Below, in pieces: positions 1 through 64,000 of a stretch of 64,000 bases of DNA (position 1 is its first letter; each line of letters starts with the position of its first letter). Where the stretch lies: positions 60,204,001 through 60,268,000 of the forward strand of contig OZ076409.1 of the NCBI GenBank assembly GCA_964187785.1, in the 5' to 3' direction. The translations under genes were made by a program, and so were the position numbers. This DNA is from Amphiscolops sp. MND2022. Taxonomy: Eukaryota. Under the pieces are notes generated by a model. It did not search any database. It saw nothing but the letters and a program-made list of their open reading frames with translations, and was not told the DNA's origin.

Positions 1-179
1 TTCCATGACCATTTTATCATAAAATGTGGCAACAGATCCTTGCGAAGTAATGTGAAACCCTAAGGAGTGTACTAATGGAATTAGATCTAACTGTTAGGTC
101 TAAATTTCAGATCTAATTTTATCTAAAAGACTTAGGTCTAACCCCTTTATGATTCAATATGTGTTCTGAAAGCGAAAAT

Positions 180-405
180 ATAATGTGGGGCATATGCGAT
201 GTATGCACGCTCGCCCTCACCGTCGCAAAGACCAGCTTCCACTACGATCGCTTCCCTTGGGGCCGCTTATATTCCCATCTTGCTAAGCGAGGTCGAACAG
301 GAGCAAAGACCTAGCGGGAACGGAGATCGCGAAGCGATCGTAGTGGGAGCTGGCCTTTGCGACGGTGAGGGCGAGCGTGCATACACCGTATATGCCCCGC
401 ATTAT
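180..405. mobile_element. MITE / fold-back element with ~75-bp inverted arms
   Basis: Arm 180-254 (ataatgtggggcatatgcgatgtatgcacgctcgccctcaccgtcgcaaag...gatcgcttc) is the near-perfect reverse complement of 331-405. Confidence 0.8.
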
Positions 406-819
406 GATATTTCTCGGAGTTGACTTATTTATTCCGTGAGTTGGAATGGAGTTGGCCTAATTTTGTGGTCACTTGGCTTAAACTTTTTAAGCCAAGTGAC
501 TCAAGAAAAAAATTAATCCAAATGGTATTAAGCCAAGTGACTAGTAACCAACATATCCGAGGCACGTTTTATACTTCATATCACTTTTTAGTTTTAGATC
601 CTAATTGACTTGTTTTTTCCTCAAATTAGAAGAGATTTTCAGACCTCGTTATATAGATCAATTTATTTAGATCTCAGTTTTGCACCCTCTCTCAGATCTA
701 TTTCATTAGACCTGATCCCACGTAGCCAAACCCAAACTCGTCGCGCCGATATTCAAGAGGAAAATAGTTCTTCAGTCGTTTTTCCCAAGAGTAACTCAAC
801 TCGTCGATGATTTTCATGA

Positions 820-1167
820 GGGGGCTGTAAATAGGTCGAATTTTTGTGGTCGAAAGGACAGAGGTCGAACCTTTTGATCGAATTGCAGGGATCGAATGGA
901 ATGCGGTCGAATTTTATCGTATTTGTTGTATGGCTCGGTCGCTTCGCTCCCTTCGCCAAGTAGCACCATTGAGGCATGGCCATATGGCACGTCGCTCCGC
1001 TTCGCTTCGCTCCTGCATTCAGGGGACTAGGGGTATGTGAGCATATCTGACTACGCTATAAATATTTCGATCCGAGTTGTTTCGATCCCATTCAAAAATT
1101 TGGTATGTCGACCTGAGGACTAACTCTGATTTTCGATCCCGTTCCTTCGACCTATTTCCGCCCACCC
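820..1167. mobile_element. Non-autonomous MULE-like DNA transposon
   Basis: 10-bp TSD ATTTTCATGA at 810-819 and 1168-1177. Imperfect TIRs GGGGGCTGTAAATAGGTCGAA / TTCGACCTATTTCCGCCCACCC, with subterminal GTCGA/ATCGA repeats. Confidence 0.75.
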
Positions 1168-1453
1168 ATTTTCATGAATCTACTGAAATGGACTTGATCA
1201 CTCCTTCGCATATTTTCAAAGACCATTTTCGACAGCACTTTCTATTTTTAACTCGAACTAAGTATGACTTGAACAGAACCTGTACTCGGCATATAAAATG
1301 TAAATGTTCTTTTTCTGTATCCTGAAAGCTTCTTTGATTTCTTTTTACTTATCTCTCCATCTGTATCTGTCCATGTGTAAACTCCCCAAGGGGTAAATTG
1401 AAGCCTATTACGACTACTATATTGTATTATGTATACACTACACCAAAGTAAAT

Positions 1454-1716
1454 TAACTTCTCATTTCGTTGCAAACCACGGGTGTCTTCTCCCCACGACC
1501 TGATGACCCACATGGCACTTGATTGATGACGAAGATCCATATCTGATCTTTAAGCAAAAATTATCCTACTTCGAATTTTGAACGAATTGATGATCTTTGC
1601 AACAGGCTGCTATCCTATTTGACTGTTTCATTGTGGGATGCGTTCATTTCCCAGAAACTTGAAGTTTTTGAATTCTAACCGAAGCTAATCGTATTGGCAG
1701 AGTCGGCCGAGACCAT
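1454..1716 (-). CDS. Possible first two exons of a divergent, unidentified gene
   Basis: ATG at 1716 gives MVSADSANTISF, donor GTTAGA, then an AAG acceptor near 1549 giving DQIWIFVINQVPCGSSGRGEKTPVVCNEMR and donor GTTAAT. Phases are compatible but no homology is recognised. Confidence 0.25.
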
Positions 1717-1971
1717 GATGATATACACAATTGTGTATGTTATTGTTGTGGATTTTCAGCTTTCGCTGATAGGATGTCTCCCAATTTCTTTCTAACACGA
1801 ATATAGCGAATCAAGAGACACAATGGGAATTTTTGAATATAGATATAGTTGTCGCATCTGTTTGTGGTCATAACCGGCTGACCTAGTTGTCACTTGAGTG
1901 TGTCTTCGTTGTTTTTTTTTCGAACTGACTCAACCTTAGTTTGTCGGTAGCTCAAACATCGATATATTCCC

Positions 1972-2042
1972 GGACTGGGGCAAATGGCGAAGCCACTGGA
2001 AAGCGATAGCATTGATATCCCTTGGGTTCGAACCCCACAAGA
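1972..2042 (+). repeat. tRNA-derived (SINE-head-like) sequence
   Basis: A-box-like TGGGGCAAATGG and B box GGTTCGAACCC; no complete cloverleaf. Confidence 0.4.
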
Positions 2043-2219
2043 CTACTATTACTGCTAAAATGCATGTGATGAAGTCCGCGTCTTCAAATCAAACTTCCAC
2101 AATAGATCTCAAAAGGTTAATTCAAGCTCAAAATCGAAGTTCGTTACCGTAGTAATACCAACGAATAATTTGTGAAGAGTCCAGGGTCCAAAAGACCGTA
2201 ACATTTACTAAAAATTTCA

Positions 2220-3506
2220 ATGGGTTGCTACAGACCCATCAGTTTACTATGCTGCTGCTCAAAAATACTGGAAAAAGTCATATTTGACGGTATATACAAG
2301 CATACCAAAGATAGACTACACGAAAGTCAATTTGGTTTCCGCAAACGGAGATCAGCGACAATCCAATTGTTAGTGTTCCTTGACCGATTATATGAATTCT
2401 ATGACAAGGTAGAAACAGACCAGCTAGCTGTTTTATATCTCGATTTTGCCAAAGCCTTCGATACAGTCCCCCACGACATCCTGATTCAGAAAATAGAAAA
2501 CTATGGAATTGGTGGAAAGCTGCTTTCTATTATAAAATAGTATCTAACTGATAGAAAACAATACGTTCGTATCGAGGACAGCAGGTCTACCCCAAAAGCA
2601 GTGACGAGTGGGGTCCCACAGGGGTCTATCTTGGGTCCTCTCTTTTTCCTACTATTCATAAACGATCTCCCTGAATTACTAAATGAAGTTGATAGCTTTT
2701 GCTATGCAGATGATTTCAAAGTCATAACCCGGAAGCAAACTCAGCTGGATGATTCAACTGTAAAAATAGAAAACTGGTTGAATGCTAACAAAATGATGCC
2801 CAATATCAAGAAATCGACAATTCTCAATCTGCGAGGAGAACAAAGCGCTACTCTGATGAAAAAGTCGCTCTCAAATGTTCAAATTCAACGCGATCTGGGA
2901 GTCATGATCAGCAACAACCTTAGCTGGAATGAAAACAGTAACAGGCGTGCAACCAAAGCAATGGGTGCTTTTTTTCAAATCAAGCGAAGTCTTTCGCAGA
3001 AATGTGCTATCATAACGAAATTGAACGCATATACTGGCTACGTAGTACCCATCCTAACTTTTGCCTCCCAGACATGGCTACCAAACAAAACAAATTCTGT
3101 AACACTGGAGAAAGTTCAAAAATTGGCTACTCGTTGGATCTTGGGTCCAGAAAAAAGCTATTGCGAAAGAATGAAAGAGCTGAAGCTCCTCCCCCTCAGT
3201 CTCTATATGGAAATGCACGATATCCTGATATTGCTGGCTATGCTCAATGACAAGTATGATGTAGTACTTAATGAAACCTTGCCACATGCATATGATTCAA
3301 CCAGACAATTTCAACGAGGAGAGCTACCAATTGCCCAGACTCGACTCTGGTACAATGAGACAAACACGTGTACATGGAGACTCCTATGCAGATGTGGAAA
3401 CTGCAACATTTTTGAAAAACTACGACCAAATTAAAACTCGGACTATCCAAAGGGAAACCTCCTAGGGCTACGCCCTGAAGTCTATTCTACTACTACTACT
3501 ACTACT
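2220..3506 (+). mobile_element. 5'-truncated CR1/L2-type LINE; RT pseudo-ORF with one nonsense codon and a (TAC)n tail
   Basis: YRPISLL, QFGFR, YLDFAKAFDTVPH, SGVPQGSILGPLFF, YADD, RDLGV. ORFs 2220-2540 and 2601-3434 are in the same frame, separated by TAG at 2538-2540. Tail ctactactactactact at ~3487-3506. Confidence 0.92.
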
Positions 3507-3628
3507 AATCAAGAGTTTTGAAGGTCGTTTCTTGATTTCTCTGCAGTAGAGACTTTGCTTCAAGGTATTTGCTTCACACCGCTTCTCCACTTAAATTCGT
3601 GTTTCAGATTTTGAATGATTAACAAGCA

Positions 3629-3714
3629 ATGATGATTAAACGTAGATTAGGAGAAACTGCTAAGAATAGACGACCACCAAGGTGTACAAAGAAATCGGAA
3701 AACATCTATAACAG
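3629..3714 (+). CDS. MACO1: Macoilin coding exon 1 (MMIKRRLGETAKNRRPPRCTKKSENIYNS)
   Basis: Resembles the basic macoilin N-terminus (MKRRN...RRPLKRNRITEGIYGS). Acceptor gtttcag ends at 3607; donor GTTAGC at 3715. Confidence 0.85.
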
Positions 3715-6700
3715 GTTAGCTGAATGCACTTGAAATCCTGTCATTATTGGTGCTTGAGATCCAACGTTGTTTCAAGATTCCACCAGAATTTGATTCTTAG
3801 GTTGAAAGCATTTTGATATGCAGCAGCTTAGTCTTTATCAGCCATCTAATTTTCACTGTTGTTAGATTTTGTGGAGTTTGATAATTGTAGCCTTAATTCG
3901 ACATTTATTTCGGACATTCAAAAAAGTGTTTATAGCCATCTTCTACTCAACTCATTAGGTTACAATCCTTTAGATGTTATCTGTAATCATGTATAATTAC
4001 GTGTGTTTGTAACAGCTACAAAAGAGGGTGTACAATTAATCTGCGTTTCAGCACACTTTTATATCTGAAGTTTGTTCTGGTCTGGGGCGGAGTCCTTCTA
4101 CTGGACTTTCTTTTGGACGTGAGATTCGAATATCTGTGGCCTGTCTGGCTGTTTGTGCAGTCTGTTCACGATACTTACAAATATCAGGGATTGGTAAATA
4201 TTGTCTTATTCATTTTCATTCGAAACTACATGTACTAGCATCCGTTTCGTTTCAGATGAAATATTTATTCATCTAACGAATCACAAGGTCAACGGCAGCT
4301 CGAGCTCATTCCAAACTGAAGTGTTTTCTGTAGTTTAGTTTTCGATGAAACAGAGTTTCAAAATCGAGCCAGGGAGTAAATTGTTTCCTGGTCTCAGATC
4401 AATCAAGCTCGCATATTTTGTGTACCACCAATCGCGATGAATTGGTTAACTGAGGATTATCACAATCATCTCATGCCTAGCATGAAAAGACATGAATTGA
4501 AAACTGTGTTTTGAATGCTTTTTATTATATGAAGTTCGTGAAATGCTTCATTGAACAAGTCGGTGTCTAAAATTGTCTTCGTTCAATAGTCGCTTTTACC
4601 AAAAAATTGTGTGAATTTGGAAAATTTTACAAAAAAAAATAGAACGGCCATTTCATTAATTTCAGTACTCAGTGTGTACCATCCTTTACATTCAAACAGG
4701 CAAAGCGTGTTCGGTATTTTCCTGATTGCTTGAAAGTTCTTCATTTCAGGCGTTCAGCCTTTTCTTCAGTTGTCTAAGTCTCACTTCGGACGTGATTTGT
4801 TCCTACGCCATTAGAGATGACTGGATATTTTTCCTGGCCAGCTCCTACGTGTGGGTTCAATATGTATGGCACACGGAACGTGGAATCTGTTTTCCGACAG
4901 TCGCCTTGTGGTTCATATTCGTCTATGTAGAGGCAGCCATCAGACTGAAAGATCTTTCCAAAGACATGAGTCATCGAGTCAATCTATGCAGACCCTTTGC
5001 TGCTCACAGGTCAATATCTTATTCTTAGCTTACCTTCTAGAAAAATAATTCCATTGTACTTTCTAGCAAATCTGTTGGGTCAAATCCGTTTGGTTTCTTA
5101 CATCTATCTCATTCTGTTCCTTTCAAAAACCAATAACCCGAGAGCCCTTATTGTACATGGCTATGCTTTGTAATGAAGGTCAAATGTAGAATCTTGATTT
5201 CAATATTCAGGAAGAAAACTCGATGTAAAAAGTTTCAAGAGAAGCTGCGAAGTCGCATCATCGTCAACATGAGAAGTTTAAATTCTCTATAAAAAAGGGA
5301 CCGTGCGTACTGAAACCCATTTTTCATTTTGGGACAAATATGAACGAAGCCCGTTCGTTGTTAAAAGGAGGGCAAAAGGAAAAGGTTGAAGAGGGTTGCA
5401 TATACGCTGCAAGCTGCAGAGCCTCCTTGCAGTGTCACTAACGGTCCCATATAAATAAAAATTGTAAACCTTGGTAAGTGGAGGAAAATTTATAAATTAC
5501 TGCAATATTATCACAATGTTCGTTGTAAAATAGAATCTAGCAAAACTACATGAAAAGTAGTTTTTGAATTGGTGCAGATATTTTCTCAGTTGTATGTACT
5601 GTTTCAGCATTGGATATCCGGTTGTCACTCTTGGGTTTGGCTTCAAAAGTTATATATCTTACAAACTCAGACTACGGAAGCAAGTCGAAGTTCAGAAAGA
5701 AAACGAGTTTTATTTCCAACTGCTCAAGCAAGCTTTACCCAAACAAAATAATCTCAACTGTAAGTACATTTCTGACAATTGCACATCCACAAAATTCACG
5801 CAGCCGTACACTTAGTCTGTTGAACAATTTTTTGATCATTCGAATCAATAACAAGCTGAGAGCGGCATATGTTGGCGCCCCGCTTAAGGCTCAAAATGCA
5901 CAAAGCACCTCAAAGTTTTAAATTGCTGTTTTTGAATAATTATTCGTCTCACAGAGTCGAAAACAAAAACAATTGCAGTTGGGAGCTTTTTCTTGAAAAC
6001 TGGCCTTCAGTAGAGAACTAGTTGCGTAAAAAAGTGAAATCATCAGTTAGCGTAAAAGGTGACCTTGAGATTGAGAATTTCAATTTTTTTATCCGAAGTA
6101 ATTGCCATATTCGTTATATCAGAAACTGAAATTAGTTCTATTTGAAAAAGCCGGGACCTGCCCAAGTTGGCCCCTGCTCACGTTTCTTGAATATGCAAAG
6201 GTCACTATTCTCAAACTCTTACTCAGTGCCGAAAAATACCCCAAGCGATACCTAAAATTCGAAAACGACTTTTTCCCTGACTGGAAGCACGAAACATCCC
6301 TTTTTGGAAATTAATTTTTCGTCAATTTTTTTGGAAAAGTTTCAGCACGCCAATATACTTTTCATCAGCTATGAAAGCAAATGGGGTACCCTTTGACCAA
6401 ATGAAAGTTTCGGGAAAAAAGGCACAGGGCCAAAAAAGTATGATGTAGTATTGAGAATAAAACAGCTGTTCGGTTAAGTTGAAAAAGAATAAGGTCTCAC
6501 AATACCAAAAAAGCCGAAGGGGGTCCTTTGGCTTCAAATGATTGTGTATCAACTTTAAATATCCTAAAAGGGGGACCCTTTGTATTATTGAAAAATTCTT
6601 CAAGAAACGTTATATCCGGAATTAGTTGAATCCCGTTTGCGGTAAATCAGGTATGGGTTGTGTTATGGTCAGTTCAAAGGTAGTATATAGATGGCCAAAA

Positions 6701-9700
6701 GGGACTTTGCCAAAATTAAAAAATTTTTGGTAGAACTATTTTGGACAGTTCATGTGTATCGAAAAAAAACTGACCAAAAGCCATGACTATAGTCTCTCTT
6801 TTCTAAAGAAAAGCGCGACTACAAATGAACACCCCGGCGTTGGCCAGATTCGACAGTCTCCCCAATTTTCGCCATGCAGCACGCAACAAAAAACGATATA
6901 CCCGAAATAGATCACTATATAAACTAAATATCCGAAAACATTAACTGCAATTAGTATGATTTACAGATTTTAATTTTAATTTTTATTTAAGATTATTCCT
7001 GCATTAGATAGTTTCGGATTCCCAATTTCAGCCTAACAAGATGCAAGAAAACGGGAAGTAATTTTTTTGACGTTATAACCGAATTATATCACTTTATGCA
7101 TACGTTATATCCGAAACCGCGATTCCGATCTCAAAATGAAACAAGCCGGGAACGGCCCAAGTCGGCGCCATATCTAAGGCTCAAAAATAGCAAAAGGACT
7201 TCAAAGTGTCAAGTATTCTCTTCTACAGTACCCTCATGAGCAAAAAATTGAAAAAAAAATCGAATTTTTTTGGTCCCCGGTAAGTCGCATAGTGCCGAAA
7301 AATTTAAAAGAGGACCTCAAAAAAGCATAATTAACCTATATCTCAAGTGCCAGTAGAAGTAGTGTGGCATTTAGTGTTAGTTCAAGTCAGCTTATAAAGC
7401 TTATAAAATCTGTCACTTCGTTGGTCTTAAAAAAAGGAAAAAGTCATAATATAGTCTGCGTTTTTCTACGAAAAGCGCCGACTAAAAAATTGGATCTGTG
7501 CAGGGTTCGAACCCACATCCTCCTGCTTCCCCGCTCCAACTACTCAGGCCATCGGGATTTATATATGAGACAATTCGACAAGAAGTGGTCACTTTGACCC
7601 GATTGGAAAAAAAACACGGAGAAACCACCATGATATTCGCGTTTCATTTCAGTGCCGACTAAAATGGACTCAATGCCTGCTAAAAACACATGTTTGTTAA
7701 TCGATTTGGCTAGACTCCCTAAAAGTGTCATGTTGTTAGGAAATACATGTAGAATCATTGGGAACTCATGCTTTTGGTAGATTTTACAAGGCTTTTGTGT
7801 ATATCAGTTTTCTCAAAACAATTTTTGTCTAGATGTATCGTTCTGGGATCCCTTGCAAAGCCGCTAACAATGATGTACCGCTAATTCGATTCGCTAATGA
7901 AAACTTGTCGCTTCGGTATTCCGATAATTAGCGGTGTTATAACTATGTTGGAGACAATATTGATTTTTCTGCAGGTTTTATTCGATGGTCACTCTTTTGT
8001 TTTATAATAACCAAATGCGGCTTTATTCGAGTGAGGCCATTTTTGGAACAGATGCATATCACTTGTTTTTTATAGTCGAGGATCCTGTCTACGAAGACGA
8101 AAACGCGGGCAACGTTAGAGCAAATGGTCATATTCCTCTGGGAGGTTTGAACGGCATTTCGAATGGCATCCAATGGCGCTTGTCGAACAGAGATCATCAG
8201 AACAACGCCAGGACTAACGAGTGGCTACAAAACAACCCGATTCCAAGCAGCAACGGGGTCTTACCCAACGCAAGCAATCACAGTAATAACAACAATGCCA
8301 ATAGCAACAGTGGCGGCGGCAGCTCTGCTTCTAGTTTCTTATCTCGGCCCAGGGTTCCTCTTTGGACAAGGTACTTTTACTACTTGACTGATTCACTTTG
8401 GAAATGTTTGTTGAATAAATGAACCTAGCAGTTTGTGGTCGACATCATTGTCGTCAATCATCAAGCGTATCGTCAATCAATTAATCATAAATTCTGGTCA
8501 AGAAGAAATACAAAAAGGAATAATTTGATATTGACGTGAATGATTTTGAAGCAGTTATGATGTTTCCATGATCTCACTTTCGCCTATGTGCTAGGGAAAT
8601 TTAGACTTCCAGCCGCGTTTCTTCAATGCAAATTTAGCCCTTTTCTGAACTTACTGAGATATAGCACCTTGCACAGAGTTTAGCGACGAAAAAGTAGCTT
8701 TGTAGCATATGTATTGATGAAGAAATCTAAGAAAGTTCAAGAAAAAGCGTGACAAAGGTTTTGAACTTTTTGTGCAAGTTTTCAATGATTTCAGATTGTA
8801 TGTCGTGTTTGTCTAAAGCTGAAAAATTTCCTTTGCTTAGCGGTCCTCTTGTAATAAATACCCCTTCTTCTATTAATAGCAGGACCCCTAGCAACGATAA
8901 CAACTCGGGTGGCAACAAGAATCAGCAGCAGAACTCGACAGACTCGACTCCGACTTCCTCTTCCAACGCTGGGGGAGGGGGCAAACATATATCACAGAGT
9001 GGGGGAGGAGGCGCTCATCACAGCAGTGGCTCTAGTCCCAACAGCTCGCCCCATACTCACAACTCGAGCGGAGGGGCAGCAGGTGCAAACAACCCCCCTC
9101 ACACAACAGACCGAGCAAACAACTCTGCAGGTTATTGAACTGACCTAATTGAATTGACCTAAATGTTTGACCCAGAATTAATTTTATTAAAAAGTGGGAT
9201 CATGAATTCGGGTGCTGTTCAAATCAGTTTTTACAAAAGAAGAGAAACCATGTTCATTTTTGCTTGTATTATTCAAACGTGTATTCATTCAAACTTGTCA
9301 AAAATTGGCAACTTATAGATGTTCTTTGTCTCTAAATGTAAAAAGCTCCAAAATTGGAAATGATACTTCGATATTCATCCTATCAAAATTTTATAAGAGA
9401 ATGTGAGATCGTATGATCCGTTGCCCCGCTGCTCAAAGATTTGCTGACGTCCCAAGAACTTGATAGCAGTCAAAGTTTGTGTCCGTCCCCGAAATACTAG
9501 ATCCAAGCTCTCAATATTTTGAAGTTTTCCGTTGCATGTTTGCACGGGAATTTTTCGTCATTGGTACAGATCAAATCCATTGTGATGGGTTTCAGGAGCC
9601 AATTCAAGTGGTGGTGCTGGTGGCGGCGGAGTCCTCTCTCCCTCCACTCCAAAGAACCCCATCCTAGCTGTCAAACAGATCGCCACTGCAATCACTGGTG

Positions 9701-12700
9701 GAAGCTGCTTGAGCCCCAACTCCTCTTACGAAGTCAGTTTATAAGTGTCAACTAAGAACTCTTGTCCTACTGTTGCTCCGGCTTATTGTTGTGTTTGGAA
9801 ACTTTGACAAAACCTTTGTGGAAATTATTCAGCTTCATATTAGGACATGTTTAGTCCTGAATATTTTTAGTGTCAAGGTATTCACAAAAGTATGGTAACA
9901 AGCTGTTTCATCGTTGAAGTCTGTAGATATCCGACAAAATTCAAAACGTGTACCAAAAATGCATTGTCAAAATTGAAATTTTTCGGGAACTACGGTGCTG
10001 TCCGGTCGGTATCCGGCTTCAATCAGTCCTATCTGGTTGTCTGAGGCCTATATGGAGGGTCAGGAATCACCCGGAAGGAGCAGGGTTGGCAAGTTTGAAA
10101 AAAAAAACGTTTTAAACACAGCAGAAAAGAAACATGATTAAAACACGTGAAAAGAACATTTTTTTCGTTTGTTTGTAGTTGTACAATCTGGTTTCTGCGG
10201 TACCAAGTTCTGCCGGATTGGAGCGGCACTTTTCGACAATGGGATGAATTACGGGACTCTGAGATCGAGTCGAAAAAGCCCGAAAGCTGTGTTTTTTGTA
10301 TAAACAACTGAATAAGTGATGTGATCTGTAAAGGTTGGGAAAAATCATTTTTCGGAAAAAAAAGGTTTTTTTTTCAAAAAAAAACTTCAATTCACGAAAA
10401 AAATTACCCAACCCTGGGAGGGAGCAATGCAACCAATTTTGAGCTAAAATTGAATGAAATCTTAACTCACTTTTGTCTCATTCTGTCATCCCCATGTAAT
10501 AGTGTCATGCATAATCGATCAGGTCTAGTGCTTTGAACCTGTGGTATTTTGACTTCATGGTACTTTGACCAGTAACTGATTGAAGAACCGACGTTTGAGT
10601 GACAATTTGCACTGTGTTAGAGAAGAAACTTTAGTAGGAAACTGTTTTTAGTGCCTAGCCAAATTGAGTTTGATTTTTAAAATGATGCCGTTTCAGGAAC
10701 TTTCCAAAAAGTCGTCCTCATTCTGTGACTCGAGCAAAAACGAGGACTCCTCTCAAGGACATCAACAAAATGGTACAGTTGTCAATTCATCAAACAGCAG
10801 CGGAGGAGGGAACTCTAACTCCGGCCACAGTGGGGGAGGGGGCAACTCTAGAAACAACCAGTCTAGGCGGGAGACGGGCGGAGGCAAGAAGTCGGCCAAT
10901 AACTACTCTTCACCCCGCGAGTCTAAGAAGCGAGGAGGCGGTGGAGGTACGTTGGCGCTCTTGGCTTTACCGCTAGTTCCAGTGATCTCTACGTATTGGT
11001 GCTCAATCGAATTTTTCGGAAAATCCGAATTGAAATGAAAAGTACTGGAGAAACATTCTGGAATATTGAAGAAGCTTTCAAAATTTTCATTCTAGACTGT
11101 TTTTTGCAAAAGAACAAATTTCGTCCTATAACGAATGTTCAATGTTTTACGTTGCGTATAGCTCAACTACGAGATTGTTTTTGTGCTTTGAAGTTGAGCA
11201 ATTTAATGAAATGAAAACCCGCACCAGTAAAAACACCCAGCCATGGGTTTCGAAATAAATGGTGCTCTGGGCATGTTATATTTCAAAAACTGCTGTAGAT
11301 TTGCTTACCCTGATCTGTATATTTTTCGAAACATTGGTTTGTACGTTTCAATTTTGCAGAAGCACGCGTGTTCTCAGATGTTATGAATAAGTTGGATTTG
11401 AGATTTGTTGTCTGTGCATATTGGATAATTGTTTCAGGAGGCAACAATAACAACAATTCGGGGGGCTCCGATTCACGTTCACTGGTGGCTACAAGCAACA
11501 ACAACAACTGGCTGGAGCCCAACCACAACCTTATCAGCCACACATCTGCCACTGCCATCGAGAACCTCACAGACGCCGAGAAAATTGAAAAGTTGGTTCC
11601 GCCGATCCCTCTTAACCTCTTTTTGCGTTTCCTCAAATTTCTCAGAAGATTTCTGTAGTTTTTTTATGTCTTATTTTCCATATTATGAAACCACCTGAAA
11701 TATTTAATCACCTGATATTAATGTTTCACTTGGTTTCATAATCATATTTGCTTTCTAACGGCAAAAAAAAACGGAAAAGAGGGGCCCTTTGGTCTCGCCC
11801 GGTATTGTATGTTACGCGGAAAAAAAAGAAAAACCTTTTGGTTTAGGTCCTTGGGCCAACAGATACAATTTCAAATTCTGAAGAAGTTTTGGTAGAATCA
11901 TTTTGGTCACTTCAGGTGTATCGAAAAAAAGACACTGACGGAAAGCCATAACTTGACTATAGTCGACTCTTTTCTTAAGAAAAGCACCGACTAAAAACAT
12001 GTTTTTAAGATCTTGCGCTTTTTAGCTTTAAGCGGAGCGTTGACTTGGGACGTTTCCGGTATATAATATTCTTGTAGCTTGTTCTACGTATATGGTTGAA
12101 TCTTAACAATCGTTAGAAATTACTTGATTTCAGGTCCAAGATAATCTATCAACTATTCACTGCAGGATTCCAGCATAATTAGCGAACCAAGATTGCTGTG
12201 ATCTTATGTTCTTTGAGCTATTGCAGAATGCTTAGAAAAATTTTGAAAATCCCGCGTTATAAAGGATCCTTTGTTTTCAAAAGACTAGTCAAATGAATAG
12301 TATTCATGAAAAAATCTGCGTTTAATGGAAAACCGGGGTTTCGGTTGCTGAGGCTTCAAACTAATGGGCTTTTGTTTGCTGGAGACTACTTTTGAGTAAT
12401 CAGGTGCAACTTTTATTCATATGATGGGAAGATTTTCATTGTGAAAAATGTAAAAGCAACTAAAAGATTGTCTGAGTGTCGTTTCTGGAACTGTAGGCTA
12501 TCAATGATAACTGAACAAAGAAGTGCATTGCGGTGTTTTAGGATAGAGAAGTTGGAAATGAGCGTGAAAGCTTTGAGCGCTGATTTGAGTGCCAAAAGTC
12601 TGGTTAACCAGGAGTTGTCTTCTAAGCTGAGTGGGGTTACTTCCTCGGAGCGCCAGATGAAACAGGAGCTGGAGCAAATGCGTAGCGACAAGAGGGGACT

Positions 12701-15700
12701 CGAGGAACGCATCACAGACCTATCATCCCAGAAGGTATCACGACTCAACTATTTCAAACTTCAATGTATTTACTTTCATTCTTTTTTCATTTTGAATGCA
12801 TTACCAAATTCGTGTTAACACTGATAGTTTTTCACTCTTTTTGTACTGATACAGAAGGAAATCAAAGAGGGCCAAAAGTTTTCCAAAGATCTATGAATGA
12901 ATGTTGTTTACATACGACGTTCAACTAAGATATTTGTTTTATATGGCTAAATATTGTTTCCAACGTAGGTGGCTGCGAACCAGAAAGTTGAGATTCTGGA
13001 GAAACGCATAGAGATGGAGCGCAAAGGAAAACTGGATGCGGAGAAGCGAATCGCTGAGGAGAAACTTCTGGCTAAACGAAAAGCAGATGATGAAATATCC
13101 AGATTCGTCGCCGAAATAGCTAAAAAGTGAGTGTTCATGGTTTTCTGAATCTTTATTCTACGTAGAAAACCACGTGAAAAACCGCGTGATCTTTTTTTGA
13201 TATGAACGTCTTTAAAGTTAAAAATGGTTGCGTTGGCTAAAACACGAATCAATAAATGTATTAGAAAATAAATCTATAGTTATTGCACATGACGAAGTCA
13301 ATGTGCATTGCAGTCCAGCTAAGTAAGTTTTTTTCCACTATAGTCAACTTCATAATGAGCGCCTTTTAGAAAAAAGCCAAAACCCCAGAGAGATTCGAAC
13401 CTGCAGCCTCCCGATTGCACGGCATAAGTGTTGACCACTGTGCCATAGGGACGTTATTGAACAAAGTTGAACTGTTGAATATATACGCATGCGATTGAAT
13501 ATATACGATTTTTCGGCATCTTTAAAATAATCGATGTCTTCGTCATGTGTTGCGAAGCACCGCTTCGCCTCTGTGTAAATGTTATATTAATTCGAACAAC
13601 GTTATATTAATTCGAACAACAACCCAAAAAAGTAAAGTTTGCGAAATAAATCATTTTTTAAAAACAGTTCTTTTTTCTGCATGCCCAAATTTGTTTGGAA
13701 GAAAAAACACGAGATGCGGATCAACATCTAGAAATGCTGATCATTTGATAATATGAAAATGTTTAGTTCAATGTTTGTTCTAGGCGGCAACCAAAGAGGT
13801 ATCACAGTAATGTTTTTTAGTTTCCTGAAAACCTTGAAAATGTCCTGAATCCATGCTGCGTAAGGTTTTTACTTTTTATTTGGGATATTTCCAAAAACCT
13901 GTCATCTACTGCACACGGAATTTTTCGTGTTTATATAAAAACCTTTTCAATCAAAGAATTGTAATTGGTTTTTATCAACACCTTTATATTATCTGTGTTT
14001 TTAATTGTCTGTGACGTGCCTTGGCGTTGTGTAATCAAATGCGCTGAATGTAGTATTGCAATGTTTGTTGGTTTCTCCTGCTATTTTACTTGGATAAGTG
14101 CATTTGTGGTATGACTCAATTCTACCGGCTTTTCATCCGAAGTGCGACATTCGAGTGGCATTTCATCCGGATTTAGTTGGTTTCTTCCTTCAAAAGATAT
14201 GCATTTCTTTCTACACTACTGACTTGCAATGCATTTGCTCTGCTCCCCACGTAGACCATTGCCGTATTTCCTTACGTGAATAATGTTCACCCAATACCGT
14301 TGCCTGACACAAAGGAGAGCATGATACATCAATAGTTTTATTAATGTTTATTGTAAGTAAAACTTCCAATTGACACATCTCACAAAATCCATGATGCGTT
14401 TCTTTGAGCTCCAACTCCTTGCGAAACTCATGCCAACTCTGGAAGTATCATCAATAGTGCAGTTTTTTCAGTGTAACTAATTTCTTTTGCAGTCAGGCTG
14501 CAAATAGTAACTGACTGGTTAATGGTATACGACTTGCTACAATGGTCCTACTCCATGCTAAGTAGTTTTTCAGAAGTCGTTGCTCTGTAGTTCAGTGTAA
14601 GAGTGATGCCCATATTTTAAAGGGAGTTCTTTTAATTTGAACTTATTCTCGAACAAGTCAACCTTTTCTGAAAATTTCAACTGGCGAAATTCTCGAAAGC
14701 ATCTTCAAGCTTTTAAAATTGATTACTGGATACAAATTTAAAAGATTAATTTCAACAACACTTGGATCGATCTTGTTACAAATCATGTTTCAAGATCGAA
14801 GATTGATTGAGTCGACTTCATTGATGGTCTGTCAATTTATTTGAGCATCGTCTAAATATATCCAGTCACAACATCTAAATATATCCAGTCACATAACAGT
14901 CTCAATTTCCGGTCTGATTACGTAATATATAGTTATGAACTGATCTTCAACCTCGCTGGGCGTATAAGCAGCATGAACCTATGTTTGAGTGCTATTTGAT
15001 AATTAAGTTTGCTCAAAGTATGCCGACGTTGTCTCGAATTTTGTTCACATTCAAGTTGAAAGCAAAATTGATTTCGCTGTTCAACTTTTCTGAATGAGAC
15101 GGTTTTCGTGTAAAATTATGTTCTACTTCAATCATGTTTTTTTTTAGGTTTGAAACTTTCTACGAAAACAACCTATCTTTATTCCGAACTGAAACAATGT
15201 ATCAGTTTTGTGTCATTTTAGTTCCATTCATTCAAAATTTGAGCTCGAATGATTTGTATCTTCCGAATTTGACAAATGGGATAAAACCCAAAAATACGTT
15301 CATTTGACAAATCTCTGTATAATCCGAATTTTTCTCACACGTCTGCAACTGCATTTTCTGAAAAATGAATTGAATGGAAACTGGTCGTGCTCAATTTTCT
15401 GTCGGCGGGTTGGGTCCTGTCTGTCACCTTAATTCCAAGATTTTCGAGTAGAAACCGGGGCTCAAATGTTGCTTAATTAAAATTTAACAACCCGATTCTG
15501 GGAATAAAATTCACGCGGCCATAAAATTGGCATACGAATCTAAGGTCCTGCCAACTTCATGTCGTAGAAACACTATTTTGAAAGAGTTGACTATTTTTGA
15601 CACCTCGTACGTTGAAAGCAGAATGAGCCACGTTCTACGTTCTTCCACGGTCCAAAATAGTAGACCTCAAGTATCTCAAAAGAAAAGACGTTTGTCTCGA

Positions 15701-18700
15701 AAAAAAAAACAAATCGACCTCTAGCTGCTTTATACTTGGATTTTGTATTCTTGTGAGTGAATAGTAAGACGAGTCATTGATTTACATAATGTTCTGCGTG
15801 ATTTTCGTTTTCATCGGATTATTTGTCGATTTCAAGGTTTTTTCTCACCACCACGACTTCTTTTGGTTTTTTTCATTTGACCAAAAGATCCTCTTTTCTG
15901 TTGTTTTATTGACCTGAAAGGTCACTTATTCGAGTTTTTTTGGTACTCTGAGCTTCTGCACAATATAGAAAACAAGCCGAGAATGGCCCAAGTGGCCTTC
16001 CCGCCTTAGGCTTACAAAGCAATCTCCTGAATATGATCGAGAACAATCATTGCGCTAAATCCGAATTTTTGACATAATACCCAATTGATCTTTATAAAGG
16101 TTACAAGGTTTCCGGCTTTGAACCAAAAATAGCATTGAACATTCACTGCTTTGTATAATTGTCGAGAATCTCATTGAAAACCTTTGAACCAAATTAAATT
16201 CAATCTGAAGTATTTGATAGCTTTCTGTACGTTACTTGGTATTTGGCGGAGACGTTTTCCCATTGGTGGATTCCCAGATTTTAGTGAGAATTTCGTATTT
16301 CTTGGTTAATTGCGAATTTTATTTTTGGGGCTTCGAAAGGAAATCAAATTCACAATCGAGCATTGAAAGAATACTCCATTTTTTGGAAAATTTTTTTCTG
16401 AATGTGTCCACTAAAGTGAGTGTACTTTTTGAAGAGTGGACGCTTTTGTGATCTAGGGGCATGATTCAATCGGTGGAAAGGCCATTCTGCATTTAGACTC
16501 GCTAAGAATAGTGATGTCCAGTTGAATCAATTTAAACCGATTTTTGGACCAGAAACGAATTCAACCGACCATTGAACAATTTTTGAACGCTCAAGATTCT
16601 GAAAACGCCCACGGTCGACGAGTCATTTGGAATGCGAAAGGTGAAGCAGATACAGTTAAAACAAATTGATGAAGCATCGGCTTAGTCATTAAAAAATTTT
16701 GAGTAAATGTGTAATTTTTAGATGAATCTGTTCACTTTTTAATGTATGCAATGCTTCTTGAATAACATCGTTTGATGAAAGTTCTTAAAAAGGATTTAGA
16801 TCCGCTATTTGGCAATGGTAGAATCAATACAAGATAATTTTATTCAATAAGTTCGAAACATGTTTGCAACAGTTCTGAGCAATTCAGTCATTATCTGAAC
16901 AAAAAGGTTTCTCCGAGATTCGGGATACTGATTAAATAGTAAATCTGGAAACACCATGGGTGAGAAACTTTTGATTGGAGTTTCCTTCTACTCAGATATT
17001 AAATTCTATTCGTGGAACCAAATCTCCTATTGTTGATTTTCTATTTTTTGAATTTGTAGGATAATGTTTGGAAACTTGATTCCTCTAGCCGTTCCGGTGA
17101 AAAGGAGCTCATTGTGCCATTTAGATGCATATGCTTTGAATTGCCCTCCGTCTAAACATTGTTTTTATTCGCCAGGAATGAGTGCACCTCTACGAACTGT
17201 TCGAAGAAACTGAAGGAATTGGAAGGAGACAAAATTCAGATTCAGAACGAGCTTGTTCGCAAAAACGAGAGAATGCAGAACATGGAACAGGAAATAGAGG
17301 TAAGTGTCTCCTTTGCTCAAGTAAATAGAACAACCCAACTCCCCCACCAACCCCCTATAAAAAGAAAGTGCCTTGCGAAGTGACCGCGAGCGATTCAACA
17401 GGATACAATTTAAAATCTTAACTGCCGCATCTACTAAATCGTTCCAATTCCTATAATTTGGGAATGACTTCCACTGAGTGTAGTGGCTTTAAAACAGTAC
17501 TTTCTCGGAAATTCTCGAGTTGATTTGACAATGATGAATGAAATATCTGTTTGTATAATAATCTATGCCTATCATTTGATCAATCAATTTCAAGTGTCAT
17601 TTCTTTCTGACCCACTGAATTGAAGCGATTAAACTTTTGACCTGTCATTGGCCACTGTAATTGATAATGACCTAGTAAAATAAAAGCTTCATGTCTCGCC
17701 TCCCTTTGTCACATATCAAGTATGATGAAATTATATGTATGGGATCAATACCGAGCTCGCTAGTTGAAGGCTTAACCTCAGAGATTGCTTAGATCTGACA
17801 TAATTTATGGCTAATATGCTCGTAAAATGCCAAATTGGTTTATACTAGTGTATATTAGTCCTTTGACTTGCAGTCAATCATTTTTGCAACCAATGCAGAA
17901 ACTGGACATAGAAAATTGGAAATAATGATTCGGATTTTAGTTGAAATTCTTGAATTTCATTCCTTGGTGTGAGGTTTGTTCAACACATACCAGTGTTGAA
18001 TAAAATATTCAACAATGTACCGCTTTTCCGTGTCAAATACCACAATCGAATGATTCGTTGTGGGAAAGTTCTGAGGAATTAAAAGGTAACAGTAACAAGC
18101 CGGGAACGGCATAAATCAGCGTCATATGTAAGGCTCAAAAATAGCTATAGGACTTCAAAGTGTCAAGTATTCTTTTACAGTACCTGAAAAACCCAGAAGT
18201 TGTAGCGAATTGGCGTTAAAAGGGGGGACCCTTTGGAGAAATTTTTTTCGAAAAAGTCTCAATGCCGAAAAAACTGAAAGGGTGGACCCTTTAGTCTCTT
18301 CCGGTATTTTGTTACGCGGAAAAGAGGAAAAACCTTTTTGGTTCAGTTCGCTAGGCCAAATGATTCAATTTGGGACCAGAAAAATTTCGTAGAACTTTAA
18401 GAACTATTTTGGTCAGTTCGTGTGGATAGAAAAAAGTCACTATAATAGTCGCGTTTCACTTCATGAAGCGCCAACTAAAAACTGGGCAAAATTCATGATT
18501 TCGGCTCTTGTTTTTCAGACACTGCGGCTTCTACGGGATGAGTTGTCTGAGAAGGGACGTGAGATCGCGAGGGTGCAGGAGCTGAACAGTAGACTGGAAA
18601 ACAACCTCAGCATAGAGAACAAGTACAAGATGGAACTGTTCTCTGCCCTGAACGATTGCAATCGCAAGATAAACAACTTCCAGGGTAGCACTACTGTCCT

Positions 18701-20336
18701 GCGCTTGATTAATTTCAGTTTCAATGGCTCCGCTCCCGATATACATGTAGATGCTATATGAATCGTTTGATAGGATTCTTCTGTAGGAATGATGTGAAAA
18801 ACTGAAGCATACATGTATTTGGTTTCATACCTTGTTATTAGTTGATGTGAATCTCATCTATACGTTGAAACATTGTAGTAACCTCTAAAAGCAATAAATA
18901 AATCGGAACTAAAATCATCCATCAAAGCAACTTGATTACGTTAATTTTGAAAGTGAATATTCCAAGAAATCTGCCTAAAACTGAAAAATGTTTCGCAAAT
19001 GATATTAACATTTCTTGAATAATTTTGAAGTTGTAAGAAACCACTGAGCCCCGAATGGGCTAATTTTTGGTACCTTGTTTTTTTTCGTCACAGACCTCAC
19101 ACCGAATGGTTCACTTTTTACAGATTTTACGCTCAAGTTCTAATGGGTGGCAAAAGGGTACTCCGTTTGAGTTTTTCATAGTATTTAACGTATCCTAAAG
19201 TTTTTTCGGCACTGTGCAACTTTTTTCAAAATTTTTAGTTTTTATTTTATGTTAGGCTAATACGTTTCAAGGGCATAAAGGGCCACCCTTTAGGTTTTTC
19301 GGCACTGTGCGATTTTCGATTTTTTAAAAAAACACAAATTTCGCCGATTTTAATGTTTCCAGTGAGAAAAGCGTTTCTCTAGCATGAAACGCTCCCTTTG
19401 TGTATTTTTGGGCACTCTTACATTTTTGAGAATTTCTTTGAAAACCCTGAGCATATTTTGAAAACTTCACGCTTTTTGAGCCTTAAGCGGGGTGCCGACT
19501 TCGGACGTTCCCTTCTTCTTTATATTCAAAATACATTCTTTTTCAAGTCGAACTGGCTTCAAAGAACAAGGAGATCATGGAACTCCAATATCGCAACACA
19601 TTCGCAGCCGGAGGCACTGGCGACAGATTCCCCTTCTTGGTGGCCCACTCTGCTCCACCCACCCACAATGGCCCCGGGGGCCCAGTCACCCAACAGGCGA
19701 CCCTCAATCACCTGGGAGACAACACAGTCGTGGCCCCTGGAGGGCCTGCTCCCACACAGTATTTTTTGCCCCCTCAGGTAAGTGTTAGCGATTCCATTGG
19801 GAAGAAAAAACATCGTTGATAAGTTTTCGTGGAAACGTAAGAGCCGAATTTTTTAAGCACTTTAAAGTTACGCCACTTGGTACCGAATTTTGTTTTAAAA
19901 ACATTTTAAGAAATATCGCAAAGTCGCAAGTCCGCAAAAACTCATAATTGACTCCTCGGAAGTTCAAATTATACATAGCTGGACAGTTTCGAAGCTATTT
20001 CAGCTATAGGAATTCAAATTTGTTTTGGATCTTGTCACTCGTATAATTTACGTTTAGGTGCAAACCCACGTCACTAGAAGTTCGCCCATCAACGTGAGCA
20101 ACTTGAATCCAGAGGCCATGGTCTACAGTCCTGTGAATGCAGCCGCCGTTTCATGTCAGGGCAGTATTCCCGGTCAAGGGTCAGTTGTGGTGGGGCCAGG
20201 TCCCGTCAGCAGTAACCCCAACGTGGTCATGGGTGGATCTGCAGCCGTGTCGTCCATGAGTGGGGCAATCGTGTCTGGAGTGGGGGGCTCCGTTTCCTCA
20301 GTCTCCAATGTCTCTCCCTCTGACATCGCCCAGTGA
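3629..20336 (+). CDS. MACO1: Macoilin (TMEM57), complete spliced gene, 15 coding exons, ~971 aa
   Basis: Exons: 3629-3714, 4052-4193, 4750-5009, 5608-5759, 8076-8370, 8841-9130, 9596-9732, 10697-10946, 11438-11591, 12542-12734, 12969-13126, 17176-17299, 18519-18684, 19548-19777, 20058-20336. All introns are GT-AG with matching phases; the total is 2916 nt, divisible by 3. Diagnostic macoilin text: RFEYLWP, YVWVQYVWHTERGIC, LCRPFAAHSIGYPVVTLGFGFKSY, QKENEFYFQLL, LENNLSIENKYKMELFSAL. Confidence 0.95.
4052..4193 (+). CDS. MACO1: Macoilin exon 2 (transmembrane region)
   Basis: TLLYLKFVLVWGGVLLLDFLLDVRFEYLWPVWLFVQSVHDTYKYQGL; tttcag/GTAAAT boundaries. Confidence 0.95.
4750..5009 (+). CDS. MACO1: Macoilin exon 3 (transmembrane region)
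   Basis: AFSLFF...YVWVQYVWHTERGICFPTVALWFIFVYVEAAIR...LCRPFAAH. Confidence 0.95.
5608..5759 (+). CDS. MACO1: Macoilin exon 4
   Basis: IGYPVVTLGFGFKSYISYKLRLRKQVEVQKENEFYFQLLKQALP; donor GTAAGT. Confidence 0.95.
7139..7489 (-). mobile_element. Helentron-derived non-autonomous element (HINE/DINE-1-like), family A
   Basis: One end AAACAAG-gccgggaacggc (stem-loop)-AGTCGGCGC; the other end TAGTC..GCGCCGACTAAAAA (subterminal inverted repeat plus local hairpin). Inserted in T/A runs with no TSD. Confidence 0.75.
8076..8370 (+). CDS. MACO1: Macoilin exon 5 (N/S-rich low complexity)
   Basis: Open frame, higher GC than the flanks, phase 1 in and phase 2 out, matching both neighbours. Confidence 0.8.
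8841..9130 (+). CDS. MACO1: Macoilin exon 6 (S/G/N-rich)
   Basis: GPLVINTPSS...NNSA; phases match. Confidence 0.8.
9596..9732 (+). CDS. MACO1: Macoilin exon 7
   Basis: GANSSGGAGGGGVLSPSTPKNPILAVKQIATAITGGSCLSPNSSYE; tttcag/GTCAGT; phases match. Not captured in this frame by the ORF track. Confidence 0.75.
10697..10946 (+). CDS. MACO1: Macoilin exon 8 (G/S/N-rich)
   Basis: ELSKKSSS...KKRGGGG; tttcag/GTACGT. Confidence 0.8.
11438..11591 (+). CDS. MACO1: Macoilin exon 9
   Basis: GGNNNNNSGG...ENLTDAEKIEK; leads into the coiled coil. Confidence 0.8.
12542..12734 (+). CDS. MACO1: Macoilin exon 10 (coiled coil)
   Basis: IEKLEMSVKALSADL...NQELSSKL...ERQMKQELEQMRSDKRGLEERI. Confidence 0.9.
12969..13126 (+). 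CDS. MACO1: Macoilin exon 11 (coiled coil)
   Basis: VAANQKVEILEKRIEMERKGKLDAEKRIAEEK...; donor GTGAGT. Confidence 0.9.
17176..17299 (+). CDS. MACO1: Macoilin exon 12
   Basis: NECTSTNCSKKLKELEGDK...MEQEIE; donor GTAAGT. Confidence 0.9.
18094..18481 (-). mobile_element. HINE family A copy
   Basis: Same termini as 7139-7489, with internal gggacccttt repeats. Confidence 0.75.
18519..18684 (+). CDS. MACO1: Macoilin exon 13
   Basis: ...LENNLSIENKYKMELFSALNDCNRKI, equivalent to the conserved LENSLSAETRIKLDLFSALG block. Confidence 0.9.
19548..19777 (+). CDS. MACO1: Macoilin exon 14
   Basis: ELASKNKEIMELQ followed by a P/G-rich tail; AAG acceptor, GTAAGT donor. Confidence 0.8.
20058..20336 (+). 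CDS. MACO1: Macoilin terminal exon
   Basis: VQTHVTRSSPINVSNLNPEAMVYSP... to TGA; the LNPEAxVYxP motif resembles the vertebrate macoilin C-terminus. Confidence 0.85.
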   Translation: MQTHVTRSSPINVSNLNPEAMVYSPVNAAAVSCQGSIPGQGSVVVGPGPVSSNPNVVMGGSAAVSSMSGAIVSGVGGSVSSVSNVSPSDIAQ

Positions 20337-23300
20337 TTAAGACGACCCAAACAAGAAGGTGTTTTCTGTTGATGGTGTTATGTATCAATCGTGGCTGGGT
20401 GGCGTGTTAGTGGGATGGATGGCATGTGGAAAAGACTTTGTTTGAAGAATTTGTAGTAGAAAGAGAAAACTGCTGCTGGTCTAAAGAGATTTCCCAATTC
20501 CTGATTCTTCTTATCCTCCCCTTTCATTTCTTCTTCTTAATTTGGGTTTCTTCTACATTACAAACTATAGAAAGTGTAAAATGTTTTAAGTTGCACGAAT
20601 GATGAACTGTCCAGCTTCTATTCAAATTATCGCATCGTTTTTGTTTCCATAGAAAATTACTTACTACTCCTATACTACTATTACCAAACTATCAGTTATT
20701 ATATTATTACAAGTGCTTTAGATTATGACCGTCGTCGAATAAATACTTGCGCTATCTTCCTTGTTTCAAAACCTTTCAATACTTGGTGAATGATTCAATC
20801 CTGTGGTTGTTGTTCAGTTGTTTTAAGCCGCCCTCCAATGACAAATTAAAACAAAAGCAACCTTCCTCCTTTCTTGTTTTTCAGTCCTTCAGTTCTCCCG
20901 CCCAACTGACTTACCATCAAAATGCTGATTGACAATTAAATGGACGACCAACCTAATCCATGTCTAGATCCCACTATTTCTCATGATGTTTCCTAGTTTC
21001 TCTAGGATAATCAATCCAGTAACAACATCCGACGATGCTAAGTGTGAATTTAGTTTAAACTCCTTTGCCAGTGATTGGCATCCAATGAATACTTAACGTT
21101 GCTTCTGCGCCAAGCTAAGTTGGGTTTAGAACTTTGCATAAACAACCAGTTGCGAGTAATTTAGAAGTTTACTTCATGAACTCAGAAGTTTATTCGACAG
21201 TTTAAAGCGTCTGCAATAATTTTGAACTCGGAAAATTTTCATCGTAATTTTGCCAAACTAGCAGCAAATAGGAAACATAAGCTTCCAAAAACACGTTTTT
21301 GTTCAATTTTTTTCTAAACTCGTTCTTTTTGCAATTAAATTGCCATATTTAGCAATCGTCTCGTGTAACCATTATGACTCGAAGAGTTTTTTAAATTTCC
21401 CGACATGGATGTTTGCTGTGCATACACATAGATGTCAGTTTTTAATTGAATATAAATTATCAGTTTTTGTCTTTCATGTGGTTTCTGTGATTAATTTTTG
21501 CTTTTATAAAATTTCATGTCGAAAACAGCGGAAAAAGGATCTAAAAGGAATATGAAGATTTGAGTACGAATACTTTCAAATTTTATTTTCGACATTGATA
21601 AATTGAGTTATTGCGTTTCATTGATGAGATGAGTAACTTACCTGTTATAAATATGAACTTTTTTCGGAATTTTCATACAAAAATCTCTTTTCTGAACAAT
21701 GACCTTTTTCTGCGTGAGCTGGAATATTACCGTGACGGACGCGCACAGCATTTTCCGACCAGACGGTATCTTGACGAATTGTTTTCTCAAAAGTAATCGT
21801 TCGTTGAGAGCTTTGCCTGTATTCAAAAGTACCGCCTACTAATAGAAGATCCTAAATTTAAGTAACAAAGAATATTGCGCAAGATTTGGGTGCTTTCTCT
21901 CAGAAAGCTAACACTTTGGTAAAGCTCGAAAATTGAAAATCTTTTCGAGAAATATGTTCACAATTGGAGATTTACTTTTTGGGTACAAAACTTTTAGTGA
22001 CCCCCGAAGGGGGAGGCTTTTGTTTTCAATTTCCTCCGAAGATTTCCAAAAGTTTTCCAGATACGTTTTCCGCAAAATTTCGCGTATCTCTCAGCTGCTG
22101 GTTGTTTTTTTGCAAGCGAAGCTGTACGTATACTTGCTTGGATGCTTGTTTATATCTTGGTTGTTTATTTCAAGGTGCCGCCGTTTCATTTGTTACCAAT
22201 AATCGATAGATAAAGTTAACCACCATTATCACTTGAAGCCTATTCCAGTACTCGTGACATGAATACGATCAAACCCAATCTCCTTACTCGACCTGAAATC
22301 AATTCGAGAATAAAAATCAGATACTCAGCATTAATTTTTTGTTTTAAAAATGCACTAACTACAGCGGCCTGTTAGGATCTATTAAAGGGTAATAATAACA
22401 TCTCAAAACACGAAAATTCAATAAAATACGTTGACTGTCATTTGAAAGTTTTTGGAATTTGAAAGTTTTGGAGTTTTTCAGTCTGTTTCTGCTGTGATAC
22501 GATAGATACTTTATCGCTGCCAATTGAAGTAATTTAACATTGGTACTAATGGTAGATATAATTTGAAGGATTGAGATGTGTTTTTATTGGAATCCTGGAA
22601 TGTTATTCCAGCAGAATTTTGAATAGTTAGTTTTTGGATAGAATTCTGAATCTTTCCAGATATTTTTGGCTCTTGAAGTCCAATTATAACCTTGTAGATT
22701 CTGCTTCGGGCGGGTCGAGGAAGGTGGAACCGGTTTCGGGTGCTGCTACTCAATAGGGATGTCGTGCATTCATTTAAAATACAAGCACAACTTTCGAGTT
22801 CTGAAGACTTCAGATATTTTTACAACTTTGACAAAATTGTGAATTCATTGGCATCCTCGTTAATTGTGTTCTATGTATTTCCGTGCAGCAACCCTATGTG
22901 ACTGTTGTTCTAGGAGGCCAGTAAATGGTACGCTTGGATACGAAGAAGTTATCGGCAAATAAAGTTGACTCTCTGTGAAATCTCTGAAGTTTGAACTGTG
23001 ACGATTTCAAGTTCAAGCCAAGCCTGCTTTAGTTGTTTTCACGTTTGGACGAGGCGTCATGTTGCTATTGATATTGAAAATTGTGATGTTTTATTTTGAT
23101 CAATCAAAATGGCTACACGCGCGCGTATCGTTTTTTGGTCTACCTTGTAGTTAAGATTGCATTCAGTGAATTGCCGTATGAGAAAGATTTTTGGAAAAAA
23201 TATTTTGATAGAAAAATGAATCTATAATAATCACCTAAAGTTCAATGAAGTTTGGGCTTAATAAACCAAATAAATCATCTCAGACGGTGGTTCATTATAG

Positions 23301-24133
23301 GCCATCTCAACTGTGTTGAACTGAGTGAATCCTTCCTTTTTGGTAATTTCAAATTGCATAAATACAAAGCTACAAGAACTGCTAGTCCTAGTTACTCTGT
23401 TCTATCCAGGCGGCGTCTCCGACTGCTCAGCTCGGCTGCTTCCACTATGACATCATGCTATTTCAGTTGCAGCCCTTGTGACGTCATGTCTTTACCACCG
23501 AAACGACAACAACGGCCCCAACCCAAGACATCGCATTTTTTGTTTTAGTACATGTTTTAGTTCAATGGCGTAGAATTTATTTTTTATCCTCCGTCTTTTC
23601 ATATTTTTATTCACTGCAGGTTGATTTAAGCACTTGTTTATCTAGCAAAAGAATGAAAGTTTGAAATGAACATTTTTATGTAAGAGAACACTTCGTAAAT
23701 TACTCAAAAATAGCGTTAGACAAAAATTGAATATAGTTTCTGAAGTATTTTATAGCTAAATTTTTCTGATGAAACTTTTCGGAAAATGATGAACTACAGA
23801 AGTCTTCGGGAAATTTGAATAACTTTTAATTCAGAGTTTCCGTCCTAATTTCCTGTCAGAAGAATGGAGGGCATAAATGGCCTCCACACATCTTTGTGAC
23901 AAAAAAACAAACAAGGTTCAGCCTAATAGTTTGCCGTCGGAACTATATTCAAAAAGCTGAAACATATGCAGTCATTTAGGTGGATACAACCTGAAAAAAA
24001 ATTGGAAACAAGACCGCAATTATCTGTGCATTGCAGGATGTACATCAATCAAATTGCTCTGGAAGACCCATAATGCGTCTGGATCAACCCGTTACTTGGA
24101 CGTAACAAATGAAACATACTTGGTGAGTTTAGT

Positions 24134-26997
24134 ATTTTCCGCCCATATTTCATATGGGCAAGGAAAATATTTAAATCAAACTTTTTCATAATTTGCCAAG
24201 CACCAAATATATATTTAACTTTGAGGGTGTTACCCATAGAATTCAACTCACATAATTTAGCTTCGTGCGATATGTATTTGTGGAGATTTCTGGACCTTTT
24301 TAGTTGACACCAGAATGACCCAAAAATTAGAAAATTTTCAAAAGTTTCCAATTTTTTACGTTTTAATGCATTTTTTGTCAGTTTTTCCATAGATGTAGTG
24401 GATTAGAATGTTGGAAAGGTTCTAGAAGGCACGATTCCGTTGTCCAGCAGTCGTTTATGAAGAGATAAATGCGGCTGTTTTGGAAATAAAAAGACCCAAA
24501 ATTGACAAAACCAAAAATTTCCTGATTTTTGAAGTTTTTATGCGATTTTTGTGGAATTTTTGATAGACTTCGCGAATTAGAATGTTGAAAACGCTCAACA
24601 TGGCACTATTTCGTTGTCCAGTAGGCTTTTCCGAAGAGATAACTGCTGTTTTTCAAATGAAAAAATCTCAAATTGACACCGAAAACGACAAAATTCACAA
24701 AATTATCCATTCTTCAAAGTTTTTACGCATTTTTCGTCAACGTTTTGACAAATTTCGTAGATTGGAATGTTTTAAAGTGTCAAAGAGGAAAGAGTTGGTT
24801 GTCCAGTAGTCTTTTCCGAAGAGTTTTGCATTTTTCTAATTGAAAATGTCCCAAATTGACACCAAAAATGACAATATCTCAAAATTTTCCAATTTTCAAA
24901 GAGTTTCTGCATTTTTTCTAAATTGCCGACGGAATTTGTAGATTGGAACGTTGAAAAGGGTCAAAAAGGAAAAATTTGTTGTCCACTAGGCTTTTCTGAA
25001 GAGTTTATCACAGTTTTCTGAGAGAAAATATCTCAAATTGACACCAAAAAAGACAACCCAAAATTTTCCACTTTTCAAAGTTTTTATGCAATTTTTGGTA
25101 GAGTTTCGACAGACTTCGTGGATTGGAATTTTTTAAACGGTCAACAAGGAAAACGTTGGTTGTCCACTAGTTATGAAGAGATAATTGCAATGTTCTGAAT
25201 GAAAATGTCTCAAGTTGACATCGAAAATGTCAAAACTCTCAAATTTTTCCAATTTTCAAAGATTTTATGCATTTTTATCCATATTTTTGACGGACTTTGT
25301 AGATTGGAACGTTGAAAACGGTCAACAAGGAATGAATATGTTATCCAGTAGGCTTTTCCGAAGGGTTTTCTGCATTTTTCTAAGTGAAAATGTCTCAAAT
25401 TGCCCCCGAAAAAGACAAAAAAACCCAAATTCTCAGTTTTTATGCATTTTGAGGAGTCGGAAACAATTTTTCGACTACTTATGCAATCGTGCTGTTTTTT
25501 TTCTCCCAACCTTTTCATGAAAATTTCAAATTTCTAAAAAACTGTCCATACGATTCGAACGAAATTTTCTACAGTTATTCTACACCATATTAGAGTCTTA
25601 TATGTGCAATGGCATCAAAATCGTATTGCTGGGATGTGAGAAACATAGCCAAAATTAGCCCAAAAATGGCCACAAAACACTCATTTTTCGATTTTCTTCT
25701 TTTTTCTCAAAAACTGTCCATACGATTCGAATGAAATTTTGTACAGTCATTCTACACCATGTTATGGTCCTTTGTGTGTACTTTCATCAAGTTCGTATTG
25801 CTGGGATGTGAGGAACATAGCCCTAATTAACCCAAAAATGGCCAAAAAACAGCCATTTTTCGACTTTTTTTGACTTTTGCTAAAACTGTTCATACGATTC
25901 GAAGGAAAATTTTTACAGTCACTTTCTACACCATAGTATGGTCCTATGTGTGCAATTCCAATAAATTGGTATGACTGGGATTGGGGCGAGTCAAGAAAAA
26001 ACCTAAGCCGACTCCTTTACCGCATATGCGGCTCTGGTTGTTAAAGTTTCGACAGACTTCGTGGATTGGAATGTTTTAAAGGGTCAACAAGAAAAGCGTT
26101 GGTTGTCCACTAGTCCTTTTACGAAGAGTTAATTGCAATGTTCTGAAGGGAAGTTCGAGCTACTTTGTGGGTTACAATGGCGTGAACATTCATCAACAAC
26201 TAAACTCGGTGTCCAGTAGGCCTTTTTTGAAGAAACATCTGTTGACCCCATATGTTCCTCAAATTGACCCCAAAGTTGTCAACTATTTCCAATTTTTGAC
26301 ACTTCTGATAAAACTATATTCAATAATATACACTTTCCTAAATTTGCAATGGACCTAGTTTCGCACTTTTACCATTATCTCAGTGCCAAAAATTACCTCA
26401 TGAAATACGCCTGAGACTCGGAAACCACTTTTTCTCCAACAGCGATCAGGAAAATTTTAATTTTTTGAAAAGTTTTTGGTAAAGTCCTATTATGGCGACA
26501 CGAGTTTCATCTCGCAAAACTTTTTCTCAAGCTGAAATCAGCTATGAAAGCAAGGGGGGTTTTTTTTGACTAAATGAAAGTCTCGGAAAGACGCACAGAG
26601 CCGAAAAACTGAATTGAGGTTATTTCCACAATCAATAAGAAACCTCGTCAGTTCCATATTATCAAAAGTAACAAAGAAGTCACCCTGTAAAACTTTACAG
26701 AAAACCTCAAAAACTAAAATTTCTGGAAAATGTTTTTGGGAAATTATTTTCAAAAAATGTATTGAAAATTTTTGCTTTTCTTGGTAAGTCGCATAGTGCC
26801 GAAAAAACGAAAAGTTGCCAGCTATCGCAGAAATGATAAATTAGGTGTTTCCTTTAAAATGGACAAAGATGAATCAAAGCTTTCTTTTCTTAAAACTTTG
26901 CGTTTCTATAGTGCATTGGCTGTTCTTGAGCCTCAAATTTATGTAGTTGTAGAACAGCTTGGGGCGGAAAATATCTCGTTGCTCAGCGGGCGTCTTG
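24134..26997 (+). mobile_element. HINE family B carrying a ~180-bp tandem array, with nested insertions
   Basis: subTIRs ATTTTCCGCCC (24134) / GGGCGGAAAAT (26962), end cagcgggcgtcttg. The GTTGTCCA marker (one copy GTTATCCA) recurs at 24439, 24613, 24798, 24978, 25159, 25340 and 26102. Confidence 0.75.
25450..26042 (+). mobile_element. HINE family C with three ~172-bp units, nested inside the family B array
   Basis: subTIRs GGAGTCGG / CCGACTCC, 3' hairpin CCGCATATGCGG then TTGTT. CATACGATTCGAA recurs at 25547, 25719 and 25891. The host unit resumes after the insert. Confidence 0.75.
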
Positions 26998-29825
26998 AAA
27001 AAAATGCTCGAAATGTCCAGTATCATTGATGACCTAGCGCTGGAAACTTGGAGTTTTGGATACTCTTTAATACCATTCGAGTGTTTGTTATTGACATAGT
27101 CAACATTTTAATTGCCCCAAAATATCCAATCCAAGCGCTTAAATGTCCCTGAATTGAAAATCTTGTCTTCAGAAAAAGGCTCCATGGAAAATGATTTTTC
27201 CAATGACATTCATAATGAAAATGAATCAGTCAAAACTATCAAGAAGCAGACAATTTTTTTGAGTCTAGTCTATCCCCGTGATTTCGATTGCTAAAAGACG
27301 GTGCAATTCATTGTACCACCAGCAGTACTTAATAGAGTCTGGGCCAGTTAAAATTTTCAAATAACCATATAGTCGTTAAAAATACTCGACATTTGCAACT
27401 TTTTCCGTTAACTGAGTTAACTTTTCAATCGGTAAACAGCGATAACTGATCAACTGGCCCTAAAATCTTTGCTAAAATCATGGATTGGTCATTATCAATG
27501 AATAAATTTGGCAAAATTTCAGAAGCCAGTCAAAAGAGTACACGAGTCTTGGATTCCGGAGTTCTGCGTTGAAATTATCAAGAACATCAGGTTTTTTGAA
27601 AATTGGTAGGCAAATGAGAAAAAATATTACTGAATTCGAGAATTTTTGTTTTATCAGACAGGTCAACATACCATGCTGTACCTCAAGTAACAAGCTGGCA
27701 ACGTCTCGAACTGGCATCCCTAAAGGTTGCAAAACGTAAAGTCGTTTAAATATGCCTGAAATATTCCTTTCACTCTCACACAGTCGAAAAACAAAGGCAG
27801 TCTCGAGACAAATGCAACGCTTTTCCCTGGCCGGACCATCAAAAACTAGAATTTGCAAAATTTATATTCGAGAACACTGTCCTGAAAAACCGGGCACCTG
27901 TTAACATAGTAAAGTTAATGAAATTTAAGGAAAATTTTAGGCCTGCAACTGATTCGAACCCATAACCTGCTTGCGAAACACGAACTGAAACAACGGCTTA
28001 GCAGCAAGTTGCAAAACGGTGCAAAAAATGTTTATAAAAATCTGTGTTCAAGCGTCTTTGAAAAAGGTCATTTTCTGCGTTTTCTTCCAATTCCGTTGAC
28101 TAAGAAGTGACTCATTCCGTGATCAATAATAAGTCGACGCCCCGCGCGAAGTTCAAACAGAATAATGCACATAAGACTCGAAAACCGCTTTTTGTCTCAC
28201 TGGGAACATCGAAAGAACATTTGATAATCTGCTAGTACCAAAAAACCCAAAAAAAGACAGACCCTTCAAGGTCACACAACACTTTTTTCGAGCCAAAAAG
28301 TTTCTAAAGAGTGACGGGCAATTTTTGAGAAAACGTCGCGCATTGCCGAAAAAGAAACAAGATTGTTGCCACAATTTTTGAGAAAACTCATCAGTCCCAC
28401 AGGACCAGAAAATAACCAAAGAGGTCACCTTTAAGGCTCTGACAACGTTTATCCTTAAAAAAACCTAAAACCAAAAATTGTTCGAAAAACTTTGAAAAAA
28501 ATTCTCTGCATGGCACAATGGTGAAAACCCTTATGACCCCCTATGCGCGCAAAGCAAAGCGCTCCGTTTCTCCGAAAAATTAAAATGATAAAATTTCAGA
28601 ACAAAGTCTGTTGAAGCCGAAAAAGTTTTTTGTCTGTCTACCTTCTATTTTCGCCGGCATACAAATTTTGTGGTCCAGTGCAAGCTTCGAACCCATGGAC
28701 ACCTGATTCAAAGTCAGTGTTACACCCGTGGTGACCACCATGCCAAAAGGAGGATGCGAATCATTTACAAATTATGGATCTATTAGAAATGCATCAGTTC
28801 GCCGGAAGAAGAAGAAAACTAAAATAGTTTGCATTTTCTATCAAAAACGCCAACTAAAACTATCAATTGATTTCACTCATGTTTTTACGCAGAAAATCGT
28901 GATCTATAAAAAGGAACAGACAACTTCTGAAAGCCTGAATTGGGAACAACTTTCTGATAATAGTAGGTTGGAACGAGAAAACAGAAATGGACAAAATCTA
29001 AACACCTACTTGAAAAATTTCTTGTGTCTTAAAGTTCCTAAACCCGCTTGGCCAAAAATCTTTCCCAAGGGAAAACCCTTAAAGCTCAAAGAATGGTTTT
29101 GTTTTGACAAGAGTCTGAACATGGCGGCTACGTTGCTTAGCGCAAGGCTTGCGAAGAATAAACGTTTGACGCGAAAAAATTCAGGATATCAATCGTCTGC
29201 ATCGCAAATAGTTTAGAAGATATCGCCCAAAAGAAACAAAGTGGACTGAAAAGTCGCATTTGATCAATGAACAAAAAGGTATCGTTGCGTCATGCCACTA
29301 TCTCGAATGGCTTCTGAGATATTATTGGCCTTCTGGATGGAAATGGGAATGTAAGCTCAACTATCGAATTTTTTTCACAAAGGAATATGACGGAGCTTGC
29401 TCTCCCTAGTAGAGACGGCTTGAACTTTTTACATGCTGCAGGCCTGCATGCAGGGAAATTTTTGATAAAACCTAGAAAATTCAGACTGCGCGCAGGTAAA
29501 ATTCTTATAAAACTTCCCTGCATCTTAGAAAATCTTCGATATTTTTCACTGCACCTTGAAAAAAAGTCCCTGCAACTTTAAAAAAAGTGAAATAACATAG
29601 AAGCGGGAAACAACTCAAATTTTGACTCAGACACTGCAAAACAATATCTTATTATCTGAATCCTATTTCCTGCAAAACTGCTTCTCAAAGGCTAGATCTC
29701 AGATGAAAAAAAATGAAAAAAAGTCAAGATTATATTATGAAACGTAAAAATTGAAACATCACGGAACAATTGTAACTATTCTTCAAAAAAACTGGTGTTA
29801 TTAAAAGCTTTCGGATTCCGAGAAC

Positions 29826-30417
29826 TTTGCTGGCGTCAAAACCCAATGTCACACAAGCGTCGGAGCAGATCTGAGCAGTCACCAGTAAAACTTCTCCATC
29901 AGAGGGTTGGATTGAAGTTGAAAGTTTCTGAAACAAAAAGACTTCTGAGTTCAAAGACTGAAAAGTTGCTGAGCGAAAAGACAAATAAGTAAAAGCAGCT
30001 ACAAAATCACTTCAAAAACCAACACGTGTTTTTCAAAACTCGTCAGAATCTTTCCGCAACTATTAGAAACTTCAATTGTGAGCAGCAAGACAAAGCAAAA
30101 TCATTCAATGAAAATAACAACATTGCTCAAATTTTCGAAAAACGAATTTTCCACTATGCTAGCGATGTCTCTTTTCAAAACATTGAATCTCACAATTTTG
30201 ACATCGAAAATCACATTTTTGACATCGAAAATTACCAAACAGAAACAGTGAAAAAACAGGAAAAAGACTACTTGATATCTAAAGTAAAGTGTCTTCCGGG
30301 TTGTTAGAAAAACGAGAAGTTTGCTGGCGTCAAAACCCAATGTCACACAAGTGTCGGAGCAGATCTGAGCAGTCACCAGTGAAACTTCTCCATCAGAGGG
30401 TTGGATTCAAGTTGAAA
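29826..30417. repeat. ~98-bp direct repeat (29826-29923 and 30320-30417)
   Basis: tttgctggcgtcaaaacccaatgtcacacaag...gagggttggatt.aagttgaaa occurs twice with about 3 differences. Confidence 0.85.
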
Positions 30418-32175
30418 TTCCACCACTAAAATGCTTTTTAAAGAACAAGGACTAAAATTTAAAAAAAGCTCCAAATTCAGAAATAACGACTAAAATTGAT
30501 TAGGATACGTCTAAACACTGGAATAACAGCTAAATTTAATGCGTAAAGTACATTTAGGCATCATTCCACCAAATGAAAGTGATTTTAGGCGTTATTCCAA
30601 CACAGTGGTTATTTTATCAGAACAACGACTAAAACTAAAGAAAAAAGGTCCAAACTCTGGGATAACGACTAAGCTCGATGAATATACGTCCAAACACTTG
30701 AATAACGGCTTAAATCAAATTGTACAGTACAATTAGGCCTTATTTTACCAAATTAAATTGATTTTGGCCGTTATTTCATCAATAGTGGTCAGAAATGAAA
30801 AAGAAATGGTAGAAATTTGACTGAAATTTTCGGATTAGAATTTTTCATTTTTGGAAGTTTTGTTATTTTTTGTCAGCAAAAACACCAAATAGTTCAATTT
30901 TAGCAAGAAATTCAGTGGAAAAAAAACCCAAAAGTTTCAGAAAATCCCCATTGATAATTTTCCAGTTTTTGTTTTTTTTGGGGGGCTAACTAAAAGTTTG
31001 AAAAATTTGAAATTTCCTCCAATCAAAATTTCTGATTTTTGATATTCCGCTCTTAAAGTAGTCCCAAAAAAATTCCATAGAACATTGATAGCAATTTTTT
31101 TAGTGTTCGAAAACCTGAAAAAGATAAATATTAAGCTTTTCAACAGTTTGGGTGCAGAAAAAAATTTTTATCCGAAAAAGTTTTCAATGATAGGAATTTG
31201 TTTGTCACACAGGCAGTTTTGTTTACGTCATTTTGTAGGGTCTGCACTTACAAAAGTTGAGGTTTTGCCCGCGAAAACATGGAAAATTTCGCGGGAGTTT
31301 TTCTTTAATTTCCTTGATGTTGCTCTGAAAACCCGCCAAATTGTGTACAAATCCTAATAAATACCTGAAGAAAGATCATTGCATCAGGGAAAATTTTTTC
31401 TTTAATGATTCTCTATGAAACTCCAAAAGTCATGCTAAAAGTGCTTGGCAACCTTAATGAACATATAAAACTTTCCAGCAGATTCAACTAGGGCTGGTAC
31501 TATTTTTAGCTTTACAACATGGACAATTGCCTCCGAGTCGGGCATCTTTCAGCGGAAAAATCTTTAATGCATCACGAATAGTCTCAAAGACAAAGGCCTT
31601 GGAAAACCAAAAAGGTAAAAATGTCGCATACGATCAATGAACATTTTTGTCAAAACTTACCCTATGGAATGAAAGTTAGCAACGTTAGTGAGATGAAAGT
31701 TGGTCCAAGAGAGGGTCCCGGGGTGCACCATGAAAAAAGTAATTACCCACTATGCTCCACTCAAGACTAAAAATGCCGTATATCCTGAATAATGACGTCA
31801 ATCCGATTTTATTACGTATGACCAGGAAGACTGGAGCTTCGAATCGAAGTAGTGTCAAACTTCTGTAACACTGTATCGGTTTGATCATTCTTTATCCGGG
31901 TAGTTTTGGGTGGTTTTACGTCTTCCATCAGTAGATTCCAGTTTCTGAGAAGTAGGGTTTTCAGGTCTAAGATAGGATTCTAACTCAAAGTTCGATGCCA
32001 GGCGGTCACTGAACGGGCCTAATGAACCAAAGGTGTCTAGTATTTAGTACCTTGGTAACGAATTTCATCGCACACTCTTTGGTAAATGTCCGGCATCAGA
32101 TGTGCAAAGTCCATTGGACAGAAAACGTTTCATCAGGATATGAGATAGGTGTATTTCGATCTCACAAGTTTCATG

Positions 32176-32999
32176 TTTTTAGTCGGTGCGTTTTTCCATA
32201 AGAAAAAAACCTCGACTATTACAGTGACTAGTTTTTTTGCGCGACTCACAAAGAATGGTCCTCTTTTGATTCAAACTGTGCACGTTTACCATCGGTACTT
32301 ATTGCTTAATTTTGAACGCATCCGAAGCCTCTAACATGAAATACAAAACACTTCCAAAGCATAAGGGTCCGCCATTTTGATTGTTTTCTTCACCCTGAGA
32401 CTTTCGTCCTTTTTTCGGCTTCGTGAGATTTCTTCCGAAAAACTGTTGATGTCTCCAAAGGGTCTCCCTTCATTTTTCGTGATATTTTACCACAGAACGG
32501 ACAATAAAAAATCTCAAAGGGTCCCTTTAATATTTTTCAGCACTATGAGACTGTACAAAAATATCATTTTATGTCTGTTTCTATGTTTTCTTAGAAGATA
32601 TCCACCAAAACTTTTTTCAATACTATCCCATTTCGACGTAATAACTAAAGTAAAAAGTTATCTTCGAATTTTTGACGTTATCTCCGAACTGTATGGCGTT
32701 TTGCTCAAGAGGAGGTGGAAGTTCAAAAACGTGCTCCCATTTGTCCCAGCACGCTATATTCGAACGTTTGCCGTTCTATCCGAGGTAATTTGCATTTTAA
32801 TGAAGAGGCGAGGATCGAAAAAAGCCCTCGCATTTGTCTCAGCACGCTATATCCGAATTTCTGAAGCGTTTTCTGAGTACGAAAGGTACCCTTTGTGTGC
32901 TTCGAAACTTTTCATAAAAACGTCCTGGGCATATTTTTAAAACTGGGTGATTTTTGAGCCTCAGGTATAGCGCCGACTTAAGACGTTCCCGTCTTGTTT
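32176..32999 (+). mobile_element. HINE family A copy
   Basis: TTTTTAGTCGGTGCG...CGACTA start; GCGCCGACTT-agacgttcccgtct-TGTTT end. Confidence 0.75.
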
Positions 33000-35499
33000 A
33001 TGGTTTTGGAAGCTATCAAGAGGTTTAGTCAAGCAGCGGAATAAGCTGTAAAATCTGCTACAAATGCAAACTATGATAAGAATTTTCTTATAAAATTGAA
33101 CAACATAAATTCTTCCATAAAAATGTCCGTATATGACCATCAGAAATTCATAATCGTTTTGTTTCCGAAAACTTCCTTCTATCGGGATATTGCCTGTTTG
33201 GAACAGTAGTATTTCATTTGTCAGTGTATCGATTTTTTTTCGGTGGAAGTAGTTGCAAATAGCGTTAAGATTGTTAAAGTACTTTCCGCTTGGCCTATTG
33301 GCTACCACGTATGTCTGGGCATGGACACAGTTCCGGGAAACAAGTTTACGTGGGTCCGAAACACGTGCTGGGTTTATAATCTTTAATATTTACGAGCGTA
33401 AACAAGATCAGTGGGTCGCTGTTTACATTTATTGATGTTTTCAGCAAGGAAAACATGCTTTGCGGGCGCAAGAGTGGGCTTTTGTTTGGCAATGAGCTTG
33501 TTTTAAAAAAAATTTCATGAGTATTTTTTTCGAAAAAAATCCCTTTCAAGCTTGGGTTCTTTGACGTTTTTAGTTAAAGAAAAGTTTTTTCGAGTTTCAA
33601 GGGTGCTCGCTTTTTGGTCATTTTTGGTACTTCGAGAAATGAATTTTTAAAAGTTTTTTAGCATATCTTAAAGATCTTGTTCTTTCTAAGCTTTAACCTA
33701 ATTTCTTAACATGAGTATTTCCCGGTTTGTTTCAAATTGAACCAATTATACTACCAATTATAAACGTTTTTTCTGATTATATTTACCCTAGACGGTGGTG
33801 GAAATATTCGATTAGCAGTATCTATGCTGCAACTTTATACGCATGATGTAGTTTACGATTTGTAGAGGTTTTTTTGAGTTGAGATCATTTTTCTTAAATT
33901 TGTAACAAAGAAAAATATCGCAATGCCACTTGATACTAAAACTAAGGCAGTAAATTCCGTTGGCTAGTGATCAGTTGGGTCGGTTGTGTGCAAAGTTTAT
34001 GCCTTAAGTTTATATTTAAAGTTCCCCAAAAATGCGAAACTTCCATAATGTTCTACTTTTTTCTGCAACGTTGGTACATTAACGTTTAACAACAAAAATT
34101 TAACTACCTAGCAAAGTTTGTATAGAGAAACCCTTTTTAAAGAAAATTCAAATCTCGCGTTTAATCTTCCTTTTTTAAAATCTTGAAAAGGTTCTGAAAA
34201 TGAACGCAATGAAAATTTCACAAAAAGTGTGATTAATCAGTCATGGCCGCATATAGAATTATAAGATTTAAAAAATAAATTATAAATTAATTTTGTTTTC
34301 AGGAAAAACTACTTCGTTTTTGTTCAATCTTACTTTTCAAGCGCATTTTGTCAATTTTTGATAGATATATATTGTCGCAGTTAAATCTTTTTGTTTCGTT
34401 TGAATTCATACAAAATTTTTCAATTCGTTTTTGCCTCAAGCTAAGCTCGACATTCTAATGCTTTGATTAGTTTGCTTTTTCCACGTCGTAAATTTTGCTA
34501 ATGAAATCGCTAATTGTGTGATTCAACTCGAAAAGCTACATGAAACTTTTTGCTGATGATCAAAGTTTAATAGATGAAAAACATTCAAAACGGTCTTAGG
34601 CTTGAATCTTGATGAGTTTAGACAGCCTTATTTGCGCCTCATAAAATTGAAATTACGACAGAACAACAGCTGAATAAGTTCGAAATGAATATAGTTAATG
34701 AATTATTTAGAGAAAATTGATTCGCACAACATTGTTCAGACGGAGCTCCAATTACTTCCGGAAACGATAAAAAAATTTTTGTCGAAACTGCATACCATAA
34801 ATTCAATGTAATTGATTCTGGTTATTAAAAATCATTTTTTAAAAAGGTTTCGATAGTGAACTCGCGGCAAAAACCCAGGAAAATACTATGGTTTTCACTA
34901 TTCTAGTATCACAAAAATAAGTTTTTGAATGCTGATTATCCCCCATTTTTTGGACACAAAAACTGATATCATTTTCAACTAGAGAGAACAAATGAGTTCT
35001 TCAATCTACATAATTTTGAAAGATATTGATAGACAAAATTTTCAATGTTTGGAGCAATAGAGAATAATGCTTCTTCCAGATGACAACAACTCGATAGATT
35101 ATTTATAGATAGATAGACATCTGATAAATCTGCAAAACAAATCATATTTAAATACAAACGTTTCATCAGGGATACAATTCGAGGATATAACTCTTTGGAT
35201 ATAGAGAATAACTTATTCTTTGGATATAGACAAACGGCGTTTTTTTAATACAAAGCAGGCACGACTCTTACTTTTCAGCGGCTAGATTTTCTTTTTGAAA
35301 TCATCACGAATATTCTCATTGCATGCATAGCTTTCTTTGTTTTCACAATCTATGGCATTTTACAATACGATGGTTGAGAATTAAAAAAATCATTTAGAAA
35401 TTTTCAGAAATTTTCTTAAGATTTGATTATTCCTCAATTTTTCTCTACAAATGCAGTTCCCTGTTTTGAGTAGTTACTTTAAAATGGTTAGCGAATGGA

Positions 35500-35960
35500 T
35501 GCAAGCAGTTATACCGTAGTGTTCAGCATCCAAAACTCCAGAGCATTGTACTTCTCAGTGAATGACACGAGGGGTACAAAAAGATAACTTTCCAATTCAG
35601 ACAATTTTGCTACTTGTGGTACCGCCTCAGTAGCAGTGGATAGCTGGTCTGTCAGAGAGTCAGTCGAAAATACTTGACTGTGTCGTGGAAGAATGAGATT
35701 CTATCAAACGGGGTTCCTATTCAACAATTTCGCAAGGATAAAGTTGCGTCTTGATAATATCTGGCACCTGTGATCGCAATGGTCCTTTTTCAAGATCACG
35801 TTGGGTAACACTCATTTTGAAGCGAGGATCGAGTACCATTGCAACAATGTAAAGAGGTTTCCAGAGAGATGGCTCGAAACGAGTTTTCAACTTCGTGACA
35901 AATGTTTCCTTGACAGCTGCGAATTCTTGATTCCCATTATCAGGGATATTCTAGATATCT
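35500..35960 (-). pseudogene. Decayed hAT transposase fragment
   Basis: Minus-strand translation gives KLKTRFEPSLWKPLYIVAMVLDPRFK (hAT LDPRFK motif) and SELESYLFVP...NALEFWMLN (start of the hAT dimerisation domain), with stops. Confidence 0.7.
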
Positions 35961-37524
35961 TTTATTGCGGCGGACACATGCAGGCAAAAATGCCCCGGAA
36001 AAGTCCCTTTTTCACAGTTACAAGTGCCGCAGTCTAAAGGCCCCAAGCCAAGCCCCAGAGTATTTTTCAAGGTGGTGTCGCGACTCTAACTTCGCCTTAA
36101 AGAGAATTGAGCTGCCAATCAGTTTCTTTTTGACGCTCATTCGATTTGAAGTACATGCAAGAGCTATCGTTCAATTCAAGTGTTTCGTGGTAGCTATCAA
36201 GGAAGCTACAACGGTGTAACTCAAAAAAGAGTTCGAGCTAGAGAGAATGAGGGAACTCGAAGATAGAGTTCAAGCTCCTAAAGATTTGTGCCTTGTCTCA
36301 AAGCAAGAGGACTGTCATTGATAACGTTTATTGACGGAATGAAAGTAAGATAAATGATATAAGAAGTGAGAGTTGAGGGGCTAGTCAATATTAACAGGTT
36401 GTCGGCTAGCAAGCTAGTCAATTACAGTCAAAGGGACAACAACGACAACAACAGTTACACAAAGATCTCAACAGGTTGTTTACATTTGTGTTCGAACACA
36501 TGAAGTTCTAAAAGTGAAGAAAACGATAACCACAAAATTGTCATTAGCACACTATTGCTAAAATTGCCGAAACATTTCGTGTATGGCTACAATTTCAGAA
36601 AGTTGGGCCACATTATGGCAAAACAACCGGATGGTTCCGAACGAAATGTTTCCACCTAGAAACGAAATGGAGTCCATGGAGTCCTTGAAACGAAATGTTT
36701 CCACCAATGAACATCTGTAAGTTATAGAAAAACTAATTGAGTTGCAGGTATTGAATTGAATTTGCAGTCATTGAATTGAAGCTTCTGTCGGTTAACTTAG
36801 AACCTAAGGTTTAGGGCTTCATTTTTTAAACATTACATAACGGTGAATCAATACATATTTTAACAGATCATCAGCATTGCACAATAATTGCTCTAAAACG
36901 TTACAGTGCCAGATTCACAAGTTCGTTGGACCGTTTAGAAATATCTTTACTGGGGTCCAGTCGACAACGAACACATGTCCTGAATCAGATAGCTGAAAAG
37001 TATATCAACCAAAAGACGGTGATATTGACTACGATATTGCATGGACACAGGGAAGTGAAGGTCAAAAAATCTCTTATACGAAGATAGAACAATCTGAAAT
37101 GCAGACGAACCTAACGAATGAGACTTAGCTGGCGTTGTGGGAAAAACCGAAAACAATACGACAACTTTGGATTGCTCAGAATTTCGTTAGCTCTAGAAAA
37201 ATAGCAACTGTCGACACCACACCACGGAAAACAATTAGAGCCCATTTACCTAAAGGCAGCCCGCGATTTCAAAAACAACTTTGCAGCAAAGCAATTCTGG
37301 TGGCATCGATGCTAGCACAATCCAGAGAAAGTGCGATTCATGTAATCCTTGCAACTTATCGGGTGAAATGATAAAACAATCATGCAAAGTTTCGACATAT
37401 ATATATGCATTTTTGACAAAGTAGAATAAAGAAAATCAAATGGTTTTCACGGCCAAATATTTACACTTGCAATTTTTTCCGCGCGACAACTCTCTCGTTT
37501 CAGCCCGCAAGTCGCATAGTTCAC

Positions 37525-38460
37525 AGCGTTCGTGGTCTAGTGGTAAGATGCTTGCCTTTCAACCCAGAGGGTTCGTGTTCGAACCCGTGAGTATGTGCTA
37601 AATTTTTTACCGAAGCAAAAAGGTTCGCACTTTTTCGGCACTATGAGACTCCTCCCTTTTTTCGGCTTTGGGGCTTTTTTCCAAAAATTTTTAATGTCCT
37701 CAAAGGGTCCTCCCTTCAGTTTGTTTTGATATTTTGCAACAGAACGAATGTTGATAAATCCCAAAGGGTCCCTTCTTTCAGGTTTTTCGGCACTATGAGA
37801 CTGTTAAAAATTCTCATTTTTTTCGAAAATTTTTCAAAGACTCCAATGGGTTCCCCTTCAATTTTTTTTGAAATTTTGCAACAGAATGCTTGTTAAAAAA
37901 TCTCAAAGGGCCCCCTTTTACAGTTTTCGGCATTTTGAGAAATTCCAAAATGAATAATTTTTGTCTTAAATTTAGGTTTTCTGAGGCCCAGCACGCTATA
38001 TCCGAATTTTGTTCTTTTTTATTTAAAGACCGGCGTTTTTTCTATGCTACGTTTTTCTAATTTGTTTTCACCGAAGCCCCCCCTCAATTTTTACCTAAAA
38101 TGAAACGTTTTGCGAGCATAAAGAACTGCTCAAGGTTTTCGGCACTATGCAACTTACCGCAGACCTTCTTCAAAAAAATTTTCAAAAAATTTCGAAATTT
38201 TATCCATATTTTTCTGTTTTTATTTTTAAAATGTTTCCGGTTGAGAGAGAAGTCTTTTTGCTGTTCCCAGTTGGGGAAGAATGGTTTTCGAGATTTATGC
38301 GTATCCCTTCGGGTATTTTTTGGCGCTGAAAAATTGATGAATTTTCAACAAGGTCATTTTACACTTGGTTCTCCGTATGATTTTGCTCATTTGGTTTTCT
38401 TCAAAGTTCGCAACCTTCTGCGCAAGTGTTTGCGAAGCACGGCTTCGCCTCTGTGTAAAA
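37525..38460 (+). repeat. Composite repeat: tRNA-like head, aagggtccc tandem units and terminal GCGAAGCACGGCTTCGC hairpin
   Basis: A box TGGTCTAGTGG and B box GTTCGAACC at ~37529-37590. The same terminal hairpin plus ctctgtgtaaa occurs at 13552-13580. Confidence 0.6.
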
Positions 38461-38477
38461 GTTGTTATGTTTTCCCC

Positions 38478-40319
38478 TGTAAAAAATCCAATTCGGAGGC
38501 TTGAAAGGGGTCTCACCTCCAATTGGGTGCTTTACAGAAAAAGGGTTGTTTTGGTGAGTTAGCTAATTCTTTTGTAGTTACTGACAATTTCTTTCTCCGG
38601 TTGCTGCTTCATCGGAACGCGACTATCAACTCAGGTGAAACCAAATTGCAAACTTGCAATTGAATGTGAAGATGAGAGCTATTATATCCAGTCAAAACAA
38701 ATCACAAAATACAATACCCAATAAAAATTTACGACCACAATCGAACTCGTGATGCAGCAAGTACGCTGAGCACAATTGAATATTGTTGAAGATCCAACTT
38801 CAACCAAATCACCAGTCCAGGACTTGTCGGCAAATCTGATATGAGCCAGCGACAACACAATCTTCTAATCAAATATCTTGTCTCCGCGAGACTCAACTTG
38901 CTTCTAGCTCTCTACCTCGGTTGTACCTATTCAATTCCCCTTCTATTTTGCCTCAATTTTGTTCGTTCATGGCACGCGTTACTGGTGGTTACGTGTCACT
39001 TTCAATTATACTTGGCATTTACTTTATTGGGCGTCGACATCTGAATTGTGCATGCTTTTAACACAAAACTTACCTATTATGTTATATTTTTTTATTATTT
39101 ACCTACCCCGTTATGGCATGTCGACGCAACAAAGTATTTTTCGCTAAACATTCTTTGCTGCAGAACTGTCCGAGGTCCACACTCCATGATAATTCAAGTC
39201 ACCCGAAATGTTTTTAATGTCAAGAGAATCGCACAATGACCTTCAAATGCGTGGTTTACATATTTTCAACACGTGAAGGAAACTTTTCTGTCCTTATGCG
39301 TGCACTTCGCACCGAATGTTCTCGGTTAACTGAAATGCATAATATTTTGCGGAATGACTTTGAGGTTCATCCGTGACCTTGAAGGTATTTGTGCTTGTCC
39401 AAAGTTCTTGCATGCCAAGTTATATGGTTATAAGGTCGAAGGGTCCGGAGTTATGTGATAAGCGTATGGTTTGTTTACTTGAAGCTGTTACCCCGGATCG
39501 GTCACAAACACAGATTCGTTCACGATAGTAATCGACTACACTCGTTTTTGCGGTTCGTTTGAGTTATTACAAGGCAAGGTCAAATGTCCTTTTTCTACCG
39601 GGTCGGCCCGTCCGATCCTGCGTGCTTTAAACAAACAATACTCTGTGCCACATGGACCGATGAACTTCTTTCATGTATGTACCTTAGGGTTGGTAGGTGA
39701 ACATCTTAGGTCTTTTTCATGATTCTCGGGTGTACTGGTGACGATTTACATAAGATTCGGAGTTTGTTTACAGAGGAGTGACCGTGCTCATCCTCTCTGT
39801 GTCGTAATATTCCGAAAATACACGTAACAGCTTAATATCCGATGGTTCATCAATTCCATATATAACATGGCTTATTCGTGCTTCGCAGACGTGTCTCTAT
39901 GGGCTTCGACCTACGTCACTTCAGGTGCTAATAGCGCAGAACTGGGGCGTGTCGTCTCGGTTCCGTTTTTATTAACAAGTAGCATGACAGCTCAGGTGTA
40001 CTTTTACTAAATTTCAGGTCTTTACGGATGATAGTCTTTGAGAAAACAATAGTATTTGAAAATAGGCTTTTGAGGTTTTAAAGATTGTTCCCCTTCGGTT
40101 TCCGTAAAATTGGCGATTGTTTTTTGTAAGTGAGTGGCGAAAAGTATCGTCTATTGAGTAAACACAAAGTTTGTCAAATAGGCCTTACCTACAACCTGCC
40201 TTTTCAGCTTTTACTCATTCGGCAAGTCTAGAAACGTCAAGAAAGTTTTGTCTATCGTCTGGGTTCCGCGCAAAAACAATAGGATTTTTATAGGAACGCC
40301 AAAATCTAAAAATTCCACA
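38478..40319 (-). mobile_element. Solo LTR, diverged member of the same family as 58058-59981
   Basis: The reverse complement starts TGTGGAATTTTTAGATTTTGGCG (cf. TGTAGAAATTTTAGTTTTTGGCG) and ends ...TTTTTACA. Shared internal blocks include gcaccggaagtgac(c)taggtcga, gacatttgaccttg and gttaaaagcatgca. No clear TSD. Confidence 0.82.
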
Positions 40320-40903
40320 TGACTCTTATCTTCGAATAACCGGTAAAGTAAAACGTCGACTGTCACTTACCGTAAAGCTGCCCACAGAAAAACAGCTGTG
40401 TTGTTCCCTGAACAATGTAAAGTACTGAATGAAATACAAAAGCTTGATCGAACACGCGAAGCCACCGAAATTACAGGCCATCTACCGTGTTTTAGTAGAC
40501 TAATATAGTAGACAACCGCAATTGCCTATATGCTTATCTAATTTATGGTACATTCTAGATGCATATTACTTATGGCTTTGTTAAAGGAAGCCTGAGAACG
40601 CTCAATGGAAATTTACAAACCAATTAAGACACCCGAGAGTCGTGGTCAAAAACACTAACCCAGCATTAGAAAAAATTAGAAAAAACTATTACCACACACA
40701 AGAAGCATGGATACAAGGGTTCAAGGCCCACTCTAGACTAAACGTTTTTAAAACTCGCAAAAGTCGAGGGAAGATCAAGCTCTCCCTTTTTGGTTCTTCA
40801 GCACAGTGTGACTTATTTTCATTTTTGCTACGGAAGATCATCCCTCAATTTTGCTCTATTTGGGCCATTCCCTCCTTGTTTTCTCCAAGCCTAAGGGCTT
40901 CTA

Positions 40904-41426
40904 CTTAGTCGACGCTTTTTTGTTTTAAAAAGTGCCAAAGATTTACAGTGGCATTTTCAATATTTTTTGAGATGACAATTTCCATCCTGAAAGATGCACT
41001 TTTTGCACTCTTTTAGCCTAAAAATTAAGCTATACTAACAAGTGATAAAAAGTCCTCCCTTCAAATTTTCCTACTTTACATCATACCTGTATATGACACC
41101 TTTACATCACATAGGAGACATAAAAAAATACCAAGGGTCTCCTTTTGGGTTTTTTTGGCATTTGAAATGAAAAAACTTCTTTTAGTCCAATTTTCCTCCA
41201 GTTTTTGGCCATTTGCGTGCAACTTTCTAGAAAAAATTCTTCCTATCATTTTTTCGATGTCAAAATAATCGTTTCTCGAGGTCACAGGGTGCCTGTTCCA
41301 ATTTTTTTTGGATCTCTGAATTCAATTAGTATTTGCTGAAAAGCCACGCTTAGCATATTTATGAAACGTTGCGCTTTCCGAGCGAGCCAGAGGAGGGGCG
41401 TCGACTTGAGATATTCTCGTTTTGTT
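40904..41426 (+). mobile_element. HINE family A copy, diverged
   Basis: subTIRs AGTCGACGC / GCGTCGACT; 3' stem gagatattctc followed by a T-run. Confidence 0.6.
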
Positions 41427-42708
41427 ACATCCTGCACTGGGCGATGTTGTTTCGTTTCTAAGATCTACAATATTTTTTCCACATTTTTGAGTGTTTTAAA
41501 TGTTTGAAGTTAAGGACCCGTCCAATATTTTTTTGTGAATTAATTGAGGCTGCAAGGTGTCTGATCGTTTGTACAAGCGTATTAGCAGGGTATACGAAAT
41601 ATATAACAAGGTTGATGCAGCGGTTGTGCCAATATAGCTTTAGTTTGATGTGCCACTTTTTCATTGCCAGATTTTTTTGCATCCGAAACTGACGCAGTCA
41701 ACTCTCAAGTCAATAATTCCAATCGACGACCTTGAGTTTTTCTCAAATTGGCGCGACACAGCCGTAGGCTGTGAGCTCAGAACTTATCCTTGGTTTCCAT
41801 CGTTTTTATGTCCTGCTTTTTACATGACAGCTCAAATGGAAATTCATCAAAGCGCTTGGCTGTGTCTTGTTAGTTTTTAACATATTCATCGAAACAATTG
41901 ATTTTCTAAACATAGGGATTAATCTCCTCCATATGGTTTTTGCTTGTTACGTAATATTTTTGTGTAACTGACTGGCACAAGACTGATTATTCCTTCAATG
42001 GCAAAAACGCACCAATATATAAGTACTCGCTCAGTTCTGTATTTTTTCCAAGACTAATCCGACAATTGCAACAAAAAGAAATATTATGACAAAATAATTC
42101 CCACTTCTATATTTTCCAGACTGACTGCGTACATAAAAATACAATTGAGAACATAAAAATATACCATATTACATGACAAACTTTAAAAAAGCTTCGATGC
42201 TAGATAACAAGTGTTGAGTTCGATAAAACATGACCATGCGCAAATTAAGCTCATCTCAGTGGAATCAAACTTTCTTGCAGTGATGTCAGAAACCACGACG
42301 AAGTTATCTGCGTCATTTTTAAACAGGCCTTGTGAACGACAGAAGCCAATTATGGTTAAAGGTTTCATCAAAATTTATAACTCTTGCTTATTAAACTTAC
42401 TGCTCGTTCAACTCAGAACACTTGAGTAGAATTGATCACAAAGCGAATTTTTATCGTCACATTTGTTTGAAAACATGTCTCGCCAGAAATTCCGAAACCC
42501 ATCTTCTTGACTGTGTTTTATTACGTAACAAGGAACCGTGTGCATATACGTACATTTAAAGCTGCTACCTGATTATGCAATCCTCAATCCTTATTCATCG
42601 TTTTGATTCAATACCCTTCGAAAGCGTTCGTCCTATTACTTTTTAACGAAATTAGGGAACTTTAGATTGTAAATCTCCCCCATTTTCTGTACAAAATATC
42701 TTTTCAAA

Positions 42709-43438
42709 ATGTTACACAACCAATATTGCCGCCAGAGCTTCAATTTCTGCCAGATTTTGAGCAAAATTACTGCCTTAACTAGCTTTATTATTTTATTTTT
42801 AGTTTTTATATTACCAACTTCCAGAGTTAACTCATCCGAAATTGGTTACTCCATTTATGAAAACGATGGACCCACGACAGTTGTTGCGAATCTTGCCGAA
42901 GATAACAATTGGGATGGAATTGACAGTGTTTATGAAAGTTTTGCAAAAAGTACCAAATGTTACAATTTGAGTAGTGCTGTCGAGATATCTGAGGTGGACT
43001 ATTGGCTGAAAACTTCGGGGCCCCTAGATCGCGAAAAGTGCGAAGTTTACGAAGCTCTGGTTGTTGCAGCTACCAATGTCTGGACTATCCAGTTAAAGGT
43101 TTTGGACGTAAATGACAATGAACCCAGTTTCGATCAACCAAATTGCTTTCTGGAACTGGATGAAAATTTGGGCTCTGAAAACCAGATTGATCTTAGCGAA
43201 CGATGCACACCCAAAACATTTCTGGCCAGAGACAATGATGGACCTGAATTCCGGATCCAGAGCTTTTCAATCGTTTCTGGTAATGAAGCCGGTTTGTTCG
43301 GCATTGAGAAAAACGAGAAAGGAAATCCTCAAACTCCTCAACCCGATTTGACTCTTACTCGACAGATAAGTTTAGACGATGCATCCGAAGATGGAATTAT
43401 TATGTTGACAATCGAGGCTTCTGATGAAGAGAATAAAG
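42709..43438 (+). CDS. DCHS: Dachsous exon: signal peptide, EC1 and most of EC2
   Basis: Hydrophobic signal FIILFLVFILP, LDREK, LDVNDNEPSF; donor GT at 43439. Confidence 0.9.
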
Positions 43439-46400
43439 GTTTGAAAATTTAAAAATTGGCTTCCATTTTTGTACCGAATGGTTTTAGATTGACAGTTCTC
43501 ACTACCAAGTAGAAATACCAAGGGTTTGAATTAGCTGTGGGTTTCGTTTCTGAAGAACGATCTTATTGTATGTCTAGTGCTGAAATTTTTGCTGTTTCTT
43601 GATGAAACTGTGGTGTTAAAAAACATTGAAAAACTTTGGCAGTGAAGTTTTGAATATCAGCGAAAACTTTGGGAAACTAACTTTCCAAAGCCTGAATAAT
43701 TTAAAAATTTCTCAAGCTCTCAAACGTTTGGCATCAGTTTTTTGCTCCTCAAAGGTCTATTAACCTCGATAGTACACTGAGAAGTAGAAAATTGACAACA
43801 ATTTCGCAAAAGTTTTTTTTCTCAGCTTCATTTCTCCACTAATATTAGCCGCAGCTAAAATCGGTTTTCTGCTCCTGAAAGTCTTCAAGTAAGCTTTCAA
43901 ATGCGCACACTAGTTTGGCTGGAAATTGGCGCCGCATGTTGGTGTGAGAGCACCACACCGGGCTTTTCAAATGGGGTCAAACTCATAACTGAATCTTCAT
44001 TGAAAAACCTTCTATATGCGTTTTCAATGGTGGCCTGCTGTGTTATTAGAATGGGACAGTAACTTAACAACCAGTAGCTCAGTTATTGAGAAAAGGCTAT
44101 ATTCCTGAACTGTAAAATTTTGCAAATTTTCACTTTTTTCCAGTGACTTTTTTGCGGTGACTCAAAAGAGAGCACAAAAATTGTGCACATAAGAGCATAA
44201 GAGAGATTAAAAGCGTGGTGTTGAAACTTTCGGTCTTTGGTGTATACGAGGTATTTTCAACAGTTATTTTACTTGATATGGGTATATTTGTTTTCCTCAT
44301 TTAACCTGCCCCAAAAACTGTCGTCACGAATATTTTGAAACTTTGGATAAAACTAGCGTTAACTAGTAATTACTAACTTCTGATTGCATTTCTAATTTCG
44401 GCGCAACTCATAGTGCCACTGCGTAGCCCTTGTATTTGAACCATAAGTTTGCGGACTAGATGCAAAATTGAAATATGAAACTTAGAAATTTAGCAAACAA
44501 TGAAACAGATCAAGGCATTCATCAATAGTTATCGGAAGATGTTAAGTGATCGCTGAAACGTTCCTAATCATTGTATCTGTTTGCATTTTCAGTGTTCACT
44601 GAATCAAGCTGGTAGTTGTACTCAAACTTGACAAGTATAGTTAGAGAGAACCTGTACTGACACTACACTGGACTTAAGTCCTTGCCAGGACAACTCAAGA
44701 TTTCCAAGTCGTTGACAGGATAACTCGAGGATTCCAAGTGCTATCAAAGATTTTTCTGTTTTCGATAAAATCGCAAGTCCCTTCCAGCCTTTGTCCAGTC
44801 CTTAGCAGTCCTTGAGAAAATTCGATAAGAAAATCGAAGTTGCATATAGAGGGCGGCCATATTAGATTTGTGTAGTAAAAGCTAGTTGCTAGTACTTTCT
44901 ATCACTTTGAAGAGTATTTTGTATCAAATTTGCCCCAAGCGAACTAGGGTATGGTCAGAATAACTCTTCGATACTATTCTAATGTGTCTCGGTTCATTAG
45001 TACCGAAAATATTAAAAGAAAAATCGGCTTTTCCTTTCTCCCCGCATCTTATTGTAAGAGACATCCAACATTGTTTTTGTGCTAAATAATTTCATTTAAT
45101 ATTGTGAATGGGGCTTTTTCAAGGCCCTGCTTGTTGGTAGCCATGCTAGTGTCGACTGTTTCTCAATTGGCCAGCCGACTGTAGAAACGGATATTTTCGT
45201 GGTCGTTATATTTTTATCTGACCATAGACTATTTTCACAATTTTTGCAATTTGACATACTGACAGAGTCGTTTTCCGGCACCCAATAATAACTATTTTGA
45301 CTTAATCTAGCACCTATTTGGCCCTCATAAACCCTTATCGGTTTTGAGTTGTTCCGTGTTCCAGGATTCCCCAGGCAAGGATTGGTCCAGGACTTGTAAG
45401 GCTAAAACTGTAACAGGTAAGGACTGGTACAGAACTTGAAAAGCCCTTGCTGGTCCTTGGGAATTCTTGGCAGTCCTGGAATTCAAATTTTTGTCAGTAC
45501 GGGAACATCCAAAAGCAAGTTTGGCAATAATTTGTTTCTGTGTAGCCTTTTCCACGGACAAAACACCCAAGTTTTTTTATCCCATGCTGGTTACTCCATC
45601 GTTTGTATATTCAAACTCAGTTTTTAAAGCACTATAAAATCATCTTTAAAAATTTCCGTTGTCCGAATTGATATGCTCACAAAAATGTTTGAAAACAGCC
45701 GAAAAACAGTGACTAATTTACAAAACACGTTCAACACTTAGAGGCTTTTTTGTGTAAAATGGCCTCATCAGCTTCCTATAAGACTTTCAGATTCGAATAT
45801 GAACACTATTTAGGGCCAATTTGGATTGAAAACATTCAAAGGCTGCACTAAAATGGCATAAACCTATCAAAACTTTCTTACAATTTGGAAAAATGTTTCT
45901 CAAAACAAACTTCAAATTCATTTGTAAGCAAATATGCTCATGAGTAGTAGCTTACTGCTTCGTCTTTTAACCCTAACCCACGCAGCGTCGCCATATGGCA
46001 ACATAACTTTTTTTTCAAATTCTAATCCGTTTTGCCAGTAGCCCAAAGTCTCTAGCACAGTTTTTTCTCGAAAAATTCCTTGGTACCTAGATTGGTTTGA
46101 ATGGCACAAACATTAGGAAAAATGAATATGTCCCCAAAATTGAGAAAAATGACTTTTTTGCACAAAATTGGTCCTCTTTTTCCTAAATTTCCGTTTTCGG
46201 CGAAATCCAGTTTTCTCAAAAAAATCTGACCCATAATAAAACCCAACTCCATACACTTGCACAACCAACTCCTATGCAAAAGATCCCAATAATATTCTGT
46301 TGTTACTACAAGCCCCCGGAAAAAGAAACTAAAATTCTGAAAGAGGGGGCGCGCGGCGACAGGGGCTCACCTGACCAAAATGAAAGCCCAATACCAGAGC

Positions 46401-49400
46401 TTTCAAACGCGCTATAGTTCATTTCTCTGGTACCCGTAGTTGTGGAGATATTGATGATTTAAAATTTTTCATCGAATTTTTTGAAAATTTGCAAAAAAAA
46501 CTTGGGTCAAAGAGGGTTAAGTCTGTGAAGTTAATCTTTGTCAAATTTATCGAGTACGATTTTTTATATACATATAGCAAAAGAGCAATTCCGAAATTTA
46601 TGACTTTCCGAAAAGTATTTTGATTTTGAAAGTATAAAATATGGACCAACCAGTGAGATGTCTGTGATCTGAAAAACAAAATTGTCATAGGTTTTTTTAT
46701 TATTTCAAATTTGTTTCAGCGTATGCCAACATCACTATCACAATTGTGGACTTGAACGACAATGGTCCCATCTTCGACACTTCGAATCGGCAGTTCTCGG
46801 TTTTGGAGTCGGCCGAAGTGGAATCGTTCGTTGGACAGGTTCAAGCGACAGACGCCGACCGAGGAGAGAATGCAGTCATCGTCTACTCAATCGAGGACCA
46901 ATCAGAAAAGAGATTTAGTATCAACGAAGAAACAGGTTTGTGTCATTTTTAGAACCTCATTTTGGCTTTATTTACTTGAGAATTTCGTTTATCAACTTCG
47001 GAAATGTTCAGTGCAAGATTATTAGATTATTTCCTCACTTTTTCTTGATTAGTCTTCAAAAGATATTAAATATTGTAATTTTTTGAAGACTATAGTGAAA
47101 AAGATATTATCAAGAAAATGTAGATAGTTGTCTGTAGACAGTTTGAGTTTCGGAAAGTCACAATTTTTAAAGCTAAAACTCACTACTAGAGAAAAATCGT
47201 AACTAGAAACTGTTCATTTGTAAGAAAGCAAACGTTTTGCTAAGCATATGTCAGCAACCTATAACAGAACTTCCATAAGCCATTGCACCTAAACTTCCGC
47301 TGATTGTTTGTTTACAAGTAAACCCTTATACAATGTAAAAACTTGAAAACTTTTTTTCCGGAATTGTCACATGTCAATTCAAATTTGAGATGATTCCAAT
47401 TTTTGAAAATAATTCTCAAAACAAATTAATATGCTTGTTATTTTCCGCCATCACAAATTTATTTGTTTAGAGGGAGGAAAATCACCATCTGTGTTGCAAA
47501 AATTTACTCCTTGATATAATCCATTTAGTCATTAACCCTAAATGGACCGATTTCGTACCAGCTAGTTTCTACAAACTGAAGGCACTAACTGAGCGTATGA
47601 AAAAGAAAACTCCTGAATAAGATTTTCAGACAATATTGCATAGCATTGCATACATTTTCACGAACCATTGACTTGATGTCTCTGGAATCAAGAAACCAGG
47701 ACAAACATTGAATTTGAAAATAGCGTAGGTCTAAGGTTTTCCCAGTTTTCCTTTGTGGTCACTTTATCCCGCAAGTATCAAGGTTTGTTTTGAAACATGC
47801 TAATGTGCAATCAGAGACACGAGGCGTGCAAGGTTATGGCGCAACGTCAGGAGCCAAAGCGGCAATGCCGCACCGAAGCGAAAGCTGTCGCACAATAACT
47901 ATTTAGCGCCAACGCCCGCGCGAGCGGGCCTCCAGCCCAGCAGTTCAGAAATCAAAAAGAAAGCCATGATTGTCTTCTATCGAACCCGCTATAAATTTCC
48001 TGGTCCACTCATGGTTCAGTTACTTAAGTAAAGCAGTTAATTTAGTCACGGTAGCCCAGTTGGTATGGCGTCCGCCTCACAGTTAATTCGAACTTACTGA
48101 TTTCCCAGGTAGTACGTCGCCTTCGCCAGAATTTTTTGCTTGTTTGATTAGTGTAGCGGGCTTTCGAGCCTTGCTTTCCTCAGACTTTTTTTCAATACGA
48201 GTGCCGCGGAAGATATCCCAGGAGCTTAGCGGGCGTCTTGTTGTTTTATGTGGTTTGACTTTTCAATTTTGCAGCAAGGTTGACAATTGAACAGAAATGA
48301 AATATTGCATATACTTCCCTACTTGAAACTGCAGGACCTTTCTACATACTGCAGGCCTGCATGCAGGGTAACTTTTTTTGTAAAACCTAGAAAATTCAGT
48401 GAACTTCGAGTGGTAAATCATGTACAATTACACTGAATTTTCCACTTCTGCAATTAAATTTGAAAATAAATTCCAATACATTACCGACACAATCACTTTG
48501 TATTCACACTGTTTTCTCAACTACTCATCTGATTTAATCACCGCTTCTCAAATAAAACGCTGAAGATAACGCTAGTTCGTTGTTCACATTGTGAATGAAG
48601 TAAATTTGCATTAAAATGTCGGCACAATTGTTGACGTCTTAGCTGCTTTTAAAATTAGAACTGATGCATAATGAAACCTGCAAGACTTCAAGGCTTAAAA
48701 TTGCCGCCAAAACCTTGATGAATCTTTCGAGCAGTTTGATAAAAGTGAAATACAACACGGAAATATTTTCGCATGAAAGTTTCCGTAGGAGTTTTAGAAA
48801 ATCATAATAAAAGTGTACATGCAAAAAGTTCAAGTAGCTTCAACAATGGTTAACACAATTTCGCCTTGTAGAATTTTTCCTCTCGAATTATATACGATTC
48901 AATGCAGCGAAAAAATAATTTTGGAAAGTTTTAGAAGAGACTGTTAAATTGGTTGAAGCAAGTGGCAATGAGTGTGAGTTAAGAAAAAGATTTTCAGCAG
49001 AAAATTGCGTATGAGGCTTTTTAATACAAGCGGGTCTCAACCTTTAGAAGTATCTTCTACTAGCGTTTGTTTGTAAGTTGTGTAATAATGTGTATATGTT
49101 TTCATTAGATAAGTTTAATCATCTTCTTAAGAAAATGAAAATTTTTACTTTCAAAGTGGATTCTTTTTGAAATTTTTGCCTGAAACTTAGACTGAAAATA
49201 CTGGCCAAAGTCGCCTTCTGGTTTACCTGTTGTTTCTGGCGTGGCTGGGGCTGAGAAGCAGAAGTACGTTGGTTCGAATCTCACGCTGTGCAAATAATTT
49301 ATTGTTTCAGGTGATATCTATGTGAACGATGTTCTCGACCGAGAAGCCTACGAAACAGTACAATTCATAGTACGAGCAGCCAACATTGTTCCCGACAACG

Positions 49401-52400
49401 ACGGAAGTTTCAAAGAAGATTCGATGCAAGTGACAATAAATATCGAGGATGTGAACGAATTTCCACCCCAGATAGAAACCCTGTACCTTGACCCGGGCAA
49501 GGAGGGGGCATTTCCGGAGGACTCACAGGTGGACAAACCTTTCGTGAGGGTCACTTTAGTTGACCCCGATGACACGACAACTCCAGCGACTCTAACGCTT
49601 GAGGACAATTCAGGGATCTTGTTATATTGATACTGCTCTCCAGCAAATCTCCAAGAAACAAATAAATCGCTGATTAAAAATAGTTCCTTGAAAATGAAGT
49701 CTCCTGTGTAAAGTATACTNNNNNNNNNNNNNNNNNNNNNNNNNNNNNNNNNNNNNNNNNNNNNNNNNNNNNNNNNNNNNNNNNNNNNNNNNNNNNNNNN
49801 NNNNNNNNNNNNNNNNNNNNNNNNNNNNNNNNNNNNNNNNNNNNNNNNNNNNNNNNNNNNNNNNNNNNNNNNNNNNNNNNNNNNNNNNNNNNNNNNNNNN
49901 NNNNNNNNNNNNNNNNNNNTCAAAATCGACTGAATAGTCCTCTGGAAAACGGTAAACTTGAAAAACCCCATCAGTCTCAGAAACAGTGATTAAAAAGTGT
50001 TTAGCTTGGCCCTCTTCAAAAACCGTTGGCGGTATCAGGTTCGAATCTCTGTCAACTCACCGTTGCTGCGCCTTAAGCAAGTCCTTCATCCCTAGCTTAG
50101 TGGTATGGCCATGACAAACAAATAATGCACTAAGCGGAGAAAACAAAAACAAAAACAAAAAAGAACAACGGCGAGCAACCAGACCTTTGCCACCTTGAAC
50201 AAGTCACTTTGAAATCACAGCTTCACGTCGACCATTTCTTGATCATTTGGCTGCAAACATGGTACCATAGCTTGCTGTGGGGAGATAGTATCCGGAAAAG
50301 GGCGCCGGCTTAGAAAAGCAGAACTGCTTATCGGCGTCCAACCTGCAGTAATGGGGAAATCAACTTTTTCTTTTTATCAAATAGCTTCATTTTTCAGGTC
50401 GAGACTAGCCTACATGTTTGTCCAGCTGCCAAGATGAGCTATGCCCTGGAAACATCTGACCTGAGTCCAGCAGAGGTCAACTGGTTCCATGTAGAGGCAG
50501 ACAGTGGGGCCATTTGCACCAAAAGTGACCTTGATTTCGAGGTCACGGCTAACCAGGGCAGTGTAATGATGAACGTGGTCGCATTCAGTCACTTGTACCG
50601 AGTGCAGAATTCTTCGGCTACAATTCATGTACAGATTGAGGATGTTAATGAACACAGGTAAGAATTACAGACTTGTGTATTTTTTTGTTAATCTCACGAG
50701 GAAGAAATAGCGTAGAAATTATACTAATTAACCCTGCGTTGACATTTTGATAACCTCGCCAAAACGTTCGAAGAAGTCCAAAACTGGCCAAAGTACACAA
50801 TTTTTTTTCCGAAAAGATTTTTCAAAAACCCTAACAAGGTATCCAAGATGTCAAAGTCTGGGAACAAAAAACACGTTCGTATTAGATACAAAAAATAGAT
50901 ACAAGAATTTTCACAGAGTATAAATAGATACAAAAGTTTAAACGATTTTAAATTCATCAGTTATTCAGTTAAAAACCTGTTTAAAAAATACACGCCAAAC
51001 AGCTTTAGAACCTTGAAATGTAGTTTGTTTAGACGATTATGAAATCGAATGTGAACTCAAAAACTTTACGAATTTTCTTACAGTTATGAAAGTTTTACAT
51101 CAAGTACATTAATGGTAACTTGTATCACTTAATTGCTGTTATATTGTTATAAGGCCATTAGATGTGAACAATGAACAACGTTCACCGGAATTAGAGAAGT
51201 TTCAAGAGATAGGATAATACATGCAATTTTTACAGACTGAATTTGATTGACATTGAGATTCTGCAAGAAATTTCTGAAAATTAATTCATCAAATGATCTT
51301 GTTAGTTGTTTTAAGTGTACTCTGGTATGCCATGTGAAAAATGAAAACTTGTTTTCAACTAATAATCAGTCTCAATTATCGGTTTGACAGGTTTTTATTA
51401 ATACAGAAAATGTTGCTTCAATTCTTGCTTCAAGGTTATAACTGGTATGATTAAAAAAAAACAAAAATCATCTTTAGCATTGATATGAGAAAACATTGCA
51501 TCTATTTGAAAACAGGTGAAACAAATCTATTACAGTAGATGATCGTAATCGGTATGCTTCGTGAATTTAGGAATGAACTTGAAGTATGTAGAGTATTTAG
51601 TCGGCGCTTCATGAAGTGAAACGCGACTATTATAGTGAATTATATTATATTCACTATATATACTATTATACTATTATATATACTATTATATATACTATTA
51701 TATTCTACGGAAATTTATGGTGTCAAATTGAACCATTTGGCCTAGCGAACTGAACCAAAAAGGTTTTTCCTCTTTTCCGCGTAACATACAGACTGGGCGA
51801 AACTAAAGGGTCCCCTTCAATTTTTTTGATGTTTGGCGACAGAATGTATGTTGAAAAATATGAAAGGGTCCCCCATTTTAGTTTTTTCCCCAGTGTGAGA
51901 CTTTTTTTGAAAAATTCCCCAGATGGCCCCCTTCAATTTTTTGATGTTTGGCAACAATGGATTTAGAAAATCCGAAATGGTCCCCCCTTTCAGTTTTTTT
52001 GGCATTGTGGGACTTCTTTCGAATTTTTTTTCCTCGAAGGGCCCCCTTCAATTTTTTTGATGTTTGGCGACAGAATGGATGTTGAAAAATCCCAAAGGGT
52101 CCCGCCACTTTATTTAGCTTTTTTTCGACATTGTGAAACTTTTTTTGAAAAAAAATTGGGCTCCAACGTTTGGGCTTTTCAGGTACGGTAAACGAGAATA
52201 CTTGGCACTTTGATATCCTTTTGCTATTTTTGAGCCTTAGATATGGCGCCGACTTATGCCGTTCCCGGCTTGTTTTCGTCACTTTGATCTCGTACTGAAA
52301 AACAACTATAAATAGATTGATTCATGGGGACGCATTTTTTTTTCGATTTCACTTCATTTTTAGTCGGCACGTTTTCCTTTTAAGGAAAAAAGCCCGATTA

Positions 52401-55400
52401 ATACAGAGGCAAGTTTTTTTCGTCAGATAACAGAATGTATGTGTAGTGACACTTTGTACAGAACTACTAAACTACTGGACCGACAACCGGAAACGCACCC
52501 AAGTTAGTGCAAAGGGTCCCCCTTACATTTACACCATTTTAACGTAAGATACAAAACCGGACGAGACTATAGGGTACCCTTTAAATTTTTTCGGCACTGC
52601 ATTTTTTCGAAACTTGTTTTGTCTCCAAAGGGTCCCCCTTCAAGTTTTTGATATTTTGCAGCAACCTGAAGTTTGAAAAAGCCCAGAGGGTTTCCCCTCT
52701 GACGTTTTTTGCACTATGTTTCAATATTCTCATTTTTTTCCAAAAGTTTTTAATGTTTTTAAAGAGTCCCCCATCAATTTTCTTGACATCTTGCAACAAG
52801 CTGGATTTTCAAAAAACCAGAAGGGTCCCCTTTTACAATTTTAAAAACTTTGCGCTTTTTGATCCTTAGATATAGCACCGACTTTAGACGCTCCCGTCTT
52901 GTTGAAATTTAATGGAGCCAAAGTAGCACCAAAATTATTTTTCGGCAAGTTTACAAATCGTTTTGCTCGATTCTCTTCCGATACAACTTTGAACGTTTTT
53001 AGTCGGTGCTTCATGAAGTGAAACGAGACTATACAAGGGACTCTTTTTTCAATCCACACGAAATGACAAAACTAGTTCGACAAACTCTACGAAATTTTAT
53101 GGTGTCAAATCGAACCATTTGGCACAAGGAACTAAATATGAAAGTTGTAACACACAATACAGGGCGAGACTGAAGGGTCCCTTTTCAGTTTTTCGGCATT
53201 GGGAGACTTTTTTCCGAAAAAAAATCCCCAAAGGGTCCGCCCTTCAATTTTTGATATTTCGCGACAGAAATGTTGACGCAGACCCCGGTGCGCCGATTCG
53301 GTCCAACTTTTGGGTTTTTCTACTACTGTAAAAGAGAATACTTGACACTTTGATGTCTTTTTGCTATTTTTGAACCTTAGATATGGCGCTGACTTGTGCT
53401 CTACTGCGGCTTGTTTTTATTACACTTCCAAGGACTGGAAAAACTCAATATTTCTAATCATGGAGTATGATTTCTGTCGTACTCTGATCGCTTCTTCCAT
53501 AAATGATGCAACGGTCCCGTGATACTGTTCTCACCTTCAAATATGCTGCTCCACGTCAAAATTGGAGACCTCTGGGCCAGTAAAGTTCAACATCAGGTGT
53601 GCAGATGTAATTAATCCGAGAGTATTTAACCGGAATATTTATTATTCATTCACAGGAAGTGGTTTGAGTACTGCTACAGTTAAGAAGCAGTTTCATACAT
53701 CGTTGTTATGTAGCAGACTTTGTTTTGACTCCAATCTTGAATTCCTGGGATGCTCTTGTTGCCTTGTCTGGTAAGCAACGATTCGTCAAAACAACAATTC
53801 CCTCCTATCAAAAAATTTCGGAAAAAAGTCGCACAATGCCAAAAAATAGTCAAACCAAACCTTCTGAGTTGAAAGAAATAGAAAATGAGGATCTTTCTGC
53901 TTTAGATTTTTTTTCACGTTAGAGGCTTCGGATGCATTGAAAATCGACTGAGTACTTATCGTAAAAGTGCACCGTGCACAAAATGTAGACCATTCAGTGT
54001 GAGACTGACCTAAAACTAGTCACAATAAAAGTCGGGCACTTTTCCTCAAGTGAAAGGCGCTGACTACATATAGTACAGAAATTCGCCCTTAAAGAATACA
54101 CTAGTTCCTAAATTTATATCCGAATGAGTTACATTCGAATTTTAAATGTTACGTTCGAATTATCTGATATATCGGAGAATATAATTTGAAAGTAAATTTC
54201 GGGCTTCATGCAATTTTCTAACCCATTACTAGCTGTCTAGCAAAGGATGAAAGCACCTAATACAGTAAAAAAAACCCTTCAGCGAAACAATAAAATTTCA
54301 GACTGAAATCTTTTCGAGCAATCTCAAAAAGTCACGTTCATAATCTGCACTTTATACTATTTATACTAAAGTCTAGAAAAAAATTATGACGTCATTCAAA
54401 CGCCAGTTTCATCGTCTTTATCACTTTTCCTGTTTTGGAACAATATTGAACTTCCGCACTTGCCACAAGTCCGGAAAAATTCCACAAAGTGTCAGAAATT
54501 GTTGAAACGTCAGCTTCGCTCTTTTCCAGTTTATATTTCATTCGATCAAATATCTGTTAAGATTTAAAAATCTCCACGTCGTCAACTGTGATCTCCGTTT
54601 TTGTTCGCAGACCAGTGATGGACGAGAGTGAGTATGAACAGAATGTGCAATACGCTACCCTGGTTGACACTGAGGTGGCTGCAGTCACTGCGTCCGACGC
54701 AGACTCGGGGGGTGTGTTTGGAGAGATCAGGTACTTCGTCACGGAAGACACTTCAAACGGATTGTTCACACTTGACCCGACCACCGGTAAATATGGTTTC
54801 ACGCAACAATATGATTTAATTCCCTTACTTTAAAAAATCATGTTGGTGAAATTTTAAGCTGTTCGAATCGTTAGGAGTCAGTTGAAATCATCTTTTCTCT
54901 GAACCTTTTTTAAACCCTCGATTTTTTAAAACCTTCAATTGAATGTGTTTTCATGGGTTAACGCATGAAAACACATTCAATTGAAGGTTTAAAGGTTTTT
55001 AGAATTCTCTCAAAAAGCATAAATATTTTTCTATCATTGAAATGTGATAATTATGTCAACTTATTCCTGAATTTGACCATTCAAATTCCGAATTTAAGGA
55101 TGGATTTGTGCACTCTGAAGTTTGAACGAAGTCTATTTTTCAACACTTTCTGGAATAAGGTTTTCCGGATTTCACGCGGAATGACCTTTCCCTGCATCTC
55201 TGTGTGAGGAATCAAGTATATCCATTTCAAACTTCCGTGTAGTTTTTTATTTTCCGTCCATATTTCATATGGAAAAGGAAAATATTTAAATCAAACGGGT
55301 TTTTTTACAAAATTTGCCAAGAATTTATTTATATAAAAGCTAAAGGGTTTCACCCATATTTTTCACCCAATTCAGCTGATGTAAAATTAGCATCATGCGG

Positions 55401-58003
55401 TGTGTATTTGTGGAGATTTTTTCGGACTTTTACAGTTTTTATGCAATTTTAGTCAAATTTTCGAAAGATTTCCTGCCTTTGAATGTTGAAAGAGTAAATT
55501 TCGTTATCCAAGTGGTTTTTTCAAAGAAATAAATGCAACTTTATAAAGAAAAAGTTCCTCAAATTGCGATCGAAATTGAAAAAACTTCCAAAAAGTTCGG
55601 ATTATTACCGTTTTTATGCAATTTTTGTCAAATTTTTGACACACATGCTAGCTTAGAAAGTTAAAAACATTCAAGAAGGAAAGATTTTGTTGTCCAAGAG
55701 GCGTCGTGGAAGTTATAAATGCAATTTGATTTGTAAAAATGCCTCAAATTCAAACCGAAAATGACAAAAATTCCAAAAAATTCAGATTTTTGAAAATTTC
55801 ATGCAATTTTTGACTATTTTTCGAATGACTTGGTGGCTTAGAATGTCAAAGACGTTCAAAAAGGCAACAATTTGTTGTCCGGGGGCTTTTTTGAAGAGGT
55901 AAAAGAACTATGTTTTGGAAAAAGGCATCAAATTAAGACCGGAATTGACAAAAATTCCGAAAAATTTAAGTTTTTGAAAATTTTATGACGATTTTGTGTA
56001 CTTTTCGAAAAACTTGGTGGCTTAGAAAAATACAGACACTCAACAAGGAATAAATTCGTTGCCAGAGAGGCTTTTGTTAAAAAGTGACAAATTTTTACTG
56101 AAAAAAAACGCACAATTTGCTACCAAAAATGACGAAAACTTCAAAATGTACTAATTTTTCACCTTTTTATGCAACTTTTGTCAAGTTTCTATAGATTCCC
56201 TGAATCAAAACGTTGAATACGATCAACAGCGATTGATTTTATTGTTCAATATGGTTGTTTGGGGAGATAAATGCAGTTTTGCAGAAAAAATTGCAACAAG
56301 GACCACGAAATAGTCAACAAGTCTTACTTTGTTTTACATTTTGGTATTTTCCAACGCAACTTTTGTAAAAACTTCGTTTTTTTCATGGATTAAAGCTCTG
56401 AAACGGTTCAACAACAACTGAAGGCGTTCTCCTGTAGGCTTTTTGATGAAATATGTGCCAATTTCTGAACGAAAATTCAGCTTTAATTTGACACAAAAAT
56501 TGTCGAAAAGTCCTAAAAATTTCAGTTTATGTAGGTTCTTCATGTTATTTGAGTATCATTTTTGAGGAAATTGGTAAATTAGATGGTTGAAAACAAACCG
56601 AGGTGATAAAATCAGGTATGTAGTTTCCTTTCTGATGAGAAAATTACAGTGTTTCACATCAGAAATTTTTCAAGTTGGTCGTTTTTCCAACAGTTTGTGT
56701 TCAATTTTTGAAAGTTTCTGTGACCAAGAATGTTCAAAACAATCAAACACGATGAAACTAGCTATGCAGTATGCTATTTTGAAGAGAGCTGCAGTATTTA
56801 GCTTCAAAAGTGGTCCTGATTAGTCCGATACAAAAAGTCTAAATTCAACGTTTCTAAAGCAAAGTTCCGAATTTTTTGAGGAGTTTCCATCGTTGGAAGA
56901 AAAAAAACCCTCAGAAGCGAACGAATGCGTTGTTCAGTAGGTTTTTTGCAGGTGAATTGCAGTTTCACGTTAGAAAAGAACCTCAAAATGACCCCAAAAT
57001 AGTCGAAAAAAGTTTTGGCAGTTGTTTGACAATTTAGTGAATTTCTATTGAAAGTTACCAAAATTTCGTAAAATTGTAAAAGTCTAAATTTAATTTAGGT
57101 AGGCATGCAGAATGTCCAAAAAAGAAATCTACAATTGTGTATGCAAAAAGTTCGTCAGAATGATTTGAACTTTAGCGGAAATCCGTTTTTTGTTTTTGAA
57201 ATGTTGATATACTTTTATGTAAACGTTTCGAGCGATTTTGCAATTCAAGAATGAGTGGACCCGTTATCCAAAAAGCGTTTTGAAAAGACATCTACAGTTT
57301 TTTTAAAACTTCCTCAAATGACCGCAAAGTTGTCGAAAAACAAAAATCTACAATTTTTGACATTTTTGGCTACTTCACGCAAATTTAAAAAAAATGATTG
57401 GTACGGTTACACACAATCTGACGAAAAAACAAATAGGTGTTTGGTGTCTTCTTAAAGTGTTTCCTTCTGAAATGGCATAACATTATTCAAAAAGTCTCAA
57501 ACCTTTTTCCATCAAACCTCTAAGCGTTTCCATAGTGTAATGACTACTCTTGTCTCAAAAATATGTCATTGCTTGAACAGTTTGGACGGAAAATATCCTG
57601 CTGGTCAGCGGGCGTCTTGTTTATTTGGTAATCAAAACTTCATCTGGAAATCCGACTTTACTCAATGTTTTAGATGCACCATCGGAGAACCATCGATGAT
57701 TGAAATATGATCCTGACCGTTTTTTTCATGTTTGTTTTTATGTTGCAGGAATAATTCGTCTTGCTAAACCGTTTCCTCGGCCGGAACTTCTTCCAGCGGA
57801 CATGATTTACGTCATAGTAGTGGAAGCCAGAGACGGAGGTGACTTAAGGTCAGATGAGTCATCAAGAGTGAGTCTGACAGTCACCGGAGTGGGTATAGAA
57901 CCACCTGTGTTTGATGAGCCCCTCTATTCTTTCTCAATTCCCGAGGGGCCGCAATCGGTCGGGGAGGAGATTGGCTCAATCAAGGCCACTTACAATCCTG
58001 GGA
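42709..58003 (+). CDS. DCHS: Dachsous-like protocadherin, 5' part (signal peptide and roughly EC1-EC8); incomplete, continues beyond the window
   Basis: Exons: 42709-43438, 46720-46935, 49311-49620, [gap], 50398-50657, 54611-54786, 57749-58003; phases consistent. Cadherin Ca-binding motifs LDRE, DVNDNEP, DLNDNGP, ATDADRGENA. Dachsous-like stretches: ETLYL...RVTLVDPDD, F-x-VEADSGAICT...LD, ARDGGDLRSDESSRVSLTV...PPVFDEPLYSFSIPE...IKATYNPG (cf. DCHS1 AEDGGGLQAEPSARVDISI...PPIFEQLQYVFSVPE, from memory). Confidence 0.85.
44651..45503. mobile_element. Non-autonomous CMC/EnSpm-like transposon
   Basis: TIRs CCTGTACTGACA / TGTCAGTACGGG, AA on both flanks (2-bp TSD), subterminal gtcct/aggac repeats. 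Confidence 0.6.
45971..46516. mobile_element. piggyBac-like MITE
   Basis: TTAA|CCCT...AGGG|TTAA termini; TIRs are short and imperfect. Confidence 0.55.
46720..46935 (+). CDS. DCHS: Dachsous exon (EC2/EC3)
   Basis: AYANITITIVDLNDNGPIF...VQATDADRGENAVIVYSI...FSINEETG. Confidence 0.92.
47440..48243 (+). mobile_element. HINE family B-like copy with a different interior (GC-rich block and tRNA-like head)
   Basis: ATTTTCCGC start; gcggaagatat...agcgggcgtcttgtt end. Confidence 0.55.
49311..49620 (+). CDS. DCHS: Dachsous exon (EC3/EC4)
   Basis: GDIYVNDVLDREAY...IEDVNEFPP...VDPDD; donor inferred at GTTATA 49621. Confidence 0.88.
49720..49919. other. Assembly gap (200 N)
   Basis: Run of exactly 200 N. 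Confidence 1.
49985..50370 (+). mobile_element. CORE-like tRNA-derived SINE fragments (two)
   Basis: B box GGTTCGAATC; MIR/CORE-like text ccttaagcaagtc and ccttgaacaagtcactt; (AAAAAC)n tail at ~50140-50165. Confidence 0.55.
50398..50657 (+). CDS. DCHS: Dachsous exon (approximately EC6)
   Basis: WFHVEADSGAICTKSDLDFE...IHVQIEDVNEH; tttcag/GTAAGA. Confidence 0.9.
51596..53418 (+). mobile_element. Cluster of three head-to-tail HINE family A copies (51596-52276, 52357-52903, 52996-53418)
   Basis: Each begins TTTAGTCGG(C/T)(G/A)C and ends CC(G/T)GACTT-stem-loop-TTGTT. Internal aagggtcccc tandem units; a (tatactatta)n microsatellite in the first copy. Confidence 0.78.
54611..54786 (+). CDS. DCHS: Dachsous exon (approximately EC7)
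   Basis: PVMDESEY...VTASDADSGGVFGEIRY...GLFTLDPTTG. Confidence 0.9.
54929..54990. repeat. Near-perfect 62-bp palindrome
   Basis: 27-bp perfect arms aaaccttcaattgaatgtgttttcatg / catgaaaacacattcaattgaaggttt around ggttaacg. Confidence 0.9.
55249..57622 (+). mobile_element. HINE family B with a degenerate ~185-bp tandem array (Dachsous intron)
   Basis: subTIRs ATTTTCCGTCC / GGACGGAAAAT; same 5' block and cagcgggcgtcttgttt end as 24134-26997. Confidence 0.75.
57749..58003 (+). CDS. DCHS: Dachsous exon (approximately EC7/EC8)
   Basis: GIIRLAKP...EARDGGDLRS...PPVFDEPLYSFSIPE; donor GTAAGT at 58004. Confidence 0.9.
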
Positions 58004-58057
58004 GTAAGTTAGAAAAGCATGTCTGAAATATCAATGAATGAACATTATTAATAATAT

Positions 58058-59981
58058 TGTAGAAATTTTAGTTTTTGGCGTCTACAAAAAAATGCATTGC
58101 GTTTGCGCGAAGTACATATGACAAATTGAACTGTGTTAATCACGTTTTTAGACCGTCGGAAAAATGACAATAGCTAAAAAGGCTGACAATAACGTGCTTC
58201 GATATGGCTTATTTGGCAAACTAGACTTTTATAAAGTAAACGAAACTTAATAGGCGAAATTAACGAGCTAGCGAGATACGCCGATGACGAATTTGTCCGA
58301 ATTAACTAAGTTAGAATCGACCGCTTCGAGCAAAAATTACTAAGTTTTTATTTTGGGCAAAAACAAGAGGTATGTAAAAAAACACCACCCCCCCCCCCGT
58401 CCCGGCGAACTACTGAACCGATCCCGCTGAAATTTGGCACACGTATACCTGAGCTGTTATGCTACTTGTCCATAAAAAGGGAACCGAGCCGAGACCCCCC
58501 AGTCCCGGGCTATTAGCACCGGAAGTGACCTAGGTCGACCCCCCTATGATCTCGTCGGCCAATCACGGAATAAATCAGATTTTGTATGGAATTGATAGCC
58601 CATAGGATATTAGGCCGTTTGCGCATATTTTTGGAACCCTACGACGCGTGTAGGAGGAGCACGGACCCTAAGTAAATAAACCCCGAACGTCATGTAAATC
58701 GCCAACGGATGACCCAAAGATCATGAAACTTACCCAAGATGTTCACCTAGTAACCCTAAGTAATATACATGAAAGATACATTGATCGGCACACCACGCGC
58801 GGAGTAATGTTTGTTTAAGGCACGCGGGACCGGACGCGCGGGCCCGACCGATAAATGACATTTGACCTTGGCTTGTAATATATCAAACGAACCGGAATGA
58901 TGAATGTAGTCGATTTATAACGTGAATGAAACCGTATTTGTAACCCATGCGGGTTTAGCCGCCTTAAGTAAACAAACGATACGCATATCACGTAACTCGA
59001 AGACCATTGACCCTAGGACGATATAACTTGGCATGTAGCAACTTTAGATGAAGACAGATGACTTCAACGTCACCGATGGACCTCAAGGCCATTCTAGATG
59101 TCACCCCGGAGCAGATAGGAAAACGTACATTAAAACATGTAAATCAGCGTCTTTAAGCGATAATTTATGCATTTCAGTCAGGCGGATCGATTCGCGATGT
59201 ATTGTACCTAGGATGATGGAAAAGTAACCCTCATACGTAGAGAGCATGTAAACCATGTAACTGAAGGTCATTAAACGATTGGCTCGATATTGGAAATATC
59301 TTGGTTGACTTGAATTATTATTGAAATGTGAACTTTGTACAACCTTTGTTGAAGTATTTGTCGTGGGCGGCGAAGTATGTCTGGCCGAAACATAACTAGA
59401 GAGCTGCCATGCCATAAAAGGAATGGAACTACATGAAGTTAAAAGCATGCATATAAAAGAGCGACATCGGTACAACAAAAATGCGGCTGATGGATAAATA
59501 TCTCAGGGAGGGAAAAAGAGACCGAATTGACACAGAAGAACGATTACGAAGTTAAGAGTAAGTTGAGCCGTGTGCGGGCAAGAAACCTACTCGAGATCGA
59601 ATTTGACTTAACTGCTTTGTGAGAGCAGAGAATTAGTTACAAGTCCGGGACTTGGAAATCTTTTGAGTGAATCGTGATTCTGGCACAGTCTTGTCGAGTT
59701 ATTTTATATAATTCATTCACCTGCTGTGCTATTGTTATCTGATTGAGAGTTTATATACTGTGGAAATCTTCGACTTGTATTATCCAGATAATTCCTGAAT
59801 TAGAGTATTAATTGCAAGCAACTTTTCAATAGTGTTTTTGGAGTCGAAACTTGAGCACTGGAGAGACCTTGTGTAAAGAATACGCGATACGTGGACGAAA
59901 CTTACTCACTAAAAACTAAACCTTTCTGTTAGAATCGAGCCATTGGGATTTCTCTCCAACCCTCTAGCAAAAATTTCCACA
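58058..59981 (+). repeat. 5' LTR (~1.9 kb)
   Basis: Starts TGTAGAAATTTT and ends AAAATTTCCACA (11/12 inverted match), directly before the PBS. Colinear and homologous with the reverse complement of 38478-40319. Confidence 0.85.
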
Positions 59982-59982
59982 G

Positions 59983-60000
59983 TGGCGCTCCTGGGTGGGC
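59983..60000 (+). promoter_or_regulatory. Primer binding site, tRNA-Asn type
   Basis: TGGCGCTCCTGGGTGGGC, 1 nt after the LTR-terminal CA; complementary to a tRNA-Asn-like 3' end (...CCCACCCAGG(G/A)..CGCCA). Confidence 0.8.
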
Positions 60001-60183
60001 AATATTCGTAATTCTGTATCGCTGTTATTTTGGAATTGTTTTACTGGGACTGTAATCCCTTGACGACGCGATCAAAACAAGCACCATATCTGATGAGGTT
60101 GATCGACTGAGAACGTTTTCGTACAACAGAACAAAGAGGTATCTCTATTGCAACTAGTTGGTGCCTGAAGTAACGCCGTGGGT

Positions 60184-60951
60184 ATGGAAGACGAACAGCG
60201 ACTTGCAATAATGGAGGCTGTCGCCCAAGGGGTGATACAGGGCCTCAACGGGAATGAGAATCGGCTGTTTGGCAATGGAGCAATCAGACCTGACAGCTTC
60301 CCCTCGCAGAACTATCCAGATTGGTCCCAATGGAAAACGCACTTTTACAGAGTTGGCAGAGCCAACGGATGGACTGAGTTGCAAGGTCTGCAAGCTGTGC
60401 CTGTGTGCTTGATTGGGTACGCATTGGACGAGTACAACGCTGCGCCTCGAGAACTGAGAGAGCAAGTGGACGGGGAAGATGCACCTACGTTAGCTGCACT
60501 ATTCAATTACCTGGGTAGAGAAATGGGGATGATGCGAAATGACCGTCTGGGGAAAGCAGAATTTAGAAAACTTCGACAGCAACCGGAGGAAACCCTGAGG
60601 GACTTTGCCCGACGAGTGAGAAACATTGGAAAAATTGCCTACTCAGAGAAGGACCCCAACACGAGAGACGAGTTGTTCCGCGAGAAGTTCCTCGAGGGTT
60701 TGAGCGACGTACAACTGGAAGTGCAGCTGTTGAAAGAGAACCCACAAACATTTGGGGATCTAGTGAACAGGGCTGTTGACTTGGAAGTTATTGCTCGAAC
60801 AACACGTGGCCGTTCACGGAATGAACAAGAGAGGTACGAAGAGTTGGAAGGCAGCAAGACTCAAGTTGTGAGTTCCGTGGTTATTCACCCGAACCGTGGA
60901 AAGAAGGGATACACCAGATCACAAGAAGAATGGACCAGATGGCACAGATGA
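60184..60951 (+). CDS. gag: Retrotransposon Gag (capsid-like) ORF, N-terminal part
   Basis: ATG at 60184. PDSF...DWSQWKTHFYRVGRANGW...CLIGYALDEY and FRKLRQQPEETLRDFARRV...LFREKFLEGL are typical Ty3/gypsy capsid text. Confidence 0.85.
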   Translation: MEDEQRLAIMEAVAQGVIQGLNGNENRLFGNGAIRPDSFPSQNYPDWSQWKTHFYRVGRANGWTELQGLQAVPVCLIGYALDEYNAAPRELREQVDGEDAPTLAALFNYLGREMGMMRNDRLGKAEFRKLRQQPEETLRDFARRVRNIGKIAYSEKDPNTRDELFREKFLEGLSDVQLEVQLLKENPQTFGDLVNRAVDLEVIARTTRGRSRNEQERYEELEGSKTQVVSSVVIHPNRGKKGYTRSQEEWTRWHR

Positions 60952-62678
60952 TGATGACGTTCATGGAAACTCTGTCAACAACTGTGAGGCCTGAGAAGCA
61001 GGCTGGGATGACAGACCCACCCAAACGTGAGGCCACCCTTGCGGCAACCGAACGAAAATTCAAGGAAAATGGCGGTTTTGTAGCCGATATCTGCCCTGTT
61101 TGCGATGGTTTTGGACATTTTCCCCAGCAATGCCCCAAACGGCAGGTGGTGGTCGAAGAAGTTCCAGATGTGCATGGGAAGTTGACAAGAGAGAAAGCTG
61201 CACAAATTGTTGAGAGGGCCGGCTTGGCAATTGAAAGAAAGGCGCTGAACGCTGTGCGTGTGGTAGACTGTTCTGGTTGTAACAGCGGGGTTTTCGTGAA
61301 AGCCCGAATCGAGGGAAGAGAGATGGACATTTTGTTGGACACGGGAGCTGGCGTGAACGTGGTGGACTCAAGTACAATGGAATCTCTTAGACCCCCTGAT
61401 GAGATCAAAGAGTTTCGTGGAGAGTTGCGGTCTGTAGACGGTCAACCAGTGACGACTAATGGATTAACCCGACTAAATTTGCAGCTGGGACCCTTGAAGG
61501 AGCAAGAAGAATTTGTGGTGGTTCCCCACTGCGAGCCATCCGTTATTCTAGGCTTGAACTTCGTGAAAAAGCATAGAATGATTTTTGACTTTGGGAAAGA
61601 CGAACTGTCCATACCTCCTCTGTCCTCAGAACCGTTGAAAATGAGAGTTGTTGCATCGCAATGGGGCGAAGACGGAGGAAGTTGTTACCCGCGGAGCACC
61701 AGTGACAGCCGTGAAAGCGCGGAGACTGAACATCCATGGTCGGCATCCTCCACTCAGCACTTGAGGGCTCCCGAGAGCAGGAATTCAAGATGGGAATCCG
61801 GAGAGAAACCGCCACCAAGGCGTTGGGACGCAATGATAGTGGACGCAAATGCTGATTTCCGCATGGTATCGACAACGGAGTCTAAGTACAGGTGTGATCG
61901 CAGCAGATGCTCCATCGTTACTACCCTGAAACCTCGACAGACTACACTTTTTGGCGATGATGACGTCGACGTTGAACGCGGAAACCCGAAGTACAAAGAG
62001 ATCGAGGGAGACCTATTTTCGTCCAAAGGTTGTTTGGCTCACTGTGTTTCGGCAGATTTCCACATGGGGACCGGAGTTGCCAAGCAAGTCAAAATGAGGT
62101 ATTCCACTACATATCCGAAGGACGTCAACCACAAGAAACAGCCAGTTTTTGCGCAGTGGATTGAAGGAGAACATCGCTACGTGTATCACCTGGTCACCAA
62201 ACAACGATACTTCGAGAAACCGACCTACGAATCCGTGAAAACGTCGCTGCAACAGATGAGAACCCACGCGGAGTGGTCTGGGGTCGACAGAATAAGCCTG
62301 CCAAGGATTGGCTGCGGTTTGGATCAACTGAATTGGAGTGAAATGAGACGTCTAATTAAAGACGTCTTCAAAGGGAGTGACGTAGCTATTACAGTGTATG
62401 TATGCCCTCAGCAGAACCCGACTCCCAATTGCGAGACTGACGTCGAAGAAGTTGGAAGCAGAAGGGGAGAACGCCCTTCGCCGACACCTTCCAGCTCGGG
62501 GTACATTGACGACTGGTTCGACAGGAACCAACAATGGGAACTGGGAAAGTTCAAGGAGCAAGGGTTGCGGTCTCTCCGACACGAGAGGAGCGAGAATGCA
62601 GGATTGTGGTTAGTCAAGCGCGGAGCGGCCCACCCAGATGTCACTGCACCGTACAAACGTGAGAAGATGATGGCTTAA
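60930..62678 (+). CDS. Gag C-terminus (CCHC), aspartic protease, TARG1/OARD1-like macrodomain and eroded RT/RNase H remnant
   Basis: CPVCDGFGHFPQQC (61092-61133), LLDTGA (61332-61349), ILGLNF, macrodomain 61992-62399 (GDLF...LAHCVSAD..MG.GVA...LVTK...KPTYE...PRIGCGLDQLNW...ITVY). This frame is open back to 60825. Confidence 0.9.
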   Translation: MDQMAQMMMTFMETLSTTVRPEKQAGMTDPPKREATLAATERKFKENGGFVADICPVCDGFGHFPQQCPKRQVVVEEVPDVHGKLTREKAAQIVERAGLAIERKALNAVRVVDCSGCNSGVFVKARIEGREMDILLDTGAGVNVVDSSTMESLRPPDEIKEFRGELRSVDGQPVTTNGLTRLNLQLGPLKEQEEFVVVPHCEPSVILGLNFVKKHRMIFDFGKDELSIPPLSSEPLKMRVVASQWGEDGGSCYPRSTSDSRESAETEHPWSASSTQHLRAPESRNSRWESGEKPPPRRWDAMIVDANADFRMVSTTESKYRCDRSRCSIVTTLKPRQTTLFGDDDVDVERGNPKYKEIEGDLFSSKGCLAHCVSADFHMGTGVAKQVKMRYSTTYPKDVNHKKQPVFAQWIEGEHRYVYHLVTKQRYFEKPTYESVKTSLQQMRTHAEWSGVDRISLPRIGCGLDQLNWSEMRRLIKDVFKGSDVAITVYVCPQQNPTPNCETDVEEVGSRRGERPSPTPSSSGYIDDWFDRNQQWELGKFKEQGLRSLRHERSENAGLWLVKRGAAHPDVTAPYKREKMMA

Positions 62679-63484
62679 ACAACAACTATCACTTCGGAAG
62701 ATTGACTTGTCTTTGGTTAGATATATTTGACCCGAGACTTCGATTCGGCTTGATGTCTTTATGACCCATAGTGAAACTTTCCTTAGTCTTACGTTTTTTT
62801 TGTTTTTGTTTTTTTAAATATAAATCAGGTAACGCCCCACCCGTGAACACCTGAATCCCCTTTGACGTTGTTTCGAAGCGAGCAGAAGGGAAGAAAGAAT
62901 TTTGAATTAGCAATGCTAGATATTAGAATTTTGGGAATTACAAAAAAAATGGCGCCTCGAAACAATGCCATCCCCCCCAATGCTCAAGGCAGGTTCTTGC
63001 GTATAATTTTCACGACCCAACGCGACCCGTCCCTGAGGTTTCCCCCTTACAAAGAAAATATGCCTCCCTGTTGAATTGTGACCCATGCCCCATGTTTTAA
63101 TCGCCCTGAGATACTCTTCTATCAAAGCGGTGTTCCGCCTTGACTATATATTTTTTTATTATCTACGATCAATCGACCTCCCCTCCCTAAAATGACTACC
63201 CCGAGTTAATGATGCGGTGCAAAATCAGCGTTTTGTACCTAGTGATGAATCGTAACCCCCAGATTTGCTTTGATATAGTTTTGTGCAGTATTTTTTTTGT
63301 TACATTCTTTGACCCCTGCACCCTTTTCTTTAAAGGGGGCCTAGAAGACTCGACCGAACCCTGAATCGTACTCGTTCGTAAGCATTAAAGGGGACTTTCT
63401 CAAATTAGAGGGAGAGCTATGAATACTGTATTTCAACTTTACCGAAGGAAGTCGATGATGACAGATGATGTTTATATGGATGAA

Positions 63485-63787
63485 TTAAAGTAAGAAATGT
63501 GGAGGGGTTGGCTCCCGCAGAGCACCCCAGAGTTTTTGGCGGGCAATGAGGAGACGAAGTTTTTGCACTCCCACCAGACCAATCTCCGATGTGGCGAGGT
63601 TCCTCAGGAAGATGACGAATTCTACCCAACCAGGGCTAAGGTAGTCCAGACATAACGCGCCCAATTCGCCCTCCACGGTCAGCTGGACCTCGTGATGCTC
63701 TGCAATTTCCATACGGGTGACCTCGAACACCACGCGGAAGTACTGAGACTCCCAAACTAAGTTCAGTAAGAAAGGGCCTTGTGCCAT
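63485..63787 (-). CDS. Hypothetical 100-aa antisense ORF inside the LTR element
   Basis: Good start context (AACAACATGG), GC-rich coding-like island and globular-looking composition. No recognised homology. Confidence 0.4.
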   Translation of the reverse strand: MAQGPFLLNLVWESQYFRVVFEVTRMEIAEHHEVQLTVEGELGALCLDYLSPGWVEFVIFLRNLATSEIGLVGVQKLRLLIARQKLWGALREPTPPHFLL

Positions 63788-64000
63788 GTTGTTGGTTACA
63801 GCGACGAGTTACGATTTTGAATGTTACAAAACTCCTTTTTACTGTCGACTCAGTGGATACAGGATGTCCAGATGTTTTCTAGATAAACAAAAGCTAGCGC
63901 TTCGATATGAAGGGAAAATTGCCCAACTTAGTGGTATCGGTACGTTGAGTGGGTAAAAGTTGACGGATTTCGCAAAGTAAATTTGCCGAGTAAACAAAGG

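What the first reader, a model, noticed from the sequence alone, without database searches (positions are those of the whole stretch)
62400..62678. Pol reduced to in-frame remnants (YIDD; HPDVTAPY) while Gag-PR-Macro stays open
Seen: only ~90 codons follow the macrodomain. They contain YIDD (62502-62513), LGKFKEQGL and HPDVTAPY (62631-62654), then a stop and non-coding DNA. Known: YxDD is the RT active site, L..L...GL follows it in gypsy RTs, and HPDF..PF precedes RNase H. Inference: this is a non-autonomous lineage that deleted RT/RNase H/integrase but kept capsid, protease and the ADP-ribose eraser. It may be a 'helper' or parasite that supplies particles and anti-defence while borrowing RT in trans.
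Basis: partly seen in the sequence, partly recalled or inferred. Interest (0 to 1): 0.72.

Follow-up and report, generated by a model that had tools for sequence, protein, structure and literature searches.

The report
Pol-less retrotransposon carrying ADP-ribose eraser
A young family of jumping genes encodes a shell protein, a protease and a predicted ADP-ribose-removing enzyme but no copying enzymes, and it likely borrows those from a complete relative that shares its end repeats but lacks the eraser; the flagged 'reverse transcriptase remnants' did not hold up.

Summary
The motifs are at the stated coordinates, but they did not test as RT remnants. The 92-residue tail matches no part of 12 Pol proteins better than shuffles. 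YIDD lacks the RT strand context, and the H of 'HPD' is private to this copy. In the closest macrodomain relatives the domain lies after RT-RNase H. The window copy is frameshifted between Gag and protease, and the 'non-coding' DNA holds two small conserved ORFs. The wider inference holds. This is an 8.5-kb, young (LTRs 99.5% identical) gypsy-type element with no RT, RNase H or integrase, and at least 93 macrodomain sites occur genome-wide. Gag, protease and a TARG1-type macrodomain are under purifying selection. An autonomous gag/pol/env-like family shares its LTR (87-93%), tRNA-Asn PBS and PPT. The two LTR sets interleave (p-AU 0.005), although Gag is only about 52% identical. The partner has no macrodomain. 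It works like wheat Sabrina_SA/WHAM with Wilma; the conserved eraser fused in frame to Gag is the new part. Mobilisation in trans and enzyme activity are inferred. The scan earlier noted Gag-protease-only elements in other genomes and TARG1-in-Pol in this genome.

The parts
58053..58057 (+). 5-bp target-site duplication AATAT (repeated after the 3' LTR, L022:2559-2563)
   Evidence: sequence
58058..59981 (+). 5' LTR, 1924 bp, TG...CA; 99.5% identical to the 3' LTR (L022:634-2558, beyond the window); 87-93% identical to LTRs of the autonomous partner
59983..60000 (+). primer-binding site complementary to the 3' end of host tRNA-Asn(GTT); same as the partner's
60184..60951 (+). gag (capsid region); in this copy cut from the rest by a frameshift near 60.84 kb
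   Evidence: about 52-54% identical to partner Gag
61092..61133 (+). CX2CX4HX4C zinc knuckle
   Evidence: sequence
61296..61568 (+). aspartic protease with intact DTG motif (61332-61352)
   Evidence: Pfam Asp_protease_2 E=4.8e-10; shared-variant dN/dS 0.24
61620..61994 (+). linker between protease and macrodomain, near neutral; weak, non-significant likeness to the RNase H start or the post-RNase H linker
   Evidence: dN/dS 0.83
61986..62405 (+). TARG1/OARD1-type macrodomain; keeps the residues aligned to TARG1 K84 (in LVTKQ, 62190-62204) and D125 (in GLDQL, 62316-62330)
   Evidence: PDB C6orf130/OARD1 E=1.7e-31; catalytic roles from PMC9967889 passages; dN/dS 0.20-0.25
62403..62678 (+). the flagged in-frame tail (YIDD, LGKFKEQGL, HPDVTAPY): weakly constrained, origin not established, no detectable RT palm homology
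63485..63787 (-). antisense 100-aa accessory ORF, conserved across subfamilies and in two other pol-less lineages, absent from some copies and not found in the partner

Best explanation
This is one young copy of a semi-autonomous gypsy-type LTR retrotransposon family that encodes Gag, protease and a TARG1-type macrodomain but no RT, RNase H or integrase, and it is likely copied by the enzymes of an autonomous, envelope-like-gene-bearing family that shares its LTR, tRNA-Asn primer site and polypurine tract. Shown: the anatomy, copy number, youth, purifying selection on Gag/protease/macrodomain, the partner's existence, the partner's lack of a macrodomain, and the interleaving of the two LTR sets. 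Inferred: (1) both RNAs are made from the same LTR promoter and packaged in the same particles, where the partner's Pol reverse-transcribes and integrates the pol-less RNA; (2) template switching in such particles keeps the LTRs and the leader homogenised while the coding regions stay old and diverged; (3) because the macrodomain is in frame with Gag in unbroken copies, it would be made at Gag rather than Pol level, cut out by the protease, and would strip ADP-ribose from particle proteins or cDNA. The flagged tail is a drifting C-terminal leftover, not the RT active site; its source cannot be assigned.
For: No RT/RH/IN in 26 of 26 family stretches. In 23 of 25 macrodomain sites on C1, C2 and the first 57 Mb of C3 the PBS lies only 2.17-2.24 kb upstream, leaving no room for RT (my subtraction of coordinates). 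There are 93 exact family macrodomain 18-mer sites against 19 partner RT 18-mer sites (lower bounds). LTR-LTR identity is 97.4-100% in 23 of 23 family copies and 99.6-100% in 6 of 7 partner copies. TSDs are perfect in 11 of 14 scorable copies of 19 examined. The partner has gag 347 aa, pol 1420 aa with PR-RT-RH-IN (Pfam), and a 749-aa third ORF with a weak Baculo_F hit, E=0.0017, below cut-off; PBS, PPT and about 75 nt of leader are shared. On the LTR tree the family's monophyly is rejected, p-AU 0.005, and in every 250-column window the best partner LTR is closer to this copy than 15-20 of 22 sister LTRs. Four other Asn-primed autonomous families share only the PBS junction; five other macro-bearing families share no DNA similarity and have a different PBS. 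The Gag tree groups the family with the partner and two other pol-less lineages, support 82/98. Shared-variant dN/dS: capsid 0.06, protease 0.24, macrodomain 0.25, against linker 0.83 and tail 0.55.
Against: LTR sharing could also come from DNA-level gene conversion, and recombination breaks the tree model behind the AU test. The tail's dN/dS rests on 4 synonymous and 8 non-synonymous shared variants, so some constraint on it is not excluded. The YIDD word is rare by chance in a 92-mer (0.16%), and in the anchored test 1 of 7 tails (L179) scored z=3.2 against the sequence after RT YxDD. This copy itself is frameshifted, so it would not make the full fusion unless a ribosomal shift rescues it. 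Only about 30 of at least 93 copies were read directly.
Confidence: 0.8

Rival explanations
1. One reading: the tail is a collapsed RT palm-to-RNase H remnant (YIDD = catalytic YxDD), so the ancestor ran Gag-PR-Macro-RT.
For: The YIDD word is rare by chance in the tail. Some gypsy Pols have the macrodomain before RT (P0005, P0006), and two related Pols (A family, P0003) use YIDD. L179's tail scored z=3.2 after the anchor.
Against: 0 of 5 hydrophobic residues precede YIDD, against 2 or more in 129 of 130 real RTs. The flank before YIDD scores at or below shuffles in 7 of 7 tails, and the flank after it is not significant in 6 of 7, including this copy (p=0.54). HMM of 130 RT palms: p=0.07-0.73. 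YIDD-to-'HPD' spacing is 43 against 137 residues in the partner, and H is private to this copy. The partner RT is FLDD. Sister tails read HIDD, YINE, YVDE, KADE. The seven closest macrodomains (42-52%) all lie after RNase H.
Confidence: 0.07
2. The tail is a decayed piece of a different part of Pol: either the RT N-terminus (D.F..N...ELG, KRG..Q, PY in order) or the helix that precedes integrase (W at +39 against +38 in four relatives).
For: RT N-terminus: anchored z=2.0-4.2 in 5 of 7 tails; hhalign E=0.037, 0 of 20 shuffles as high. Pre-integrase helix: BLAST extends the macrodomain match to that W; L179 z=2.5.
Against: The RT N-terminus anchor was chosen after seeing the likeness. With no anchor and the best window allowed to shuffles, 0 of 5 tails are significant (12-36 of 60 shuffles as high). 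The RT N-terminus HMM gives p=0.30-0.71. The pre-integrase test is not significant in 6 of 7 tails.
Confidence: 0.35
3. The macrodomain was not retained from the family's own pol but captured, from the other macro-bearing gypsy clade in this genome or from elsewhere, after pol was lost. This changes the history but not the trans-mobilisation model.
For: The partner's RT sits in a five-member clade without a macrodomain (support 97, quick tree). The family's macrodomain is 42-52% identical to those of the other clade and only 19-35% to those of its own PBS clade, while its Gag is 26-29% against 53-54%.
Against: Sister clades K and H carry a degenerate macrodomain after RNase H, so inheritance with slow evolution is possible. 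Forcing the family's macrodomain together with these is not rejected (p-AU 0.067).
Confidence: 0.5
4. Pure parasite: the Gag-PR-Macro protein serves only the pol-less element (packaging or shielding its own RNA) and gives the partner nothing, or costs it Pol.
For: The family outnumbers the partner about 5:1. The partner and four relatives persist with no macrodomain. Purifying selection shows benefit to the element itself, not to the partner.
Against: If particles are shared, as the LTR exchange implies, a packaged eraser would act on both genomes (inference).
Confidence: 0.5

Closest known systems
RLG_Sabrina_SA and RLG_WHAM with their partner RLG_Wilma in wheat (PMC9744471; passages of sections 2.7, 2.8, 3.2)
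   Same: About 8-kb 'semi-autonomous' gypsy elements with an intact GAG-protease ORF and no RT/INT; same PBS and LTR termini as an autonomous partner; co-active; variants carry short unknown proteins.
   Different: Animal host; whole LTR shared and interleaved rather than a few motifs; a TARG1-type macrodomain fused in frame that the partner lacks; the partner has an envelope-like ORF.
Fatima subfamilies 1.4/1.5 versus 1.1 in wheat (10.1101/363192; passage)
   Same: Subfamilies with gag and protease only, beside a subfamily that supplies RT and integrase.
   Different: There the RT/INT donor is proposed to need the others' Gag; here the partner encodes its own Gag and protease. No macrodomain mentioned in the passage.
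TR-GAG elements (PMC4350172; abstract and passages)
   Same: Non-autonomous LTR elements that keep Gag and are still mobile.
   Different: TR-GAGs are under 4 kb and were selected for lacking protease; this element is 8.5 kb with protease, macrodomain and two small ORFs.
Human TARG1/OARD1 (C6orf130; PDB 2EEE, 4J5Q) and bacterial DarG (PMC9967889; passages)
   Same: Same macrodomain subclass, E=1.7e-31; residues aligned to K84 and D125 are kept (residue numbers counted by me along the aligned human sequence, its first residues recalled).
   Different: Here it is part of a retroelement polyprotein; activity and substrate are untested.
Fish endogenous retroviruses with macro domain ORFs (PMC4977317; one passage citing Basta et al. 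2009, which I did not see)
   Same: Reverse-transcribing elements that carry a macrodomain.
   Different: Retroviridae, extra ORF; not a pol-less element supplying the domain.

Membership tests
Ty3/gypsy LTR retrotransposon (autonomous) | TG...CA LTRs, 5-bp TSD, tRNA PBS, PPT | tested here: met
Ty3/gypsy LTR retrotransposon (autonomous) | gag and aspartic protease | tested here: met
Ty3/gypsy LTR retrotransposon (autonomous) | RT, RNase H, integrase in that order | tested here: not met
   0 hits in 26 of 26 stretches; met only in the partner
RT active-site remnant | YxDD inside a hydrophobic beta-hairpin, alignable to an RT palm | tested here: not met
Semi-autonomous Gag-protease element (Sabrina_SA/WHAM type) | conserved Gag-protease ORF without RT/INT in many copies | tested here: met
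   15 of 22 copies unbroken; dN/dS 0.06-0.24; this copy is frameshifted
Semi-autonomous Gag-protease element (Sabrina_SA/WHAM type) | same PBS and LTR termini as an autonomous partner | tested here: met
Semi-autonomous Gag-protease element (Sabrina_SA/WHAM type) | active at the same time as the partner | tested here: met
   LTR-LTR 97.4-100% and 99.6-100%; both samples biased to top hits
Semi-autonomous Gag-protease element (Sabrina_SA/WHAM type) | matching sub-family structure over all copies | not tested
   only an LTR tree of 33 copies
Semi-autonomous Gag-protease element (Sabrina_SA/WHAM type) | mobilisation by the partner's enzymes | not testable with these tools
   inferred from shared cis signals
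TR-GAG | under 4 kb, Gag only, no protease | tested here: not met
   8.5 kb with protease
TARG1/DarG macrodomain | sequence similarity and catalytic Lys/Asp | tested here: met
TARG1/DarG macrodomain | ADP-ribosylhydrolase activity | not testable with these tools
   needs an enzyme assay

The most novel reading that the evidence does not exclude
A two-component retroelement with divided labour: the autonomous family brings RT, integrase and envelope, while a more numerous pol-less satellite, tied to it by one recombining LTR pool, loads shared particles with a Gag-level ADP-ribose eraser and two small swappable accessory proteins, as counter-defence against host ADP-ribosylation of retroelement cDNA or particle proteins.
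Probability: 0.25. Interest if true: 0.8.

Novelty: new variant of a known kind. Interest (0 to 1): 0.5.

Why it matters
Gag-protease-only LTR elements that ride on a partner are known from cereals. A case in an animal where the dependent family keeps a catalytically intact-looking TARG1 domain under selection, while its helper has none, is a natural experiment on why retroelements carry macrodomains. It points to host ADP-ribosylation as a possible anti-transposon defence, and gives one small domain to assay. It also shows that a YxDD word in a short tail is not evidence of an RT remnant.

Tried and rejected
RT-palm reading of the tail: rejected. Tail as the end of the envelope-like ORF of family B (PDVTAP match, E=1.3) or as the GPY/F end of integrase: at shuffle level. 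Pol remnants in the protease-macrodomain linker: the RNase H start gave p=0.004-0.078 in 8 related sequences and the post-RNase H linker E=0.017, but the two motifs are in the wrong mutual order and the anchor-free test is not significant (4-25 of 60 shuffles as high), so I leave it as a hint. Five macro-bearing autonomous families (A-E) as partner: rejected, with a different PBS, 0.65-0.78-kb LTRs and Gag 27-29% identical. Families H, J, K, M as partner: same PBS but no LTR similarity. Four odd-length Gag hits checked for a hidden parent with pol: none had RT. Sense and antisense small ORFs as paralogues: not supported (E=0.21). Small ORFs: no Pfam family; no usable atlas hit; the sense ORF model (pLDDT 80) had no clear match in PDB or viral libraries (best Z 4.9); the antisense model was too poor to search (pLDDT 46). 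Expression: no RNA holder was listed. Macrodomain origin: tree unresolved. The RT tree is the quick version; the careful search did not finish. Literature: 'macrodomain + LTR retrotransposon + gypsy' gave 0 papers. Searches gave listings with no title on this layout (listings only). PMC13524379 and PMC5408684 have no occurrence of 'macro' in the main text, and 10.1101/2021.11.30.470311 had nothing relevant (passages). Supplements, subscription journals and repeat databases were not seen and may describe such elements. The host species was not determined.

Full report
Observation. Two parts of the description are wrong for this copy. Gag and protease-macrodomain lie in two frames, with a break near 60.84 kb, although 15 of 22 sister copies examined have one 826-845 aa frame. 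The DNA after the stop holds two conserved small ORFs.

Anatomy. The element runs from 58058 to 2558 bases past the window end, 8.5 kb in all. It has 1.92-kb LTRs that are 99.5% identical, TSD AATAT, and a PPT before the 3' LTR. The PBS matches host tRNA-Asn. No pol lies downstream, and the partner's RT-RNase H-integrase finds nothing in 26 of 26 family stretches. The 701-bp region around the finding matched full length at 94-100% in 40 of 40 scored places, of 120 candidates. A macrodomain 18-mer occurs 93 times. For 23 of the 25 such sites that I could compare with the listed PBS sites, the PBS lies 2.17-2.24 kb upstream. The pol-less layout is therefore the family's state, not this copy's accident. 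LTR pairs are 97.4-100% identical in 23 of 23 copies.

Are the motifs RT remnants? The partner's RT reads FLDD, and the tail does not align to it. Profile comparison with RT palms is at shuffle level. An HMM of 130 palms gives p=0.07-0.73 for 6 tails. No hydrophobic residue precedes YIDD, against two or more in 129 of 130 RTs. The spacing to 'HPD' is 43 against 137 residues, and the H is private to this copy. Sister tails read HIDD, YINE, YVDE or KADE. The seven closest macrodomains sit between RNase H and integrase. Against this: the YIDD word arises in only 0.16% of tail shuffles; some Pols have the macrodomain before RT; and 1 of 7 tails scored z=3.2 downstream of the anchor. A likeness to the RT N-terminus reached z=2-4 in 5 of 7 tails with an anchor I chose after seeing it, and it vanished in the anchor-free test (0 of 5 significant). 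The tail's origin is open, but the active-site reading fails.

Selection. Among 14 unbroken copies (the most diverged tail, L086, left out), variants shared by two or more copies give dN/dS 0.06 for capsid, 0.24 for protease, 0.25 for the macrodomain, 0.83 for the linker and 0.55 for the tail, the last on few sites. Pairwise values over 15 copies agree in rank. The macrodomain is TARG1-type (E=1.7e-31) and keeps the residues aligned to K84 and D125, the catalytic pair in PMC9967889 (passages).

The partner. A search with a distant Gag showed a family with a separate 347-aa Gag at the same PBS sites. It encodes a 1420-aa PR-RT-RH-IN Pol with no macrodomain, and a 749-aa envelope-like ORF (the envelope call rests on position, hydrophobic ends and a sub-threshold Pfam hit). 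Its RT 18-mer occurs 19 times. Its LTR is 87-93% identical to this element's, with the same PBS, PPT and leader start, whereas Gag is about 52% and protease about 30% identical. In a tree of 33 LTRs the two families interleave and the family's monophyly is rejected (p-AU 0.005). Recombination strains that test, but it is also the point: the families share one LTR pool. Nine other autonomous families examined share no LTR.

Mechanism. Shown: parts, copy number, youth, selection, shared cis signals. Inferred: shared promoter, co-packaging, reverse transcription and integration by the partner's Pol, and LTR exchange by template switching. PMC9744471 names template switching or gene conversion as routes of LTR transfer (passage). 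Also inferred: in unbroken copies the macrodomain is in frame with Gag, so it would be made in capsid amounts. Whether it was kept from an ancestral pol or captured is unresolved. The partner's RT clade lacks it (quick tree), it resembles the other clade's domains more, and the tree test is inconclusive (p-AU 0.067).

Known and new. It works like wheat Sabrina_SA/WHAM with Wilma and the Fatima subfamilies, and it fails the TR-GAG definition. A bioRxiv study of sugar beet describes LTR exchange in non-autonomous families (10.64898/2026.03.01.708851; passages). My five searches showed no paper on a pol-less Gag-protease-macrodomain element, but the library is partial. Verdict: the flagged motif reading is wrong; the element is a real, young, semi-autonomous family with an identified likely helper, and a new variant of a known kind. 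Interest 0.5.

Noticed in passing
window 63485-63787 (-) and L022:77-370 (+): A divergent pair of about 100-aa ORFs in the 3' region, under purifying selection and swapped as cassettes between subfamilies. The sense ORF has 148 genome matches at about 26-100% identity. The antisense ORF and a diverged variant of the sense ORF also occur in other pol-less lineages; neither was found in the partner. No known family or fold.
   Followed up: partly
L113/L115 (G000:C3:62.66 Mb, C4:74.44 Mb) and L117 (C8:34.36 Mb): Two more pol-less lineages with the same PBS and about 80% identical LTRs. They have a separate Gag and a 450-aa second ORF with no protease or macrodomain motif.
   Followed up: partly
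L112 and L102 (partner copies), L151 (family H): Some partner LTRs are 2.75 kb and carry a 287-aa antisense ORF inside each LTR; family H has a similarly placed 292-aa ORF.
   Followed up: no
L071-L084: Five autonomous families with gag / PR-RT-RH-Macro-IN / long third ORF / fourth ORF and a different PBS (Leu-type from recall); several copies are young.
   Followed up: partly
L151-L164: Asn-primed families K and H carry degenerate macrodomains after RNase H, and family J one in front of the protease: the domain occurs at several positions in Pol.
   Followed up: partly
G000:C7:47.64-47.70 Mb: Dense array of sites matching the tRNA-Asn 3' end at about 200-bp spacing; 330 matches genome-wide. 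Two sites elsewhere are tRNA-Asn genes.
   Followed up: no
window 42673-43452 and 57751-58008: A cadherin-domain exon (Pfam) and a cadherin-like exon just 5' of the element (no Pfam hit): the element probably sits in an intron of a cadherin gene.
   Followed up: partly
window 2541-3434: Unrelated RT fragment (RVT_1 E=2.6e-13), 55 kb from the element.
   Followed up: no
L040 (G000:C5:30.71-30.72 Mb): Tandem copies of the family sharing one LTR.
   Followed up: no
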